The notes under the pieces are model-generated. The model saw only the letters and a list, made by a program, of their open reading frames with translations. It had not been told where the DNA came from and made no database searches. Position numbers and translations under genes: made by a program. From contig CBDIID010000003.1 in assembly GCA_965279515.1 (NCBI GenBank), positions 4,672,001 through 4,736,000 on the forward strand: DNA of 64,000 bases, in the 5' to 3' direction. Shown here piece by piece: positions 1-64,000 of this stretch; position 1 is the first letter of the stretch; the number at the start of each line of letters is the position of its first letter. The DNA is from Turneriella sp. GTDB lineage: Bacteria > Spirochaetota > Leptospiria > Turneriellales > Turneriellaceae.

Positions 1-2
1 GG

Positions 3-554
3 TTTTACCTGGCCTGCGCCCTGGGGTCGAGCCTTGCCTTCCTGGGGCTCTCAGCCATCTTTCCGCTGATGCGCAATGATATTTTCACGACCTCTACGGG
101 GGTAAATTTAGGACTGCTCATCGCCTATGCGATCTACTGGCCCGACCGGCAGATTTGGTTCTTTTTCCTTTTCCCTTTGCGCATGAAATTTGTGGCGCTC
201 ATTACCGGTGTGATTGCCATTATGTATGCGATTTCCTCGGCGCCGTTCGCGCTCGCCGCTGCCGGCCACGTGGGTGGCCTCATTGCGGCGGGGCTTATCC
301 TGTTGTTATCGGGTGGCGAACCCGCGCGCCTCGACCGGCCTTTCCAAAAGCTCGCCGAAAAATTCCGGCGCGTCGAAGTGAAGTCGACCGGCAAAGGTGC
401 GGGTAAGGGCAAAGGCGAAGCGGGGGAAAACCTCGAGGTCAAAATCGATGCGATTCTGGACAAAATCTCGCGCGGCGGCATGAAGAGTTTAACCAGCGAA
501 GAAAAACAATTTCTCCGCGATGCATCCGACCGGATGAATAAGACAAAACACTAA
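3..554 (+). CDS. Rhomboid-family intramembrane protease-like protein (5' truncated by window edge) with C-terminal DUF6576-like helical domain
   Basis: Frame open from position 3 (FYLACALGS); TM segments, GLLIAYA.YWP, AGHVGG; tail IDAILDKISRGGMKSLTSEEKQFL. Confidence 0.75.
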   Translation, partial: FYLACALGSSLAFLGLSAIFPLMRNDIFTTSTGVNLGLLIAYAIYWPDRQIWFFFLFPLRMKFVALITGVIAIMYAISSAPFALAAAGHVGGLIAAGLILLLSGGEPARLDRPFQKLAEKFRRVEVKSTGKGAGKGKGEAGENLEVKIDAILDKISRGGMKSLTSEEKQFLRDASDRMNKTKH

Positions 555-2633
555 TTATTCAGGAAACGTAATATACTCTTGCCGGTGATTTTCGTCGTGG
601 TACTTGCGGTCATATGTCGGGTTCTGTTTCACCTGATCTTCCACAGAACGTTTAAGACCCGCATGCTTCAGGCTTTCGAGATCTGTTTTGGGTTGGTAAG
701 AGGATATCTTGCTGTAAAGCGCCTCCATCTCATAACGGTCGAAGGGGTCGGAAAACAATTTCTGTAAAAAAGAATAGATCGCAAGCGGCGATTCTGTGCT
801 GCCGCTGTCGGTGAGTATCTCATACGCCAGCGCTGCGCTTTTTTTGCGGTCGCGCTTGATAGCATAGAGTTCCATGAGCAGCTTCTTGTCGTAACTGGTA
901 TTGTCCTTTTTCAGTTGAATGAGGCTTGTCAGAATCTGGATCTGCCGGTCGATCAGGCCGCGCGCCGCCGCCAAGGCCGAAAGCTCGCGCAGAAAAGCCG
1001 GATCGTCTTTATAAAAGGGGAGAATCTGCTCATAGAGATTCATCGCCTCACTGACCAGGTCGCGTTTTTTTTCGGCACGCGCAAGACTCATGAGCCGAGG
1101 TGCGTTTTCAGAATTGATGGCCTTCGCCATCGCCGTCTCTCCCGCGATGCTTTGCCCTAAATTTTTGATATTGCGCAGGTTACCGCCGTCCGCGATGAAA
1201 ATTTCGCAGTGGCCGAAATAATCGAGCATGCGGCGCAGCGCGATGAGTGCGGCGGGGGCCGCGTAGTTTTCGAGGCTCTTTTCGTCGAGAAAGTAAGTGC
1301 GGTCCCATTTACGCACATAGCAGGCATAACCAAGCTTGAGTGCAAAAAAAGCCGGGTTCGCGTCGAAGGTCGCGATATTTTGTCCCTGCCATGACGGATC
1401 GCCGAGCAACTCGTCGGGCAGCATGTTCGTGAACAGCGTATGGCCCGATGTCTTTTGCAGCGATAAGATCGTCATTAAGAGGCCTGCATCCGGAAGCTGT
1501 GGCTTATGGACTTTAAGCCCGGGCGAACGGAAAAATTCGCGCGTGACCGAGTTTGAGTACTTCCACTGGATTGCCAGTACCCAGCCGATGACGGCGACGG
1601 CGAAGAGGGCGGTGATCGCTTTGCGCCAGTTCTTGGCGACATAGATGAGGATTCCCGTCAGAAACAGGGCGATGAGTACGCCCAGGAGAATCTGCAGCCA
1701 TTCTGAGGCGATATAATAACCGCTGATAGCGCCGCCGATCGCAAGGCCGGCGAGAATTTTCTCACGCCTGAGGTAAATTTCATGCGCCTTCGAGAAGTAT
1801 AAACCCTCCCAAATCGCCAGCAGCGAGTAGGCGGCGGCGCCCCAGTAGGTGTAGTGCAGAAAATTAAAAGTCACCGCCAATACGATGAACATCACGGGCA
1901 GCGACATGAGCCCCTGCTGTATGTGCGGCCGCACCGTGCCGAAGTAGCGGATGAGCTGCGGTACGACCAACCCGACTGCGCAGATCAGCACCACGAACAG
2001 CAGATGTTCGCGGTTCTGCCCCAGCGTGGCATGGAATGCCTGGGCGAGAAAGAGATAGCGTAAAAAATCGATGAGCTGCCGGAGTGTCAGCAGGCGTTCG
2101 AGCGCAACATCCCACGCTCTGCCTTCCTGCGCGCGCGCGAGCAGAATCGCCACTGCGGCGAAGAGCGGGGCGAAGCGCGGATTTTCCAGGAACCGTCCGG
2201 CATAGAGCGAGAGAATGACACCCAGCAGCAGGTAAATTTTCGCCGCCTGGAAGAAAAAGGCATGGCGGGCCAGTTCATACCAAAGAACGAGCGAGAGCAG
2301 CGTCAGCGGTACCGGGAAAAACAGGTAGGCATTGTCAGCGCCGAAAGCCTGGAACAGGAAAAAGAGCGCAGCGTTGATGACGGTAACAATAATCAAAGTA
2401 ACAGTAAATTTCTTCCACGAACGAGCGGGCGCGACCTTGTGGAGCGCTGCGGCAAGAAAAGCGATGCCGAAAAGTATCAGCGCAAACTGCGTCAGCGGAA
2501 AAAAACCGCGGTAGAACGGGAAAAAATTGTCGAGCAGGCCGCGGAAATAAAGAAAAAAGCTAAATCCCCAGAAAAACGCCGAGAACCGGAAAAAAACATC
2601 CTTGCGGTTGCCTTTCCGGAACCAGTTAAACAT
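555..2633 (-). CDS. Polytopic membrane protein with C-terminal TPR-like domain, function unknown
   Basis: 692-aa ORF; many hydrophobic segments in first ~360 aa, helical TPR-like C-terminus (EAMNLYEQIL..PAFLRELSALA); 2 nt after exbD. Confidence 0.6.
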   Translation of the reverse strand: MFNWFRKGNRKDVFFRFSAFFWGFSFFLYFRGLLDNFFPFYRGFFPLTQFALILFGIAFLAAALHKVAPARSWKKFTVTLIIVTVINAALFFLFQAFGADNAYLFFPVPLTLLSLVLWYELARHAFFFQAAKIYLLLGVILSLYAGRFLENPRFAPLFAAVAILLARAQEGRAWDVALERLLTLRQLIDFLRYLFLAQAFHATLGQNREHLLFVVLICAVGLVVPQLIRYFGTVRPHIQQGLMSLPVMFIVLAVTFNFLHYTYWGAAAYSLLAIWEGLYFSKAHEIYLRREKILAGLAIGGAISGYYIASEWLQILLGVLIALFLTGILIYVAKNWRKAITALFAVAVIGWVLAIQWKYSNSVTREFFRSPGLKVHKPQLPDAGLLMTILSLQKTSGHTLFTNMLPDELLGDPSWQGQNIATFDANPAFFALKLGYACYVRKWDRTYFLDEKSLENYAAPAALIALRRMLDYFGHCEIFIADGGNLRNIKNLGQSIAGETAMAKAINSENAPRLMSLARAEKKRDLVSEAMNLYEQILPFYKDDPAFLRELSALAAARGLIDRQIQILTSLIQLKKDNTSYDKKLLMELYAIKRDRKKSAALAYEILTDSGSTESPLAIYSFLQKLFSDPFDRYEMEALYSKISSYQPKTDLESLKHAGLKRSVEDQVKQNPTYDRKYHDENHRQEYITFPE

Positions 2634-2635
2634 GA

Positions 2636-3034
2636 CTATTTGTCTGTGGCAAGATTAAAGCGCGTCACTCCCGCTTTATTGAGTTCATCCATCACTGAGA
2701 TAACCATCTGGTACGAAGAGCGTTTATCGCCGCGGATGATGACCTGGTCTTTTTCTTTGTCTTTGATGAGATCGACAACGGTTTTACCGAGTTCTTTCAA
2801 AGCCACGTTTTTCTCATTCACAAAAATCTGGTTTTCCTGGTTGATGAGAACGATCAGCGGTTGCGTCTCGGCAGACTGCGAGGTATCTGATTTCGGCAGT
2901 TCGATCTTGATCGAGGGGTTGTTCGCCAGCGTCGCATTCATGAGAAAGTACGTCACGAGCAGAAAAAGAATGTCTACGAACGGCGCGAGCTCGATGCCCG
3001 TGCGGATATTGAGGCGCTTACGTGTGCGCAGCAT
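2636..3034 (-). CDS. exbD: ExbD/TolR biopolymer transport protein
   Basis: LAPFVDILFLLVTYF, IELPKS, IRGDKRSSYQMVISVMDEL. Confidence 0.9.
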   Translation of the reverse strand: MLRTRKRLNIRTGIELAPFVDILFLLVTYFLMNATLANNPSIKIELPKSDTSQSAETQPLIVLINQENQIFVNEKNVALKELGKTVVDLIKDKEKDQVIIRGDKRSSYQMVISVMDELNKAGVTRFNLATDK

Positions 3035-3654
3035 TATTCGAGTTCTTTAACCGCGCGTTCAACCAGCATCTCGCACTCATCCATGAGCTGGTTGGTGCGC
3101 TTCACATAATAGTTGAAAAAGATCAGCGCCGGAATCGCTATCATGAGACCCAGGGTCGTCGTGATGAGCGCCTCGTGGATACCGACGGTCAGCTGGTCGG
3201 AGCGACCTGCAGCGCGCGCAAATGCGCTGAACGCCTTGATCATCCCCGTTACCGTACCTAAAAGGCCGAGCATCGGCGCAAGCGTGGTTGTCGTACCCAG
3301 GAACGAAGTAAAACGTTCCATCGAGGTCTGTTCCGTGAGGATTTCTTCCTTTGCCAGGGCCAGTATGTCGGGCGAAGCGGCACGGTTTTCCAGGATACGC
3401 GCAACCGTGCGAAAGCCGGGGTGCAGTTTACCGGTGCAGAACTCTTTTGCCTGATCGTATTTTTTTGCAGAGATCAGGGCGATGAGGGCACGGCCATCTT
3501 CATGGACCAGCGGCGCATTGGCCCGAAACAGTATATAGCCGCGCTCCAGGGCGACGGTAAGCATCAGGATGGAAATGATCACGAGGATGGCGGAAATAAG
3601 CGAACTCGGCAGGCCGCCGATTCCCTGCGCCAGATACGAGTTAAAACTGTGCAT
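3034..3654 (-). CDS. exbB: MotA/TolQ/ExbB proton channel protein
   Basis: APMLGLLGTVTGMIKAF and GIHEALITTTLGLMIAIPA. Confidence 0.9.
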   Translation of the reverse strand: MHSFNSYLAQGIGGLPSSLISAILVIISILMLTVALERGYILFRANAPLVHEDGRALIALISAKKYDQAKEFCTGKLHPGFRTVARILENRAASPDILALAKEEILTEQTSMERFTSFLGTTTTLAPMLGLLGTVTGMIKAFSAFARAAGRSDQLTVGIHEALITTTLGLMIAIPALIFFNYYVKRTNQLMDECEMLVERAVKELE

Positions 3655-3748
3655 ATCTCAGACTCGATTTTTGAGTCTTACCGGCAACCGGGAAAATACA
3701 AGGATTTGGGTTCACGCGCTGTGTGATTTTCCGTTCCATGCACCCGAT

Positions 3749-4093
3749 ATGGTATCTTTTTCACCGCCACTCATTGCGCTGATCGTGGTTACGGCGCTAG
3801 CGCTCGGTGCCTTCCTGTATTTTTCCGTGCAGATGCACCGCGCGAAAGACCGTGCGCTCGCATGGCGCGGCATCGTTAAATTGCTGTCGCTCCATGGCGT
3901 ACCCGAAGCTCTCGCGCCTGTTTATACGAAATGGTTTGCCGCATTCTGGGCTTTTTTCCTGCTCGGCTGTATCAGTGTCGGGTATGTCGTCTGGGGCACG
4001 GACCATTCGTTTCTGATCGTGATTTTTCCGCTGCTGTTCTATTATTTCTTTGCGCGCTTTTTCCTCTGGGAAAAAGCCGACCTCACCGATTAA
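3749..4093 (+). CDS. Small membrane protein (about 3 TM), unknown function
   Basis: ATG at 3749 within ORF 3569-4093; hydrophobic helices. Confidence 0.55.
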   Translation: MVSFSPPLIALIVVTALALGAFLYFSVQMHRAKDRALAWRGIVKLLSLHGVPEALAPVYTKWFAAFWAFFLLGCISVGYVVWGTDHSFLIVIFPLLFYYFFARFFLWEKADLTD

Positions 4094-4781
4094 CTGCTTG
4101 CGCCGCCTCGCCGTTCTCGAAGAAGTCGATTCGACGAATAGTTGGCTGAAGCAGAATCCGGATTTCCACCGGCCCTGGAGCGGCGTGCGCGCGCTGCGCC
4201 AAACCGCGGGTCGCGGCAGGCTCGACCGCCAGTGGCATTCCGGCGCGCCGGGAACTGATTTGACCTGCTCTTTTGTCATGCCGGCACCGAAAGGTACGCT
4301 GCATGCTGTGCCGTTATTTGCGGCATGGGCTCTTCACCAGACTGTTTCATATTATGCGGATGTCAGAATCAAGTGGCCGAACGACCTGCTCTGGGATGGC
4401 AAAAAGCTGGCCGGCATTCTCTGCGAATCGTTGCCCCAGCATGCGGGCCTGGTGATCGTCGGCATCGGGCTCAATATCAACTCCGGTGAATTTCCGCCGG
4501 AGATTGCCGGCAATACCGCGTCGCTCACTCTCGCTACGGGGAAATCCCACTCTGTGGAGAGAATCTGGCTCGAACTCTACCGCGATCTCGTGCGTGTATT
4601 CCGCAAAGCGGTATATCCGCTGCCAGCCGGGTTTATACAGGGTTACAATGCAGTGGCGTACCGTTATGTGCGGCGCAGCGACGTGTCCGCAGAGCCGCTT
4701 CAGTTCAAAACATTACTTGCGGATGGCAGGGCGTCTTTTAATGCCGATAACCGCGAGGTTGTTTTAACCATGGCAGAGTAG
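4050..4781 (+). CDS. birA: Biotin-[acetyl-CoA-carboxylase] ligase without N-terminal HTH
   Basis: VDSTN, QTAGRGR, IKWPND, KKLAGIL, GIGLN motifs; start uncertain. Confidence 0.92.
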   Translation: MRAFSSGKKPTSPINCLRRLAVLEEVDSTNSWLKQNPDFHRPWSGVRALRQTAGRGRLDRQWHSGAPGTDLTCSFVMPAPKGTLHAVPLFAAWALHQTVSYYADVRIKWPNDLLWDGKKLAGILCESLPQHAGLVIVGIGLNINSGEFPPEIAGNTASLTLATGKSHSVERIWLELYRDLVRVFRKAVYPLPAGFIQGYNAVAYRYVRRSDVSAEPLQFKTLLADGRASFNADNREVVLTMAE

Positions 4782-4796
4782 GCGGGCGTTCGGCGC

Positions 4797-5063
4797 CTAC
4801 CAGCGGCCGATGTCACAGGATGCCTGCGCATAGTGCGCCTTGAGGTGGACGAAACAACCGCAGAGTTTGCAATTCGAGCCGAGCACAAGATACTCGCATT
4901 TTTTACAGACTGCAAGCCTTTCAGCGCGGACTGCTTCCGTGGCGAAATCGCCTTTAACGGTATCAACGGCAGCGTTGAGCAGGGTATATTTTTCGCGCGC
5001 GGCACAATCGCCGCAGGCGGCGCCCTTCTTGGGGAAGAGCATTTTGTTCAGGGTTGCCAGCAT
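4797..5063 (-). CDS. Small Cys-rich protein, DUF6171-like
   Basis: RLAVCKKC...CKLCGCFV.LKA....SC..GRW pattern. Confidence 0.65.
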   Translation of the reverse strand: MLATLNKMLFPKKGAACGDCAAREKYTLLNAAVDTVKGDFATEAVRAERLAVCKKCEYLVLGSNCKLCGCFVHLKAHYAQASCDIGRW

Positions 5064-5072
5064 AATGCAGGA

Positions 5073-5738
5073 TTACTCCCGCGCGAATTCAAGGAAATAC
5101 TGCGACGGCAGGAATTTCAGGTCACGTTTCAGCTTAAAGCCGGCCGTTTTGAACTCGCGCTTCACAGTATCTTTATCGACCAGATTTTCCGGAACCTCGC
5201 CTGATTCTTCGTCTGTTTTATCGAGCTTGGTGAAATCAATCACAACGATGCGGCCTTTGGGTTTCAGGTTCTCGGCCAGCGATTTGAAGTAGTTGGTGCG
5301 GTTTTCGAGGTACTGGTAGGTGTTGCAGAAAAAAATCAGGTCGTAGTATTTTTTCTCGAGAACGGGGTTGCGCGATTGAATCACATGCGCCTTATAATTC
5401 GCTGTCAGGTTGCGGTTATTCGCGTCGCGCTGCATAAACTCAACCATGGTCGGATTGATATCGTAGGCGATAGATAAACCCTTAGGGGAAACTTTCTCCG
5501 CAAAACGCCGCGAGAAATAGCCCGTGCCGGCGCCGATGTCGGCAACGATGTCGCCGTTCTTCAGCTTCAGCTCTTGCATCACTTTTTCGGGCATCTGCCA
5601 TTTCTGCCGGTCGGGCGATTCGAGAATGGTCGCGAGGCGCTCGATTTCAGCCGCGGCCTTTATTGCCTGCTCGGCGGCGGGGTCGGTCTTTTTGCAGCTT
5701 ATGGCGAGTATTGCCAGGCAGAGGGATAGGTGTCTCAT
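5073..5738 (-). CDS. Class I SAM-dependent methyltransferase, probable lipoprotein
   Basis: VADIGAGTGYF motif I; LKPKGRIVVIDF; signal MRHLSLCLAILAISC. Confidence 0.85.
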   Translation of the reverse strand: MRHLSLCLAILAISCKKTDPAAEQAIKAAAEIERLATILESPDRQKWQMPEKVMQELKLKNGDIVADIGAGTGYFSRRFAEKVSPKGLSIAYDINPTMVEFMQRDANNRNLTANYKAHVIQSRNPVLEKKYYDLIFFCNTYQYLENRTNYFKSLAENLKPKGRIVVIDFTKLDKTDEESGEVPENLVDKDTVKREFKTAGFKLKRDLKFLPSQYFLEFARE

Positions 5739-5827
5739 GTATCGGTTCAGTTGCATGCGTCTGGGGAGACATAACACTTAAATCGTTGCCACTGCGTCAT
5801 GCAGATTTTTATTTCCGGCGGACAACC

Positions 5828-6781
5828 ATGGCATCGAGTCCCAAAGCAATCTATTACGCCCTTGCCGCCAATGCAGGCATCGCGGCGACGAAATCGCTGG
5901 CAGCGTTTTTTACCGGTTCCACATCGATGACCGCCGAAGCAATCCATTCCTTTGCTGACTGCGGCAACCAGATACTGCTGCTTTTCGGCATGAAGCGCGC
6001 GGCTGCACCTGCCAGCGATCTGCACCCGCTGGGTTATGGCAAGGTCTCTTATTTTTGGTCCTTCATGGTGGCGCTCATGCTGTTTTCGGTGGGTGGTGTC
6101 TTTTCCGTCTATGAAGGCAGCCATAAACTGCTGCATCCGCAGGCCGTCGAAAGGCCGTGGATTGCCGTCGGCGTACTTTTTATCGGCGTGATTCTCGAAT
6201 CGTTTTCTCTCTATGGTGCCCTGAAAGAAATAAAACACACGCGCGGCAGCCGCACCCTCTACCGTTGGTTCAAAGATACACGGCAGAGTGAGCTGATGGT
6301 TGTGGTGGGTGAAGATATCGCCGCGCTTTTGGGTCTTGCGATTGCCTTGCTCTTCGTGTTCCTGACGCTCATCACGGGAAATCCCCTGTTTGATGCCGCC
6401 GGCAGTATCGCGATCGGGCTTCTGCTCATCACGATTGCGACGATGATGACGCTGGAGATTAAGAGTCTTATCATCGGCGAGAGCGCCGACGATGAATTTA
6501 AAAGCGACCTGAAGAATTTTCTCGGAAAAAACTACCCGCAGATTGAACTTCTGAACCTCATCACGCAGCACCATGGCCGCGACATCGTGCTCGCGATTAA
6601 AGCCCGCTTCAGAAAGTGGCCGCCTTCGGCGCGCGCGATGGTCGACCAGATCAATGACATTGAGGCAGCGATCCGGGTTGAATTTGGCGCGGTACGTTTT
6701 ATCTTCTTTGAACCCGATATCACGACCGAAGAGAAAATGCGGGCGGCGGCGAAGAAAAAACGTACACTTAAAAAGAAGTAG
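5828..6781 (+). CDS. Cation diffusion facilitator (CDF) family transporter
   Basis: AEAIHSFADCGNQ, HPLGYGK, 6-TM pattern; ATG 5828. Confidence 0.9.
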   Translation: MASSPKAIYYALAANAGIAATKSLAAFFTGSTSMTAEAIHSFADCGNQILLLFGMKRAAAPASDLHPLGYGKVSYFWSFMVALMLFSVGGVFSVYEGSHKLLHPQAVERPWIAVGVLFIGVILESFSLYGALKEIKHTRGSRTLYRWFKDTRQSELMVVVGEDIAALLGLAIALLFVFLTLITGNPLFDAAGSIAIGLLLITIATMMTLEIKSLIIGESADDEFKSDLKNFLGKNYPQIELLNLITQHHGRDIVLAIKARFRKWPPSARAMVDQINDIEAAIRVEFGAVRFIFFEPDITTEEKMRAAAKKKRTLKKK

Positions 6782-6783
6782 CA

Positions 6784-7638
6784 ATGTCGCGAGAATACCG
6801 CACAACCATAAAACATCCCGGCATCTATGAAGGCGTGGGTCTCCATTCCGGAGAAACCACACGGCTCTCCTTCTATCCAGCCGACTGCGGCGAGGGTATT
6901 GTGTTTTTCCGCGAGGGTGAGGGCGGGCGTTTCGCGGTCAAAGCCGCGCTTGAGAATGTCATCGACACATCGCTCGCGGTGACACTCGGCGCGGGTTCAG
7001 AGGCAGACCATCCCTTCCAGTTGCAGACCGTCGAACATCTACTCTACGCGCTTTTTGTTCTCGGCATTACCGATATTGCGATCGAAGTCGAAGGCGGCAA
7101 AGAAGTGCCGATCGCCGACGGCAGCGCAGGGCCTTTTATCCGCGCGCTGCAAAAACTCGAGCTGCACTATTATGGCGAGAAGGTGAGGCCGCTTGTGGTC
7201 ACGCGCCCGCTTTCTGTCACCGACGGGGATCGTTATCTTGTGGCGATGCCGTCGCCCGATTTCCAGGTTTCGTACTTCATTGATTATCCGCACCCGCTGC
7301 TGAAGAACCAGGCGGTGCAGCTCAAATACGATGAAACCATGTTCGTCGAGACAATCGGCTTCGCGCGTACCTTTGGTTTTATGAAAGACGTCGAATACCT
7401 GCGTTCGCGCGGGCTTGCCCAGGGCGGCAGCATCGATAATGCGGTGATCTATATGCCGGATGGCACGACGATGAACGATTTCAGGTTCGAGCGCGAATCG
7501 GTCTTCCACAAGATTCTCGACCTCATCGGCGACCTCGCGCTTGTCGGCCGGCCGATCCAGGGGCATATTCTCGGCGCGCGCGGCGGGCATGCGCTCGATG
7601 TCGCGTTTGGCAAAAAACTTTTGCAGGCGTTTGGATAA
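6784..7638 (+). CDS. lpxC: UDP-3-O-acyl-N-acetylglucosamine deacetylase
   Basis: GVGLHSG, TVEHLL, EVPIADGSA, ARTFGF, HKILDLIGDL. Confidence 0.96.
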   Translation: MSREYRTTIKHPGIYEGVGLHSGETTRLSFYPADCGEGIVFFREGEGGRFAVKAALENVIDTSLAVTLGAGSEADHPFQLQTVEHLLYALFVLGITDIAIEVEGGKEVPIADGSAGPFIRALQKLELHYYGEKVRPLVVTRPLSVTDGDRYLVAMPSPDFQVSYFIDYPHPLLKNQAVQLKYDETMFVETIGFARTFGFMKDVEYLRSRGLAQGGSIDNAVIYMPDGTTMNDFRFERESVFHKILDLIGDLALVGRPIQGHILGARGGHALDVAFGKKLLQAFG

Positions 7639-7650
7639 ATTTTTACCCGG

Positions 7651-8076
7651 CTACTTTAAGAAGCTCAATTTCAAATCGCGGTACCGGGTAAAATTTCGGT
7701 CGGCAGTTACAAAAGTGCAGTTATGCTCAATGGCGAGGGCCGCGATATAACAGTCAGGAACCAGGTTACCGCGGGTTTCAGCTACACGCAGCAATGCGGT
7801 AAAAATGCCCCAATGGTCTTTGCCGGGCATTACCTCGACAGTGTTTTCAAGGTTCCTTAAATATTCAGTGAATGCCAGCGCTGTAGGGAGCGGGGTAGGC
7901 GTTTTAAAAACTTTCGAATGGGTCACAACCCGTACGAAGCCACTGAGAACAAGAGATGAATAGGCCCAGAGACTGCCACTCTGTGCCGTGGCGGTCAAAA
8001 ATTTCCTGGCAGCGGCATGCCGTTCGGCATCAGCCCTGTGTGCGTAGACGAGAATATTGACATCACAGAGTGTCAT
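7651..8076 (-). CDS. vapC: VapC-family PIN-domain toxin
   Basis: DVNILVYAHR, GNLVPDCYIAALAIEH, TADRNF; start overlaps antitoxin 3' end. Confidence 0.92.
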   Translation of the reverse strand: MTLCDVNILVYAHRADAERHAAARKFLTATAQSGSLWAYSSLVLSGFVRVVTHSKVFKTPTPLPTALAFTEYLRNLENTVEVMPGKDHWGIFTALLRVAETRGNLVPDCYIAALAIEHNCTFVTADRNFTRYRDLKLSFLK

Positions 8077-8311
8077 TTTCCATCCGCTCAAGCAGTGCCG
8101 CGTTGTTGTCCAGATCTACACCGCTTTGCAGCCCCTCGCCTTTGAATACCGGCAATTGTATTTTCCGTTTCTGCCCGCGTGTCTGGTTTCTGCGCAGAAG
8201 TGATTCCCGGAGCGCCTCAGTGGTAAAATCCGTAAAAGTCCGGCCTTCTTCGGCGGCCTGCTTCTTGACGGCTTTCAGCAGCCGGTCTTCGATGTACAGG
8301 GTTGTCCGCAT
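8063..8311 (-). CDS. vapB: VapB-like ribbon-helix-helix antitoxin
   Basis: MRTTLYIEDRLL..VKKQAAEEGRT; tail GLQSGVDLDNNAALLERME; upstream of PIN toxin. Confidence 0.88.
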   Translation of the reverse strand: MRTTLYIEDRLLKAVKKQAAEEGRTFTDFTTEALRESLLRRNQTRGQKRKIQLPVFKGEGLQSGVDLDNNAALLERMENDTL

Positions 8312-8347
8312 ACGTAAAAACATATTTAAAAAGCATTAATATGTCAA
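8312..8347 (-). promoter_or_regulatory. Sigma70-like promoter of vapBC with overlapping inverted repeat
   Basis: Minus strand TTGACA-17nt-TATGTT, then 7 nt to ATG; ACATATT...AATATGT arms. Confidence 0.65.
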
Positions 8348-8411
8348 TAAATTTCAGACAATCCTGTCCGGTTTGGAAATCAAATCCGAAACATAGTTTA
8401 CGCGCCCCTCA

Positions 8412-9800
8412 ATGCAAAGAAACGACCTCATGGTCGAAGCCGTCCCAACCACAGCCCAACTTCCTCCTGGCCCCAAGGTGAATCCCTTTGAAATCGTCAA
8501 AGAACTGCTGGCCGGTGATACGCAGATTGTCACCAACCCGCTTGCATACTTCAGAAAATTGCATGATGAATTCGGCGATCTCGTCTATTCTGATTTCGGT
8601 ATTGGCCGTTATTATTTTACCGACAACTCGGCGCTGATCCGCAAGATTTTTGTCACGGAGCCCCGCAGCTATGCGAAGGCCGACGCCTATAAAGAAGCCG
8701 CACTTTTCCTGGGCAAGGGCATACTCAACAGCGAAGGCGAATTCTGGCAGACGCAGCGCGGCATGGTGCAGCCGGCATTCCAGAAGAGCCGCCTGCACGC
8801 CTTTGCCCGCTCGATGGCGGCAACTTCGGATGCGGCGATGGCTGATCTGCCCTCCACGGTAGATGTTTCCTCATTGGCGATGCATGTCGCCCTGGAAAAC
8901 ATCTGTAAGTTCCTGTTCGGTTCAGATTTTGCCGCGAATGAGAAGGTCATCCGCGAAGCGGTCCACTTCGGTAATGATTTTATCAGCCGCCGCATTCAGG
9001 CACCAGTCAAGCTGCCGATCTTTGTACCCGCGATTAAGAATCTGCGTTTCCTGTATTACCGCTTTGTGCTCGACCAGATTCTGTACCGCATCATCGACCA
9101 GCGGTTAGCCGAGGGGGATCAACCACAGCGTGACCTTCTGGGCATGTTACTGACAGCGGAAAAGGAACATGGTCACGGAAAAGTGCGTAAGGAGCAGGTA
9201 CGCGATGAGATTCTGACGCTGCTCATCGCCGGGCATGAAACCACGGGGTTCACTCTCGCGATGGCGCTCTGGCTATTGGCCAAATACCCGCAAATACAGG
9301 AAAAGTTACGCGATGAACTCACAGAAAAACTTTCCGGGGGCGCGGATATTAACCCCGAGGAACTCGAAAACTGCCCCTACCTCGAAGCCGTTGTCAACGA
9401 AACGCTGCGGCTATACCCCGCCGCCTGGATCATTGGCCGCCGCACGGTTGCCGATGAGGAATTTGAGGGCTATTTGCTCAAAAACGATTCGGAGCTGCAG
9501 ATCTGTATTCTCGCCCTGCACCGCAATGCCAAATACTGGTCTGAACCCGATACATTCAAGCCGGAGCGTTTTCTCGGGGAAACTCCCGAGCCGAGCGCAA
9601 AACAGGCCTATATGCCGTTCGGCGCCGGACCGCGCCGCTGCATCGGCAATATCTTTGCCCTCATGGAGATGCAGATCGCGATTGCGAAAATCCTCATGCG
9701 CTACCGCCTGAAGCTGCAAAACCCCGCCGAGCCGGAAATCGAGTATCTTTTTACTGCGCGCCTCAAGCATCCCTTGCCGGTAGAGTTTGAAAGTTTGTAA
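8412..9800 (+). CDS. Cytochrome P450
   Basis: AGHETT I-helix, ETLR, PERF, FGAGPRRCIG heme ligand. Confidence 0.96.
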   Translation: MQRNDLMVEAVPTTAQLPPGPKVNPFEIVKELLAGDTQIVTNPLAYFRKLHDEFGDLVYSDFGIGRYYFTDNSALIRKIFVTEPRSYAKADAYKEAALFLGKGILNSEGEFWQTQRGMVQPAFQKSRLHAFARSMAATSDAAMADLPSTVDVSSLAMHVALENICKFLFGSDFAANEKVIREAVHFGNDFISRRIQAPVKLPIFVPAIKNLRFLYYRFVLDQILYRIIDQRLAEGDQPQRDLLGMLLTAEKEHGHGKVRKEQVRDEILTLLIAGHETTGFTLAMALWLLAKYPQIQEKLRDELTEKLSGGADINPEELENCPYLEAVVNETLRLYPAAWIIGRRTVADEEFEGYLLKNDSELQICILALHRNAKYWSEPDTFKPERFLGETPEPSAKQAYMPFGAGPRRCIGNIFALMEMQIAIAKILMRYRLKLQNPAEPEIEYLFTARLKHPLPVEFESL

Positions 9801-9837
9801 TGGCTAAACATTCTGTTCGACCAAGGAAGATTCAGTC

Positions 9838-11160
9838 ATGAGCACGCTCACCGCAACGTACCCGGGGTTTTTCACACGCATCAATGCGCGGTTATGGGCG
9901 AGCTTCACACGCCGCGGCATTCTGGCGGTTTTGACTTCAGTCATTCTCATCAGTTTTTATGTCATGCTCTACTGGTCGTACGACATCGATTCGCTGCTCG
10001 CCGACCGCCAGACATCGCGTATCTTTGCGCCACTTGATAAGAAGATCGCCGCGGCCGAGGCGGGGGGCCTTGCCGCCGCAACGGGGCTCAAAGACCAGAA
10101 GACCAAAATACTGCAGAGCATCAAGGAATCTGCAAAATTTTCCGCTGGCTACCATCCGTTTCTTCTGCCTGAAAACCGTATCTATGTGGATCGCCTGAAA
10201 CGGGTCAGTAAGCAACCCGTGTCTGCGATGCTCGATGGCTGGGCGGCGCTGTTAAATCCGCTTTCCAATTTTATGCGCAACCGCGACGCCGACCGCTGGT
10301 TTCTCTATGGTTTTCTCTATACGATACTGGTAGTCTTCATGGGTATACGTTTCTACCGGCGCTGGCGCCACGACCGCTACCAAAAGGTGCGCACGCTTTC
10401 GGTGATGGTCGTTCAGACGCTGCTTGCATTTATTTTACCGGGGCTCTTGCTCTATTTCAACACGAAGGAATTCTATTTCAGTTATTTCTGGCCGCTGAAG
10501 CTTGATTATTTCCTGCCTTCAACGTTCACGGACTACCCGCGGGCAATGGCGCTGTGGGCTGTCGGCATGGCATTCATAGCCGTGCCGGTGCTGACATACT
10601 TCTTTGGCAAGCGCTGGTATTGCTCCTGGGTCTGTGGCTGCGGTGCGCTTGCGAACACGATGGGTGATCCCTTCCGCCAGCTGTCGGATAAGTCGGAGCG
10701 CGCCTGGCTGATCGAACGCATTGTCATCTATTCCGTGCTGGCGATTACGGTTATCATGACGGGACTTATTTTTTTCAATGAATGGCGGGGCATAAACGAC
10801 GGCTTTGGCCAGTTTGTTTTCTCCTTAAAGCGTTGGTATGGCTTTTTCATCAGCGCGGGTTTTGCCGGTGTCATCGGTACGGGGTTTTATCCGCTGATGG
10901 GTACACGTGTGTGGTGCCGCTTCGGTTGCCCGCAGGCGGCGATTCTCGGCCTCTTGCAGGTTCTGTTCTCACGCTTCCGCATCACGACGAATGGCGGGCA
11001 GTGTATTGCCTGCGGCAACTGTTCAGCCAACTGTGAGATGGGCATCGATGTGCGTGCGTATGCGATGCAGGGCGAAGATATCAAACGCGCTTCGTGCGTC
11101 GGCTGCGGCCTCTGTATGTCAGTCTGCCCGCGCGGCGTGCTGAAATTAGAGAACGGATAA
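9838..11160 (+). CDS. Membrane-bound 4Fe-4S binding protein (NapH/YccM-like polyferredoxin)
   Basis: CSWVCGCG and CRFGCP membrane motifs, two C-terminal CxxCxxCxxxC motifs. Confidence 0.88.
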   Translation: MSTLTATYPGFFTRINARLWASFTRRGILAVLTSVILISFYVMLYWSYDIDSLLADRQTSRIFAPLDKKIAAAEAGGLAAATGLKDQKTKILQSIKESAKFSAGYHPFLLPENRIYVDRLKRVSKQPVSAMLDGWAALLNPLSNFMRNRDADRWFLYGFLYTILVVFMGIRFYRRWRHDRYQKVRTLSVMVVQTLLAFILPGLLLYFNTKEFYFSYFWPLKLDYFLPSTFTDYPRAMALWAVGMAFIAVPVLTYFFGKRWYCSWVCGCGALANTMGDPFRQLSDKSERAWLIERIVIYSVLAITVIMTGLIFFNEWRGINDGFGQFVFSLKRWYGFFISAGFAGVIGTGFYPLMGTRVWCRFGCPQAAILGLLQVLFSRFRITTNGGQCIACGNCSANCEMGIDVRAYAMQGEDIKRASCVGCGLCMSVCPRGVLKLENG

Positions 11161-11162
11161 TC

Positions 11163-11999
11163 TCATGCTTCGAAAGGCTCGCTAAGGCGAGGCTCCGCCG
11201 CAGCATGCCGGCTAAAAAGCAAAAATACGAATAGCGAAAAAATCTGCGTGAAACTCGTCGCGGCAAGCGCAGCCTCGACCCCAATATCGGCGCGACCCTT
11301 GTCGAAAAGCAGCATCGCATTCACGAGTGAGAAGGCGATGGCTGCGATAACGGCGAGCGGTTTCAATGCGCCTCGGTCGACGTTCCGCCCTCCATGGCTC
11401 CGTCGACCAGGGAACATCCCTGTTCCCTGCTCACGGTAGAGCAAAACTCCCGTAACAGCGATATTGAGCAGCAGTTGGATGACTCCCACGGCTAAGGGCG
11501 ATGTGTTCGCAGCAAAACTGAAATCGAGCCCTGCGTAGAGCGCAATGATGGTGAGTGCGGCCAGGCTGTATAAGCTGAGCGGAATGGCTTCTTTCCGCAG
11601 TAGATCCCGCCCATGCGCGTCGTATTGCCGCCGCACCTGCCAAAGCCATGCGGCGACCAGCGAAAAAGAATGCGTGGCGACCGAATGAACCCAGGCAAGC
11701 GTCAAGCTGTCGGTATCTGCGGGTGTGCGTTCGGCGGCGAGCATGACATGCCTGAGCAATGGTAGAAAACTTAACAGGTGCGGTATATGCATCAGAAAGG
11801 GAACGCGGCATACCTTGGTGCGCAGCGAGATAAAAATGGAAAAGCCCAACCACTGCAAATAGGTCGCGCCGAGATAGGCGAGCGGCAGCGCCTCACGCAA
11901 AAATACCTGCTTGGGAAGAAAATAAACCAGAACCAGGTGTGCGGCCAAAGCCCCGATCTGCAGGGGCAGGGCGGCGATGAATAGGATGGGTAGTTTCAA
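11163..11999 (-). CDS. Hypothetical polytopic membrane protein
   Basis: 278-aa hydrophobic ORF with TTG start right after the pgsA stop. Confidence 0.55.
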   Translation of the reverse strand: MKLPILFIAALPLQIGALAAHLVLVYFLPKQVFLREALPLAYLGATYLQWLGFSIFISLRTKVCRVPFLMHIPHLLSFLPLLRHVMLAAERTPADTDSLTLAWVHSVATHSFSLVAAWLWQVRRQYDAHGRDLLRKEAIPLSLYSLAALTIIALYAGLDFSFAANTSPLAVGVIQLLLNIAVTGVLLYREQGTGMFPGRRSHGGRNVDRGALKPLAVIAAIAFSLVNAMLLFDKGRADIGVEAALAATSFTQIFSLFVFLLFSRHAAAEPRLSEPFEA

Positions 12000-12000
12000 G

Positions 12001-12558
12001 TTACCCTTTTAGTATCGTGCGGCCATAGGTCTTTGCGTAAGCAAAAATACCGCCGGCAAACACAAACAGCAGGGGTGGAATCGTATATTCGCGGAATGGC
12101 CAGTTGAAAAGGTAAAAAAGCCCCGAAAGCGAAATCATACCCACGCCGAATTTACCCCAGTAGTTAGGTTTACCCAGGACGTTACGCTTAATCAGCAGAA
12201 AACCGCCCCCCACAGTACCGATAATTTCGCGCAGGGCGACGATGATGGTTACCCACAGCGGGTAGTCGCGGTAGATGACGAGCAGAAAAAGCCCCGCCAC
12301 AATCACGATCTTGTCAGCGATCGGATCGAGGTATTGCCCGAGCGGGGTTTCCTGGCCGAGTTTGCGCGCGAGATAGCCGTCGAGGTAGTCGGTCAGCGTC
12401 ATGAACGCAAGTGTCAGCGCTGTGTAGAGGCGGATGCTTTCGATATCGTGTGGGTGCGCGAGAATATACCAGAGCGCGGGTATGCCGAGAATGCGCGAAA
12501 GCGAAAGAACGTTGGAAATCGTCAGGATCCGGTAGGTGAAGAGTTCCCGGACCGTCAT
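12001..12558 (-). CDS. pgsA: CDP-alcohol phosphatidyltransferase (PgsA-like)
   Basis: TDYLDGYLARK...GQYLDPIADK signature. Confidence 0.88.
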   Translation of the reverse strand: MTVRELFTYRILTISNVLSLSRILGIPALWYILAHPHDIESIRLYTALTLAFMTLTDYLDGYLARKLGQETPLGQYLDPIADKIVIVAGLFLLVIYRDYPLWVTIIVALREIIGTVGGGFLLIKRNVLGKPNYWGKFGVGMISLSGLFYLFNWPFREYTIPPLLFVFAGGIFAYAKTYGRTILKG

Positions 12559-12670
12559 CGGCCAACCCCTCCCTGGGTGCCGATGACCCGGTCACGTCGT
12601 GCGACACTGGTCATCTGCCAACCCCTCCGTGACCACTATTGACCTCAGTACACCTTGCACTTTCGGTCAT
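12555..12670 (-). repeat. Tandem 56-nt units, each a hairpin plus a 19-codon mini-ORF
   Basis: Both units read ATGACC-N20-GGTCA-N11-GGAGGGGTTGGC(A/C)G; ORFs 12611-12670 and 12555-12614. Confidence 0.75.
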
Positions 12671-12684
12671 CTGTGGATACTAAC

Positions 12685-13956
12685 TCACTTAATCGCGATA
12701 GTATTGGCGCGGCCCGGCCCTACGGAGATCCAGGCGATCGGTACGCCACAATACTTCGCGAGTGCGTCGACATATTTGCGCGCGTTCTTCGGCAGGTTTT
12801 TCAGCTTCGTGATATGGCTTGTGGGCTCTTGCCAGCCGGGAAATTCTTCGTAGATGACTTTGACATCGCCCACACCGCATGAGGGAAAATAATCAATGCG
12901 TTTGCCGCCAAGCTCATACCCCGTTGCGACCTTAATCGTTTTAAGGTCGTCGAGCACGTCGATTTTTGTGAGTGCCAGTGCGGATAGCCCGTTGATACGC
13001 GCCGCGTGGCGCACGACTTCGACGTCGAACCAGCCGCAGCGGCGCGGGCGGCCCGTGACACTGCCGAATTCATTGCCGGCTTTGCGCAAATTATCGCCTT
13101 CTTCGCCAAAAATTTCCGTGGGATAAGGGCCTTCGCCGACGCGCGTCGAGTATGCCTTCGCGATGCCAATGACGCTCTTCAGGTAGCGGAAAGAAACGCC
13201 GCTGCCCGAAAGCGCGCCGCCGGTTGTCGGGTTAGAACTTGTCACATAGGGATACGTGCCGAAATCGAGGTCGAGCATCGTGCCCTGCGCACCTTCGAGC
13301 AGCACACGTTTGCCCGAGGCCAGCTCCATGTTGAGGTAATAGGGACAGTTGACGATCATGTCGCGCAGTTTTTCACGCAGATCGAGCAGCTTTTCTTTCA
13401 TCTGCTTGAGATCCGTCGGCGGTGCGTCGTACATACGCGTTAAAAGTTTATTCTTCTGCTCGACGAGGCGGGGCAGAATGTTTTCAAAAAAATCGTCGCT
13501 GTAGAGCATGCCGATACGGATACCCTGGCGGTTCACCTTATCGGAATAGCAGGCGCCGATGCCGCGCTTGGTTGTGCCGATCTTATGCACGCCCGAAGCC
13601 TCTTCGCTGCGCACGTCAATTTCCTTATGGTAGGGCATGAGCAGGTGCGCATTGTCGGCAATACGCAGGCGGCCGGCGGGATTAACTCCCTTGGCTTCGA
13701 GTTCAGCGATCTCCTGGAACATCGCATCGGGGTCGATCACCATGCCGCCGCCGAGCACGCAGATGGTGCGCGGGTATAGAATACCGCTGGGAATTAAACG
13801 GAAAATATACTTGTCTTCGCCAACCTTAACCGTGTGCCCCGCGTTCGCCCCGCCCTGGTAACGGACGACGATCTCGGTTTCTTTGGCCAGGTAATCGATG
13901 ACCTTGGCTTTACCTTCGTCGCCCCACTGTGTACCGACGATGAGGGTTGCTGGCAT
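12685..13956 (-). CDS. purA: Adenylosuccinate synthetase
   Basis: QWGDEGK, GGANAGHT, EGAQG, TGRPRRCGWFD; true start MPATLIVG at 13956. Confidence 0.97.
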   Translation of the reverse strand: MPATLIVGTQWGDEGKAKVIDYLAKETEIVVRYQGGANAGHTVKVGEDKYIFRLIPSGILYPRTICVLGGGMVIDPDAMFQEIAELEAKGVNPAGRLRIADNAHLLMPYHKEIDVRSEEASGVHKIGTTKRGIGACYSDKVNRQGIRIGMLYSDDFFENILPRLVEQKNKLLTRMYDAPPTDLKQMKEKLLDLREKLRDMIVNCPYYLNMELASGKRVLLEGAQGTMLDLDFGTYPYVTSSNPTTGGALSGSGVSFRYLKSVIGIAKAYSTRVGEGPYPTEIFGEEGDNLRKAGNEFGSVTGRPRRCGWFDVEVVRHAARINGLSALALTKIDVLDDLKTIKVATGYELGGKRIDYFPSCGVGDVKVIYEEFPGWQEPTSHITKLKNLPKNARKYVDALAKYCGVPIAWISVGPGRANTIAIK

Positions 13957-13957
13957 A

Positions 13958-14494
13958 TCAGTTCTTCTGTGTGCCAGCCGTGTTGGCGGCTTCGGCTGCT
14001 GCTGCCTTTTCGGCTTTTTCGAATTTATAGAATGCAATCGCCAGCAGAAAGGCACCAACGCAGATAAAGGCATCAGCGACGTTAAAAATAAACCAGCGGA
14101 ACGAGCCAAAGCGCACATCGATGAAGTCGACCACGCCGGGGGTTGCACCGTAAAAACGGTCAGTGAAGTTGCCGAGCGCACCGCCGAGAATCGCGGCAAT
14201 CGCCAAGGTAAAAATCTGCGAACCCTCAGGGCTGCGGTAGTAATAGTAAAGAAGGAACAGGATAGCAAAACCGGTCAGAATCTGGAAAATCCAGGCATGG
14301 CCCTGCATCATGCCGAAAACGCCGCCTTCATTGCGCGTCAGCGTAAAGAACAGGAAGTTACCGAGAATCGCTTCGCTCTGGCCCTGGGCCTTGAAGTGTT
14401 TTAAAATCCACAGTTTCGAGAGTAAATCCGACACATAGACAAGAATGAGTACCGTAAAAAACGGAGGAGTAAATTTTGTGCGCCAGCGTGACAT
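13958..14494 (-). CDS. lspA: Signal peptidase II
   Basis: RNEGGVFG, GGALGNFTDR, VVDFID, FNVADAFI. Confidence 0.95.
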   Translation of the reverse strand: MSRWRTKFTPPFFTVLILVYVSDLLSKLWILKHFKAQGQSEAILGNFLFFTLTRNEGGVFGMMQGHAWIFQILTGFAILFLLYYYYRSPEGSQIFTLAIAAILGGALGNFTDRFYGATPGVVDFIDVRFGSFRWFIFNVADAFICVGAFLLAIAFYKFEKAEKAAAAEAANTAGTQKN

Positions 14495-14542
14495 CAAGGC
14501 AGCCTTGGTCCGCGAAATACGGCTACAAGCCGTAAATGGCGG

Positions 14543-15808
14543 CTAATAGCCGTAAACAAAGTGCAGGTAACGCGAGCCCGCCGGGCCGAAGCGGTAAGCG
14601 TAGGGCCAGCTTTTCCCCGCCGATGCCTTGAGCTCGCCTCCGGTAAATGCAGCAAAATAAGTGTCGATCATCGTATAACCCGCCGCAGCTTTGATGGCGA
14701 TAAAAGTATGGGTATGCGACGTTGCTGAATGTCCGTCACGCAGCAGTGTAAGCGCCGGCGCCCGCACGTAGAGGCGGTCGATGAGGCTGAAATCCGTGGG
14801 GAAGGCCGCGCTGCGGCTGAAATCAAAAGCCTGAATGGCGTTGGCAGGCAGGTATGGCGTCACCAGCGCGGGGCCGCTCACAAGCCAGACAAAGTTGCGT
14901 CCCCCCGAGTCGACGGTGATATTCCCTGCAACAATATGCCGGATATAGTAGAGCGGGAAATCCGGGAATTCGGGAAGTTCACTGTCACCCAGGGACATCC
15001 GCCTCGCTTCGCTATAGAGGTAGCGGGCGACAATCGTACACGCCTCGGCTGCGGTGGTTATATTGTCTTGGGCGAGAAATCTCTGCCGCATTGCAGGCTG
15101 CGGCATCAGCGCCGCGTTCTGGAGCACACGCAGTTTGGCTTCGTCCATGAGCGCGGCGAGACCGTCTGCGCTTGTCTGGCTGTAGCGCTGCGTGGCGCGC
15201 GTGGCAAAGCCTGCAATTTCCGCTGCATCCAGATTGCGGGGAGATGGAATTGTGAGCGGCGGGTTTATGGTATAATGCAGCTCTTCGCCCGCTGTGCATT
15301 CGCTGCCGCTGCATTGCCGCACCCGGAGAGTCTGCGTCTCTGAAACGGCGATACCGGTTTCAGCGTCGTAAGGAAAAAATTCTTCGCCCATCGCGACTTC
15401 GACGCGGCTGTTTTGGACTGTTGATTCCAGGGCGACGGTAACGGGGTGCGTAAATATTCCGGGAGGCGGATAAATTTTGAGCGGCGGAAATGTATTGACC
15501 AGGGTATAAACCTCCGTGGCGGCGAGCGCGTGGTCGTTCGTATCACGTACAGTCACTGTGGTTGTAGCCGTCAGCGCCAGCGAATCGGCCTTCAGCAGCG
15601 TAAACGCCGCGCCCGTCGAATATTCCCAGCCGGGGGAATAATTCAGGATCTGGACATCGATGCCTTTGTAATAGGTACCGCCGGGCGGTGCCATCAGGGG
15701 TTTACGGCGTTCGCGTTCTTCGGCGGCGACAACCGTGGGGTTGCGGTCCGTGCGCCCGGAGCAGGAAATGCCCAGGGCGGCGATGAGAAAGATACTGGTA
15801 TACTTCAT
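14543..15808 (-). CDS. Putative lipoprotein with Fn3-associated/chitobiase C-terminal-like domain and uncharacterised C-terminal domain
   Basis: Lipobox LGISC; PPLKIYPPPGIFTHPVTVAL...SETQTLRVR. Confidence 0.65.
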   Translation of the reverse strand: MKYTSIFLIAALGISCSGRTDRNPTVVAAEERERRKPLMAPPGGTYYKGIDVQILNYSPGWEYSTGAAFTLLKADSLALTATTTVTVRDTNDHALAATEVYTLVNTFPPLKIYPPPGIFTHPVTVALESTVQNSRVEVAMGEEFFPYDAETGIAVSETQTLRVRQCSGSECTAGEELHYTINPPLTIPSPRNLDAAEIAGFATRATQRYSQTSADGLAALMDEAKLRVLQNAALMPQPAMRQRFLAQDNITTAAEACTIVARYLYSEARRMSLGDSELPEFPDFPLYYIRHIVAGNITVDSGGRNFVWLVSGPALVTPYLPANAIQAFDFSRSAAFPTDFSLIDRLYVRAPALTLLRDGHSATSHTHTFIAIKAAAGYTMIDTYFAAFTGGELKASAGKSWPYAYRFGPAGSRYLHFVYGY

Positions 15809-15869
15809 ATTCCCTCTGTAATATAAATACCAGGGAAGTGGTTCTTTTTCTCAGTTTTTCCGAATTTTC

Positions 15870-16931
15870 TTAAGCCTCAAGGCCGCTGTTTTCGCTGTTG
15901 CGGATGTCTTCGAAGAGGTAATAGTTCGACAGCAGTATGTCGACGAGTTTTCCTTCGAAGGCAATGCCGCGTTTTTCCCTGAAGAACTCCTGTACCTTTT
16001 CCCGGGGCCAGGCATCCTTATAAACGCGTTTCTCTGTCAGCGCGTCATAGACATCGACGATGCCGACAATGCGCGCGGCAAGCGGACATTCATCGCCCTT
16101 AAGCCCTCCGGGATATCCCTTGCCATCCCAGCGTTCATGGTGCCTGAGCGCCACCGTGTGTGCCATACGCAGCAGGGGATCTTTAGAGCCGCTGAGAATC
16201 TGCCCGCCCAGAACCGGGTGTGTTTTCATGATCTCAAATTCTTCAGGCGTTAAGGGCCCGGGTTTTTTGAGGATTGCATCGGGGATAGCCAGCTTACCGA
16301 TATCGTGGAGCACCGCCGCTTCGCCGAGTTCTTCGGCGAAAGCACCCGGGCAATCGAGCAGATTGGCCATGAGACGGCTGAAACGGCCGATGCGCCTGAT
16401 GTGGCTGCCCGTTTCGATATGGTGGAGATCCGAAGTCATGACGAAGAGACGCGAAAATTCCCGCGCTGTCTCTTTGCTGCCTGTGCGCTCCTGGTCGAGT
16501 TTCATTTTTCTGAGCGCGTACGTGAGCTGTGATTTCAATTCAGGAATACGAAAGGGTTTTTGTACATAACCTACGGCGCCGCGCATGATCGCTTCATCGA
16601 TAATCTGCTCGTGCGTCATGCCGCTGAGAACAATGACATTAACGGGAAGCCTTTCTTCGCGGATGCGCGTCATCAGGTCGAAGCCGTCCATCGCCGGCAT
16701 ATCGAGGTCAGTCAGCACGATAAAAGGAGAGCCAGCTCTCAGTATCTGCAATGCGGCGTTGCCATCGGCTGCTTCAGCGACCTTGCAGCCCCAGGCAGAG
16801 AGCGTCAGGCGGAGGGATTTCCGGATCGCGGCTTCATCGTCGACCACCAAAACCGGTGTCGACGAATATAGCGCTGAAAAAATCTCTGTAGCAGTCCTCG
16901 TTTCTTCCCCGAGGATTTGTGCGATGGTCAT
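15870..16931 (-). CDS. REC + HD-GYP response regulator (c-di-GMP phosphodiesterase)
   Basis: VLVVDD..DLDMP..KP receiver; HDIGK, HHERWDGKGYP. Confidence 0.93.
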   Translation of the reverse strand: MTIAQILGEETRTATEIFSALYSSTPVLVVDDEAAIRKSLRLTLSAWGCKVAEAADGNAALQILRAGSPFIVLTDLDMPAMDGFDLMTRIREERLPVNVIVLSGMTHEQIIDEAIMRGAVGYVQKPFRIPELKSQLTYALRKMKLDQERTGSKETAREFSRLFVMTSDLHHIETGSHIRRIGRFSRLMANLLDCPGAFAEELGEAAVLHDIGKLAIPDAILKKPGPLTPEEFEIMKTHPVLGGQILSGSKDPLLRMAHTVALRHHERWDGKGYPGGLKGDECPLAARIVGIVDVYDALTEKRVYKDAWPREKVQEFFREKRGIAFEGKLVDILLSNYYLFEDIRNSENSGLEA

Positions 16932-16960
16932 GGGTTGTATGAAGACTAAATTTCCGGAAA

Positions 16961-17004
16961 GTTCAATTCGCGTATTTACACGACCGGCTTCGTAGATTTA
17001 CCGA
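16961..17004 (-). promoter_or_regulatory. Regulator box TCGGTAAATCTACGAA plus TTGAAC -35-like element for the HD-GYP gene
   Basis: Box 17004-16989 starts 38 nt before TTGAAC (16966), the same spacing as three other copies. Confidence 0.6.
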
Positions 17005-17040
17005 GGTTTCCGTCGCCAGGGCCGGATTACCTAATTTCCC

Positions 17041-17107
17041 TAGGTATCCCTACCGAGAGGGGGGTGTAGGCCTCACAATTGACTTCGGCGCGATTCCGGG
17101 TTAAAAC
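17041..17107 (+). promoter_or_regulatory. Regulator box TAGGTATCCCTACCGA plus promoter of the chemosensory operon
   Basis: Box 17041-17056; TTGACT 17079, 17 nt, TAAAAC 17102. Confidence 0.7.
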
Positions 17108-17125
17108 CAGCGCATTGGAGGCCAT

Positions 17126-17434
17126 GTGAACTTCTTCAGAAAAACAAACACTGCCTATATTACCCTCGAGCCCCCCGATTTTTCGGTCGCGGCCGCCAAA
17201 CTCTGGAGCAACATGCTCTACACCATGGAAGGGCACAACGTCACGCAGGTGACGGTACGGCTCTACGACGCCAGCGATATTTCATTGCGCACGCTTTCGG
17301 TAGTCATTTCCCTCGGGCTCAAGCTGCAGGGTGATGCGGTGGCCATGGAACTTGAGGCATCGCACCGGATTATCAATATCATCCGCAAGCTGAATCTGGC
17401 GTCGGCATTCACAAGGCTGACAGAGGTTGCCTGA
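17126..17434 (+). CDS. STAS/anti-sigma-antagonist-like protein
   Basis: GGAGG RBS then GTG; DASDISLRTLSVVI...IINIIRKLNL resembles a STAS fold; TGATG coupling to cheA. Confidence 0.55.
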   Translation: MNFFRKTNTAYITLEPPDFSVAAAKLWSNMLYTMEGHNVTQVTVRLYDASDISLRTLSVVISLGLKLQGDAVAMELEASHRIINIIRKLNLASAFTRLTEVA

Positions 17435-19890
17435 TGCAAATTAATCTGCGGGAAGTTAAAGAATCGTTCGTCGCGACTTCGCGTGACATTCTGCAGAAAG
17501 CAGAAAGCGTGCTTTTGGAAATGGAGCGCGAAGGCGGTGCGGCACATTTCGCCGAGTTGCTGCGCGCCATCCATACGATTAAAGGTAATGCGGGCATTTT
17601 TGAGCTTGAACCCTTAATTGCCCTGTGCCATGCTTTTGAAACCCGTTTCACCCTGGTACAGGCCTCGGGCGCTGCACCCGAAACCGGCATTATCGACCTG
17701 GGCCTGACGGCCATCGACCGCATGCGCGCGATCATCGCGGCGATGGATGACAAGGAAAAAATCGCGGGGCTCGATAATAACGATCTCATCCATGAGCTCG
17801 AAAATAAGCCAGCCGACCCGGCGGCGAAACAAGGTATTGCGGACGGCAAGGTTCCGGGGCACGGTTTTGACCGCCTGCGTGACAGAACGAGTAAAATCCG
17901 TCTGCCCGAAAAATATTTTAATATAGCCAAGCGCGAGAACCACTACCTGATTTTTCTCGTCATTGACCTGGGTGACCAGGATGCACTTTCCGCGGCGGAT
18001 TTTTTCTCCTCTTTAGCTACACTCCACAAATCGCAGCGCCTCTTGTCGCTGGGCGTCTTGCGTAAGGATTTCCAGGGCGACGCGCCCAAAGGTCCCTTTC
18101 TCCCTTATTTCCTGATTCTGAGCACCACGGAGCGCGCCGAAGAAATCGCCGCGCGACTTAAGGTCAAAATTGTCCTCTTCCATTATTTTCTGCATCCCGA
18201 AGTAAAACAACAAACCAAAACGCCGCACCCCGCCGGTTCACCGCGCGGCGAGCATGTACGTGAAACCCACCTCAAGGTGCATCTCGACCTGCTCAACAGT
18301 CTTATCGACATTACCGGAGAGATCGTGCTGACGCGCAATGCGCTTGTGCGCCGGCTCGATACCGTCGTTGACCAGGGCCTGGCAGCATTCACAAAAAAAC
18401 TCAGCTACCTGGTCACCGATCTGCAGGATAAAGTGATGAAAACCCGCCTGCAGTCGCTCGACGTGCTTTTTCACCGCTTTCCCCGCCTGGTGCGCGAAAC
18501 GGCGCAGCAGACCGCAAAAAAAGCCGAGCTGCGCACCGAAGGCGGCGAGATCGAGATCGACAAGGCCATCATCGATGAAATCGCCGATCCGTTGGTGCAT
18601 ATCATCCGTAACGCGGTTGATCATGGCATCGAAACTCCCGCTGAGCGTATTGCGGCAGGCAAGCATGAAAGCGGTACAGTCGTGCTCACGGCACGCTCGC
18701 GCGAAGGCAACATCGTTATCCGCGTCGCTGACGACGGCCGGGGGCTGGATCCCGAAAATATTAAGGATACCGCCATCCGCAAAGGCCTGATCTCGCGCGA
18801 AGCCGCTGCCGCGGCGACGCCACAGGAAATTACCGAATACCTTTTTCTGCCCGGCTTCAGCACCAAGAACGAAATCACCACGATTTCGGGCCGCGGCGTC
18901 GGTATGGATGTGGTGCGCACCAATATCATGCGCCTCGGCGGTTCGGTGGAGATTTCCGGCGAGCCGGGGAAAGGTTCTGCGATTGTGATCGTGATTCCCC
19001 AGACGCTGTCTATCCTCACCTGTCTCTTGATTGAAATGGGCGGTGCCCGCTTCGTCGTACCGCAGCAGAATATCGTCGAGGTTGTAACGATCGACCCCGC
19101 GCGCCTGAAGAATATCCAGAACAAGGAAGCGTATGAACTGCGTTCGCGCCTCTTGCCGATCGTATCCGGCGCGGAGATGCTGGAACTCGATGGCCCGGCC
19201 CTGACCGCCCCGTATCTCGTCGTGGTGCGCACGGAAAAATATCATTATGGTCTGAAAATTCAGCGCGTGCTGGAGAAAGAAGAAGTTGTCGTGAAAGCCG
19301 TGCCGCAGTTTGGCCAGGACCGCCAGATCTTTGCCGGGGCTGCGATCATGGGCGATGGCACGATCGCACCGATTCTCGACGCGGCGCTGATCGGCAAACA
19401 GGCGGGACTGCAGCCAAACGTTGAAGAAAAAACCACAGGACATGAAACTAAAAAAATTGCCGATGTGGCGCTACGCTATCTGCTCTTCCGCGTACACGAA
19501 CGGAAGGTCGCCTTCCGTATCACATCGCAGCCGCGAATCGAAAGCATCGATCCGGACAAGATAGAAACTGTCGTCAACCGGCGCGTGGTTCATTACCGCA
19601 ACGAAGTCATTCCGATCCTGTCGCTGGATTTCCTCGGCGGGGATCAATCCGCCGTTCTGACCAATCTCATCATCGTTCAGGCAGAGGACCGCCGCTATGG
19701 CATTCTCGCCAGCGAGATCATGGATATTCTGCCCGATAACCTGGCGTTGCGGCGCGAAACCGGCGACCGCAGCGAGATCGAGGGTTATGCGATTCTCGCC
19801 GAAGAAACTGTCATTGTCATCAACCTGGAAACATTAATGCGCGGTGCATATGCCGAACCGGCGCTGCAGATCGCGGGAGCTAACGTATGA
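17434..19890 (+). CDS. cheA: Chemotaxis histidine kinase CheA (Hpt-dimer-HATPase-CheW-CheW)
   Basis: HTIKGNAG, HIIRNAVDHGIE, DDGRG, GFST..SGRGVGMDVV. Confidence 0.96.
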   Translation: MQINLREVKESFVATSRDILQKAESVLLEMEREGGAAHFAELLRAIHTIKGNAGIFELEPLIALCHAFETRFTLVQASGAAPETGIIDLGLTAIDRMRAIIAAMDDKEKIAGLDNNDLIHELENKPADPAAKQGIADGKVPGHGFDRLRDRTSKIRLPEKYFNIAKRENHYLIFLVIDLGDQDALSAADFFSSLATLHKSQRLLSLGVLRKDFQGDAPKGPFLPYFLILSTTERAEEIAARLKVKIVLFHYFLHPEVKQQTKTPHPAGSPRGEHVRETHLKVHLDLLNSLIDITGEIVLTRNALVRRLDTVVDQGLAAFTKKLSYLVTDLQDKVMKTRLQSLDVLFHRFPRLVRETAQQTAKKAELRTEGGEIEIDKAIIDEIADPLVHIIRNAVDHGIETPAERIAAGKHESGTVVLTARSREGNIVIRVADDGRGLDPENIKDTAIRKGLISREAAAAATPQEITEYLFLPGFSTKNEITTISGRGVGMDVVRTNIMRLGGSVEISGEPGKGSAIVIVIPQTLSILTCLLIEMGGARFVVPQQNIVEVVTIDPARLKNIQNKEAYELRSRLLPIVSGAEMLELDGPALTAPYLVVVRTEKYHYGLKIQRVLEKEEVVVKAVPQFGQDRQIFAGAAIMGDGTIAPILDAALIGKQAGLQPNVEEKTTGHETKKIADVALRYLLFRVHERKVAFRITSQPRIESIDPDKIETVVNRRVVHYRNEVIPILSLDFLGGDQSAVLTNLIIVQAEDRRYGILASEIMDILPDNLALRRETGDRSEIEGYAILAEETVIVINLETLMRGAYAEPALQIAGANV

Positions 19891-20324
19891 GTATCGAAAC
19901 AGGTGAATATCTTTTGTGGCAATCGGGCGAGCGTGCCTTTGGCCTGGAGCTGCCGCATTGCCGTGAAATCGTCAACGGCGTGGCGCTGACACGACTGCCG
20001 CGAGCGCCGCTGTTTGTACTGGGCCTTGCGAATCTGCGCGGCAACGTCATTTCAGTTCTCGATCTCGAAATTCTGCTCGGTTATAAAAAGACCGCTGCCT
20101 ACCGCAGCGAAACGAATCTGATACGGCTGCGCACAAACGGTTATCCGATAGCGGTCGCTGCCGACAAAATCAGTGATACTGTCTTTCTGACAGAGGTCGA
20201 ACTCGAACGCGCGCCCGCGAACCTGAGCGAAGGCGAAAACAATTTCATCCGTCTGGTGGCAAAACTTCCGGGCGGCATCGTACTTATCCCCGATCTGAAT
20301 TCCATCGCGGCTAAGATTCAATAA
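19887..20324 (+). CDS. cheW: CheW coupling protein
   Basis: LTRLPRAPLFVLGLANLRGNVISVLDL. Confidence 0.92.
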   Translation: MSIETGEYLLWQSGERAFGLELPHCREIVNGVALTRLPRAPLFVLGLANLRGNVISVLDLEILLGYKKTAAYRSETNLIRLRTNGYPIAVAADKISDTVFLTEVELERAPANLSEGENNFIRLVAKLPGGIVLIPDLNSIAAKIQ

Positions 20325-20342
20325 AAAGCATAAGGAGAAACC

Positions 20343-21920
20343 ATGCGCAACAACCAACCCATAACAAACCGGGAAAAACCCATACCACAGGGCGCGACCC
20401 TCGTGTCGAAAACCGACCCTAAGGGGGTCATTATCTATGCGAGTAAAGACTTCAGCGACGTATCGGAGTACGAAAACGACGCAATGGTCGGCGAACCACA
20501 CAACATGGTACGCCACCCGGAGATGCCCCAGGCGGCGTTCGCCGATTTGTGGGAGCGCATCAAGAACGGCAGGCCGTGGCGCGGCATGGTCAAGAACCGC
20601 GCGCGCTCGGGCGACCACTACTGGGTCGAAGCGCAGGTTTCGCCGCAATACAAAAACGGTCGCCTCGCCGGATTTATGTCGGTGCGCCGGCCGCCGACAC
20701 GCGCGCAAGTGGAAGAGGCAGAAAGACTCTATGCGAAACTGAACAAGCAGGGTAAGAACGCACAGGTCGATTCGCGCAGCGGTATCCGTAAATTCCTGAA
20801 CAGGATTCCGATCAGTGTGCGCCTGGCCTTTTTGGTCACCGGATCGATTGCCACGGGTTTGGTTCCCCTCGCGCTCTTCCTTTTGGGCTATCCCGCGATT
20901 TTTATTGTCGGTGCGGGCCTCACCATCGGTGTCTTGAAATTGCCGGTACTGTTGTGGACGCGGGCGAATGTGCTAAAACACGTGAAGCTTGCCAACGAGT
21001 TGCTGAAAGATATGGGCGAGGGCGATTTTACCCGCTCGATCGATATCCGCGACAGCAGTGAGACAGGCCGCGTTCTTGAATCGCTGCAGATCATGAATAC
21101 GAATATCTCCGGCCTGATTTTCCAGATGATTGAAACAGGTAAGGATCTCAACTCCGGAGCAAAAGTACTCGCCGATTCCAGCCAGAATTTGTCCTCCGGG
21201 ATTGAGCAGATCTCACAGCAAACCACCACGATTTCATCAGCGGCGAACCAGATGAACCAGAATCTGCAGGTGGTCTCCAGCGCCGTCGAAGAGATGTCGA
21301 TATCGATCGGCGAAGTGGCCACCAAGGCCTCAGAGGGCGCACGGGTTTCCAAGGAAGCCGCGACGATTGCCGCGGAAACACAGGGCCTGGTACGCGACCT
21401 CGGTAACGGTGCAGAAAATATCGGCAAGGTTATCGAGATCATTGCCAAAATTGCCGAGCAGACAAATATGCTCGCACTCAATGCTTCCATCGAAGCTGCG
21501 GGGGCCGGTGAAGCCGGTAAAGGTTTTGCCGTCGTTGCATCAGAAGTTAAAGAACTGGCGAAACAGACAGCCGCGTCGTCTGAAGATATCAAGAAGCAGA
21601 TCCAGGCAATACAGAAAAGTACAGATGAGACGATTCAGGCGATCGGTAGCATCACCGGCATCATCACACGCGTCAATGAAGGTAATGCCAGCATCGCGTC
21701 CGCAGTCGAAGAGCAATCGATGACGACAAAAGAGATCGCCAGCAATGTTAACCAGATTTCCAGCGCCTCGGGTGAAATCAATAAGAACATTTCCGGTATC
21801 AGTATGGCAGTCACCGATAGCGCGAAAGATGCGCACAAGATATCCGAGTTGTCATCCGGGCTCAAAAAATTGTCCGACTTCCTCTCGGGCACGGTAGAGG
21901 AGTTCAAAGTCATCAAATAA
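20343..21920 (+). CDS. aer: Aer-type PAS methyl-accepting chemotaxis protein
   Basis: [62 protein letters not shown]. Confidence 0.88.
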
Positions 21921-21930
21921 GCCGATCTGC

Positions 21931-22959
21931 ATGAAGACACAAATACTCATCGTTGACGACTCCGAAGTTTACCGGCTTTTTCTGAGGAAAATTCTCGAAG
22001 CCGAGAGCGACATTGAGGTCGTCTCGGTGGCCTCGAACGGCCGCCTGGCGCTGCCCCGGGTGAATCATTATAAACCCGAGGTCGTGCTGCTGGATTATGA
22101 AATGCCCGAACTCGACGGACTGGCGGCGATTCCCGAAATCAAACGCCTGTCGCCGCATAGCCGCATCATCATGTTTAGCGCGCACACGACGCGCGGCGCC
22201 CGCCTGACGCTGAAGGCGCTCGAGGCAGGCGCCGACGATTTTATCACGAAACCCTCGGGGAACCTGAGCGGTGAGGTTGCAGAGAGTATCCGCCGTGAAC
22301 TGGTTGAGCGCATACGGGCGTTTTCTGCGGCCAGGGTAAAAGCCGCTGCGCCGGTTGCGGTTTCAAAACCCCGGTCAGCGACGGCGAAAAAAAAATTCCG
22401 CTACTGCGCGATTGGTATTTCAACCGGTGGACCGACTGCGCTGCGGCGTATCTTTAAACTGATTCCGAAAAGCATCCATGGCAGCATTTTTGTCGCGCAA
22501 CATATGCCGCCGTTATTTACCGCGCAACTCGCCGAAAGCCTGTCCGAGGAGTCTGAGCTCAAAATTGTCGAAGCTGCCAATGGCATGAGGCCCGAGCCTG
22601 CCTGCGTTTATATCGCTCCCGGCGGCAGGCAGATGAGGCTCGATGCGTCCGACGGGATAAAAATCGTCATTGAAGATGGCGATCCCGGTGAGCTCTGCAA
22701 ACCTTCGGTGAATAATCTCTTCTATTCTCTCGCAGCCCTGGCCCCCGAAAATACGCTGGCGGTCATCATGACAGGCATGGGTGAGGATGGCTACCTGGGT
22801 ATGAAACAGCTTGCCGCGAGCGGCGCCTACCTGATGGCCCAGGCTGAGACCGACTGCGTGATATTTGGCATGCCCGCGAAGCCAGTGCGGGATGGCATCG
22901 TCCATGAAATTCATGCGGCCGAAGAGCTGGCGAGAAAAATAACGGAGTACCTGAGCTGA
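21931..22959 (+). CDS. cheB: Chemotaxis methylesterase CheB (REC-CheB)
   Basis: Receiver; GISTGG, QHMP, TGMGEDG triad intact. Confidence 0.95.
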   Translation: MKTQILIVDDSEVYRLFLRKILEAESDIEVVSVASNGRLALPRVNHYKPEVVLLDYEMPELDGLAAIPEIKRLSPHSRIIMFSAHTTRGARLTLKALEAGADDFITKPSGNLSGEVAESIRRELVERIRAFSAARVKAAAPVAVSKPRSATAKKKFRYCAIGISTGGPTALRRIFKLIPKSIHGSIFVAQHMPPLFTAQLAESLSEESELKIVEAANGMRPEPACVYIAPGGRQMRLDASDGIKIVIEDGDPGELCKPSVNNLFYSLAALAPENTLAVIMTGMGEDGYLGMKQLAASGAYLMAQAETDCVIFGMPAKPVRDGIVHEIHAAEELARKITEYLS

Positions 22960-23819
22960 TGTCTGATACAGTGATGCCGCAAATTGCGCAGGCGATCAAA
23001 CGCCTGACCGGGCTTCATATCGAGCCCGAAAAATATTATCTTTTCGAACACCGTTTCCCCGAAGTGATGCGCGAATTTGCAATCGCTGACTTCACCGCGT
23101 TGCTTTTGGAAATCCAAAAGGGGATTAACCTCGAATTTATCGGGCGCATTATTGAAAAGATCACCACGCATGAAACGCGATTTTTCCGCGACGAAAGTAT
23201 TTTCGATGCCCTTGCTGAGCAGATTATTCCCGAGTGGAAGGAACGCTCCGCGATTGCCGGTGATACGATTGAATATCCGCCGCTGAAAATCTGGTCAGCA
23301 GCCTGTTCTACGGGGCAGGAAGTATATTCGATCGCCATGATGCTGGCCGAAACGCATCCCTACCTGGTTAAAAAAACGCAGATTCTCGCGACGGACATTT
23401 CCGCTGAATCCGTCGAGCGCGCTTCCAGGGGAGTTTATTCCGAGTTTGAGATCTCGCGCGGTCTTCCGGAGAAATTCCGCAACCGCTATTTTGTCAAAGC
23501 GGCAGGCGGTGGCGCGGTCAACAAGGCAATTTTACCGGCCATGGAATTTCGCGCGATGAACCTGCTGCAGGAGCCTTTTCGTGAAACCTTTGATATCGTT
23601 TTTTGCCGCAACGTCGCCTATTATTTTGCCCCGGATACGCGCATCGAGCTTTTCCGGAAAATGCGCGGGGCCGTGAAAAAAAACGGTGTTTTGGTTCTCG
23701 GTTCCGCCGAATCGCTGGATGGCTCGCTCAGCGACTATGTGCTCCGTGAGTTCGGGCTGGCGCGCTATTACGAGGTGAACAACGAAAATGTAACCATCTT
23801 CGCGCGCCGCCGGGATTAA
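22959..23819 (+). CDS. cheR: Chemotaxis methyltransferase CheR
   Basis: THETRFFRD, IWSAACSTGQEVYS, FCRNV. Confidence 0.95.
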   Translation: MSDTVMPQIAQAIKRLTGLHIEPEKYYLFEHRFPEVMREFAIADFTALLLEIQKGINLEFIGRIIEKITTHETRFFRDESIFDALAEQIIPEWKERSAIAGDTIEYPPLKIWSAACSTGQEVYSIAMMLAETHPYLVKKTQILATDISAESVERASRGVYSEFEISRGLPEKFRNRYFVKAAGGGAVNKAILPAMEFRAMNLLQEPFRETFDIVFCRNVAYYFAPDTRIELFRKMRGAVKKNGVLVLGSAESLDGSLSDYVLREFGLARYYEVNNENVTIFARRRD

Positions 23820-23864
23820 GAAAAATCGTGGCGACGCCGGGAAAATAGCCTCTTTCATGACATT

Positions 23865-26435
23865 ATGAATCCGCCGGGAATACACGTTGCGACGCTATTC
23901 CTGCTGACTGCGGTAGGTTCCCTCGCGATCAGCCTGTGGCCTCTTGCCTTGCGGCGCGGCCGCCTCGCGCATGTTGAGGGTATGGCATCATGGGCGCTGG
24001 CCTTGCTGCTGTCCGGAGCAGGTTGGACGATCTGGACTCTAATCGCTTTCGGTTTCGCACCTCCATTGGCCGTCAGTATTCTGGCGACATGCCTTTTGGT
24101 TTCTGCCTTGCCCCTGCAACTGCGGGCTTTTTCGCGATTGCTGGGAGCAGAGTTCTCCATCGTGCAGCACGCGGTTTTACTTTCGGTAACCGTGCTGTTA
24201 CTCATTTATTTTGCCTTTTTGTTTCCGAGTCTACCTCTGCGGATAACTGTGTCCTCTTTTTACGCAGCATGGATTGCGGTCTCGCTGATTCGTATTTTCT
24301 TTCGGTTTGGCCATCACGCATCGCGTTCCACTCTGTCGTTACTGAAGGGATTCTATGCTATTTCCTGTATCGCCATGATTGCGCGGGGAGTTATTGCCCT
24401 GGGGCATGTCGATGGGGCGCAGTTGAATATTATGACTCCGGACGTGACGCAGACGATCCTGTTCGTGTTCTTTTTTTTATCCGCCCTGATTCCATCTTTC
24501 GGTTTCATTTCGCTCTGCAACGATATTCATATGGAAAGTATCAGGGAAACCGGTGATCTGCTTGATTTTGCCCTCGATTCCACCGTTGACGCGGTCTGGG
24601 ATTTCAATTTCAGGACGGGCGAGGTTCATTTTTCAAAACGTTGGGAAGAAATGCTCGGTTTCAAGAAGGGCGAACTGCCGGATGATATTAAGAGCTGGGA
24701 GGCGAGGATTCATCCGGAAGATTTGCTTCTGCTGAACGAGGCTTTCTGGCAGTACTCGATCGGCAATGTTCCCGAGTATGAATGCAACCAGCGGATTCTC
24801 GGTAAAAACGGCGAATATGTCTGGGTCAAGGACCGCGGTATCATCGTCAGCCGCGATGAGCTGGGCAACCCCCTGCGTTTTGTCGGTACCATGAAGAACA
24901 TTGACGCCGAAGTGAAACGGAAAGATGATTCTATTAAAAACAATATGTTGCTGGAGAATATTTTCGAAAATTCTCCGGTGGGCATGGTGCTCATGAACAA
25001 AAGCCGGCAAATTATCAAATCGAACACTGCGGCGAGAAAAATGTTTTCGCTGACGCCGGAAGTTTTGGCCTCGCACTCATATGCCCGGCGCCCGGTATTG
25101 ACGCCGGCAGGAGAAGCCGGCAGTAACGATGAAATGCCGTCACGACGCGCATTAGATGCGCCCGGCGTGGTCCAATCGCAGTTTTACGGAATACGCTTCG
25201 AAGATGATTCCGTCCGTTGGTATGCATCGCAGTCCGTTTTTGTTCCGGCGCTCGATTTGATTTTAAGTTATTCGCTCGATCTGACCGATCTCGAGAGTGC
25301 GCGCCTCGCCCTGCATAAGAGCGAAATGAAATTCCGCCAGGTTTTCGACGTCTTACCCGTCGGGGTAAGGTTATTGTCTCGCGATGGCAGCGTGTCTGTG
25401 TTCAACAGCGCAGCCATCGATCACGCCAACATGAATGCCGTGAATTTCAGCAGCGGAGGGCCCCAGGAGTATTCCTTTTATTCCATCGATAATCTGCCGA
25501 TTGAGTTCAAGGATTTTCCGACAGTCAAGGCAGCGCGTGCGGGGGAGGCTTTTCACAATTTTGTTGTGGGCCACGATATTTCAGGGTCGCGGCGTTGGTT
25601 CAATGTCAGTGTCGATCCGATGCCCGATCTGAACCTGTCAGTCTATATGACGGTCGAAATTACGGAGCTTGTCAATTCACGCAACGCCTATGAGGAACTC
25701 AGCCGGAAACTGGAAGAGCGCGTCGCCATGCGTACCTCTGAGCTGGATTTTATAAATAAGGAGCTCGAATCGTTCAGCTATTCGGTTTCGCATGACCTGA
25801 GGGCGCCCCTGACGCGGATCCAGGGTTGGGTTAACGCCTTGGCCGAAGATTTCAGGAACCGGCTGGGGGAAAAAGCGGAGGGCTTTCTCGCGCATATCCG
25901 CACGGAAGTGCTTCGTATGGAGGGCATGATCCGCGCGACCATGGCATTGGCGAAGGCTTCGACGGTTCCGCTGCAGGCAAGCGATATAGATATCAGCGAG
26001 CGCGCCGAGGCGATTGTCGCAGAACTGCGCGATGAATTTCCCGCGTTGCCGATTAGTCTCAGCGTGGACGGTAAGATACACGTACGCGGTGATCAGGCGC
26101 TGATCGACGTGATGCTGCGGAACCTGTTGCACAATGCCGTAAAATTCAGCAGTAAAAAACCGCAGGCGGATATCCACTTTGGTTCGGTTCAGGGCGCGGA
26201 TGATAAAACCGAATATTTCATCGCCGATGCCGGCGCCGGGTTTGATCCGCGTTTTGCCGACAAGCTTTTTGCGCCGTTCCAGCGCCTTCACAGCGAAAAA
26301 GATTTCACCGGTACGGGCATTGGCCTGGCTACAGTCAGGCGGATACTCCATCGCCACGGCGGCATCATCCGTGCGGAATCGGCGCCGGGAAAAGGCACGA
26401 AATTCTTTTTCAGTCTTCCGGGGCTTCAGGAATGA
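23865..26435 (+). CDS. Membrane sensor histidine kinase (about 7 TM, multiple PAS, HisKA, HATPase)
   Basis: ELESFSYSVSHDLRAPL, NLLHNAVKF, DAGAGF, GTGIGL. Confidence 0.93.
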   Translation: MNPPGIHVATLFLLTAVGSLAISLWPLALRRGRLAHVEGMASWALALLLSGAGWTIWTLIAFGFAPPLAVSILATCLLVSALPLQLRAFSRLLGAEFSIVQHAVLLSVTVLLLIYFAFLFPSLPLRITVSSFYAAWIAVSLIRIFFRFGHHASRSTLSLLKGFYAISCIAMIARGVIALGHVDGAQLNIMTPDVTQTILFVFFFLSALIPSFGFISLCNDIHMESIRETGDLLDFALDSTVDAVWDFNFRTGEVHFSKRWEEMLGFKKGELPDDIKSWEARIHPEDLLLLNEAFWQYSIGNVPEYECNQRILGKNGEYVWVKDRGIIVSRDELGNPLRFVGTMKNIDAEVKRKDDSIKNNMLLENIFENSPVGMVLMNKSRQIIKSNTAARKMFSLTPEVLASHSYARRPVLTPAGEAGSNDEMPSRRALDAPGVVQSQFYGIRFEDDSVRWYASQSVFVPALDLILSYSLDLTDLESARLALHKSEMKFRQVFDVLPVGVRLLSRDGSVSVFNSAAIDHANMNAVNFSSGGPQEYSFYSIDNLPIEFKDFPTVKAARAGEAFHNFVVGHDISGSRRWFNVSVDPMPDLNLSVYMTVEITELVNSRNAYEELSRKLEERVAMRTSELDFINKELESFSYSVSHDLRAPLTRIQGWVNALAEDFRNRLGEKAEGFLAHIRTEVLRMEGMIRATMALAKASTVPLQASDIDISERAEAIVAELRDEFPALPISLSVDGKIHVRGDQALIDVMLRNLLHNAVKFSSKKPQADIHFGSVQGADDKTEYFIADAGAGFDPRFADKLFAPFQRLHSEKDFTGTGIGLATVRRILHRHGGIIRAESAPGKGTKFFFSLPGLQE

Positions 26436-28660
26436 GCGCTCCGGTTCAACCCAATCTCCGGGTTTTGATTATTGAAGATTCTGCGGCAGATGCCGCCCTG
26501 GTGGAAAGGGAAATTCAAAACCAGGGATACAAGCTTGTTTCCAGGCGCGTGGAAAACGAGGCTGAGCTCAGGTCGGCGCTGGCTGCCCCCTGGGATATTG
26601 TGTTGTCCGACTTCCGCCTGCCGCAACTCAATGCGATATTTGCGCTGCAAATCCTGAAAGAGCTGGAGTGCAATATTCCTTTCATTGTGGTTTCGCAGGC
26701 GATCGGCGAAGATATGGCCGTTGAGCTGATGCGGTCGGGGGCCTCCGATTACATTATGAAGGCGTCGCTAAAACGTCTGACTCCGGCTATTGAGCGCGAG
26801 CTGCGAGAAGCCGGCCGCCGGAGCGCCGCCGCCAGGGAGCTGCGTGATCACGAGAACTTTCTCGAGTCGGTGATCCATAACCAGCTGAATGGCGTGGTTG
26901 TGGTCAATCACCGCGGCGAGATAACGCTTACCAATGAAAGCGCTGAACAGATTCTGCAGATGCGGAAGGACCCCGCCACCGGGGCGATTATCGATGAGAC
27001 GGCGATGTGTACTTTCATCGATATGGAAAATGAACCTCTCGAGGCGGATAACCTGCCGGTGGCACTCGCTTTGCGCACGGGGAAAAAAGTTTCTGCAATG
27101 CAATATGGGGTGGTTTTTCCGCGCGGCAATCTGAAATGGTTATCCGTTTCTGCCTCGCCGATTACCGACGAAAACGGCAATCTGATCAATGTTGTCTACA
27201 GCTGCCTTGAGATCACCGAAATTATCGAAACGCAGAAAAGAAACCGTTTTCAGCTGCAGCAACTGAAGTTACAGGATGAAGCCATCAATAATTCGATGAA
27301 CGGAGTGATCATCGTCAACGCAAAACTTGCAGATATGCCGGTTGTGTATGTGAACAAGGCTTTTACCCGGATTACCGGGTACGAGGCGCATGAGGTTCTG
27401 GGACGTAATTACAAGTCCCTGCAAAGTGCGGGGGCGGACCAACCTGGACTCTCATCGATGTATACCAAGCTGCAAAACGGTGAAGGTGGCGAATATCTGG
27501 TACGCAATCATAAAAAAGACGGTACGATGTTCTATGCCCGGGTCAACACTGCAGTCGTGCGCAACGAAGCGGGGGAGATCGGTCACTTTGTTGCAATACA
27601 GAACGACGTCACGGAGCGAATCCTGATTGAGAAACAGCTGGAGATCGGCTGGGAGCGGATGCAGCTGGCGCTGCGCGGGGCGCAGCTGGGCATGATCGAT
27701 GTCGACTACGAAACCAGGGAAACGTATTATAGTTCGCGTTTCGCTGAAATCATAGGTTATACCCCGGCTGAATTACAGGCATCGATCGTTAGCTGGCGTG
27801 ATTTGATCCATCCCGATGAACTGGCTCAAACCGACCAGTTAGCCAATGATCTCATTGCCGGCAAAACCGAGCAGCTCGAAACCGAGGTCCGCTTTCGGCA
27901 TAAAGACGGACACTGGGTCTGGGTGCTTATCCGTGCAAAGGTTGTCGAACGTTCAGCCCAGGGCGTCGCGAAACGCGCTATCGGCACCGTGCTGGATATC
28001 AGCCAGCGTAAAGCCCAGGAAGAGAGAATTCTGGAACTGACGCAGAGCCTGATGCAGATTGCCGAGGCCGAACGCTCTGAGATTTCCGGGGAACTGCACG
28101 ACGTGGTCGGCCAAAGCCTGGTGTTATTGAAACTGAATGTCGTAAAATTTCTTCAGGCCGCGGGGATGCGCGACGAAACCAACGAGAATATGCTCGTTCA
28201 ACCCATCGCCGACACCTTGCAAAAAGTGCGCGAGATTTCGCGCCGGCTGACACCAAGCCACATGCAAAAAGTCGGCCTGGGGTTAGCGATTGAAGATATG
28301 CTCCAGGGGGTAGCGCGCCTTTCAGGCATAAAGATTTCCTGGAACCTCAATGCTCTCGAAGGCTTTTTTCCTTCGGACTGGAATATCCAGGTTTTTCGCG
28401 TCGTCCAGGAAGCGGTTACGAATGCACTCAAACATGCGGAGGCCACACAGATCAATGTGACGACGCAACGCCTCGAAGAAAATCTGGAAATCGTGATCGC
28501 AGACAACGGACGAGGCTTTTCCGGTTCGGCAGAGACGCCGGGGTTGGGGTTTTCGATTATGCGTGAAAGGGTTCGTGGCCTGCGCGGCCATATTTTCTGG
28601 GCGCCGGCTCAACCGGGCACCTCTGTTCATGTTGTGCTGCCAGCAACACCCATTCCTTAG
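26432..28660 (+). CDS. REC-PAS-PAS-PAS-HisKA_3 hybrid histidine kinase
   Basis: N-terminal receiver (LIIEDS..LSDF.LP); ISGELHDVVGQSL; QEAVTNALKHA; DNGRGF. Confidence 0.92.
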   Translation: MSAPVQPNLRVLIIEDSAADAALVEREIQNQGYKLVSRRVENEAELRSALAAPWDIVLSDFRLPQLNAIFALQILKELECNIPFIVVSQAIGEDMAVELMRSGASDYIMKASLKRLTPAIERELREAGRRSAAARELRDHENFLESVIHNQLNGVVVVNHRGEITLTNESAEQILQMRKDPATGAIIDETAMCTFIDMENEPLEADNLPVALALRTGKKVSAMQYGVVFPRGNLKWLSVSASPITDENGNLINVVYSCLEITEIIETQKRNRFQLQQLKLQDEAINNSMNGVIIVNAKLADMPVVYVNKAFTRITGYEAHEVLGRNYKSLQSAGADQPGLSSMYTKLQNGEGGEYLVRNHKKDGTMFYARVNTAVVRNEAGEIGHFVAIQNDVTERILIEKQLEIGWERMQLALRGAQLGMIDVDYETRETYYSSRFAEIIGYTPAELQASIVSWRDLIHPDELAQTDQLANDLIAGKTEQLETEVRFRHKDGHWVWVLIRAKVVERSAQGVAKRAIGTVLDISQRKAQEERILELTQSLMQIAEAERSEISGELHDVVGQSLVLLKLNVVKFLQAAGMRDETNENMLVQPIADTLQKVREISRRLTPSHMQKVGLGLAIEDMLQGVARLSGIKISWNLNALEGFFPSDWNIQVFRVVQEAVTNALKHAEATQINVTTQRLEENLEIVIADNGRGFSGSAETPGLGFSIMRERVRGLRGHIFWAPAQPGTSVHVVLPATPIP

Positions 28661-28724
28661 GTAGTTCTACCTAAGTCATGCCGTAAGCCCCTTGATTGAC
28701 ATCCGGCAATTTTCATGCTAAACC
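28656..28724 (+). promoter_or_regulatory. Palindrome CTTAGGTAG-TT-CTACCTAAG plus promoter of first cheY-like gene
   Basis: Core box 28658-28673; TTGACA 28696, 17 nt, TAAACC 28719. Confidence 0.75.
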
Positions 28725-28750
28725 AGCTCATCAATTTGAGCGGAGGCTTT

Positions 28751-29107
28751 ATGCAAACAATACTAGCGGTGGATGATTCAGAGACAATGCGACAGATGGT
28801 TAAAATGACCTTACAGGCAGGTAATTACCAGGTGGTTCTGGCGTCAGATGGCGAAGAGGGTTTGAGCAAATTCCTGAACAGCACGGGTGTAGACCTGGTG
28901 ATCACGGATATCAACATGCCGAAACTCGACGGCATCGGCCTTATCAAGGAAATTCGCGCGCGAAACGCAACGGTGCCCATTCTGGCGCTGACGACAGAAT
29001 CGGAAGACACGATGCGCAAAAAAGGTGCAGAAGCGGGTGCCAACGGATGGATGGTAAAACCTTTCAAGCCGGCGCAGTTCATCGATATCGTGCGGCAGAT
29101 ATTATAA
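28751..29107 (+). CDS. cheY: CheY-like single-domain response regulator
   Basis: ILAVDDS, ITDINMP, LTTES, WMVKPF; GGAGG RBS before ATG 28751. Confidence 0.88.
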   Translation: MQTILAVDDSETMRQMVKMTLQAGNYQVVLASDGEEGLSKFLNSTGVDLVITDINMPKLDGIGLIKEIRARNATVPILALTTESEDTMRKKGAEAGANGWMVKPFKPAQFIDIVRQIL

Positions 29108-29168
29108 AAGTTTTTCGGCGAAAACATTGACGCGGTGGAACCGCGTCGCAGGATCTGGCAGGTAAAAG

Positions 29169-29831
29169 GTGCATACTGAACAAGCAAAACCGATAAAAGA
29201 ATACCGCATTATTCTCGCCGATGACCACCCGATTTTACGCTCGGGTGTCAAGGTGCTGATCGAAAGCAAATCCGGCTACAAGGTCGTGGGAGAGGTTTCC
29301 AATGGCCAGGATTTGCTCGATCTCGTGGCAAAGACTCCCTGCGATATGGTCATCCTTGATCTTAATATGCCGCTCATGAATGGTATCGAGGCGCTCGAAT
29401 ACCTGCAGATACATTATACAGCGATCAGCACGCTGGTTCTCACGACGCATAAAGAAAAACCCTTTCTGAAACGTTCATTGTCGAAAGGCGCCAAGGGCTA
29501 TCTCCTGAAAGAAGAGACCCATGATAAGCTTCTGTCTGCGATTCAGGATATCCGGCAGGGGAAAAAGGTTATCTCATCAGAGATGACCAGCCTCATTGTC
29601 GAAGATTTTTCCACCGATCTTTCGAGCCCGCTGACCGCAGATCTGCTGACGCAGCGCGAGAAAGAAATTCTCAATCTCACCGCAAACGGCCTCACGAGTA
29701 AGGAAATCGGCGAACGCCTCGATATCAGCTCCCGCACCGTTGAGGCGCACCGCGCCAATATACGCGAAAAACTCGGCGTTACCACACAGAGCGAACTAAT
29801 CAAGTATGCCATGGATCACAATTTAATGTGA
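29169..29831 (+). CDS. NarL/FixJ-family response regulator (REC + LuxR HTH)
   Basis: LADDHPILRSG, LDLNMP, LTQREKEIL..GLTSKEIGERLDISSRTVEAHRANIREKL. Confidence 0.95.
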   Translation: MHTEQAKPIKEYRIILADDHPILRSGVKVLIESKSGYKVVGEVSNGQDLLDLVAKTPCDMVILDLNMPLMNGIEALEYLQIHYTAISTLVLTTHKEKPFLKRSLSKGAKGYLLKEETHDKLLSAIQDIRQGKKVISSEMTSLIVEDFSTDLSSPLTADLLTQREKEILNLTANGLTSKEIGERLDISSRTVEAHRANIREKLGVTTQSELIKYAMDHNLM

Positions 29832-29839
29832 TATTTCCC

Positions 29840-29905
29840 TCAGTAACTCTACCTAATCCAGTCCGCCAACAGCCGGATTGACTTTCCGGCGGAATCGGTT
29901 ATATT
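29840..29905 (+). promoter_or_regulatory. Regulator box TCAGTAACTCTACCTA plus promoter of second cheY-like gene
   Basis: Box 29840-29855; TTGACT 29878, 16 nt, TATATT 29900. Confidence 0.7.
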
Positions 29906-29914
29906 CTCCGCACG

Positions 29915-30271
29915 ATGGCAAATATTCTTGCAGTAGATGACTCAGAACCGATGCGTCAGATTGTCGAGCAGACACTGACGATGGGTGGGCACCAGGTGAT
30001 TCTGGCAGCCGACGGCGAAGAAGGGCTCGCCCAATTTGCCCCGGGTAAATTTGATCTCGTGATAACCGATATCAACATGCCCGTAATGGACGGGTTTGGG
30101 CTGGTGCGCGGTATCCGCGCGCTCGATGCCAAGGTACCGATTCTCGCGCTGACGACTGAAAACGAAGATGTGAAAAAACGCAGCGGCGAGGCGGCGGGTG
30201 TCGACGGCTGGATTGTAAAACCCTTCAAACCTGCCCAGTTTCTCGCCATCATCAAGCAGGTACTCACATGA
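29915..30271 (+). CDS. cheY: Second CheY-like single-domain response regulator
   Basis: ILAVDDS, ITDINMP, LTTEN, WIVKPF; close paralog of 28751-29107. Confidence 0.88.
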   Translation: MANILAVDDSEPMRQIVEQTLTMGGHQVILAADGEEGLAQFAPGKFDLVITDINMPVMDGFGLVRGIRALDAKVPILALTTENEDVKKRSGEAAGVDGWIVKPFKPAQFLAIIKQVLT

Positions 30272-31146
30272 TTCCGCAAACGACCATCGTTGACAAAAAC
30301 GAATCAGAAAACAGCGAACTGGGACAGGGCCTGAAACGGCATGAAAGCCATGAAAAAAATATGCGCGTGCATTTTGCCAGGGCTTTGCTCAGGAACATCC
30401 TGCACTCCGCTTCACAGGGCCTTGGCATCGGCGCGGTGCTGACCTATGTTGAAATGCTGCAGATGGGCGCTGCACGGCAAAAAGACCGTGTCGAGGTTGA
30501 CGCGGGCATTTACGATGCATTGGTCGAAAACGCAACAGCCGGGCGCCAGTGGCTTTCCGCATTTGGTAATATTCTCGAGGCCTTTGAAAAAGAATATCTT
30601 TGCGAAAATGTCGCAGCCGATGCTCTCGGCCGTGACTTTAACGAAGTGATCGCCGTCGCTGAAAAATTCCGGGCGATCAAGAATCAAAGACTCATGACCG
30701 ATCCCGTGAGTTTTTCGGGAAAAATCCGAATCAACCGTGAAGGTTTTCGCGAGATCATGGACGAGCTGCTGCTCAACGCCTTCAAGTATTCCCCGGCTGC
30801 GTCGAAGATCCGCATTCTGTGCTGCAGCACAGAGAAACTGGTATCATTTATGGTCGTAAACGAAATCGAAGCAATGCGCGGCGGCGTTACCGGGCTGCCT
30901 GCCGAATACCAGAAAAAGGTATTCGAACCTTTTTTCCGCCTGAACAATACCTGGGATGACCGTTTCAGGGACCAGCGTTTTGGCCTCGGCATCGGCCTTA
31001 CCCTCGCGGAAAATGTGGCGAATGCCTGCGGCGGCCGTCTCTATACCTATGAAATAGAGCTGCCCGATTCGGGCAAGGATGCTTCGCCGCATATGGTAAA
31101 GCGCGTTGTATCGGAGCTGGTACTCGAAAAGGTTCAAGGGTTATAA
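30268..31146 (+). CDS. Atypical histidine-kinase-like ATPase (HATPase_c)
   Basis: ELLLNAFKYS, KVFEPFFR, GLGIGL; no canonical HisKA box or DxGxG box. Confidence 0.75.
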   Translation: MIPQTTIVDKNESENSELGQGLKRHESHEKNMRVHFARALLRNILHSASQGLGIGAVLTYVEMLQMGAARQKDRVEVDAGIYDALVENATAGRQWLSAFGNILEAFEKEYLCENVAADALGRDFNEVIAVAEKFRAIKNQRLMTDPVSFSGKIRINREGFREIMDELLLNAFKYSPAASKIRILCCSTEKLVSFMVVNEIEAMRGGVTGLPAEYQKKVFEPFFRLNNTWDDRFRDQRFGLGIGLTLAENVANACGGRLYTYEIELPDSGKDASPHMVKRVVSELVLEKVQGL

Positions 31147-31202
31147 GGCACCGGCTTAGTATTTGACGGGGGAAAACAACGAGCGGTTCTGGCGGCGTCT
31201 CC

Positions 31203-32321
31203 ATGAAGAAGACCGCTCCCGACCGTTTCAAAAAAAATAAATCCCGTCAGAGCGCAGAGATATCCCCGCAGGCGGCTCAGCCGGCGGGGGAGACAAGAAA
31301 ACCCTTCCTCTCCGCGTGGGCCAGTCGCGGTAAACAGACCGTCAAAATGGCGGGGCCGGCCATAGGCCGTGTCGCCAAAAGCCAGCAAAGAATTCTCGCA
31401 TGGCTGAAGAAAAAACGCAACGAGCGTCTCACGCTCATGTTTATCCCGCACAACGAACTTAAAATCCGTAATTACCATGTCAGTAACCTGACGCTCATCA
31501 TCATTACCTCGGTTTTGGGACTCGTGCTGCTCGTCAGCGCCTTCCTCGTGATACGCCACAACAGCACAATTCAGGAAGTCGATAAACTGCGCGTTTCACA
31601 CAAAGACGCCGAGGTGCAGTTTGCCAAGGTCCGGCAAGAGATTATCGACCTCAGCAAGTCATACGAAGATATTCGCCAGAATCTTTCTTCCCTGCAGTCG
31701 CTCTCCAAGGGCTCGAACGAAAAAAACGGCGGTAAAAGCCCCGAAGATAATTTTGCCGCGCAGCTCGCTGAGCTACAGCAGAAAACCAGCCAGAATAAAG
31801 ATCCCGAGAAGATTCCGCTCGAAATATTCCTCATGAACCGCATGCTGCACGATATGGAAATTTCGCGCGGCTCGCTCGGGCAGGTACAGGAATATCTCAA
31901 GAAGCGCGAGCGCGTCCTGAAAAACACACCCACGATCTGGCCGTCGCAGGGTTATATCATCAATCCCTTTGGCCTCGTGCGCATGGCGCATCGCCTCAAT
32001 GTCGCCTATAACGCCGGCGTCGATATCGCCGTGCCGCATGGCGCGGTCGTGCAGGCGACGGCGCCGGGCATCGTTGTCAGTATTAATAAAGAAGCCAATC
32101 TCACCTACACGGTGCGCATCCGCCATAACTATGGTTATGAGACCGTCTATAAGGGCATCGAAATGGTGACGGTCTCCCAGGAAGAGAAAGTGAACAAGGG
32201 CGAGCAGATTGGCCATGTTGGCCATGCGGATGACAACTTCGAAAGTATACTGCACTACGAGGTGCATATCGGCGTCGAGGCGGTAAATCCCATGCCGTAC
32301 CTGCCGCTGGCGGGGGCATAG
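31203..32321 (+). CDS. M23/LytM-family protein (TM + coiled coil), degenerate active site
   Basis: TPTIWPSQG, GVDIA, VQATAPG, LHYEV..VNPMPYL. Confidence 0.88.
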   Translation: MKKTAPDRFKKNKSRQSAEISPQAAQPAGETRKPFLSAWASRGKQTVKMAGPAIGRVAKSQQRILAWLKKKRNERLTLMFIPHNELKIRNYHVSNLTLIIITSVLGLVLLVSAFLVIRHNSTIQEVDKLRVSHKDAEVQFAKVRQEIIDLSKSYEDIRQNLSSLQSLSKGSNEKNGGKSPEDNFAAQLAELQQKTSQNKDPEKIPLEIFLMNRMLHDMEISRGSLGQVQEYLKKRERVLKNTPTIWPSQGYIINPFGLVRMAHRLNVAYNAGVDIAVPHGAVVQATAPGIVVSINKEANLTYTVRIRHNYGYETVYKGIEMVTVSQEEKVNKGEQIGHVGHADDNFESILHYEVHIGVEAVNPMPYLPLAGA

Positions 32322-32677
32322 TGAAAAAACAGGGTGATGCAGTGGCGATAGTTTCGAGCTATGTGGGGCAGGGTGACAGCTTCCACGGTGATTTTCAGCT
32401 CACCGGCGCGCTGCGCGTCGACGGCAGCGTTTCGGGCACGGTGCGCTCGACGAGCCAGGTCATCATCGGGCCGACAGGCCATATCAAAACCAATGTCGAA
32501 GCCGACAGCGTCATCGTGTCGGGCCGGGTCGACGGTAACATCTATGCGCTGGATTTCGTACACCTGCTCAAGAACGCACGCGTGATGGGAGATATCGTTG
32601 CGGCAAATCTTCTGGTCGACGAGGGTGTAATCTTCGAAGGCCGCGCGAAGATCAACCACCTCAACGTGGGCTCCTGA
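32321..32677 (+). CDS. Bactofilin (polymer-forming cytoskeletal protein)
   Basis: LRVDGSVSG, VIVSGRVDGNI, VMGDI..LLVDEGVIFEG. Confidence 0.93.
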   Translation: MKKQGDAVAIVSSYVGQGDSFHGDFQLTGALRVDGSVSGTVRSTSQVIIGPTGHIKTNVEADSVIVSGRVDGNIYALDFVHLLKNARVMGDIVAANLLVDEGVIFEGRAKINHLNVGS

Positions 32678-32753
32678 AAGACTGCTGGGCAGTTTTCTGC
32701 AAAATTTAGCCCGAGGCCGTTGCTAAGCCGGTATTTCAGCCGTCTCAAACCAT

Positions 32754-34301
32754 ATGCGCTCGCTGATCCAATTCGCCATAATTTGCAGCGTCATTCTCTC
32801 CCCGGATTGCGGATCGCTCACGCAAGAGGTTTCCCGAATTCAGACAAATGCGACAGCATCTAACGACCCGGCAAAGACTTCCGGAAATCCGGGAAGCGCA
32901 GGCGCTGCCGGAACGCCGGCAACCGTAGCCCCGGTACCGGCTACGGCTATCTGGGCGCGTACCGCCACCGTTGGGCCGACAGATTCGGCGTTTAACGGCA
33001 TTGCCACCGACACCAGCGGGAACATCTACGCCGCAGGTTCGCAGTTCGGAACCAGTACTTACACCTACGGTTCGCAGGGCAGCAACGGCGCCAATGCGGG
33101 TAACAATTCGGCGCTGGTAAAATACGATGCCGGTGGCACAGCGCAGTGGGCGCGCACCGTAACTGCTTCGTCGGGCAATTCGGTGTTTAGGGCGGTTGCG
33201 ACTGATACCAGCGGCAATGTTTATGCTGCCGGTTTTCAGAACAATTCTTCGACGTTTACCTACTCTGGCGTCTCAGCCACAGGTAACTGTGCGGCCAACA
33301 ACCTATCGCTGGTAAAGTATGACTCCACGGGCGCCGGCGTCTGGGCACGGTCGGTCACGAGCTGCGGAAGCGCCGCGCAGGCAAACGCGGTCGCGACAGA
33401 TTCCAGCGGCAATGTCTATGTCGCCGGTTTTCAGGTCGGCACCGCTTCGTACGGCTATTCGGGGCAGACCGCCACGGGAAGTTCGACCTTTAACAATATT
33501 GTACTCGTAAAATATAATTCGTCCGGTATTTCGCAGTGGGCGCGTTCGCTGGCGGGCGGTAGTAACAACGCCCAATTCAATGCGCTTGCCATCGATAGTG
33601 CGGGTAATGTCTATGCAGCTGGTTATCAGTCGGGCACTGGTAACTACACCTACGGTTCGCAGACTGCCCTGGGAACTGCAAGCGGCACCAATGTCGTGCT
33701 GGTGAAATATGATTCCACGGGCACAGCCATTTGGGCAAGTACCGTGACTGTTGGCACCGCCGCGTCGCAGTTTCTGGGGCTCGCTACGGATGCCAGCGGC
33801 AATATTTTTGCCGTGGGTTTTCAAACCGGTACTGGAACATTTAGCTATGGGAGCCAGAGTATCACGGGGAGCTCTGCCGGTACCAATATCATTCTTGTGA
33901 AATACAGTCCGGCCGGTGTCGTATTGGCGGCAACGACGCTGACGGCCGGTCCGGGTAGCTCGCAGTTTAATTCTGTCTTAACAGATTCCAGCGGCAACAT
34001 TTATGCCGCGGGCCTTCAGGCCGGTACCGGTACTTATACCTTTGGCTCCACCTCGGCTACCGGAACCGCGACGACGAACAATCCTATTTTGGTGAAATAT
34101 AACGCATCGTTGTCTGCCCAGTGGGTAAACACGATTGCCGCAGGTACGGCCAGCGCCGCCTTTAATGCCCTGGCCCTCGATTCAGGCAATAACATCTATG
34201 CCGCCGGATCTCAATCGGGCAACGGCACGTATACGTATGGCTCGCAAAGCATTGTTGGGCCCTATACGGGAAGCAACATCGCACTGGTTAAGTATCAGTA
34301 G
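32754..34301 (+). CDS. Secreted or lipid-anchored SBBP-type beta-propeller repeat protein
   Basis: Seven ~65-aa repeats W..T...A.F.A.ATD.SGN.Y.AG.Q.GT..Y.YG...N..LVKY; N-terminal signal. Confidence 0.85.
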   Translation: MRSLIQFAIICSVILSPDCGSLTQEVSRIQTNATASNDPAKTSGNPGSAGAAGTPATVAPVPATAIWARTATVGPTDSAFNGIATDTSGNIYAAGSQFGTSTYTYGSQGSNGANAGNNSALVKYDAGGTAQWARTVTASSGNSVFRAVATDTSGNVYAAGFQNNSSTFTYSGVSATGNCAANNLSLVKYDSTGAGVWARSVTSCGSAAQANAVATDSSGNVYVAGFQVGTASYGYSGQTATGSSTFNNIVLVKYNSSGISQWARSLAGGSNNAQFNALAIDSAGNVYAAGYQSGTGNYTYGSQTALGTASGTNVVLVKYDSTGTAIWASTVTVGTAASQFLGLATDASGNIFAVGFQTGTGTFSYGSQSITGSSAGTNIILVKYSPAGVVLAATTLTAGPGSSQFNSVLTDSSGNIYAAGLQAGTGTYTFGSTSATGTATTNNPILVKYNASLSAQWVNTIAAGTASAAFNALALDSGNNIYAAGSQSGNGTYTYGSQSIVGPYTGSNIALVKYQ

Positions 34302-34358
34302 GAAAGCCGGCTTATTCAATTTGAATGCGGTTTTTTGGAAAAAAGCCGATGATAAAGT

Positions 34359-34820
34359 ATGCAGCAGGTGGCTTCACCGCGTCTTTCCGTCGGCGACTTA
34401 ATGAGCCGGCCGCAGACATCACCAAAAGCTACTGTCGCTACTCCCGAGCCGGGCGCAGCAAAGTTCTCAGCTTTAGTTTCTAATATCCTGACGCGCAAGG
34501 GCGCAGATAAATCCAAAACTGTCGAAGACCTGATGGCTGACCTCGATACCGACGAGCGTGAATTTGCGGAGAACCCCGCGCGCGAGCGTTTCGAGACCTA
34601 CCGTAAAACCGTGAAGATGCTGGTGAATATGCTCGTGGCCCGCGGTTACCGGCTGCAGGGTTGGGAAGACAAAAAGAAGCGGCGCTATGAAGTTGTCAAA
34701 ACCATCGACGCCCGCCTCGCGCAGCTCTACAGCGGTTTATTGCGCCGCAACCAGGACGTCGTTATCGCGCTGCATCTCATGGGCCAGATCCGCGGCCTGA
34801 TTTTCGATCTTCAGGCTTAA
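34359..34820 (+). CDS. DUF327/YaaR-family protein
   Basis: FETYRKTVK..V..ID.RL..L....L..NQD......GQIRGLIFDL. Confidence 0.75.
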   Translation: MQQVASPRLSVGDLMSRPQTSPKATVATPEPGAAKFSALVSNILTRKGADKSKTVEDLMADLDTDEREFAENPARERFETYRKTVKMLVNMLVARGYRLQGWEDKKKRRYEVVKTIDARLAQLYSGLLRRNQDVVIALHLMGQIRGLIFDLQA

Positions 34821-35224
34821 GCCAAAACTTTGATTTTTCCGCCGGTGGCGGCGATGAAACCTTCACGGTCCTTCAGCCAGATTTCGATACGTTTGGGATA
34901 ATCCGGGTTCTGGTGACGGATTCTGAAGCCCTTTTGAAAAAGAAAGGAGCAGGGTTCGAGCTCCACGTTTTCCGCGAACGGGAATACGAACTGTCTCCCG
35001 GTGCTGACGATAATAAAATCAGGATAGACCACAACTCTTATCAGAGGTCCGCGGTACCTGACCCAACCGATAACACCGCTGACGCTGGCGGTGAACAAAG
35101 ATTCTTTTCCGATTTCCAGCGGATGTTTTTTCTCTTTGCGGATCGTCATCCAGAGGAGCATCCCTGTCACGGCCGCAGCGGCAAGGATAATGATGGTGGT
35201 AAAGAATGAGCTGACCATGCTCAC
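34817..35224 (-). CDS. Hypothetical protein with N-terminal TM helix
   Basis: 135-aa ORF coupled to the stop of the phosphorylase gene. Confidence 0.55.
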   Translation of the reverse strand: MSMVSSFFTTIIILAAAAVTGMLLWMTIRKEKKHPLEIGKESLFTASVSGVIGWVRYRGPLIRVVVYPDFIIVSTGRQFVFPFAENVELEPCSFLFQKGFRIRHQNPDYPKRIEIWLKDREGFIAATGGKIKVLA

Positions 35225-36612
35225 ATTCTCGCGAGAATATTTTTCAGCGGTTTCATTTTCGCCGCCGTCACTTTTAGCGCGGTTTTACCCACACGCGCCA
35301 CCAGGTTTTTGTGCTCTGCTGTTAAGCCCGGCTTGTAGATAAGCACAAGCGCTTCGCCTTTTTTCACCGCTTCGCCCGGCGCCTTGAGCATTTCAAGAGT
35401 CACGCGGTCGTCGATGGCATCGGTCGATTTTTTGCGGCCTGCGCCGAGATCGACCATGAGATTGCCGATAGCGCGCGAATCGCAGCCGGTAAAATACCCG
35501 GCCTTATCTGCCTTAACCGCAATCGTTTCGTCGGCGTCGGCTTTTTTCAGCGCCGACAGAATCGCTTCACCTTTTTTCACGAGGGCAGCCTCGTCACCGT
35601 TCTGCGAAGCCACCCAGGCGCTGAATTTTTTCGCGAGGCTGCCGTCCTTCCAGAGTGTGAAGAGTTTTGCCAGCGCCTTGGCGCGTTTTTTCTTGTCGTA
35701 GGCGGCGGCAGGGTCGAAGAGCGCCACGGCGAGTTCAACCGTCACTTCGACGAGCGATGATATGCGCAGTTCTTCGGCGGCGAGTTTCTTTTTACCATAA
35801 AACTTCTCGGCGGTATTAAAATAGATGCTGCCGGGCTGGCAGAATGCGCGGGCCTCGAATGTTTCGGCGGTGTTGCCGGTATAACGGCCCAGCGGAAAGT
35901 CCATCGCGGTGATGATACTGACGGTACGGATGCCCGCATTGTTCGCAGTTTTTGAAATCGATTGGGCAAGCGCTTTCGCCTCTTTGAGGTTTTGCATGAA
36001 CGCACCGCTGCCGCATTTGACGTCCATGACGAGGGTATCGAGATCTTCGGCAAATTTTTTGCTGAGGATAGAGGCGGTGATGAGTGAGATTTCATCGACT
36101 GTCGCGGTCACGTCGCGCAGTGCATAGATCTTTTTATCAGCAGGGGCGATGTCCGCGGTCTGCCCGATGACGAAGCAGCCGGTTTTTTCGAGGAATGCCG
36201 AGAGTTCGGCCTGCGTATAGTCGATGCGGTAGCCAGGTATCGCCGCGAGTTTGTCGAGCGTGCCACCGGTAAAACCCAGGCCGCGTCCCGAAATCATCGG
36301 TACCTTGACGCCGGCGGCGGCGAGCCACGGTGCCAGCATCAGCGAGGTCTTATCGCCGACACCGCCCGACGAATGTTTGTCGGCCTTGGCACCCTTGACG
36401 GCGCGGAAGTTGAGCTTTTGTCCGCTCGAGGCCATCGCCCGCGTGAGGTGCGTACGCTCCTCGATATCCATCCCACGCCAGCAAATGGCCATGAGCAGTG
36501 CCGTGATCTGGTAATCGGGGATATCCCCCGTGGTCGCGCCCTGAACGACGCGTTCGATCTCTTTCTGGCTGAGCTTTAACCCGGCTTTTTTGCGGGCGAT
36601 AATTTCGTTCAC
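35221..36612 (-). CDS. deoA: Thymidine/pyrimidine-nucleoside phosphorylase
   Basis: DKHSSGGVGDK, SGRGLGFTGGTLDKL, ALRDVTATV, DVKCGSGAFM. Confidence 0.93.
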   Translation of the reverse strand: MNEIIARKKAGLKLSQKEIERVVQGATTGDIPDYQITALLMAICWRGMDIEERTHLTRAMASSGQKLNFRAVKGAKADKHSSGGVGDKTSLMLAPWLAAAGVKVPMISGRGLGFTGGTLDKLAAIPGYRIDYTQAELSAFLEKTGCFVIGQTADIAPADKKIYALRDVTATVDEISLITASILSKKFAEDLDTLVMDVKCGSGAFMQNLKEAKALAQSISKTANNAGIRTVSIITAMDFPLGRYTGNTAETFEARAFCQPGSIYFNTAEKFYGKKKLAAEELRISSLVEVTVELAVALFDPAAAYDKKKRAKALAKLFTLWKDGSLAKKFSAWVASQNGDEAALVKKGEAILSALKKADADETIAVKADKAGYFTGCDSRAIGNLMVDLGAGRKKSTDAIDDRVTLEMLKAPGEAVKKGEALVLIYKPGLTAEHKNLVARVGKTALKVTAAKMKPLKNILARM

Positions 36613-36673
36613 GGGAGAGGGTTAAAATGAACCGGGCGCGGGCAATCGAAAACCGGGACACGCCCGGGGATTA

Positions 36674-36823
36674 CTACTTAGGTAGCTTGGTCGGGATTTT
36701 GTCGGTTGGGATTTTATCCTTATACTCCATGGCCCTGTCTTTCATCTTATTGAAGTCGCAGCCGCCGCCGCAGGCAGTGGCACCCCAGGCCAGCATCAGC
36801 ACGGGAATCAAAATGAGTCGCAT
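36674..36823 (-). CDS. Putative 49-aa small lipoprotein
   Basis: MRLILIPVLMLAWGATAC signal with Cys, then a Lys-rich tail; fills the gap upstream of deoA. Confidence 0.55.
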   Translation of the reverse strand: MRLILIPVLMLAWGATACGGGCDFNKMKDRAMEYKDKIPTDKIPTKLPK

Positions 36824-36916
36824 CAGAACTCTACGGCTGATGGCAGGTTGACCGGCAAGCGGTATTTTGGGACCACAAGTTGGTTGTCCGGCCAGCGGGG
36901 CGGCAAATATACGCCG

Positions 36917-39049
36917 ATGCGAAAAATGCTGCCTGTACTGCTGCTGGCCTGGCTGGGATGTACCCCGAAAACGCCGGTATTCGTGCATCCGCAGATTCCC
37001 TTAAAGCTCTCGCTGGGCCATGTCTCGGTCGTGCGCGACGATAAGGCGCGTATTCTCAGCATTGTCGACCACCGCCGCAACCGTGCGCTTTTGCGCCTGA
37101 GCCTCGCCGATTCGTTTCTGACTCTCGCCCGGGCCCAAAGCCATGTCAGCAGCCGCATGGGTTCATACTGGATGGACGATGAACCGGCCGAACAATGCGA
37201 AAAGACCGAGCTGCTTTCTTCCAGCGTCGATGTGTCCGCGATACGGCTCTCGGGCCGCAGTCTCTGCGATCGGCAAAAGGTAGCGTTTGAGATGGTGATC
37301 CAACCCATCGATAACCGCGTGATTTTTTCACTGCGCCCGGCGGATGGCACCTTCAATCGCCTGCGCCTGAAATTTCTTGCTGAAGAAAATGAACATATCT
37401 TCGGCGGCGGCGAACAGTTCACGCACCTCGATCTGCGCGGCCGCAAAATTCCCATGCTTTCCGAAGAGCAGGGTATTGGCCGCGGCCTGCAACCCATCAC
37501 CACCGGCGCAACGCTGACAGCCGGCGCGGGCGGTACCGACGTCACCACGTATGCGCCGGTCCCGTTTTTTATGACGAGCGCATTCCGTTCGTTCGAGACC
37601 GCGCAAACGGCCTACCAGGTGTGGGATTTCACCCGCCGCGAGTTTGTCGTCGAGATCTGGGAGGGCAGCCTCACGCTGTCTTTGGCGACCGCCAATTTTG
37701 AGACGCTGATCGCCGACTACACCGCGCGCACCGGCCGCATGAAAAAGCTGCCCGACTGGGCCGCGGGTACGATTTTGGGCGTTCAAGGCGGCCGGGAAAA
37801 AGTCGAAGAAATACTCGCCGCCGCCGTCAAAGCGGGAAATCCCATCACGGCGATCTGGATTCAGGACTGGGTCGGCCGGCGTATGACGAGCTTCGGCAGT
37901 CAACTGTGGTGGCGCTGGCTGCCCGATGAAAAGGCCTATCCCGATTTCAGAAACTGGGTGCAGCTACTCGCGTTCAGGGGCATCAAGGTGCTGGGTTATA
38001 TCAATCCCTTTCTCGCCGACGAGGGGCCGATCTTTGACGAGGCAAAGCTGCAGGGTTACCTGGTGCGCAATGCTAAGGGCGAGCCGTATAAAATTCAGAC
38101 CGCGGGATTTCCCGCATACCTCATCGATCTTTCGAATGCCAGGGCCCGCGATTTTCTGAAAAATATTATCAAACAGAATCTGCTGGCAAACGGCCTCGCA
38201 GGTTACATGGCCGATTTTGGCGAGTGGCTGCCGTTCGATGCGGTGCTGGCATCGGGCGAAAGCGCTGAACTTTGGCATAACCGCTACCCGGTCGAATGGG
38301 CGCGCCTCAACCGTGAGGCGATCCGCGAAGCGGGTCTCGAGGGCAGGGTGGTGTTTTTTACGCGCTCTGGTTTTGCCGGTTCTGCGGGCGAATCGACGCT
38401 GTTCTGGGCGGGCGATCAGCTGGTGACCTTTGACGAGCACGACGGTCTTGCTTCGGCGATCACCGGTATTTTATCGGGCGGCGTTTCGGGCATTTCACTT
38501 AACCACAGCGACATCGGCGGTTATACGACCATAAACCACTTTGTTAAAAACTACCACCGCAGCCGCGAGCTCACGCTGCGCTGGGCGGAGTTCGCCGTGT
38601 TCACGCCGTTTTTCCGCACGCATGAGGGCAATCGCCCCGAGAAAAATTACCAGGTCTATAGTGATAACCGCATCACTACAGAGTTTGCGGCGCTGGGAAA
38701 AACCCACCTCAAACTCAAACCTTATTTTGACGAGCTGATGCTCGAGGCCGAGAGAACAGGAATGCCACTATTACGGCCGATGTTTCTGCATTATCCGTTC
38801 GATCGCAATACTTTTGAGCTCCGCCACCAGGCGATGCTGGGCCGCGATCTTGTCATTGCGCCGGTCATCGAGCCGGGTGCAACGCAGGGCCGCGTCTATC
38901 TGCCGCAGGGTGAGTGGATTCATTCGCTGACGGGGAAAAGTTTTGCCGGCCCCGCGTGGCATTTTTTCGCTGCGCCTCTGGGCACGGCCGTGGGGTTTAT
39001 CCGCGCCGGTTCTTTGCATGAGCAAATGCTGAGAGAGGCTTTGCGGTAA
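36917..39049 (+). CDS. GH31 alpha-glycosidase, YihQ/sulfoquinovosidase-like, probable lipoprotein
   Basis: WIQDW.G.RMTSFG, MADFGE nucleophile, WAGDQ acid/base, HSDIGGYT, RTHEGNRP; LAWLGC lipobox. Confidence 0.88.
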   Translation: MRKMLPVLLLAWLGCTPKTPVFVHPQIPLKLSLGHVSVVRDDKARILSIVDHRRNRALLRLSLADSFLTLARAQSHVSSRMGSYWMDDEPAEQCEKTELLSSSVDVSAIRLSGRSLCDRQKVAFEMVIQPIDNRVIFSLRPADGTFNRLRLKFLAEENEHIFGGGEQFTHLDLRGRKIPMLSEEQGIGRGLQPITTGATLTAGAGGTDVTTYAPVPFFMTSAFRSFETAQTAYQVWDFTRREFVVEIWEGSLTLSLATANFETLIADYTARTGRMKKLPDWAAGTILGVQGGREKVEEILAAAVKAGNPITAIWIQDWVGRRMTSFGSQLWWRWLPDEKAYPDFRNWVQLLAFRGIKVLGYINPFLADEGPIFDEAKLQGYLVRNAKGEPYKIQTAGFPAYLIDLSNARARDFLKNIIKQNLLANGLAGYMADFGEWLPFDAVLASGESAELWHNRYPVEWARLNREAIREAGLEGRVVFFTRSGFAGSAGESTLFWAGDQLVTFDEHDGLASAITGILSGGVSGISLNHSDIGGYTTINHFVKNYHRSRELTLRWAEFAVFTPFFRTHEGNRPEKNYQVYSDNRITTEFAALGKTHLKLKPYFDELMLEAERTGMPLLRPMFLHYPFDRNTFELRHQAMLGRDLVIAPVIEPGATQGRVYLPQGEWIHSLTGKSFAGPAWHFFAAPLGTAVGFIRAGSLHEQMLREALR

Positions 39050-39055
39050 TCAAGT

Positions 39056-39108
39056 AACCACGGCGGCACGGCGAACACGGCGCCGTGCTCTCCGTGATCG
39101 CCGTGGTT
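39056..39108. repeat. REP-like palindrome built from CACGG subrepeats between convergent genes
   Basis: AACCACGGCGGCACGGCGAACACGG-CG-CCGTGCTCTCCGTGATCGCCGTGGTT. Confidence 0.75.
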
Positions 39109-39117
39109 TTGCTAATA

Positions 39118-39549
39118 CTAGAGTTCGCCGATATCTTCGTTCCATAGTTTTGGGTTGGCCGCAATAAACGCGCGCATCATATCGGCGCATTCTTCCAGCG
39201 CGAGATCAATAACTTCGATGCCCTGCGAGCGCATAAAATCCGGCGCGCCCGGAAATGTTAGCGATTCGCCGACAATGACTTTGGGGATAGCAAATTGCAC
39301 GGCGGCCCCTGAACACAGGAAGCAGGGCATCAGCGTGGAGTAAAGAACAGTGTCCTTGTAGCTGCCGATGCGGCCGGCATTTTGCAGGCAATCGATCTCG
39401 GCGTGCAGAATCGGGTTCTTCTTCTGCACGCGCTGGTTATGCCCGCGGCCGATGATTTCGCCGTTCTTAACCAGTACCGAGCCGATGGGGATACCCCCAA
39501 CGGCGAGTCCTTTTTTCGCCTCGAGAATCGCTTCGTGCATGAAATCCAT
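39118..39549 (-). CDS. Zn-dependent nucleoside/cytosine deaminase
   Basis: HAEIDCL, PCFLC; resembles yeast FCY1-type cytosine deaminase. Confidence 0.88.
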   Translation of the reverse strand: MDFMHEAILEAKKGLAVGGIPIGSVLVKNGEIIGRGHNQRVQKKNPILHAEIDCLQNAGRIGSYKDTVLYSTLMPCFLCSGAAVQFAIPKVIVGESLTFPGAPDFMRSQGIEVIDLALEECADMMRAFIAANPKLWNEDIGEL

Positions 39550-39643
39550 GCGTTTATTGCCAGCGGCGGCATGCGTCGGTAAACAAAAATATCCGCATTA
39601 TGAATTCTTGTTCACCGCATGAAAAGGCCTTGCAGCCGGGCAT

Positions 39644-40123
39644 ATGAGTCTTCAATTAGGGAAACCCGCGCCGGATTTTTCGGGCAAAGCATTTTGGCTG
39701 GGGCGTGCGGGCGGTGAGATTTTCGATTTTAATCTCAAGGATTTTCCCGGTAAACGCATCATACTGGCTTTTTATCCCGGTGATTTCACGCCGGTATGCA
39801 CGGTCGAGATGTGCGATTTTGGCGATCATATCGGCGCACTCACCGGTCTCAACGCTCTCGTTGTCGGAATTTCCACAGACCCGATCTCAAAGCACGCCGA
39901 GTTCGCCAAAAAGTATAATCTGAATTTCCCGCTGGTCGAAGACGTCGATAAAAAAATCGGCGGTGCTTATAATGTCACCGGGAATTTTCTGATGCCCTCG
40001 CATAAACGCGCGCTTTTCATCATCGACGCACAGGGAAACCTGGCCTGGAAAAAAGTCGAACTGGCAGTGGTCTTTCGCACCGAGGCGAAAGAAGTTGCGC
40101 GCGTACTTGGGGCGCTGCCGTAA
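39644..40123 (+). CDS. Peroxiredoxin (BCP/PrxQ type)
   Basis: FYPGDFTPVCTVEMCDF. Confidence 0.9.
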   Translation: MSLQLGKPAPDFSGKAFWLGRAGGEIFDFNLKDFPGKRIILAFYPGDFTPVCTVEMCDFGDHIGALTGLNALVVGISTDPISKHAEFAKKYNLNFPLVEDVDKKIGGAYNVTGNFLMPSHKRALFIIDAQGNLAWKKVELAVVFRTEAKEVARVLGALP

Positions 40124-40128
40124 CCGCC

Positions 40129-41691
40129 ATGGCTAAAAAAACTTCTGAAAAAACGGTCTCACCGCGCGTCGTTGAAATTATGGATACGACGCTGCGCGAC
40201 GGCGAGCAGACCTATAACGTGGCATTTGCCGCTTCGGAGAAACTCCAGGTTTCCCGGCTGCTGCTCGAAAAGGCGAACGTCAACTATATCGAAGTGGCCT
40301 CAGCGCGCGTCTCTAAGGGCGAGCTCGAAAGCGTACGCCAGATTACCGCGTGGGCAGAGAAGACCGGCGGCAAGAAGCTGCTCGAGCGTATTGAGATTTT
40401 AGGCTTCGTCGACGAAAAGCGCTCCGTCAACTGGATGGTCGAGGCCGGGGCGATGACGCTCAACATGCTGACGAAGGGCTCGCTCAACCATTTGAAGAAC
40501 CAGCTCAAAAAGACACCCGGCGAGCATTTTTCCGATATCGCCAAAACCATCGAATATGCGGTGAAACAGGGCCGGCGCGTGAATGTGTACCTCGAAGACT
40601 GGTCGAATGGTTATCTCCATTCACCGGCGTATATGTATGAGTATCTCGACTTTATCGTCACACAACCGGTGAAGCGCATCATGCTGCCGGACACATTGGG
40701 CGTACTCTATCCCTCGCAGGTCTTCACCGCGATTTCGGAAATTACCTCGCGTTACCCCAAAAGCCACTTTGATTTCCATCCGCATAACGACTATGGCCTG
40801 GGCACCGTGAACGTGCTCGAAGCGATCCGCGCGGGTGCGCACGGGGTGCATACCACTGTCAATTGCCTCGGCGAGCGCACAGGCAACGCTTCGCTGGCCG
40901 AGGTCGTAGCGGGCATCCATGACCACCTGGGCTTGAAGACCACCGTGAACGAAAAAAGCCTCTTTAACCTTTCCCGCACGGTAGAAACTTTCTCCGGCAA
41001 GCGCCTCGCCGCCAATGCCCCCATTGTCGGTGAAGACGTCTTCACGCAGACAGCGGGCATCCATGCCGACGGCGATAAAAAAGGCGGTCTCTATGAAAGC
41101 CGCCTGATGCCGGCGCGTTTTGGCCGCGACCGCCGCTACGCGCTGGGCAAGCTGGCAGGCAAGGCGTCCGTCGACCAGAACCTCAAGGAACTCGGCATCA
41201 CACTGGCCGACGATGAGCGTGCGCAGGTGCTGGCGCGTATCATCGAACTCGGCGACCAGAAAAAGCAGGTGACGCTCGACGATCTGCCCTTCATCATCGG
41301 CGAGGTCTTAAAAAAGCCCGAAGAGAAGATTGTCGTCATCAGTCAGGTCACTGTGACTTCCGGGCTACATGTGAAGCCGATGTGTTCGCTGACCGTCGAA
41401 TATAAAGGCAAGTCAGCCCAGGTTTCGGGGCAGGGTGAGGGCGGCTATGACGCGTTTATGGTTGCCCTGACAGGCTGGGCGAAGCAGAATAAGATCACGC
41501 TGCCGCGCCTGACAGACTATGAAGTGCGGATTCCCCCCGGTGGCCAAACCTCGGCGCTTGTCGAGTGTAAGATCACGTGGCGTGAAACCGGCTCTGAGCG
41601 CATCATGACGACGCGCGGGGTCGACCCCGACCAGATTATTGCAGCGATCCGCGCGACGGAGCGTATGCTGAACCTGATTTTAAGGAAATGA
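40129..41691 (+). CDS. cimA: (R)-citramalate synthase, Leptospira type
   Basis: DTTLRDGEQ, ASARVSKGE, LTKGSLNHL, YLEDWSNG, HPHNDYGL, TQTAGIHADGD. Confidence 0.9.
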   Translation: MAKKTSEKTVSPRVVEIMDTTLRDGEQTYNVAFAASEKLQVSRLLLEKANVNYIEVASARVSKGELESVRQITAWAEKTGGKKLLERIEILGFVDEKRSVNWMVEAGAMTLNMLTKGSLNHLKNQLKKTPGEHFSDIAKTIEYAVKQGRRVNVYLEDWSNGYLHSPAYMYEYLDFIVTQPVKRIMLPDTLGVLYPSQVFTAISEITSRYPKSHFDFHPHNDYGLGTVNVLEAIRAGAHGVHTTVNCLGERTGNASLAEVVAGIHDHLGLKTTVNEKSLFNLSRTVETFSGKRLAANAPIVGEDVFTQTAGIHADGDKKGGLYESRLMPARFGRDRRYALGKLAGKASVDQNLKELGITLADDERAQVLARIIELGDQKKQVTLDDLPFIIGEVLKKPEEKIVVISQVTVTSGLHVKPMCSLTVEYKGKSAQVSGQGEGGYDAFMVALTGWAKQNKITLPRLTDYEVRIPPGGQTSALVECKITWRETGSERIMTTRGVDPDQIIAAIRATERMLNLILRK

Positions 41692-41721
41692 AGGGATTTC
41701 CTGAAAAAGAATGAGACTCCC

Positions 41722-42591
41722 ATGAAAGATGTCGCCGTTGTCTATAAGCATTCCGCGCTCGAAAGTTACAGCGCGAAACATATCCGCCGCCACCGCGAGA
41801 TGAATCCCGAACTCGGCGATCGCATGCAGACCGCGCACGACGACCATTCGCGCGCGCTGGATGCGCTCCGCCGTGTGCTTGTTGATCTGAAGCTCGAGGC
41901 ATCATACTTTGAGCGCGACAGCCTCAGGCAGAACCTCGATGGCTTTCACCTGGTGGTTTCCCTGGGTGGCGATGGCACGTTTATCAATGCCTCGCATTTT
42001 ATCGAAAAAACCCTCTTGCTCGGTGTGAATTCCTCGCCGGAAAACAGTGTCGGGCATTACTGCCGTTTCCTGGTCAAAGGCAATAAAAAAGAAGCCCAGC
42101 TGAAGACCGCAATCCACGATTATTTTACCGGAAAAAAAATGCTGATTCCCGAAGCCCGGCTATTGCGTATGCAGGTCGTTGTGCAGAATCAGCCGGCGGC
42201 TTTTCCGGTTTTGAACGATGTCCTGTTCTGCGAAAAAGATCCGGCGGCGACCTCGCGCTACACGCTGCGCATCAAGGGCCGCAACCACCACCAGAAGAGC
42301 TCGGGCATCTGGCTGACGACGCCCACCGGCTCCAGTGCGGCCTACTCATCGGCCGGGGGCAAGGCGTTTAAACAAAAGGAGCTGCGTTTTATTGTGCGCG
42401 AGCTCTACAGCGACGATGCGCGGCCGGCGGCGCGTAAGGGCAGCGTAAAACCGGGTGAGTCGCTGAAAATCATCAGCAGCATGATGCATGGCGCGCTGTA
42501 TCTCGATGGCTCGCACCACAAGCTGCCGATGACCCTCGGCGAGCACGTTTCGATCGGTGTGCATCCCAAACCCTTGCGGGCCATTTATTAA
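41722..42591 (+). CDS. nadK: NAD(+)/NADH kinase
   Basis: LGGDGT, LND, SSGIWLTTPTGSSAAYSSAGG. Confidence 0.9.
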   Translation: MKDVAVVYKHSALESYSAKHIRRHREMNPELGDRMQTAHDDHSRALDALRRVLVDLKLEASYFERDSLRQNLDGFHLVVSLGGDGTFINASHFIEKTLLLGVNSSPENSVGHYCRFLVKGNKKEAQLKTAIHDYFTGKKMLIPEARLLRMQVVVQNQPAAFPVLNDVLFCEKDPAATSRYTLRIKGRNHHQKSSGIWLTTPTGSSAAYSSAGGKAFKQKELRFIVRELYSDDARPAARKGSVKPGESLKIISSMMHGALYLDGSHHKLPMTLGEHVSIGVHPKPLRAIY

Positions 42592-42595
42592 AGTT

Positions 42596-43201
42596 ATGGT
42601 TAAGCGCGCGGTTCTGTTAACTTTTTTCCTGTGCCCGGGCCTGTTCGCCGATCAGGTGAAATACCGCAACGGCGATATCATCTTCCAGGAGACCCGCTCG
42701 GGACAGGCGGAAGCCATTAAGCGGGCGACGGGGTCGCCGTATTCCCATGTTGGTATTATCTATTTTCAAAAAAAGCAGGCCTATGTGTTTGAAGCCGTAC
42801 AGCCGGTGAAACTGACGCCGCATCCGGAGTTTATCCGGCATGGCGTGCAGAAAAAATATGTTGTGAAGCGGTTGAAAAATGCCGCATCGCTTCTCCATCC
42901 GGCTGCGGAGCAGAAAATGTACGAGAGCGGTAAAAAACACCTGGGGAAAAACTATGACTGGGTGTTTGGCTGGTCCGATGAAAAAATATACTGCTCAGAG
43001 CTGGTCTGGAAAATCTACCAGGAAGGTTTGGGTGTAGAGCTTTCCCGGCCCAAAAAGCTCAAAGACTTCAACCTGTCCGATAAGATAGTCCAGAAGAAGC
43101 TGAGTGAGCGTTACGGTAAAAAAATTCCCTATGAAGAACCCGTCGTCTCACCTGGGCAGCTTTTTGATTCACCGCTGCTCGAAACTGTCTACGAACGATA
43201 A
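42596..43201 (+). CDS. YiiX/YebB-family permuted papain-like enzyme, secreted
   Basis: GDIIFQ, YSHVGI, FEAVQPV, YCSELVWKIY. Confidence 0.9.
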   Translation: MVKRAVLLTFFLCPGLFADQVKYRNGDIIFQETRSGQAEAIKRATGSPYSHVGIIYFQKKQAYVFEAVQPVKLTPHPEFIRHGVQKKYVVKRLKNAASLLHPAAEQKMYESGKKHLGKNYDWVFGWSDEKIYCSELVWKIYQEGLGVELSRPKKLKDFNLSDKIVQKKLSERYGKKIPYEEPVVSPGQLFDSPLLETVYER

Positions 43202-43213
43202 GTCAGCGGTCCT

Positions 43214-43256
43214 ATGGCATCCATGTCGCGCACAGCTTGCGCACATCCTGTGCGAC
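43214..43256. repeat. REP-like twin palindromes (CATCCWTG cores) between convergent genes
   Basis: GGCATCCATGTC and CGCACA-TCC-TGTGCG. Confidence 0.5.
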
Positions 43257-44332
43257 TAATCCTCAGGCCCTTTTTCGACCGGGTATGAACCGAGAATACG
43301 AAAGCCGGCTGTTAGCTCGCGTATTTTATCGAAAGCCGCCTTGACACTGGGGTCATCCGCGTGGCCTTCGAGATCGATAAAGAAAATGTAACTCCACACC
43401 TGTGTGCGGTCGGGGCGCGATTCGATGCCGCGCATGTTGATCTTCTCGTCATAGAGCGGCGCCAGTGCGCGGTAAAGCGAACCCGTGCTGTCGGGCAGGT
43501 TAAATGAAATCATCGTGCGGTTGCGCGCCGCGCGCCGGGCGATGTCGTGCCCGATCACGATAAAGCGTGTGAAATTGCGTTTATAGTCCGTAATATCGTC
43601 GACCAGGGATGGCAGGCCGTAGATTTCACCGGCGACCTGCGACGCTACCGCAGCGAGACGGGGGCTCCGCTCCTGCGCAACGAGGCGCACGGCCTCTGAG
43701 GTCGAGGGCGTTTCAATCCACTCAATGCCCGGCATGTTTTTCATGACAAAGCCCTGCACCTGCGCATAGGCCTGCGGGTGGGTATAGATCTTCTCGATCT
43801 CTTTGAGATCCTTGGCCACCGAGAGCAGGCTTTGCCGTATCTGCAGAACAATGTCTGAATAGATATTCAGGTCGTATTTAACGAGCGCATCGAGCGTCGC
43901 CTTGACCATGCCTTCAGTGGAGTTCTCGATCGGCACCACGCCGTATTTGATCTCGCGGCTCTGCACCGCGGCGAAGACGTCGTCAATCGTGCGGAAGGGA
44001 GCAAGGCTCAGGCTGCGGCCGAATTTATTGAGTGCGGCCTGGTGCGTGAATGAACCCTCGGCGCCGAAATAACCGACCTGGATCGAACCTTCGAGCTTCA
44101 GCGTTGCGCTCATGATTTCGCGGTAGATATTTTTCAGGGCGTCGTCGCCCAGGATTCCCGGGTTGAGCCGCGCAATTTTCGCGTAAACCTCCTGTTCGCG
44201 GTCGGGCTGGTAAAGGGGGATGTTATCCTTCGCCTTGGCGGTGGCGATCTCGCGCGCGCATTCGGCGCGTTGCCCGATAAGACGCACGATTTCCGCGTCG
44301 ATTCTGTCGATTTGGTCACGCCACTGTTTCAT
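43256..44332 (-). CDS. pheA: Chorismate mutase/prephenate dehydratase
   Basis: RDQIDRIDAEIVRL, GAEGSFT, VVPIENS, NFTRF, IESRP; ATG 44332 overlaps the scpB stop. Confidence 0.95.
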   Translation of the reverse strand: MKQWRDQIDRIDAEIVRLIGQRAECAREIATAKAKDNIPLYQPDREQEVYAKIARLNPGILGDDALKNIYREIMSATLKLEGSIQVGYFGAEGSFTHQAALNKFGRSLSLAPFRTIDDVFAAVQSREIKYGVVPIENSTEGMVKATLDALVKYDLNIYSDIVLQIRQSLLSVAKDLKEIEKIYTHPQAYAQVQGFVMKNMPGIEWIETPSTSEAVRLVAQERSPRLAAVASQVAGEIYGLPSLVDDITDYKRNFTRFIVIGHDIARRAARNRTMISFNLPDSTGSLYRALAPLYDEKINMRGIESRPDRTQVWSYIFFIDLEGHADDPSVKAAFDKIRELTAGFRILGSYPVEKGPED

Positions 44333-44868
44333 AATTCGTCGAAATTTAGCTCCTTCACATCTTGTGGTGGCGGCAGCTCGTCGAGGCTGTTGAGGCCGAA
44401 ATAGCGTAAAAAGTCCTTTGTCGTACCATAGAGCGTCGGTTTGCCGACGGTTTCTTTTTGCCCGACCGACTTGACGAGTTTTTTTTGCTGCAGGGTCAGA
44501 ATCTGCGCGCGCGAAGATACGCTGCGTATTTCCTCGATCTCGGGTAAGGTGATCGGTTGTTTGTAAGTGATGATCGCGAGGGTTTCGAGCGTCGATTTGC
44601 TGAGTGTTTCCTTTTTCTTCTGGCGCAGAAAATTCTGAATTGCCGGGTAGATATTGGGCTGCGTGGTGAAAGTATAACGTCCCGAAATCTCCTGGATCGC
44701 AATACCGGCCTCGCGCTCGGCGTATTCGTCGATTAAGGAATCGAGCGCGATTTTGACCTGGTCGGGGTTCTCCGAAAGGCCCGAGGCGATTTCGGAGAGC
44801 GTCAATCCCTGGCCGGAGATAAAGATTAGCCCTTCGACCGCTGCCTTGAGGTAGGCGGTATCGCTCAT
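44329..44868 (-). CDS. scpB: SMC-associated protein ScpB
   Basis: LSKSTLETLAIITYKQPIT..EIEEIR, GKPTLYGTT..FL.YFGL.SL.ELP. Confidence 0.95.
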   Translation of the reverse strand: MSDTAYLKAAVEGLIFISGQGLTLSEIASGLSENPDQVKIALDSLIDEYAEREAGIAIQEISGRYTFTTQPNIYPAIQNFLRQKKKETLSKSTLETLAIITYKQPITLPEIEEIRSVSSRAQILTLQQKKLVKSVGQKETVGKPTLYGTTKDFLRYFGLNSLDELPPPQDVKELNFDEL

Positions 44869-45680
44869 GGGGAAACCTCTTTTTCTTCAAAGCCCAGGTG
44901 CATTTGCGCGCCGTCATCGGCGGCTGAGAAATGGATATCGGCCTGCCATTCATCTTGTCTGAGTTTAATCAGTCTTTGTTTCGCCATCTCGAGCAGCGCG
45001 AGAAAGCAGGCAATGATGCGGGGTATGCTGAACCCCGTCACCGAGCGGAAAAACGATGCTTCACCGTCGCCCAGGAGTTTTGTCTGTAAATATTCGATCA
45101 TTTCTTCTACGGAAATATTTTCGTCGGCGATCTGCATCGGGCGCGATTTTTCTTCGCGTTCGAGGAAATCACGGAAGGTTTTCAGAAAAGAGATCAGGTC
45201 GACTTCAAGATAGTCCAGCTCTTTTTCAAACGTGCCCCATGTCGGTTCGCGCATGATACGCAGCTGGCTGCGCTCTTCGAGCAGGCGCATTTCCGCGGCA
45301 GCCTGCTGCATCTTTTTATACTCGAGCAGCTGTTCGACAAGCTCGTAGGGCAGGGTATCGGGCGGCGTGTCTTCGCCGATCGCCGCATTGGGCAAAAGCT
45401 GGCGTGATTTATAGAAAATCAGCCGCGCGGCAGTATGGGTGAACTCCGCCTGTTCTTCGAGCGAGATCTGTGCAGTTTCCATGAAGCGCAAAAAGTCATG
45501 AGTGATGCGTGAAAGCGAGACCGAGAAGATATCGACTTCATAGCTTTCAATGAGTGTCCAGAGAATGCCGAGGGGGCCTGTTTGCTCAGAACCCGCACGC
45601 GTGTGGAAAGCGACCTGGAAACGCGCGCGCGTCTCGTCGAGATCGGGAATCTGGGGGGCGATGGCGTTGCCTGTTTCCAT
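44865..45680 (-). CDS. scpA: Segregation/condensation protein ScpA
   Basis: GPL..L..LI....VDIF.VSL..IT, KSRQLLP, FLALLEMAK. Confidence 0.92.
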   Translation of the reverse strand: METGNAIAPQIPDLDETRARFQVAFHTRAGSEQTGPLGILWTLIESYEVDIFSVSLSRITHDFLRFMETAQISLEEQAEFTHTAARLIFYKSRQLLPNAAIGEDTPPDTLPYELVEQLLEYKKMQQAAAEMRLLEERSQLRIMREPTWGTFEKELDYLEVDLISFLKTFRDFLEREEKSRPMQIADENISVEEMIEYLQTKLLGDGEASFFRSVTGFSIPRIIACFLALLEMAKQRLIKLRQDEWQADIHFSAADDGAQMHLGFEEKEVSP

Positions 45681-46702
45681 CAGAGTTTGTAGGGGGCCGT
45701 CATTCCCATGGCCTCTTTGACGCGGTGCAGGGTTTCGCGGGCCACCTTACCCGCCTTTTCTGCGCCGGCTTTCAGTATTTCATTCACGGCCCCGTCATGG
45801 GCTTTGAGCTCTGCGCGCTTTTCACGGAAGGGCGCGAGTTTTGCATCGACCCGCGCCAGAAGCTGCTTCTTGCAGTCGACGCAGCCCAGCGCTGCGCTGC
45901 GGCAATTCGTATTGACTTCGTCCTTGAGATCGGGGGCAAAGAAGTCATAATAACTGAAAACCGGGCAATTGTCGGGATTTCCCGGGTCGGTGCGGCGCAC
46001 CCGCGCCGTATCGGTCTTCATCGCCATCAGCTTTTTCGCGAGAGACTCTTTTTCTTCGGCAAGTAGCAGCGAGTTGTTGTAGCTCTTGCTCATCTTGCGA
46101 CCGTCAAGACCCAGAACTTTGGGGAACGAAGACAAGATTGCCTGGGGGACTATCAGCACATCCTTTTCATTTTTACGGTAATAATGGTTAAAGCGCCGCG
46201 TGATTTCGCGCGTGAGTTCGAGGTGGGGAAGCTGGTCTTCGCCGATCGGCACATGCGTCGCGTCATAGAGCACGATATCGGCAGCCTGAAGAACCGGGTA
46301 CCCCAGAAAACCGAAGGAATCGAGATCCTTTTCGGTATTAGCCTGCTTATCTTTATACGTCGGGTTACGCTCAAGCCAGGAGAGCGGCGTGAACATCGCC
46401 AAAAGCTGCGCGAGTTCGGCGTGCTCGGGAACATCGGACTGCACGAAGATCGTGGCTTTTTCCGGGGAAAGGCCCGCCGCCAGCCAGTCAGAGATCATCG
46501 GCGCGATAAAGCGGTGCGCGTCGCCGTAGTTGGGGTAAAATGTCGTCAGCGAGTGCAGATTCGCGACCATGAAGTAACAATCCGCCTCGTTTTGCAGCCG
46601 CGCAAAATTCGTCAGCACACCGAGGTAGTGGCCGATGTGCAGCTCGCCCGTCGCCTGCATGCCGCTCAAAATACGGCCCGGTTTTTTCGCAGCATCACTC
46701 AT
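45680..46702 (-). CDS. trpS: Tryptophanyl-tRNA synthetase
   Basis: HIGH, YPVLQAADI, GEDQ, KMSKS. Confidence 0.96.
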   Translation of the reverse strand: MSDAAKKPGRILSGMQATGELHIGHYLGVLTNFARLQNEADCYFMVANLHSLTTFYPNYGDAHRFIAPMISDWLAAGLSPEKATIFVQSDVPEHAELAQLLAMFTPLSWLERNPTYKDKQANTEKDLDSFGFLGYPVLQAADIVLYDATHVPIGEDQLPHLELTREITRRFNHYYRKNEKDVLIVPQAILSSFPKVLGLDGRKMSKSYNNSLLLAEEKESLAKKLMAMKTDTARVRRTDPGNPDNCPVFSYYDFFAPDLKDEVNTNCRSAALGCVDCKKQLLARVDAKLAPFREKRAELKAHDGAVNEILKAGAEKAGKVARETLHRVKEAMGMTAPYKL

Positions 46703-47250
46703 ACGAGATGCAACCACTGCAGCAAAAATTTTCCGGTGACAAAATCACCGCGCCAGAAATTATAACTTAAGAACACTGTGGCGGTGACTGTGAGGAGTAT
46801 CACCAGCACCGAGAACATCTTCCACTGCATATACGGCCCGAAATATGTCGCGGCGGCGTCAAAGGGCGGCAGCGGTATAAAATTCAACACCAGCAGGCCC
46901 CATGTCTGTGTGATGAAGACCGCGGAGAAACGCGCAGAAAAAGTATCAGGTGCGGGGCCCTTCAACAGCACGTAGAGCACTGCTACTGCGATGAGTATAA
47001 CAAGCCACAGCTGGCCATGCAGAAAACGCAGAAGCGGCAGAGGCTTGTCGCGCAGCAGCCCGCCGGGCGCTGCACCGTTGAGCGCCAGACAGGCAAAGCT
47101 CACCAGCGGAAACTCGGCGAGAATCAGCGCTTCTTTATCGCCCGTCATCTTCGCAGCATACCATTCACGGCTGAGCAGGATAATCAGGGCGCACGGTATC
47201 GAGAGTACAAGCGTGCCCGCCTGATCGACTGCCGACGTGAGAAATCCCAC
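46699..47250 (-). CDS. Site-2-protease (M50)-like membrane protein, degenerate
   Basis: LNFIPLPPFD motif and position upstream of trpS; HExxH absent. Confidence 0.55.
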   Translation of the reverse strand: MGFLTSAVDQAGTLVLSIPCALIILLSREWYAAKMTGDKEALILAEFPLVSFACLALNGAAPGGLLRDKPLPLLRFLHGQLWLVILIAVAVLYVLLKGPAPDTFSARFSAVFITQTWGLLVLNFIPLPPFDAAATYFGPYMQWKMFSVLVILLTVTATVFLSYNFWRGDFVTGKFLLQWLHLV

Positions 47251-47453
47251 TAGCCGCCACCCACGTAATGTATGATTTCGACAATGTCAGATTGCGAAAG
47301 CCGGGTGTTATCGTAAACCCCGCGCGGAATCAGGTCGCCGTTGAGTTCGACGGCGACGCGCTGCGGTGAGAGTTTAAAATAACCAATGAGATTCACAAGG
47401 GTCGAAGGATTACCCAGTGATTCGAGATCGAATTTTTCGCCGTTGACTGTCAT
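47250..47453 (-). CDS. thiS: Sulfur carrier protein ThiS
   Basis: VAVELNG, D.VEIIHYVGGG C-terminus. Confidence 0.92.
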   Translation of the reverse strand: MTVNGEKFDLESLGNPSTLVNLIGYFKLSPQRVAVELNGDLIPRGVYDNTRLSQSDIVEIIHYVGGG

Positions 47454-48169
47454 TCGGGGAGCCTCAAAAGGCCTAAGGCAATTATTGCGGCCGAGTCGCT
47501 GCGCAAAACATTTTCAGAAAGCAGAACACCCGTCGCCCGTTCGCGTAGCAGGGCCGTTTCAGCCGCACTGAAGCCGCCTTCAGGGCCGTTGATAAATGTG
47601 GCCTCCGCATGCCTTTTCAGGCCGAACCTGGCCTCAAGATCGCCGAAGAACGTCGTTGCTTTATCCATGGGAATTTCCGCGAGATTTTCTGCGAATGCCA
47701 GCAGCGGTTTCTGGGGGTTATATGCCTGCATACAGGCATTTTCCAGGATCGCGTCGAGCCGCTGCGGCTTCTCGCTGTGGGGCTGCGAGTATTCGGTGTC
47801 GACGAGGGTGATTTCATCTGCCCCAATCTCCGCTGCCTTTTGCAAAATCGTCGCCAGGGCTTTGGGTTTGACCCATGCCTGTACAAGTTTCACGCGCCCG
47901 CCCGCTGTATTTCTTTCAAGGCGGATGTCCCCGGTTTCGGCGATAATATTCCCTTCGCTGATATTTGCCCTCAGCAGTTTCCCTGCGCCGTCACCGACCA
48001 GGGCAGGCCAAAGTTCTTTGCGGCGCAGCACTTTAGCGAAGTGTTCGCTGTGCCGTTCGGGCAGGGGCAGGGATTGTTTTTGTGTTAAGGTTGAATACTC
48101 AGCCGCGGAAAGGAGTATCAGGCTGTGGTCTTTTTGCAGGGAGCGCAGCGATAGATTTTCCGCGCCCAC
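47450..48169 (-). CDS. rsmE: 16S rRNA m3U1498 methyltransferase
   Basis: HFAKVLR, QKAAEIG, GPEGGFS, VLRSDSA. Confidence 0.9.
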   Translation of the reverse strand: MGAENLSLRSLQKDHSLILLSAAEYSTLTQKQSLPLPERHSEHFAKVLRRKELWPALVGDGAGKLLRANISEGNIIAETGDIRLERNTAGGRVKLVQAWVKPKALATILQKAAEIGADEITLVDTEYSQPHSEKPQRLDAILENACMQAYNPQKPLLAFAENLAEIPMDKATTFFGDLEARFGLKRHAEATFINGPEGGFSAAETALLRERATGVLLSENVLRSDSAAIIALGLLRLPE

Positions 48170-48176
48170 CGTTTAA

Positions 48177-48962
48177 CTATTTCTCGATATTTTCTTTCTT
48201 AAAGAGCGACTGGTCGAGGCGCGCAGTTTTATCGACCGAGAAAAATTCCAGGGTACTCACTGTACCGCGGCTGACATCGGCCATATCCCAGCGGACGGGA
48301 AATTCTACCTGCTTCGTGACATTCTTTTCTTCTTTAACGCTTAAAGGCCCGTAGGTGAAAGTCAGCGTCTTCATCAGCACCATCGCCGAGTCATAGTAGT
48401 CGATGCGTTTCAGCCGGTTATCTTTTTTCGGGTCCACTAAAACAACCAGTTTACCGTAATGCCCTTTGTCGAGCGGCAGATTCTCAATGACGGTAAATTC
48501 ACCCTCGTCGTTTTTCTCAGAGCCCTTGATCTTTTGCTGGTAGTTATCCACGAATGAGCCGTTGCCGATGTCGAGATAGGCAAAACCCGAGCCGAGCACG
48601 TTTTCGAAACGGTCGAGGTATTTTTTGTGGAACAGGCGTTTGTCATGGGTCATGTACGCATAGATGTTCTGGCCCTGGTCGTTGTAGAGCAGCTTCAGCA
48701 CGGTGCCGCGCGTCATCGAGTCGAAAATGAAAAAGCTCGCATTCTGTTTCTGGTAAAGCGAGGCCTTGTAGACGACAGATTTTCCGTCCCGCGCGGTAAT
48801 CGTCAGCTGCAGTTTCTGGTGCCCTTCGGCAAACTGCAGCTGCTGGAAAACCCGGTCCATGATTTCGAATGCTGTGCCGCCGATACCGGTCTTGCCCTGC
48901 GCCCAAAGCGCCGCTCCGGTAAGTACCAGGGCCGCCAGGATACCGAGTCTGATTTTCCGCAT
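48177..48962 (-). CDS. Outer-membrane lipoprotein-sorting-protein family (LolA-like fold)
   Basis: Signal peptide; VLGSGFAYLD, RIDYYD....MKTL, FKKENI. Confidence 0.7.
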   Translation of the reverse strand: MRKIRLGILAALVLTGAALWAQGKTGIGGTAFEIMDRVFQQLQFAEGHQKLQLTITARDGKSVVYKASLYQKQNASFFIFDSMTRGTVLKLLYNDQGQNIYAYMTHDKRLFHKKYLDRFENVLGSGFAYLDIGNGSFVDNYQQKIKGSEKNDEGEFTVIENLPLDKGHYGKLVVLVDPKKDNRLKRIDYYDSAMVLMKTLTFTYGPLSVKEEKNVTKQVEFPVRWDMADVSRGTVSTLEFFSVDKTARLDQSLFKKENIEK

Positions 48963-48970
48963 GGCTGAAA

Positions 48971-51739
48971 TCAGAGCAGGCGACCCGAAGCGTCAATGGC
49001 TTTTTCAATGCCAATCACTTCAAGCTTCTGCGCGTTGAAGGCAGAGCTCCCGCCTTTTTTTGCGCCCACGAGCACCTTGCCGAGCGGTGACTTATAAGAG
49101 ATAATACCCTTGTCGACGTCGGCATCCCACTGGTCGAGAATCGAATAAACGAAAATATCGCCGGTGGCGGAGTCACGCAGCTTTACGCGCGTACCAATCG
49201 AAACGGTGTTTGTATCGACGTCGTCGGGGTTGATCTGCTGCACCGATTTGATGTCTGCTTCGAGCTGCGTGACCGAAGCCTGGAGAATCGTCTGGTTTTC
49301 CAGCGCTGCCTTGTATTCTGAGTTTTCCCTGAGGTCGCCTTTTTCCTGGGCAACACCGATCTCTTCGGAGTTTTTCGGAATCTCGATGTTGACCAGCAGT
49401 TCGAGCTTGGCTTTCATTGCCTCGATGGCAGACAAACTTGCCACTGTGCCACCGCTCTTCTCGAGGCGCGATGCGAGCGACTCGCTTTCGCCGGACATAT
49501 CCTGATCGTCGGCCTGGTCTTCAAAAGCTACCGGGTTGATTTCGCGCAGTTGCGATACAATCTGTATTTTCTCTGCGTCGTTAAAGAACGGCACGTCCTT
49601 GAGGAGAGCAGAGAAGCGGCGAACGGAATCCCGCGCTTCTTTCGAGATGAGCTCGATGAGTTCTGCCTTGCCTGCGCCGAAAAAGATATCGCGCACGTTG
49701 TTCCTGAGCTTCGAACCTTTGGGTTCGATCTTCGGAATCGATTTCATCATGCGGAAAAGACCGAGCAGGACTTCCTGCGTCTGACCGGCCGGCAGCTCGA
49801 AAACTCCGCCTAAAATCGATTTCACGGTCCAGAGAAATACTTCTGCATTATTTTTGACGTCTTTCTTGAGCCGGTTCACGAATTCAGTCACTTCTTCGGT
49901 GGCATTGGCGCTCAAAAGATCGGAAAGAATCGTCTTATGCAGTTTTACCGGAGTTTCGAACAGCATCTCCAGGTAAATCTTGCGCCATTCGTTGTGGTGG
50001 CGTTTGGCGAACTTAAGCGCATGGCGCTTGAGTTCAGATTGTTTGATTTCTTCGAACAGGTCGTAGAGGTCGCGCGGGTTGCGGCCCTGGAAAGAATGGA
50101 TGATCTCTGCCTGCTGCTCCTTCGAGAACAGCGGCTCGTCGTCGGCCAGCGCTTCGGTCGCCATTTCGAGCAGCCAGAGGCTTTTCAGCCGCGTGTCTCC
50201 GTCGAGGCTTTTTAAGGTCTCGCGGAAATGCGGGGCGATGAATTCGATCGCTTCGAGGTTTTCTTCGGGTTGCTTCAAAACATCGATGAAGGCCTGGACG
50301 CGGTCTTCAAAACCCTGCGCCGCCTGGAATTTTTCAATCGCGGATTCGGACATGGTGATCGGTGTCTCATGCAGCTCGATCATGTCTTTTTTCTGCGCCG
50401 AAATACCGATCAGTGCGTCTTTCATGAGTTCGGGCCGTACCTTGCCCCACCACTTAGACCACTGTGAGAGCGGAACGTACTTGTCGGTGAGCTCGGTTTT
50501 GATATCGGCGAGCGATAATTTGCCGCCGAAAGATTGCAGCAGAATCTTAAAGAACTGCGTCGTCTCTTCCTTAAAGAGCTTCATCACTTCTTCAGGTTTT
50601 TCAAACTGCATGACCCAGAAGTGCTCTTCGCGCAGCGGTTTCAGTGACTTCAGTGCCATCTGGATATCCATCTTATGCGCCTTTTTGTCTTTAAAGTCGA
50701 TCACCATTTCAGCGGTGTTGAGTTCGACGATCTTGCCCACGCCCCAGCTGCGGTGGAAGACGTAGTTGCCTTTATCGAAAACAATGTTGGTTTCAAAATT
50801 CAGGATCGAAGAGCTTAAACTCTTGCGCGAATCGAGCAGGCCCGAATATTTGATAAAGTCTTCGAGCAGTGAGTGTGATTTATACTTCTCGCGGTAGGTG
50901 CGGATGAGTTCATTCTTGAACCGCACATAGCTCGGGTTATGCTCGAGAATTTTCTTGCTGAGCACCATGACCTTGTCATGGTCTTCTTTTTTGATAAAAT
51001 AATTGGCGAGCAGAACATAGAGTTCGGCAATCATCTCTCTCTGGCGGTGGCCTGAGAGAATACGTTCGATTTTTTTGTAAAAGTTAAAATCGTCGGGTAA
51101 CAGCTCGATCAGGCGGTTCCACGTGGTTTTGAGTTTTTCAAACTGCAGGTTACGGGCAAAGGCTTCGGCAGCCTGCTTGTAGAATTGCAGACCTTTTTCG
51201 AGATCGTCGTTGATAATGGCATCGGCGTATTTTAGGGCGATGTCGGGGTTCTTACGGTCGAGAACGGCGAGCTGCTCGAGAACGGGAATCGCTTCTTTAT
51301 GTTTGCCCAGTTTTTCAAGGGCATTGGCGCGTGCCCGCAGAATCGTGCGCGTCTTGGTGACGGCGAGCATCTTTTCGGAGAGGTAGTCGACGACTGCCCA
51401 CTTCGACGCTTCCTGGAACTGGTCGAGCAGGGTTTTGAGGTGAATGATTTCATCGGGGATGTTTTTCTCAAGCGCCATCATGCCGAGAAAGTAGTGCGCC
51501 GCGATGGACTGGTCGTATTCGCCGAGGTGAGTCTGCGACTCGCTGCGCAGCAGGTCTTGTTTACTTTGTTTTTTTACTTCGTCGAAAATCTGTTCGAGAA
51601 TTTTGAAGCGTGAGATACTGACGTCTTTGGCGGAAAGACGTGTCCATTTTTCTTCGTTGAACTGGCTCTGGATACGCGCTTCGAGGGTTTCGGTTTCTCC
51701 GGCGGTTTTGACTTCCGCAACTGTTTCGGTTTCGCTCAT
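48971..51739 (-). CDS. greA: Long-form transcription elongation factor GreA (TPR + CarD-like + GreA)
   Basis: C-terminal GDLRENSEYKAA, ISYKSPLG; VFHRSWGVG; AGGAG RBS before ATG 51739. Confidence 0.92.
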   Translation of the reverse strand: MSETETVAEVKTAGETETLEARIQSQFNEEKWTRLSAKDVSISRFKILEQIFDEVKKQSKQDLLRSESQTHLGEYDQSIAAHYFLGMMALEKNIPDEIIHLKTLLDQFQEASKWAVVDYLSEKMLAVTKTRTILRARANALEKLGKHKEAIPVLEQLAVLDRKNPDIALKYADAIINDDLEKGLQFYKQAAEAFARNLQFEKLKTTWNRLIELLPDDFNFYKKIERILSGHRQREMIAELYVLLANYFIKKEDHDKVMVLSKKILEHNPSYVRFKNELIRTYREKYKSHSLLEDFIKYSGLLDSRKSLSSSILNFETNIVFDKGNYVFHRSWGVGKIVELNTAEMVIDFKDKKAHKMDIQMALKSLKPLREEHFWVMQFEKPEEVMKLFKEETTQFFKILLQSFGGKLSLADIKTELTDKYVPLSQWSKWWGKVRPELMKDALIGISAQKKDMIELHETPITMSESAIEKFQAAQGFEDRVQAFIDVLKQPEENLEAIEFIAPHFRETLKSLDGDTRLKSLWLLEMATEALADDEPLFSKEQQAEIIHSFQGRNPRDLYDLFEEIKQSELKRHALKFAKRHHNEWRKIYLEMLFETPVKLHKTILSDLLSANATEEVTEFVNRLKKDVKNNAEVFLWTVKSILGGVFELPAGQTQEVLLGLFRMMKSIPKIEPKGSKLRNNVRDIFFGAGKAELIELISKEARDSVRRFSALLKDVPFFNDAEKIQIVSQLREINPVAFEDQADDQDMSGESESLASRLEKSGGTVASLSAIEAMKAKLELLVNIEIPKNSEEIGVAQEKGDLRENSEYKAALENQTILQASVTQLEADIKSVQQINPDDVDTNTVSIGTRVKLRDSATGDIFVYSILDQWDADVDKGIISYKSPLGKVLVGAKKGGSSAFNAQKLEVIGIEKAIDASGRLL

Positions 51740-51787
51740 GATAACTCCTAAAGCCAATTCTGAACGAATGTTCGCTTCAGAAGGCAT

Positions 51788-51815
51788 AAAAAAAGCAGTA
51801 GCAAAAGCCACTGCT
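51788..51815 (-). terminator. Intrinsic terminator in the greA 5' leader
   Basis: Minus strand AGCAGTGGC-TTTT-GCTACTGCT running into a T7 tract. Confidence 0.75.
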
Positions 51816-51822
51816 CTGTTGC

Positions 51823-51851
51823 AAAATGGAGGTTGAAAGTCACGGTGTCAA
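51823..51851 (-). promoter_or_regulatory. Sigma70-like promoter for greA
   Basis: TTGACA-17nt-CATTTT on minus strand. Confidence 0.55.
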
Positions 51852-51939
51852 GGACAAATAGGGCCGCAGGCCATTGCCGTTCCCTGCGTTTTCAGCTTTT
51901 TTGCAACGTCAGCCGGCCCTTTTGCATCTGATATTCAGT

Positions 51940-52671
51940 TTGAGAAAGACATCCCCCCTAAAGAAAAAGAAACCCGTAAAACGGTCACGCCCGCCGGTCA
52001 TCGACCGCGCAGCTATACGTGCGCGCAAACGAGTACGGCATACGCGCTTCAAGCGCGCGATGCGCTATGAGATCGCCAATCTGCTGACGCACGGTATTGG
52101 CCTGGGGCTTGCGGTTGCCGGCACGGCATTTCTGATCGCGCGCGGCGCCGCGGCCCACGATGCGATGCGCGTCGTCGGTTACAGCATCTTTGGCGCATCC
52201 ATGGTGTTCCTCTATCTCGCATCGAGCCTCTACCATGCGCTCTGGCATCCGCTGATAAAAAGAATCATGCGCCGTTTCGACCACAGTGCGATTTTCTTTG
52301 CGATTGCCGGCACCTACACGCCGATTCTCCTCATTGCCTTGCATGGCCCCTTAGGCTGGACGTTCTTTGGCATCGTCTGGGGGCTGGCACTTTTGGGGAT
52401 TACCTTTAAGCTCGTGTTTGGTCACCGCTATGAAGCCGTTTCGCTGACAGCCTACATTCTCATGGGCTGGCTGGTTGTCTTCATCGTCAAACCCGTCTAT
52501 GTCTCGCTTTCAGGCGGCGGCCTATGGCTGCTTTTTTCCGGTGGGATTTCCTACACTGCCGGCACTATTTTTTATGCAATGCCGCGGCTTCCGTACCACC
52601 ATATGATCTGGCATCTTTTTGTGCTCGGCGGCAGCGTGTGTCATTTCCTCTGCATTTATCTCTATGTGTAG
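51940..52671 (+). CDS. Hemolysin III (PAQR) family membrane protein
   Basis: EIANLLTHG, SSLYH, DHSAIF..IAGTYTP, HMIWHLFV..G...H; start uncertain. Confidence 0.92.
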   Translation: MRKTSPLKKKKPVKRSRPPVIDRAAIRARKRVRHTRFKRAMRYEIANLLTHGIGLGLAVAGTAFLIARGAAAHDAMRVVGYSIFGASMVFLYLASSLYHALWHPLIKRIMRRFDHSAIFFAIAGTYTPILLIALHGPLGWTFFGIVWGLALLGITFKLVFGHRYEAVSLTAYILMGWLVVFIVKPVYVSLSGGGLWLLFSGGISYTAGTIFYAMPRLPYHHMIWHLFVLGGSVCHFLCIYLYV

Positions 52672-52753
52672 GTACATAGGATTTTCCGTTTCTTAGAATT
52701 CGCTTTACGCCGCTAACAAAAGGGCCGGCGTTCGCTTCTTGCTTTCGTCCCCC

Positions 52754-55036
52754 GTGAAAATCCTGCTGGTGCTTTTGTCGGCATTGAATCCCGCCGCATT
52801 GTTCGCCGAGAATACACTTGCACCGGTTATGACGGCGGTTTATACGGTTCAGCCCTCGGCCCTGAGTGCAGCCGAAATCCAAAATCTGCATGACTATTTG
52901 CCCGTACCGGCAAATGGCATTAACCACGGTTTTTCACAGCAGCACTATTACCTGAAGGTCAGCTTTACGAACGGGCAACAACCCTATTCGGGAATTCTGG
53001 AATTCCCGTTTAACCGCCTGCGCCAGGTCGACCTGATGACTCAAAACGCCGGTACCTGGATCACGGTTGCCAATGGCGCGAATGTGCCGATGAGCATGAG
53101 GCCTCTGCGGAATGCCGCTGCGGCATTTCCGCTGGAATTTGCACCGCTGGAAAAAAGGACGTTATTCTTTCATATTGCCTCGGATACTGCGATCAAGATT
53201 CAGCTGAATCTCAAAACCCAAATCGGGTTTTTCCAGGGCCGTGCTGACAATCTGATTCTTTACGGAATTTACGCAGGCCTGTTCTTACTGATGATTATCT
53301 ATAACCTGATTCTGTTCTGGGCATTCCGCGAAAAATCGTATCTCACCTACCTGATGACGAATGTTGCGGGCCTTGTCTATTACCTGGCTTTCGACGGTAT
53401 CTGGGCAACCTATGTGATGCCCGAACTGCCGCGCCTCGCGCATGCAACGCAGGCCAGCGCTTCCCTCTTGCAGTCCGGCACTTATCTGATTTTCATCGCG
53501 CAGTTTGCACCTGTTCGACAGAAAAGTGTCCTGCTGCACCGTGCGCTCTATGGCTATGGCACGGCGCTGATGCTGCTCGCTGCTCTCGGGCATTTCACAG
53601 TCGGGCCGGCACTCATGAATAAGCTGAGTCTCAACCTCGCCATCTCAGCGATTTTACTGGGACTCTGCGCAACGGTCATTTTACAGGTGAAAAAAAGTAT
53701 TGCGCTGCGCCTTTTCCAGTTCGGCAATTTCTTCCTTGTAATCGGCGCGGCTGTGTTCATTTTATTTTTTTTCGGCATTCTGCCTGATAATTTCCTCAAC
53801 CGCAATGCGCTGCGCATCGGCACGCTCACCGAACTCATTTTCTTCTCCATGGCACTGGCGACGCGTATCCGCACGATGGATGAGAGCCGCCGCCTCGCCG
53901 AGGTCAGGGCCGGGGCGCGCACACAGTTTGCGGCAAACCTCTCGCATGAAATCCGCACGCCGCTGACGGCGATCGTGGGTGTCGCCGACCTGCTTGCTGA
54001 AACCGAACTACAACCGCAGCAGAAGAAGTATGTGCGGTCACTGCAGTCGGCGACGCAGGCGATGCATGCGCTCGCCAACGACGTTTTGACCTTCGCGAAA
54101 CTGGATACCGACAAGGTGCGGGTCGAAAAAATTTCCTTTGCACCCGGTGAAGTTGTGAGCCGCACCTTAGACATTTACCGTTTCAAGGCGGCTGAACGAA
54201 AAATTACACTGTCGGCCGATCTGCCGCCAGCGGGGGATATCCACCTGATGGGAGACCCGGGCAAGATCGGACAGATTCTGAACAACCTTGTCGGCAATGC
54301 CGTCAAGTTTACGCCGGAAAACGGCAGCATTACGCTGAAGCTAAAGGTTGAGGTCGTTGCAAACAAATACCTTTTCGAGGTGCGTGTCGAAGATACCGGC
54401 ATCGGCATTGCGAAGGAAAAACTCGCGGGCTTGTTCGAAGCCTATGCCCAGGCCGACGCTGCGACCGAGCGACTTTATGGCGGCACAGGCCTGGGGCTTC
54501 ATATCAGCCGGCGCCTCGCCAAACTCATGAACGGGAATCTCGAGGCCGAAAGCGCAGAGGGTAAAGGCAGCACGTTTACGCTGACGCTCTACCTCGACCC
54601 TGCGCCCGCGCTGGTGGCCAAGGCGCAGGTGGATTACGCGCGCCTGGTGCGGCTGCTTCCGCGTCCGCTGAATATTCTGCACATCGATGACCAGGCAGAC
54701 ATACGCATGCTGTTCCAGTTCTATTTTGCGGGCACGCAGCATCACCTCGACAGCGCTGAATCAGCGGAAGAGGGTGTAGAACTTTACAAAAAGCACCACC
54801 ACGACTTTGTGTTTTCAGACATCCACATGCCTGGAATCGGCGGCATGCAGGGACTCGCCCAGATTGCCGCGTATGCGAAGGAGCACAACCTGACCGTGCA
54901 CCGCATTCTCTGCTCGGGCAGCATGGACCCCGCAGAGCTGCGCGGCCAGGATGTCCGCGTTTTGTTAAAGCCGATTCGTACCCGCGACGTCTATGCGACG
55001 ATCATCGAGGCGGGGCATTTCAACTTACCTAAGTAA
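52754..55036 (+). CDS. 7TMR-DISM hybrid sensor histidine kinase with C-terminal REC
   Basis: DISM extracellular domain and 7TM (MIIYNL); LSHEIRTPL; NAVKFT; GGTGLGL; DIHMP; start may be 52739. Confidence 0.9.
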   Translation: MKILLVLLSALNPAALFAENTLAPVMTAVYTVQPSALSAAEIQNLHDYLPVPANGINHGFSQQHYYLKVSFTNGQQPYSGILEFPFNRLRQVDLMTQNAGTWITVANGANVPMSMRPLRNAAAAFPLEFAPLEKRTLFFHIASDTAIKIQLNLKTQIGFFQGRADNLILYGIYAGLFLLMIIYNLILFWAFREKSYLTYLMTNVAGLVYYLAFDGIWATYVMPELPRLAHATQASASLLQSGTYLIFIAQFAPVRQKSVLLHRALYGYGTALMLLAALGHFTVGPALMNKLSLNLAISAILLGLCATVILQVKKSIALRLFQFGNFFLVIGAAVFILFFFGILPDNFLNRNALRIGTLTELIFFSMALATRIRTMDESRRLAEVRAGARTQFAANLSHEIRTPLTAIVGVADLLAETELQPQQKKYVRSLQSATQAMHALANDVLTFAKLDTDKVRVEKISFAPGEVVSRTLDIYRFKAAERKITLSADLPPAGDIHLMGDPGKIGQILNNLVGNAVKFTPENGSITLKLKVEVVANKYLFEVRVEDTGIGIAKEKLAGLFEAYAQADAATERLYGGTGLGLHISRRLAKLMNGNLEAESAEGKGSTFTLTLYLDPAPALVAKAQVDYARLVRLLPRPLNILHIDDQADIRMLFQFYFAGTQHHLDSAESAEEGVELYKKHHHDFVFSDIHMPGIGGMQGLAQIAAYAKEHNLTVHRILCSGSMDPAELRGQDVRVLLKPIRTRDVYATIIEAGHFNLPK

Positions 55037-55586
55037 AAACGGCGCCTGTGCGGATCAGGTAAAATGCCTGCACACACTGAACGAGCATCGTGCCTACCTG
55101 GGCCAGCAGCTGCACTCTCTCAGCCGTAGATATTTTATGATCTTTGGCGGCGTCCTGAAAACCCTGAATCAGGTTGAGTACCTTGGGTTCAAGAACGCTG
55201 TTTACCCAATCGTGTAACGAGAAGCGCACCGTGACCTCCGCGGGGTTCATGTGTCCCTTGATAATAAAACCGTCTTTGCCTTCGGTGACTTCCGGGTTAT
55301 TGGCATATGAGGCGGCATGCTCCATGTCGTAGACGCGCAGGTGCACCGCGGCGAGATTGCGGATCAGCATGTGCAGTATGTTGGCGACGTTGGCTTTTTC
55401 CTGCCCGAGCATGCGGTCGTCGTCCTTCATGTAGCGGCGGATCAGGGTCTCCAGGTGTGTTTTCTGCTTTGCGATCTCGATGAGCAGATCGGCAAGGCGC
55501 TGCTGCCGGTAGTCGATGAGCAATATGTCGCTGAAGATGAAGGCGCCGTTTCTTCTGATATCGAGTAGCTGGTGTTCTTTTGCCAT
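55029..55586 (-). CDS. Hypothetical helical protein
   Basis: ATG 55586 immediately after the tag stop; 185 aa. Confidence 0.6.
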   Translation of the reverse strand: MAKEHQLLDIRRNGAFIFSDILLIDYRQQRLADLLIEIAKQKTHLETLIRRYMKDDDRMLGQEKANVANILHMLIRNLAAVHLRVYDMEHAASYANNPEVTEGKDGFIIKGHMNPAEVTVRFSLHDWVNSVLEPKVLNLIQGFQDAAKDHKISTAERVQLLAQVGTMLVQCVQAFYLIRTGAVFT

Positions 55587-55587
55587 A

Positions 55588-56211
55588 TCAACCCCGTTGA
55601 ATCTCCTTGTAACGAAAGCAGCTGACCTCGTGGTCATTGACCATCCCCGTCGCCTGCATGTGCGCGTAAATGATGGTTGAGCCGACAAAGCTGAAGCCGC
55701 GCGCTTTGAGATCTTTACTGATGGCATCGGAAACCTTTGTCTTAGGCGGAGCGCTTCGGTAGCTCGTCAGTTTATTCACAGTGGGTTTGCCATCGACAAA
55801 CGACCACATGTATTTGGCGAATGAGCCAAACTCTTTCTGGATCGCGAGAAAACCGCGCGCGTTTTTCACGGCGGCGGCGATCTTCTGCCGGTTGCGGATG
55901 ATGCCGGCATCGAGCATGAGCTTTTTGAGTTTGGCTTCTTTATAGGATGCGATTTTTTCTGCGTCGAAATTATCAAAGGCCTTGCGGAAGTTTTCGCGTT
56001 TTCTGAGGATAGTGATCCAGCTTAAGCCTGCCTGCATGCCTTCGAGAATCAGGAATTCAAACAGTTTGCGGTCATCGTGCACCGGCACGCCCCATTCTGT
56101 GTCGTGGTAATGCACATAGAGCGCATCGTCGCCAGGCCAGGGACAGCGCCGGCGTCCATCGGCCGCTTTTTTCTCATAACGGGGTGGGGATGGCTTTTTT
56201 TTGAGGGCCAT
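55588..56211 (-). CDS. tag: DNA-3-methyladenine glycosylase I
   Basis: RCPW..YHDTEWG, QAGLSW.TIL.KR, GMVNDH...C. Confidence 0.96.
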   Translation of the reverse strand: MALKKKPSPPRYEKKAADGRRRCPWPGDDALYVHYHDTEWGVPVHDDRKLFEFLILEGMQAGLSWITILRKRENFRKAFDNFDAEKIASYKEAKLKKLMLDAGIIRNRQKIAAAVKNARGFLAIQKEFGSFAKYMWSFVDGKPTVNKLTSYRSAPPKTKVSDAISKDLKARGFSFVGSTIIYAHMQATGMVNDHEVSCFRYKEIQRG

Positions 56212-56284
56212 CGCTCAGCCATGATTTCCAGAACCAGCGCCAAGCAAAAAAGCCTTACTTGACGCGGCCAAAGCCTCTGGTAAC

Positions 56285-56998
56285 ATGCAGCGTCCTATGT
56301 GGCGGCTGTACCTTACCAATTTCTGGCTTTTGCTGATGACGATTCTGGCCCTGCCGTTTCTGCTCATCCGCTTCCGCCACGGCAACAATACCAGCTTTCT
56401 GATGTATATCTATGCCTGGCTGGCACAATACACGAGCGGCATCCGCGTCAAAATTCTGGGCCGCGAAAATATCCTGCCTGGCCCTGCGGTCTATGTCTTC
56501 AACCACCAGAGCTCGCTTGACGGCATTCCGCTGGGTATGCTGCGTGTGCCGCGGCTGGTCATCATCGGCAAAAAAGAGATCGTCTATGTGCCCTTCATCG
56601 GCTGGACGTTTTATCTCGCCGGCAATGTGCTCATCCACCGCGGCGACGCCCGCAAGGCCCGGGGGCAGCTCGATGCGGGCATCCATGCGATTAAGCGGCG
56701 CAAGGTTTCCATCGCCATTTTTCCCGAAGGGGCACGCAATAGAGACTCGGTGGGATTTCTCCCTTTTAAGAGAGGAGGCTTCCAGATGGCGATTGACGCT
56801 CAAGTGCCTATAGTTCCGGTAGTGATTCAATCCTTCAAACACGTCTATGACAAAAAGGCCGGTAAAATGCAATCGGGTACGGTGCAGGTGAAGGTTTTAC
56901 CGGCCGTCAGCACCGCGGGGTTGGGGCATAAAGAGGCGCAGAGGCTAGCCGAAACGGTGCAACACCAGATGGAAGCCGAATTTGACGTCCTGAAGTAG
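56285..56998 (+). CDS. plsC: 1-acyl-sn-glycerol-3-phosphate acyltransferase
   Basis: NHQSSLD, FPEG, PFKRG.F. Confidence 0.9.
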   Translation: MQRPMWRLYLTNFWLLLMTILALPFLLIRFRHGNNTSFLMYIYAWLAQYTSGIRVKILGRENILPGPAVYVFNHQSSLDGIPLGMLRVPRLVIIGKKEIVYVPFIGWTFYLAGNVLIHRGDARKARGQLDAGIHAIKRRKVSIAIFPEGARNRDSVGFLPFKRGGFQMAIDAQVPIVPVVIQSFKHVYDKKAGKMQSGTVQVKVLPAVSTAGLGHKEAQRLAETVQHQMEAEFDVLK

Positions 56999-57065
56999 CG
57001 CCATTGACATCTCCCTGATAGGGCGAAAAAAATCAGTTTTCATGGGAACCACGTTCTCAATGCAA

Positions 57066-57082
57066 GTGATAATGATTCTCAC
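57066..57082. promoter_or_regulatory. Fur-family box upstream of the exbB-exbD-tonB operon
   Basis: GTGATAATGATTCTCAC, 7-1-7 near-palindrome; TTGACA at 57005. Confidence 0.75.
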
Positions 57083-57121
57083 AATGACTCGGGTTTCGAT
57101 TCTGGCCGTGGCGGCAAACAG

Positions 57122-57790
57122 ATGAACGAACTCTTCAAAAAAAGTGCTCTCTTAGGCGATGTCTGGGTACTCTGGATTCTCCTTTTTGCCAGCATACTTT
57201 CCGTGGCAGTCATGATCGATCGCTGGCGCATTTTCCGCATGAACCGGCTGGATTTCCCCGCGTTTCTGGAAAAGCTGCGCAATTTTCTTGAAGCCGATAA
57301 CACCCCGGGTGCCCTCAAACTCTGCGCAGAGCATGACGTACTCGAGTCGCGGGTGGCGCTCACAGGGCTTAAAAACTTTCACCGCGGCGCTGCCTCTGTC
57401 GAAGAGGCGATGAAATCGGGCCTGGTGCTCGAGCGCAGCAATTTTGAAAAAAATCTGATTATACTTTCTACCATGGGCAACAATGCGCCCTTCATCGGCC
57501 TCTTGGGTACAGTACTCGGCGTTATCAAAGCTTTCCACGATCTGGGTGTTGCCGGCAGTTCGGGAGTTTCCGTCGTCATGTCGGGTATCTCCGCCGCGCT
57601 CATCGCCACGGCATTCGGTATTCTGCTGGCGATACCGGCGGTTATCGCGAACAACTTTTTTCAAACCCGCCTGAAACGCTCTGTCGTGAATACCCAGAGC
57701 CTTATCCACCTGATGCAGGTTTACCTGCGCTCAGAGGGCAAGCCTGCGCATGGAAAACATACTCCCAGGCATGAGAAGGTTAGTGCATGA
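57122..57790 (+). CDS. exbB: ExbB/TolQ proton channel
   Basis: APFIGLLGTVLGVIKAF, ISAALIATAFG. Confidence 0.92.
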   Translation: MNELFKKSALLGDVWVLWILLFASILSVAVMIDRWRIFRMNRLDFPAFLEKLRNFLEADNTPGALKLCAEHDVLESRVALTGLKNFHRGAASVEEAMKSGLVLERSNFEKNLIILSTMGNNAPFIGLLGTVLGVIKAFHDLGVAGSSGVSVVMSGISAALIATAFGILLAIPAVIANNFFQTRLKRSVVNTQSLIHLMQVYLRSEGKPAHGKHTPRHEKVSA

Positions 57791-58185
57791 ACGTTGATAC
57801 CGAAGAAGATGGCGTTGTCACCGGCATCAATGTCACGCCGCTCGTTGATATTACGCTGGTTTTGCTTATTATCTTTATGGTCACTGCCCACTTCGTAAAC
57901 GATATCGGCGTTAAGGTGCAGTTGCCCAAAGCAGCTGCGGCCGAGAACACACCGACACCCGCGCTTACCGTCACTGTCGCCAAAAACGGCGATATCATGC
58001 TGATGTCACAGAAGGTGGATCTCAACGGCCTCAAGGCTAACATGGCGCGTGAGGCGGCCCTTAACCCCGGTGTGCGCGTCGTTGTCGCCGCCGACGAAGC
58101 CCTCATCTATAAAAATGTCATCAAGGTTCTCGACGTGATCAAAGGAGCAGGCGTAACGCGCGTTGCGCTGTCATCGGAGAAGTAA
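57787..58185 (+). CDS. exbD: ExbD
   Basis: INVTPLVDITLVLLIIFMV. Confidence 0.93.
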   Translation: MNVDTEEDGVVTGINVTPLVDITLVLLIIFMVTAHFVNDIGVKVQLPKAAAAENTPTPALTVTVAKNGDIMLMSQKVDLNGLKANMAREAALNPGVRVVVAADEALIYKNVIKVLDVIKGAGVTRVALSSEK

Positions 58186-58800
58186 ATGTTAACAAGCATC
58201 TACAGCAAAATTGCATCGACGGCACTCTTGAGTTCCATGGCACTCCATGCAACGGCCGGCGGGTCATTCTATCTTTGGGTGGTGATGAGCCGCCACGGTA
58301 ATGTTCAGGAAATCGAACTGACTTCCGCGCCGCTCGTGCCGCGCAGTGCGAACCAGCAAAATGCAGAATCCAAAGACGACGACTGGTTTCTTGTGCAGAA
58401 GCACCGCAAGCTGGCGAAGGTACCCGACCAGAAGAAAGAGGTGCCGAAAGAGGCCAATACCTGCAAAGGTAAATGCGCCGAAGGCAGCGCGGGTCTCGGC
58501 GATTTTGTACCTGCCAGCGATGCACACCGCAAGCCCAAATGGGTGGGTAATTTTATCACTCCGAACGATTATCCGCTGCTGGCAAAACAGCAGGGCAAAG
58601 ACGGCCGCGTGGTGCTCAGCGTCATCATCGATAATGAGGGCAGGGTGCGCGACGCGCAGCTGCTCGAGGGCAGTTACGAAGCGTTAAACGAAGTTGCGCT
58701 CGCCAAGGTACGCGAAGCGGTCTTTTCACCGGCATACGACAAGGACGGCAATGCCGTTGCCTGCAAGGTCAGATTACCCATCCGTTTTGAGTTGAAGTAG
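58186..58800 (+). CDS. tonB: TonB energy transducer
   Basis: TM with S-x3-H (SMALH); YP..A...G..GRV.L...ID..G C-terminal domain. Confidence 0.9.
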   Translation: MLTSIYSKIASTALLSSMALHATAGGSFYLWVVMSRHGNVQEIELTSAPLVPRSANQQNAESKDDDWFLVQKHRKLAKVPDQKKEVPKEANTCKGKCAEGSAGLGDFVPASDAHRKPKWVGNFITPNDYPLLAKQQGKDGRVVLSVIIDNEGRVRDAQLLEGSYEALNEVALAKVREAVFSPAYDKDGNAVACKVRLPIRFELK

Positions 58801-58847
58801 GCTGAATTTTAATATTTCCCAATAACTAGTAGAAGAATCAGGAGTAA

Positions 58848-61061
58848 ATGAAAATGAGTTTCAAAATCATTAAAGGCGCGTCGCTTGTGACGCTTGTGGC
58901 GGGAGTGTTATTCGCGCAAAAGGTCAATCCCCCTGTGCCGGCAAAGCCCGCAGCGGCGGCCAAGGCGTCCGACACAACGGGGAAGCCGGCGGCTGAGGCA
59001 GCGATAAAACCTGTCACGGAAGCTCAGATGGATGAAGTCCTGGTGCAAGCGAATTCACGCGTGACCGGGTCGAAAACTGACGTGCCTGTGCACGATACTC
59101 CGGCGTCTATTATAACCGTGCCAAAAGAAATTATCGAAGACCAGATGGCTGTCGACATGAATTCGATGGTGCGCAACGTGAGTGGTGTAAACCCACAACT
59201 CGGTGGCGGTTATGGTTTTGCGGATAGCTATACGATTCGTGGTCTCAACATGCGTTTTCTCCGCGACGGTTTTGCTGACGGCGCCGCATTTAACGGTTAT
59301 ATGCGCACCATGACGGACGTTGAAAGCGTCGAAGTACTGAAAGGGCCGGGGTCTGCTCTTTATGGGCGCAACGAACCGGGCGGTGCTATCAATATCACGA
59401 CAAAGAAACCATTGGACAGGTTTGCTGCTTCGGGCGAGGTTATGGCTGGGTTTTGGAATACCTATCGGGTCGCGGCGGATGTGGGTGGCCCTCTCGTTGA
59501 TAATAAGTTGCTGACGCGTTTTAACACCGCTTACTTTAAGACAGACGGTTACCGTGGCCTGTCCCGGGAAATTATTGAAGTATTGCCGACGGTAACATGG
59601 AACTTCAATGATAAACACGCCTTAACGCTCGACTACGATTTCCGCAGAATAAAAACCACACCCGATAACTATGGTATTCTGTTTGATGCGAATAATGCGA
59701 TAGCGGCCGTTAGTCCTTCGACGACATATTACTCACCGCAGAACAACGCACTCCAAACTGTAAATAGAATCTCCGCCCTCTATGAGGGTAAATTCTCAAA
59801 CCAGTTCAAATTGCGCTCAGCGATCATCTATGATGACCGTGATATATCTTTTGTGCGGAATGCGAATGTGGCCGTCAGCGCATTGGGTGTGGTGTCCGGT
59901 CGCGACTTTCGTGTGCAACGCGACAAAGCAAATTCAGTATTGCAACAGAATGAAGTTGTCCTGAAATTTTTGACAGGTGAGCTTGCCCATACGGTTCTCG
60001 CCGGTCTCGAATTTGAATATGCACGCGTTGCGTCGGTCAGAGATAGTTATGGAAATATCACGGGTGCCGCTGCCGCAACTGCAACGAATCTGCCAAACCT
60101 GAGTTTACTGAATCCGATTCGGACAGAGAGCGATTACACTGCCTATACCAGGAATGCAGGTGGTTCCTTCGATCGACTTATCGAAACGTATACCTATAGC
60201 GCTTATGCTCAGGAGCAGGTCACGATCACCAAGCAGATCAAGGCTCGAGTTGGATTGCGCTGGGATCATGTGGATGCTCAGGATGCGGGGACGCAAGGTA
60301 CATCGGTGCGGACGATTGGCATGGGCCGAGATTTGATCAGCTGGCAGACGGGCGCCGTCTATCAACCCTGCCAACCGGTCTCCTTTTACGCTGGCTATTC
60401 CGAAGGGAAGTTTATCGCTATCAACACCGAGGCAACAGCACTGTTCGTAACTCCGGAAACTTCAAGACAGGTTGAGCTCGGCAATAAAACAACCTGGTTC
60501 AAAGATCGCCTTCAGACAAATCTCGCCCTCTTTCAGACCACACGTACCAATTACCCGATCACCGATACCAGCGGTAACGTGAATGTCTTTAACGGCAAAC
60601 GAGTTATCAATGGCGTCGAACTGGATATTTCCGGTAATCCATTTGCCGGATTCTGGATCATTTTCAACACAACATATATGGACGCGAAAATCGCCGGTGA
60701 CGAAACGGTCACCGTAAGCGGCACCCGGTACAATCTGGATGGCAAGATTCCGCAGAATATCCCTGAATATGCCGGATCACTTTGGGCGACTTACCAGATT
60801 CAAACGGGGTTCTTTAAAGGCTTCGGCTTTGGTGGTGGTCCGACCGTTAAAGCGGGTACTTATGTGGATGCGCGGAACTTACTTCGCATTCCGGGTTACA
60901 TTGTCGCCGATGCCGTATTGTTTTACAAGCGTGAAAACTGGCAGGTACAGATCAACTTCCGCAACATCACCAACGAAGTCTATTATGCAACACCCACCTT
61001 TGCCGGCGCACTGCCCAGCGAGCCGTTCAATTTTACGGTTTCCGCGAAGGCGCGGATTTAA
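58848..61061 (+). CDS. TonB-dependent (siderophore-type) receptor
   Basis: KTDVPV.DTPASI.TV plug, VEVLKGPGSALYG..EPGG.IN, beta-barrel. Confidence 0.93.
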   Translation: MKMSFKIIKGASLVTLVAGVLFAQKVNPPVPAKPAAAAKASDTTGKPAAEAAIKPVTEAQMDEVLVQANSRVTGSKTDVPVHDTPASIITVPKEIIEDQMAVDMNSMVRNVSGVNPQLGGGYGFADSYTIRGLNMRFLRDGFADGAAFNGYMRTMTDVESVEVLKGPGSALYGRNEPGGAINITTKKPLDRFAASGEVMAGFWNTYRVAADVGGPLVDNKLLTRFNTAYFKTDGYRGLSREIIEVLPTVTWNFNDKHALTLDYDFRRIKTTPDNYGILFDANNAIAAVSPSTTYYSPQNNALQTVNRISALYEGKFSNQFKLRSAIIYDDRDISFVRNANVAVSALGVVSGRDFRVQRDKANSVLQQNEVVLKFLTGELAHTVLAGLEFEYARVASVRDSYGNITGAAAATATNLPNLSLLNPIRTESDYTAYTRNAGGSFDRLIETYTYSAYAQEQVTITKQIKARVGLRWDHVDAQDAGTQGTSVRTIGMGRDLISWQTGAVYQPCQPVSFYAGYSEGKFIAINTEATALFVTPETSRQVELGNKTTWFKDRLQTNLALFQTTRTNYPITDTSGNVNVFNGKRVINGVELDISGNPFAGFWIIFNTTYMDAKIAGDETVTVSGTRYNLDGKIPQNIPEYAGSLWATYQIQTGFFKGFGFGGGPTVKAGTYVDARNLLRIPGYIVADAVLFYKRENWQVQINFRNITNEVYYATPTFAGALPSEPFNFTVSAKARI

Positions 61062-61075
61062 TCAGGAGACGACAT

Positions 61076-61747
61076 ATGAAAAAACTCATCCTTACCGGAT
61101 TCTTGGCACTGCTACCCGCCACGCTCTCAGCGCACTACATCTGGCTTGAACGTGACGGCGACGACGAGGCGCGCGTCTACTACGGCGAAATCCAGGACGG
61201 CGAGCGCGAGGTTTCGCCCGGAAAGCTCGACAAAATCAAAGGCCTGAAAATCTTCACGACCGATAAGACCAGCACGGCGAAAGAAGTGGCGCATAAGAAA
61301 AACGCAAAGCACTTTACTGCAACCGGCGTTAAGGGAAGTGAATTCGTCGTCGCCTCGGCGCTCGACGTGCCGGTCACCGACATGAAAAAATACAACTGGG
61401 GCATGGTGAAGCCGAACTACTATGCCCGTTTCGGCGCGCGCACAGCCGCTACCGCTGTGAAACCGGTCACGACGCTCGACATTGTGCCGGCTGCGGGCGG
61501 CGACAATGAAATCCAGGTCTTTTTCCAGGGTAAACCCCTGGAAGGTGAGAAGGTCATGCTCTATGCTCCGAACACCTGGATGAAAGAATATAAAACCGAT
61601 AAGAATGGCAAAATCAAGATGGATGTCCCGTGGGCAGGGCAATACGTAATCGAAGTGATCCATACCGAAAAAACGCCGGGTAAATTCGAAGGTAAAGACT
61701 ACGAGTCGGTGCGCCACCGCGCAACCTACACCTTCATTAAAAAGTGA
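61076..61747 (+). CDS. DUF4198-family periplasmic protein
   Basis: Signal then AHYIWLE; LDIVP, GKPL, TDKNG, G.YV. Confidence 0.8.
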   Translation: MKKLILTGFLALLPATLSAHYIWLERDGDDEARVYYGEIQDGEREVSPGKLDKIKGLKIFTTDKTSTAKEVAHKKNAKHFTATGVKGSEFVVASALDVPVTDMKKYNWGMVKPNYYARFGARTAATAVKPVTTLDIVPAAGGDNEIQVFFQGKPLEGEKVMLYAPNTWMKEYKTDKNGKIKMDVPWAGQYVIEVIHTEKTPGKFEGKDYESVRHRATYTFIKK

Positions 61748-61774
61748 TTTTCTCTCGAGTGTTAGGAGGGTGAG

Positions 61775-62476
61775 GTGACCGTCAATACCTGGCACCGGCG
61801 CATCGCCATTACGGCCGTTCTCTTCTTGGCGGTGACGGCGCTGACCGGAATTCTCTGGGCCTATGCGCCGCACCTCTACTTTAAAGAAGGCTACCTTCAG
61901 AAAAAGAGCGGTGCTGCGCAGAAACCCCTGACCGCCGCCAAGGTCTCCGTAGCGGACGCGCTGGCATCGGCGATCGCCGTCTTTAAAACCGAGAAGGGCA
62001 TTCTCAGCGCGACGCTGCGCGCCGAGGCCGACGATCTGTTCTACGAAGTGCAGCGCAAAGAGGGAAAAGAGTATTCTTCAGTGCTCGTCGATGCCATCTC
62101 CGGCGATGTCGTAAGCCCGCTGGGTGAAGAGGCCGCGATCAAAATCGCCGCGCAGTATGTCGTGGGAAATCCCCCTTTGAAAAAGGCCGAGGCGCTGACT
62201 GGGTATAAGCACCGCAACGGTAAAAAATTTAAGGCCGCTTATAAAGTCGCTTTCGCCGCACCGGGAAATCCCGAGATTTTTATCGATCGTAACTCGGGAC
62301 TCATTCTCGAAGAGAGCGATAATGCGCGCAGCTTTCATTTTTGGGTGATGAAATTGCACCAGCTGCAGTTTTTCGGTACCAAGAAGGAACTCACCATCAT
62401 ACCGGGGCTCGCGCTGATCTTTTTGGTGATCACTGGCACCATCATGTGGATTCGCCGCTACCGCGCTGCGGGATGA
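61775..62476 (+). CDS. PepSY-associated TM domain protein
   Basis: WHRR..TG.LW, PepSY-like soluble part, KLH, ITG..MW. Confidence 0.8.
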   Translation: MTVNTWHRRIAITAVLFLAVTALTGILWAYAPHLYFKEGYLQKKSGAAQKPLTAAKVSVADALASAIAVFKTEKGILSATLRAEADDLFYEVQRKEGKEYSSVLVDAISGDVVSPLGEEAAIKIAAQYVVGNPPLKKAEALTGYKHRNGKKFKAAYKVAFAAPGNPEIFIDRNSGLILEESDNARSFHFWVMKLHQLQFFGTKKELTIIPGLALIFLVITGTIMWIRRYRAAG

Positions 62477-62511
62477 CACAGCTGTCTATCCGCTTGACCA
62501 CCTGAGTTAGA

Positions 62512-62528
62512 TTGAGATTCAATCTCAA
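62512..62528. promoter_or_regulatory. Fur-family box over the -10 region of the porin gene promoter
   Basis: Perfect palindrome TTGAGATT-C-AATCTCAA; TTGACC at 62494. Confidence 0.7.
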
Positions 62529-62567
62529 ACTCATTTGAGGCACGATCTGGTATTTGGAGTTAGGTAT

Positions 62568-63902
62568 ATGAAGAAATTCCTCATTATAATGTTGGCAGCC
62601 GGCGCCGCGTTGGCCGCACAAGGCACCAAAAAAACAAAAGATGAAAAACCGGCTGCGGCAGAAACTTCCACCGCGAATGAACAAGACCGTAAAATCGAGA
62701 TACTCGCGCAGGAAATTGAAAAACTCAAGGCCGGGAAAGATCTCTTTCCGCAGGCCAAAGAGCAGGGGCGTTATGGTCTCGGCCCCGCCGCTTCCAAGGT
62801 CTATGAAATCAACCAGGGCGTATCGATAGGCGGCTATGGCGAGTTTCTCTACCAGCGCTTTGCGCGTACCAACCAGGCAGGTAACGACGCGAATAAGAAC
62901 GACGAGTTCGACACGCTGCGCACCGTATTTTACTTTGGTTATAAGTTTAACGATATGATCGTGTTTAACTCTGAGGTGGAGATCGAGCATGCGGGGCGTA
63001 CGGCGTCGACGTCTAGCAACACGACTGCGGGGGGCGCTTCGCACAATCACGCTGTTTATAAACCCGAGGTTTACGCCGAATTCGCCAATATCGACTTCAT
63101 GCTGCATCCCATGCTCAATATCAAAGCCGGCCTCATGTTGGTGCCGATGGGGATTTACAACGAGATGCATGAAGCGCCGACATTTCTGGCGACGACGCGT
63201 CCCCTGACAGAGCAGCGTGTGATTCCAAGCACGTGGCGCGAAAATGGCGCGGGTATTTTCGGGCAGATCTGGGATATTACCTACAAGCTCTATGCTGTGA
63301 CGAGCCTCGATGCCAAGAGCAGTGTCGACGGCTTTAACAGTCAGGGCCTGCGTGGTGGGCGCCAGAGCGGGCAGAAGGCGATTTCAAACGAGTTTTCGGG
63401 CGTCCTGCGTTTAGATTATGTCGGCATTCCGGGCACCAGCTTCGGCGCCTCCGGTTTTTGGGGAAAAAGCGGTCAGGCCGATAACGATCCGCATGAAACG
63501 ACGATTGTCGACGCCCATGCCGATGTGCGCGTTAAGGGGCTCTACCTGCGCAGCGTTATTGCGTTTTCTCAGGTCACGGGCGCTAACCGATTAGCCTCGG
63601 GCGGTGTTGGCCTTGCCGATGCCATGTACGGCGCGTACATAGAAGTCGGCTACGATATTTTCCGGTTCTTCAACATCAACCAGGAACTTTTTCCGCATAT
63701 CCGTATCGAGAAAATCGATACGCAGTATAAAGTTGCCTCGGGTAACCGGTTTGATGCCCAGTATGAACAGAACGTGCTGACTTTGGGCGTCGCCTATAAG
63801 CCGATACGCCAGATATCCGCCAAAATCGATTATTCGTTCCTGAGCAATAAGGCCGATACCGGGGTGAATCAATTGAATTTCGCGCTGGGTTATTTGTTCT
63901 AA
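62568..63902 (+). CDS. Outer-membrane porin-like beta-barrel (OprO/P-related)
   Basis: Signal and coiled coil; IGGYGE, FGYKFND.I.FNSE.E.EH, NE.HE.PTF, IPSTW.ENG; terminal GYLF. Confidence 0.8.
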   Translation: MKKFLIIMLAAGAALAAQGTKKTKDEKPAAAETSTANEQDRKIEILAQEIEKLKAGKDLFPQAKEQGRYGLGPAASKVYEINQGVSIGGYGEFLYQRFARTNQAGNDANKNDEFDTLRTVFYFGYKFNDMIVFNSEVEIEHAGRTASTSSNTTAGGASHNHAVYKPEVYAEFANIDFMLHPMLNIKAGLMLVPMGIYNEMHEAPTFLATTRPLTEQRVIPSTWRENGAGIFGQIWDITYKLYAVTSLDAKSSVDGFNSQGLRGGRQSGQKAISNEFSGVLRLDYVGIPGTSFGASGFWGKSGQADNDPHETTIVDAHADVRVKGLYLRSVIAFSQVTGANRLASGGVGLADAMYGAYIEVGYDIFRFFNINQELFPHIRIEKIDTQYKVASGNRFDAQYEQNVLTLGVAYKPIRQISAKIDYSFLSNKADTGVNQLNFALGYLF

Positions 63903-63940
63903 CCGCAGCGGTCCCTCTTTCAGCTTGACGTCCTGTCAAA

Positions 63941-63959
63941 AATGAGAATGACTCTCATT
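63941..63959. promoter_or_regulatory. Fur-family box over the -10 region of a promoter for the next gene (outside the window)
   Basis: AATGAGAAT-G-ACTCTCATT; TTGACG at 63925. Confidence 0.75.
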
Positions 63960-64000
63960 CGGGTTTTGCCCGCAGGCTGTGACTGAATTGCGACGCATTT

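Follow-up and report, generated by a model that had tools for sequence, protein, structure and literature searches.

A dispersed, likely mobile twin-hairpin repeat on the start of a pgsA-like gene in Turneriella, with open frames that would hand ribosomes to the next gene

The window analyzed here is a stretch of 64,000 nucleotides from a Turneriella sp. genome (contig CBDIID010000003.1). On its minus strand, purA is followed by two tandem 56-nt units, A and B, which lead into a gene for a CDP-alcohol phosphatidyltransferase. A preliminary description of this DNA called the latter gene pgsA; the enzyme class stands, but the score falls under the curated cut-off and we write pgsA-like when the product is meant. 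A second, distant paralog of the gene exists in the source genome. The features of the locus are as follows.

12685..13956, minus strand: purA, adenylosuccinate synthase (TIGR00184, 518.9 bits)
12671..12684, minus strand: 14-nt spacer from the purA stop to unit A
12615..12670, minus strand: unit A, 56-nt repeat copy; hairpin 1 intact (foot TGACC/GGTCA plus inner stem), hairpin 2 decayed
12611..12670, minus strand: mini-ORF A, predicted, 19 codons; its stop overlaps the ATG of B
12624..12628, minus strand: GGAGG in loop 2 of A, 9 nt ahead of the ATG of B; SD-like and CsrA-like
12559..12614, minus strand: unit B, 56-nt repeat copy with both hairpins; strict descriptor match at 12568-12601
12555..12614, minus strand: mini-ORF B, predicted, 19 codons; its stop overlaps the pgsA-like ATG (12558)
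12568..12572, minus strand: GGAGG in loop 2 of B, 9 nt ahead of the pgsA-like ATG; predicted probability of being unpaired 0.78 for four of the five bases
12001..12558, minus strand: pgsA-like CDP-alcohol phosphatidyltransferase (TIGR00560, 85.5 bits, curated cut-off 109.1)
11376..11429, minus strand: third copy, 54 nt, an 18-codon in-frame insertion in the membrane-protein gene (11163-11999) after pgsA

The mini-ORFs of A and B translate as MTESARCTEVNSGHGGVGR and MTSVARRDRVIGTQGGVGR, respectively, each followed by a stop. The two 56-nt units, their 19-codon frames and the ATGA chaining from A to B to pgsA are all in the sequence as first described, and both units have the TGACC-N20-GGTCA geometry together with inner stems of their own. 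The -4 stop/start overlap, a feature of termination-reinitiation, is present at A-B and B-pgsA and absent at purA-A; because the purA stop (12685) sits 14 nt before the ATG of A, the chain begins at A and not at purA. The mini-ORFs are stop-free frames that would pass ribosomes to the next start. The last bases of the spacer recur ahead of the ATG of B and form a 9-nt direct repeat around unit A. Promoter and terminator scans of 12400-13000 found none, and contigs from four public runs (one study, possibly the same DNA source) match 12200-13100 with no differences and no joints.

Each unit had also been said to end in a strong SD. GGAGG does lie 9 nt before the ATG, and its complement CCTCC is present at the 16S end of the source genome, but the motif is the loop of a second hairpin that had been overlooked. 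Hairpin 2 has GGAGG in its loop and the next start codon in its stem; B retains it intact, whereas in A it has decayed. The central ~10 nt of the unit can pair either with the left flank (the foot of hairpin 1) or with the right flank (the foot of hairpin 2). In B, pairing of this arm with its own 5' foot is predicted at -27.9 kcal/mol and pairing with the stretch holding the pgsA start codon at -29.7 kcal/mol; the lower-energy fold would bury the pgsA ATG, with a predicted gap between the two folds of <2 kcal/mol. Predicted occlusion of the start codon is not specific, since it does not separate filled from empty alleles: the probability that the codon is unpaired is 0.21 here, 0.04-0.64 in three empty alleles and 0.81-0.99 in a one-unit relative (G009). 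The 146-nt region folds better than shuffled sequences on either strand (z -2.6 minus, -3.1 plus). When closed in silico, the units fold as rods, as expected of any two-hairpin unit.

The two units are identical at 33 of 56 positions. Their last 14 nt agree at 13, and the stretches farther upstream at 6/20 and 3/11. The shared tail complements the central arm of B and not that of A, which makes the doublet a mosaic and not a duplicate of uniform age; a doublet at tyrA in G001 resembles it. The A-B doublet probably goes back to a second insertion or to a duplication, with the last 14-19 nt copied in the process. Blastn with the units gave a 19-nt self-repeat as the sole match. In the N20 interior A agrees with the single unit of G009 at 13/20 positions and with that of G011 at 11/20, and A and B are about equally near the G009 unit (13/20 vs 11/20).

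We compared the purA-pgsA junction in 14 genomes of the genus, the source genome included. Four of them (G001, G008, G013, G010) have a gap of 4-12 nt and no unit, four (G011, G009, G002, G003) have one 56-nt unit, and the source genome alone has two, so that the 0/1/2-unit alleles that the preliminary description had suggested looking for are found across the genus. The junctions of the other five genomes hold other inserts, of a 50-nt kind in three (G005, G004, G007) and of further kinds in two. The 50-nt insert (L010:1451-1500, L011, L012) lies at the pgsA start with an ATG-led 17-codon frame and an ATGA overlap, and is unmatched by the family model R2 described below. G009 and G002 have an extra perfect hairpin just after the purA stop and before the unit (L007, L008). 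It leaves the frame running on from the purA stop intact, and shares part of its sequence with the N20 of unit A. A metagenome scan with pgsA gave 80 loci with one close relative, which ended at the gene start and was left out of the comparison, and a fixed junction pattern in GTDB contigs gave two loci, both already in the genome set.

The six 56-nt units at pgsA share a constant geometry, start with ATG or GTG and have no internal stop, and their peptides differ and are not conserved between genomes. Four of the five inner-stem pairs show two-sided change among them, while the outer five are invariant; in hairpin 2, where part of the foot runs one column off, the counts use the apical pairs alone. 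In a six-protein tree the pgsA units fall in three separate lineages (inner nodes weak, 40-75), which implies that units were gained repeatedly at a favoured site, or gained once and then lost several times. The spacers of the empty G001 and G008 alleles end like unit tails; this favours some losses, and such alleles may be losses instead of pre-insertion sites.

A genome-wide search for the literal TGACC-N20-GGTCA pattern, suggested in the preliminary description, gave eight places, two of them A and B, which is chance level; it misses the family because the feet vary. The family plan is two hairpins with loops CA(N)[G/C]GA[T/G]G and CANGGA[T/G]G, mostly 18 nt apart, in a unit of ~54-60 nt. 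GGATG is the commoner form of loop 2 (38/49 copies). Loop 1 of the A, B, G011 and G009 units is without GGA, and the G002 and G003 units have lost the motif from loop 2. Searching the source genome with a strict descriptor yielded 53 matches, vs 0 and 0 in Markov controls. The loop pattern occurs 55 times in the source genome and 15-44 times in each of the 13 relatives, with 0 for the reversed control in all 14. The covariance modeling that had been called for bears this out. A first model, built on the six pgsA units, detects a copy between hisB and hisH at E 1.5e-15 and weaker copies inside genes. The second model, R2, was built on 20 copies with the pgsA units excluded, and 15 of its 17 stem pairs show two-sided change, a figure that leans positive because the copies were picked for having apical stems. 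R2 gives at least 80 matches at E<=0.01 in the source genome (150 of 1561 candidates scored) and detects the pgsA units of G009 (E 0.0017) and G011 (E 0.0062); B scores 17 bits (E 0.12) and A is unmatched at E<=1. Head-to-tail arrays with a period of ~53-60 nt occur in relatives. We concluded that A and B are two copies of a genus-wide dispersed repeat and not an invention of the purA-pgsA junction.

By crude gene calls, 38 of 74 loci lie in predicted CDS and 36/74 on the leading strand, and 38 of 64 copies are in sense orientation (p 0.17), so both orientations occur. The lack of strand bias and the intragenic half of the copies suggest a DNA repeat more than an RNA regulator. The third copy in the window, 1.1 kb downstream of A and B, is matched by R2 at 11373-11433 (40.7 bits, E 1.4e-6); it is missing in 11/11 relatives with covering loci and thus specific to the source genome among the 12 compared. 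A blind loop-enrichment scan of intergenic hairpins gave no clear signal. Across the other genera of the class the pattern is present at least once in 126 of 151 genomes, but the counts are low, in many genomes close to those of the control, and this was not taken as family presence. Several other repeats were seen along the way. In G013 and G010 (L140, L141), family copies are arrayed in the anticodon region of repeated tRNA-like sequences. A separate dispersed family of C-rich/G-rich palindromic repeats is found at G000:C3:2999058, 3605044, 3645278 and 2394265. Two patterns with twin GGA, each in a single copy, are conserved in many species of the class, among them Leptospira-family genomes (e.g., G038:C1:2173239, G053:C1:1650695).

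The repeat also sits on other start codons. The hisB-hisH junction is a plain GTGA overlap in G008 and holds a 56-nt open frame, from TTGA to ATGA, in the source genome, the only one of 14 genomes with this insertion; seven relatives (L163, L165-L167, L170-L172) have a different short palindrome there, which suggests that the site attracts several kinds of repeat. At exbB-exbD (names inferred from sequence) an ATGA overlap in G002 corresponds to a 56-nt open frame in G011. Upstream of coaX, after what is by inspection a degP-like protease gene, units of 59, 59+58, 59, 59+59, 56, 59+60 and 80 nt are found in seven genomes, and the degP-ORF-ORF-coaX order of G002 is the same two-ORF chain as A-B-pgsA. 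The flanking repeat at coaX is made of the first codons of the host gene and is present in the empty alleles, and the central arm tracks the synonymous N-terminal codons of each species. At tyrA, 54 and 108 nt (+18 and +36 codons) are inserted in frame at the overlap, which is a plain NTGA in 8/13 loci.

Among the 18 units at pgsA, hisH, coaX and exbD, 16 are stop-free, 3n-1 nt long and end in NTGA, and of the remaining two, one is fused in frame and the other broken. These counts overstate independence because they come from 4-5 loci and not from 18 separate events. The set derives from an automatic unit walk of 26 rows, from which six running into upstream genes were dropped; two G002 rows and one G004 row at coaX were replaced by hand-set starts, and the 50-nt pgsA inserts are excluded as unmatched by R2. 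Twelve element junctions were compared with 533 others: a full relay chain is present at four of the former and 22 of the latter (p 0.0016), and shuffled spacers would give 1.55 of 12. In this comparison hisH was added via the first model, and pgsA itself counts as no full relay. Two element junctions with a full stop-to-start relay lie at G000:C3:2513505-2513569 and 4788012-4788072; their relays span 22 and 20 codons, and at one of them the element is antisense. The uORFs of the purA-pgsA spacers, counted below, also speak for this behavior. With few loci, a modest excess over shuffled spacers and high null rates for uORFs, the evidence suggests a frame filter on insertions and is not decisive.

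The repeat is likely a non-autonomous mobile element. Empty sites are found in relatives at hisH, exbD and tyrA, against filled alleles elsewhere. No mobilizer was found among Y1 transposases, none was seen beside recent-looking copies in G112 (10 loci), and contigs of four runs contain no excised or joined form. A single Y1 (IS200/RAYT-type) transposase gene at G000:C3:2616100-2616570 (L160) has its own unrelated palindrome at its flanks. Of 43 solo copies, 24 have exact direct repeats of at least 5 nt at their flanks, where the null gives 16.9 (maximum 26); since this is not above the null, target duplication is not general. Direct repeats are visible at pgsA, coaX and the in-frame copy, where a short duplication of the target may have occurred. 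In G112 (L228-L237), a ~95-nt near-identical element carries twin ANGGAK hairpins inside a long enclosing stem and often adjoins Flavo-1 matches around cassette-like genes; that genome has 13 pattern matches.

The reading we prefer, with a probability of roughly 0.6, is that A and B are copies of a likely mobile twin-hairpin repeat on the pgsA-like start, each of them a stop-free 19-codon hand-over frame. The unit would sit between two copies of a short host stretch, here around ATGAC, to which its central ~10 nt is complementary, so that either hairpin could be closed. At an NTGA overlap the old stop, together with a start, would remain in the left copy, and a new stop/start overlap would come from the right one. 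A length of 3n-1 would then give a coupled mini-ORF, as at pgsA, hisH, coaX and exbD, and a length of 3n an N-terminal extension, as at tyrA; 3n+1 or an internal stop would break the hand-over and such insertions would probably be purged. Loop 2, as GGAGG, could double as an SD. The mini-ORF would be a by-product retained by selection on the host gene and not a conserved peptide, and insertions of the REP or RPE type at coupled starts would survive if ribosome hand-over is kept, a filter and not a purpose-built relay. In E. coli and Haloferax, as far as the cited account goes, hand-over takes place at overlaps or very short gaps and coupling drops steeply with distance (PMC10666635). The idea of a portable element that keeps translational coupling, one of two offered in the preliminary description, is thus largely supported by the dispersed family, the junction alleles, the covariation and the behavior at hisH, coaX, exbD and tyrA. 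The part that does not hold is that insertion copies the RBS, because GGAGG belongs to loop 2 of the element itself, where GGATG is found more often.

A bolder version, which we regard as quite unlikely, would make the unit a self-guided micro-element. Single-stranded, ~56 nt long and closed into a rod with ANGGA loops at both ends, it would choose its target by pairing of the central 10 nt, so that every variant goes for its own complementary site, often an NTGAC gene junction, duplicate the site and install an SD, a coupled mini-ORF and a CsrA site, rewiring operon translation without breaking it. Hints in this direction are that the center complements host start codons and tracks them at coaX, that similar centers face similar empty sites at pgsA and exbD, that units closed in silico fold as rods, and that head-to-tail arrays occur.

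The second idea of the preliminary description, a translational relay dedicated to purA and pgsA, would have the junction itself under selection and the repeat as raw material only. In all ten long purA-pgsA spacers a uORF runs up to the pgsA start, compared with 72 of 158 NTGA-starting genes (46%) and with a rate of 17-83% in shuffled pgsA spacers. In five genomes (G011, G009, G002, G006, G008) the stretch between the purA stop and the pgsA start is a single open frame, and purA and pgsA overlap directly in three family-level genomes. However, four of the 14 genomes do without any insert, and in five the units are replaced by unrelated inserts that do the same job. The unconserved peptides, the lack of strand bias, the intragenic position of half the family and the 14-nt gap between purA and A, given the steep drop of coupling with distance in E. 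coli and Haloferax (PMC10666635), also make this relay very improbable. High null rates for uORFs are a point for a history of old, immobile repeats, in which one ancestral unit underwent repeated losses and one local duplication, the pairing came from fold-back (template-switch) copying and not from selection, and the mini-ORFs are untranslated accidents; since pgsA starts with ATGA, an overlapping stop there is automatic. The high divergence of the copies, the decayed hairpin 2 of A and the tail remnants that the G001 and G008 spacers resemble fit this history as well. Nevertheless, species-specific insertions exist (hisH in 1/14 genomes, the in-frame copy in 1/12), the loops are conserved genus-wide and 16/18 junction units keep the frame, and we hold it to be unlikely.

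An explanation compatible with mobility is that the units are co-opted CsrA translation switches, whose GGA loops would be bound, one of them over the SD, and the next gene repressed directly or via the mini-ORF, by analogy with E. coli iraD. Loop 2 fits the CsrA hairpin-loop motif, and in B it would place a GGA in a hairpin loop over the SD, a feature of CsrA leaders; GGAGG stands at the same distance from the ATG in both units. The source genome has a csrA gene, Leptospira CsrA is described as binding a hexaloop with GGA that lies 6-7 nt ahead of flaB starts (PMC8668096), and CsrA has been reported to act through a uORF with a stop that lies over the following start codon (PMC5574718); these three points make co-option a live rival. 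The count of sense copies (38/64) shows no bias, though, and the opposite strand folds equally well. GGA is missing from loop 1 of four pgsA units and from loop 2 of two others, and the element is absent in close relatives. On balance we consider a CsrA switch a minority possibility, less probable than a likely mobile repeat filtered for hand-over.

In the open-access literature we found no description of the repeat or of its junction behavior, bioRxiv supplements lying outside the search, and what is new here is the behavior of the repeat at start-codon junctions. A small repeat colonizes the stop/start overlaps of housekeeping operons and leaves a path open for ribosomes, so that unannotated ORFs of 19-20 codons arise in one step. 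The natural 0/1/2-unit alleles at four junctions make coupling as an insertion filter directly testable, and with the same alleles one can ask whether 'RNA motifs' like TwoAYGGAY represent mobile DNA or ligands of CsrA. Should target choice lie with the central arm, the repeat would be unusually small for a guided element.

The plan of two hairpins in a row, with loops of the A(N)GGA type, recalls TwoAYGGAY (RF01731), which is described as having many copies per genome in variable number, forming doublets and being of unknown function (PMC2864571; bioRxiv 10.64898/2026.09.22.753630). The repeat differs in its unit of ~56 nt against a 168-position model, in loops of ANGGAK or A[G/C]GAK with T or G as the last base (loop 1 of A and B being without GGA), in head-to-tail arrays where doublets there are mainly divergent, and in its placement in frame inside genes and on start codons. 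The TwoAYGGAY basal stem enclosing both hairpins is not in the folds of A, B or relatives; by inspection, an enclosing stem is present in the longer G112 form. The best genome score, 24.4 bits at another copy, is under the gathering threshold of 43, and membership was rejected; Rfam gave nothing over threshold at A/B or in 16 loci with family copies. Two further candidates were set aside. A REPtron (RAYT-mobilized) does not fit, as the sole Y1 gene is flanked by a different palindrome and the nearest family copy is ~25 kb off, and neither does a MITE, with no conserved ends and no fixed target-site duplication. A CRISPR- or attC-like reading was rejected by inspection.

The E. coli iraD leader under CsrA control (PMC5574718) and termination-reinitiation leaders (PMC10666635), as far as those accounts describe them, share with the junctions a short ORF whose stop lies over the next start, a start codon in a stem and a GGA near the SD; those leaders are fixed and tested, whereas in Turneriella the corresponding, putative parts are brought in by a dispersed repeat. 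GTAG/CGTC REPs are likewise short dispersed palindromes, clustered and both intergenic and intragenic, and in the cited text have a terminal tag beside an 8-9 bp stem with a 4-5 nt loop (PMC3733652); column counts of 49 copies revealed no GTAG or CGTC tag, and our units run head to tail. The Rickettsia palindromic elements (RPE) are described as palindromic, ~150 bp, in frame in unrelated housekeeping genes and with a conserved peptide (PMC10969869, PMC3733652), and for the related CGTC class the same source mentions no known dedicated transposase (PMC3733652). The third copy and tyrA show the same in-frame insertion into unrelated genes with absence from orthologs; in contrast to RPE, the units here are 54-60 nt long, sequence-diverse and unconserved in peptide, and also form coupled mini-ORFs at starts. 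We concluded that in its working the repeat resembles elements of the RPE/REP type and in its loops TwoAYGGAY, but that it belongs to none of these groups as defined.

What the first reader, a model, noticed from the sequence alone, without database searches (positions are those of the whole stretch)
16961..29905. Four copies of a 16-bp box at identical promoter spacing define a candidate NarL regulon over the chemosensory cluster
Seen: TAGGTATCCCTACCGA (17041,+), TAGGTAGTTCTACCTA (28658,+), TCAGTAACTCTACCTA (29840,+), TCGGTAAATCTACGAA (17004,-). All share GTA-N3-CTAC, and each starts exactly 38 nt before a -35-like hexamer (TTGACT 17079, TTGACA 28696, TTGACT 29878, TTGAAC 16966). They precede the STAS-cheA operon, cheY1, cheY2-HATPase and the divergent HD-GYP gene. 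Established: NarL/LuxR-HTH regulators bind 7-2-7 inverted heptamers, and fixed upstream spacing is typical of activators. Inference: the NarL protein at 29169-29831 activates all four promoters.
Basis: partly seen in the sequence, partly recalled or inferred. Interest (0 to 1): 0.82.

Follow-up and report, generated by a model that had tools for sequence, protein, structure and literature searches.

The report
Tandem activator boxes on chemosensory promoters
Four predicted promoters around a chemosensory gene cluster of a spirochaete carry the same short DNA box at the same distance, kept in related species and usually followed by a weaker second copy, and the FixJ-like regulator encoded inside the cluster likely binds them to switch the genes on, which is a familiar kind of switch in an unstudied lineage.

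Summary
Observation confirmed to the base and far above chance: a model trained only on 27 sites from other genomes ranks the four sites 1-4 on the 4.84-Mb main contig; shifted spacings give 0-1 hits. Inferred centres are -65.5 and -43.5, the geometry of BvgA and DevR promoters; box and recognition helix resemble FixJ, not E. coli NarL. The adjacent regulator is the best candidate (about 0.7), not the only one: four paralogues share its helix type, and one relative keeps boxes although the regulator is deleted at its locus. A second spelling (C..G for T..A) serves a FixL-type low-oxygen cluster 600 kb away; the scan noted this before on that DNA (e1-9852925, e1-9812298). Added here: the likely partner kinase has a LOV domain, with the photoactive cysteine in five relatives but not in this genome. 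No RNA or binding data. Real, clean, a new member of a known kind.

The parts
16989..17004 (-). distal 16-bp box of the HD-GYP promoter (inferred centre -65.5)
   Evidence: sequence; score 32.4 with the model from other genomes
16967..16982 (-). proximal degenerate box (GTA 22 bp after the first), touching the -35
   Evidence: (13-nt direct repeat at 22-bp spacing)
16961..16966 (-). -35-like hexamer TTGAAC; ATG of the HD-GYP gene lies 35 nt on, so likely a leaderless mRNA
17041..17056 (+). distal box of the STAS-cheA promoter
   Evidence: score 40.9
17063..17078 (+). proximal degenerate box
17079..17107 (+). -35 TTGACT, 17 bp, weak -10 TAAAAC (predicted core promoter)
28658..28673 (+). distal box of the cheY1 promoter; its first three bases are the stop codon of kinase HK2
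   Evidence: score 40.1
28680..28695 (+). proximal degenerate box
28696..28724 (+). -35 TTGACA, 17 bp, weak -10 TAAACC (predicted core promoter)
29840..29855 (+). distal box of the cheY2-HATPase promoter
   Evidence: score 35.2
29862..29877 (+). position of the proximal box; only G and the last A kept, no GTA
29878..29906 (+). -35 TTGACT with -10 TATATT (16 bp) or ATATTC (17 bp); ATG 37 nt after the -35 start
29127..29132 (+). box-less TTGACG before the regulator gene; possible basal promoter
   Evidence: TTGAC 37-52 nt before the chosen start in 6 of 14 loci examined
15870..16931 (-). REC-HD-GYP protein (predicted c-di-GMP phosphodiesterase), target
   Evidence: Pfam
17126..17434 (+).
   Evidence: conserved 40-63% in relatives
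17434..19890 (+). cheA (Hpt, dimerisation, HATPase, two CheW stretches)
19887..20324 (+). cheW
20343..21920 (+). chemoreceptor with an Aer-type PAS domain
   Evidence: E. coli Aer PAS, E 2e-37
21931..23819 (+). cheB and cheR
23865..26435 (+). HK1, PAS-HisKA kinase with a hydrophobic N-terminal part
26432..28660 (+). HK2, REC-PAS-LOV-like-PAS-HisKA_3 kinase, predicted partner of the regulator
27401..27424 (+). degenerate LOV motif in HK2 (tyrosine where relatives have the photoactive cysteine)
28751..29107 (+). cheY1, single receiver domain, target
29169..29831 (+). NarL/FixJ-family response regulator, predicted reader of the boxes
29915..31146 (+). cheY2 and HATPase-domain protein, targets

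Best explanation
Each of the four sites is the strong upstream half of a tandem element, two 16-bp boxes 22 bp apart with the weaker one touching a -35-like hexamer, and the FixJ-like regulator at 29169-29831 likely binds both boxes as phosphorylated dimers and likely activates the four predicted promoters. Shown: the sequence, its spacing, its conservation, the domain content of the genes. Inferred chain: HK1 would phosphorylate the receiver of HK2; HK2 (HisKA_3, the kinase class that pairs with this regulator family; established knowledge) would phosphorylate Asp64 of the regulator; a dimer would bind the distal box (centre about -65.5) and recruit a second dimer to the proximal box (about -43.5) on the same face of the helix, which would recruit housekeeping RNA polymerase to promoters with a good -35 and a poor -10. 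Outputs: an Aer-type chemosensory operon that probably includes HK1 and HK2 themselves (gaps of -4 to 45 nt), two CheY-like proteins, an HATPase protein and an HD-GYP phosphodiesterase, so a positive feedback loop is predicted. Outer bases T..A would bias the sites to this regulator and away from the paralogues of the low-oxygen cluster, whose sites read C..G.
For: Independent model ranks the four sites first to fourth (32-41 bits); 8 shifted spacings give 0 hits above 18 bits in seven cases and 1 in one. Conservation at orthologous promoters: STAS 8 of 9 genomes, HD-GYP 6 of 8 (one unreadable, one negative), cheY1 9 of 9 (one weak), cheY2 4 of 7; the box follows cheY1 when it lies at other places. 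Blind test: 9 new sites in 6 of 7 metagenome loci with the orthologue (22,046 bases), 0 in 73 loci of more distant relatives (526,431 bases). Strict T..A pattern: 10 of 10 same-genus genomes with the orthologue, 0 of 4 without; in three of those four the whole cluster is absent between adjacent flanking genes. G013 (99% complete) has a tandem site before another che operon, and the orthologue is its only helix of this type among 4 GerE hits. Helix turn and recognition helix are 12 of 14 identical to FixJ, whose site in PMC4999443 is a 16-bp sequence starting TAAGTA with an element near -64. 22-bp spacing with the last site abutting the -35 is the BvgA geometry (PMC7250471); -43.5 is NarL's activating position at yeaR (PMC10853779). 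HD-GYP start codons lie 34-35 nt after the -35 start in the window and 6 of 6 relatives, which fixes the register indirectly.
Against: G004 (98% complete, 250 contigs) keeps two tandem sites, before STAS-cheA and cheY1, although cheR is followed directly by cheY2 on one contig (HK1, HK2 and the regulator are missing there) and no orthologue was found among its 3 GerE hits. Five proteins of this genome share the RTVE-H/Y-R helix. A core paralogue has a T..A palindrome before its neighbouring gene in 8 of the 17 core-paralogue loci scanned plus overlapping duplicates, in genomes that include four without the window orthologue. Two further T..A sites lie beside another paralogue at C3:4112051. 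Co-occurrence is partly trivial because boxes and regulator are inherited as one block, and kin are not independent. Promoters with TTGAC and no clear -10 are common here (35 of 336 have TA at the -10 start), so a weak -10 does not prove activator dependence. The cheY2 site lacks the second GTA. No RNA, start-site or binding data.
Confidence: 0.7

Rival explanations
1. The boxes are activator sites, but they are read mainly or jointly by another FixJ-like paralogue (the core regulator at C3:2269223 or the one at C3:4112051); the adjacent protein is one of several readers.
For: G004 keeps sites with only the core paralogue found. The core paralogue's neighbouring gene has a T..A palindrome, in G017 and G018 with a second GTA at the tandem position. 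In G021 and G016, which lack the window orthologue, the same T..A tandem precedes ccoN, ccoS and sqr genes.
Against: The core paralogue is present in G001, G006 and G009, which have no T..A site with TTGA by two patterns, and was not found in G013 or G010, which have sites. The 4112051 type was found only in G000 and G003. The low-oxygen paralogues go with the C..G spelling: window sites score 7-13 bits on that model against 32-41 on their own.
Confidence: 0.2
2. The boxes bind the regulator but it represses, or a regulator of another family uses them.
Against: Both boxes lie upstream of the -35 and at one fixed distance in 50 curated sites, as for activators; T at the last -10 position is in 1 of 13 box promoters of this genome against 28 of 60 intergenic TTGAC-N18-TA sites (Fisher p 0.011); NarL-type genes lie next to the sites in both clusters, in G063 and in one unrelated locus.
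Confidence: 0.07
3. The four matches are chance or a relic without present function.
For: The core alone is frequent (1016 hits); some strict-pattern hits in relatives lie inside genes; G004 shows that boxes can outlast the regulator's locus.
Against: motif positions stay while spacer bases change between species.
Confidence: 0.03

Closest known systems
FixJ and the fixK promoter of rhizobia (PMC4999443, passages read; PDB 1x3u)
   Same: 16-bp site starting TAAGTA, element near -64, two protected regions (-69 to -44, -57 to -31); nearly identical recognition helix.
   Different: Right half TAC(C/G)TA rather than CCCTTA; the window regulator pairs by prediction with a HisKA_3 kinase bearing a LOV-like domain, not a haem FixL; targets are chemosensory genes. 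The FixL-type haem PAS belongs to the paralogous cluster.
BvgA-activated promoters of Bordetella (PMC7250471, passages read)
   Same: Dimers centred 22 bp apart, strongest site upstream, last site abutting the -35.
   Different: Two sites rather than three to six; 16-bp box with another sequence; no BvgS-type sensor tested or seen.
DevR/DosR promoters of mycobacteria (PMC3029386, passages read)
   Same: High-affinity primary and low-affinity secondary site, proximal one at the -35, cooperative filling.
   Different: Different sequence; here the proximal box abuts rather than overlaps the hexamer; cooperativity untested.
E. coli NarL at yeaR and ogt (PMC10853779, passages read)
   Same: Same fold; 16-bp (7-2-7) geometry; activation from -43.5; two-site activation at ogt.
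   Different: Base-reading Lys188, Val189, Lys192 are Glu192, Ala193, Ala196 here; no NarX or nitrate genes among the targets; site spacing 22 bp, not 33.
ComA of Bacillus subtilis (PMC4797271, passages read)
   Same: 6-4-6 inverted repeat upstream plus a degenerate element at the -35, class I plus class II activation.
   Different: ComA's proximal element is a direct repeat; here it is a second inverted repeat where it is well kept (G021 and unrelated phyla).

Membership tests
NarL/FixJ response regulators | Receiver domain plus GerE/LuxR helix-turn-helix | tested here: met
   PF00072 and PF00196 above cut-off; best PDB match E. coli NarL
NarL/FixJ response regulators | Intact phosphorylation site | tested here: met
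   Asp18-Asp19, Asp64, Thr92, Lys114
NarL/FixJ response regulators | Linked HisKA_3 kinase | tested here: met
   HK2 PF07730 with H-box; HK2 orthologue in 9 of the 10 genomes with the regulator, not found in G003 (77% complete), G001, G004, G006, G009; phosphotransfer itself untested
NarL/FixJ response regulators | Binds the 16-bp inverted repeat as a dimer | not testable with these tools
   no protein-DNA assay or model available
E. coli NarL regulon | Lys188/Val189/Lys192 base readers and the NarL heptamer | tested here: not met
   Glu/Ala/Ala at those places; the NarL heptamer consensus itself is recalled, not from a call
FixLJ | FixJ-type recognition helix and 16-bp box near -64 | tested here: met
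   position inferred from the -35
FixLJ | Haem-PAS FixL kinase as partner | tested here: not met
   HK2's second PAS is LOV-like and its kinase core is HisKA_3; the other PAS domains of HK1 and HK2 were not searched against PDB; the FixL-type domain is at C3:4078581-4080020
BvgA/DevR-type tandem promoters | Sites 22 bp apart, strongest upstream, last at the -35 | tested here: met
   GTA at +25 in 35 of 50 sites, 0-1 at the 19 other offsets; A at +37 in 31 of 31 T..A sites
BvgA/DevR-type tandem promoters | Cooperative filling of the weak site needed for activation | not testable with these tools
   needs footprints and reporters
ComA IR+DR promoters | Proximal element is a direct repeat with 5-nt spacer | tested here: not met
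   no GTA peak 11 bp after the second; perfect second inverted repeats in G021
LOV photoreceptor kinases | G-x-N-C-R-F-L motif with the adduct-forming cysteine | tested here: not met
   window has Tyr-Lys-Ser there; the cysteine motif is present in G002, G005, G007, G011 and L187, degenerate in G012, domain not seen in G010, G013 by motif
sigma70 promoters | Mapped start site about 35 nt after the -35 | not testable with these tools
   no RNA holder listed; indirect only

The most novel reading that the evidence does not exclude
In Turneriella-like spirochaetes an oxygen-type FixJ switch was duplicated and rewired: one copy kept a haem sensor and low-oxygen genes and reads C..G boxes, the other reads T..A boxes and lets a LOV kinase turn on an Aer-type chemosensory system in response to blue light or flavin redox, with one base pair at each box end insulating the two; this genome has lost the photoactive cysteine and so senses something else.
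Probability: 0.25. Interest if true: 0.6.

Novelty: new member of a known kind. Interest (0 to 1): 0.36.

Why it matters
It gives a base-precise, cross-species regulon for a lineage with almost no regulatory data, and a natural pair of paralogous regulators whose sites differ mainly at the outermost base, which makes specificity easy to test. If the LOV link holds, light or redox would control the making of a chemosensory system in a spirochaete; my one search for LOV kinases in spirochaetes listed four papers, none on this by title or abstract start. The promoter design itself is textbook.

Tried and rejected
ECF, sigma28 or sigma54 promoter: considered from recalled consensus and dropped, because TTGA-N17-TA fits sigma70 across 50 sites. 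Everted NarL heptamers: dropped; the box has the ordinary 16-bp geometry with other bases. ComA-type direct repeat: not supported. Perfect co-occurrence of box and regulator: broken by the looser pattern, which found G004. Weak -10 as proof of activator dependence: weakened. A residue code for T..A versus C..G (Gly at 193, or Arg at 197, in the C..G-linked paralogues): suggestive, too few independent lineages, not claimed. Expression: no RNA holder listed. One search shows only that two contig sets, probably the window's source, hold 16800-30400 without differences. Class-wide scan: 27 of 190 genomes match; in the two largest other families 14 of 156 match against a similar number of control hits, so no enrichment there. 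Paper searches gave nothing on this system; the spirochaete RNA polymerase preprint (passages) did not bear on it. The tree is the quick version; the careful search did not finish. No structure or complex prediction was run. Chemotaxis class of the cluster was not tested. Supplements were not read.
Full report
Observation. The flanking genes are a REC-HD-GYP protein on the minus strand and, on the plus strand, a 102-aa gene without Pfam match, cheA, cheW, a PAS chemoreceptor, cheB, cheR, two kinases, cheY1, the regulator, cheY2 and an HATPase protein. The window lies on contig C3 of a 4.9-Mb genome; record titles of related loci name Turneriella and Spirochaetota.

Chance. The core is common (1016 strand-hits of GTA-N4-TAC on C3), the combination is not: TTGAC at offset 38 in 10 hits, mean 0.7 and maximum 3 at 69 other offsets, 7 of the 10 outside the window. 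A weight matrix built from 27 sites of nine other genomes, chosen by pattern and by position before orthologous genes, ranks the four window sites 1-4 (40.9, 40.1, 35.2, 32.4 bits); 8 sites pass 18 bits, all intergenic, and shifting the downstream block by 8 other distances leaves 0 (seven times) or 1. On 80 metagenome loci fetched later, the same matrix found 9 sites not in the training set in 6 of 7 loci with the orthologous regulator and none in the other 73.

Anatomy. A second GTA lies 22 bp after the first in 35 of 50 curated sites (20 of 27 in relatives, 3 of 4 in the window, 7 of 14 C..G sites, 5 of 5 in other genera), with 0-1 at the other 19 offsets; it was not used to select those sites. 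The base before the -35 is A in all 31 T..A sites. In G021 the second box is a full inverted repeat. So the element is two 16-bp boxes, the second ending at the hexamer. With a 17-bp spacer the centres are -65.5 and -43.5 (inference). HD-GYP start codons lie 34-35 nt after the hexamer start in the window and in 6 of 6 relatives, as expected if the message begins at the start codon. The -10 is TAnAnn, mostly without the last T (1 of 13 in this genome against 28 of 60, p 0.011), but promoters without a clear -10 are common in this genome, so this is weak support.

Conservation. Boxes were found before STAS in 8 of 9 genomes holding that gene, HD-GYP 6 of 8, cheY1 9 of 9 and cheY2 4 of 7; misses are G010 (STAS, HD-GYP), G004 (HD-GYP unreadable, cheY2), G003 and G008 (cheY2). 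Where cheY1 lies away from the cluster it keeps the box. A receiver-cyclase gene that follows the HATPase gene in G003, G007, G008 and G011 lies at C3:4106904 here and has its own T..A site, as does an HD-GYP paralogue beside it. G013 has the site before a different che operon.

Which regulator. The protein at 29169 has an intact receiver and a GerE domain. Its helix matches FixJ (12 of 14 residues), and the FixJ site quoted in PMC4999443 is 16 bp, begins TAAGTA and lies near -64 (passages). E. coli NarL's base-reading residues (PMC10853779, passages) are replaced. Orthologues (71-83%) occur in 9 of 13 same-genus genomes; the strict pattern hits those 9 and this genome, and none of the other 4. 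In G001, G006 and G009 the cluster is absent between adjacent flanks. In G013 the orthologue is the only helix of the type. Against: G004 has two tandem sites although HK1, HK2 and the regulator are missing between cheR and cheY2 on one contig and were not found elsewhere in a 250-contig assembly. Five proteins of this genome share the helix type, and the core paralogue has a T..A palindrome beside it in several relatives. I put 0.7 on the adjacent protein as main reader and 0.2 on shared or other reading.

Second spelling. Sites of the same geometry with outer C..G lie at C3:4.068-4.093 Mb and a few other places, before an HDOD protein, an M50-CBS protease, a PEP synthase-oxidoreductase-DsrC-DsrE unit and a receiver-kinase unit whose PAS domain matches FixL with its histidine. 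The strict C..G pattern hits this genome (7), G001 (1), G008 (2) and one genome of another family (1) among 31; the first three hold the paralogues of that cluster. The two models separate the sets: window sites 32-41 versus 7-13 bits; 8 of 9 C..G sites score higher on their own model. In other genera the T..A tandem precedes ccoN, ccoS and the same oxidoreductase unit (G016, G021), which suggests a low-oxygen origin (inference). I found this before reading the scan's notes; e1-9852925, e1-9812298 and e1-8284793 describe it from that DNA.

Breadth. A strict tandem pattern gave 37 loci in GTDB; 13 are kin, 24 are from other phyla, a number that chance can give, but 4 of those 24 have TAC in the unspecified half of the second box (expected 0.4, p 0.0005) and one lies between two NarL-type genes. 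The design is therefore general. It matches BvgA (22-bp spacing, last site abutting -35; PMC7250471, passages), DevR (primary and secondary sites; PMC3029386, passages) and in part ComA (PMC4797271, passages).

Input and output. HK2 is a receiver-PAS-HisKA_3 kinase; its second PAS is closest to LOV photoreceptors. G002, G005, G007, G011 and the closest metagenome relative L187 carry the cysteine motif, this genome has tyrosine, G012 is also degenerate. The chemoreceptor's PAS matches Aer. Gaps of -4 to 45 nt from the first gene to HK2 suggest one operon, so the regulator would induce its own kinases; it may have a box-less basal promoter at 29127. All of these links are inferred.

Literature check. 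Turneriella plus chemotaxis gave 12 papers, 9 listed, none on this regulon by title or abstract start; searches likewise. The library lacks most subscription papers.

Verdict. New member of a known kind, interest 0.36.

Noticed in passing
window 27278-27616 (HK2); L005:6581-6970, L007, L008, L009, L187: LOV-like domain in the kinase; relatives keep the photoactive cysteine motif, this genome does not.
   Followed up: partly
L001-L003 (G000 C3:4.068-4.116 Mb): Paralogous cluster with FixL-type haem PAS kinase, receiver, REC-HisKA_3 kinase, three NarL-type regulators and C..G boxes of the same geometry.
   Followed up: yes
window 30268-31146: The HATPase protein is 292 aa here but 412-417 aa in five relatives; about 120 N-terminal residues are missing.
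   Followed up: no
G000 C3:3521382, before a cheY paralogue at 3521488: Perfect T..A palindrome with a second GTA at the tandem position but no TTG at offset 38.
   Followed up: no
G000 C3:1390468, 3458262, 3080927, 4193484, 1538287, 4275505: Further intergenic or upstream tandem sites outside both clusters; 1390468 is a hybrid (C..A).
   Followed up: partly
L045, L048-L052, L055, L112: T..A palindrome before a small (about 95 aa) signal-peptide-like gene next to the core NarL-type pair.
   Followed up: partly
L124, L125, L119 (G001, G006, G009): The whole 15-kb block from the HD-GYP gene to the HATPase gene is absent between otherwise adjacent flanking genes, so it behaves as a gained or lost unit.
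   Followed up: partly
window 29129-29147: 8-bp perfect hairpin between cheY1 and the regulator, overlapping a box-less TTGACG; U-tract only on the minus strand.
   Followed up: no
window 17028-17033: Extra half-site TACCTA 23 bp upstream in register of the STAS box, between the two divergent elements.
   Followed up: no
L159, L163, L166, L178, L183: Near-perfect tandem boxes before TTGAC in Methylococcaceae, Acidobacteriota, Victivallales and Bacteroidota records; L166 lies between two NarL-type genes.
   Followed up: partly
L073 (G181): The same tandem-like site occurs twice, 2.4 kb apart, in a repeated stretch near ribosomal-RNA-like sequence.
   Followed up: no
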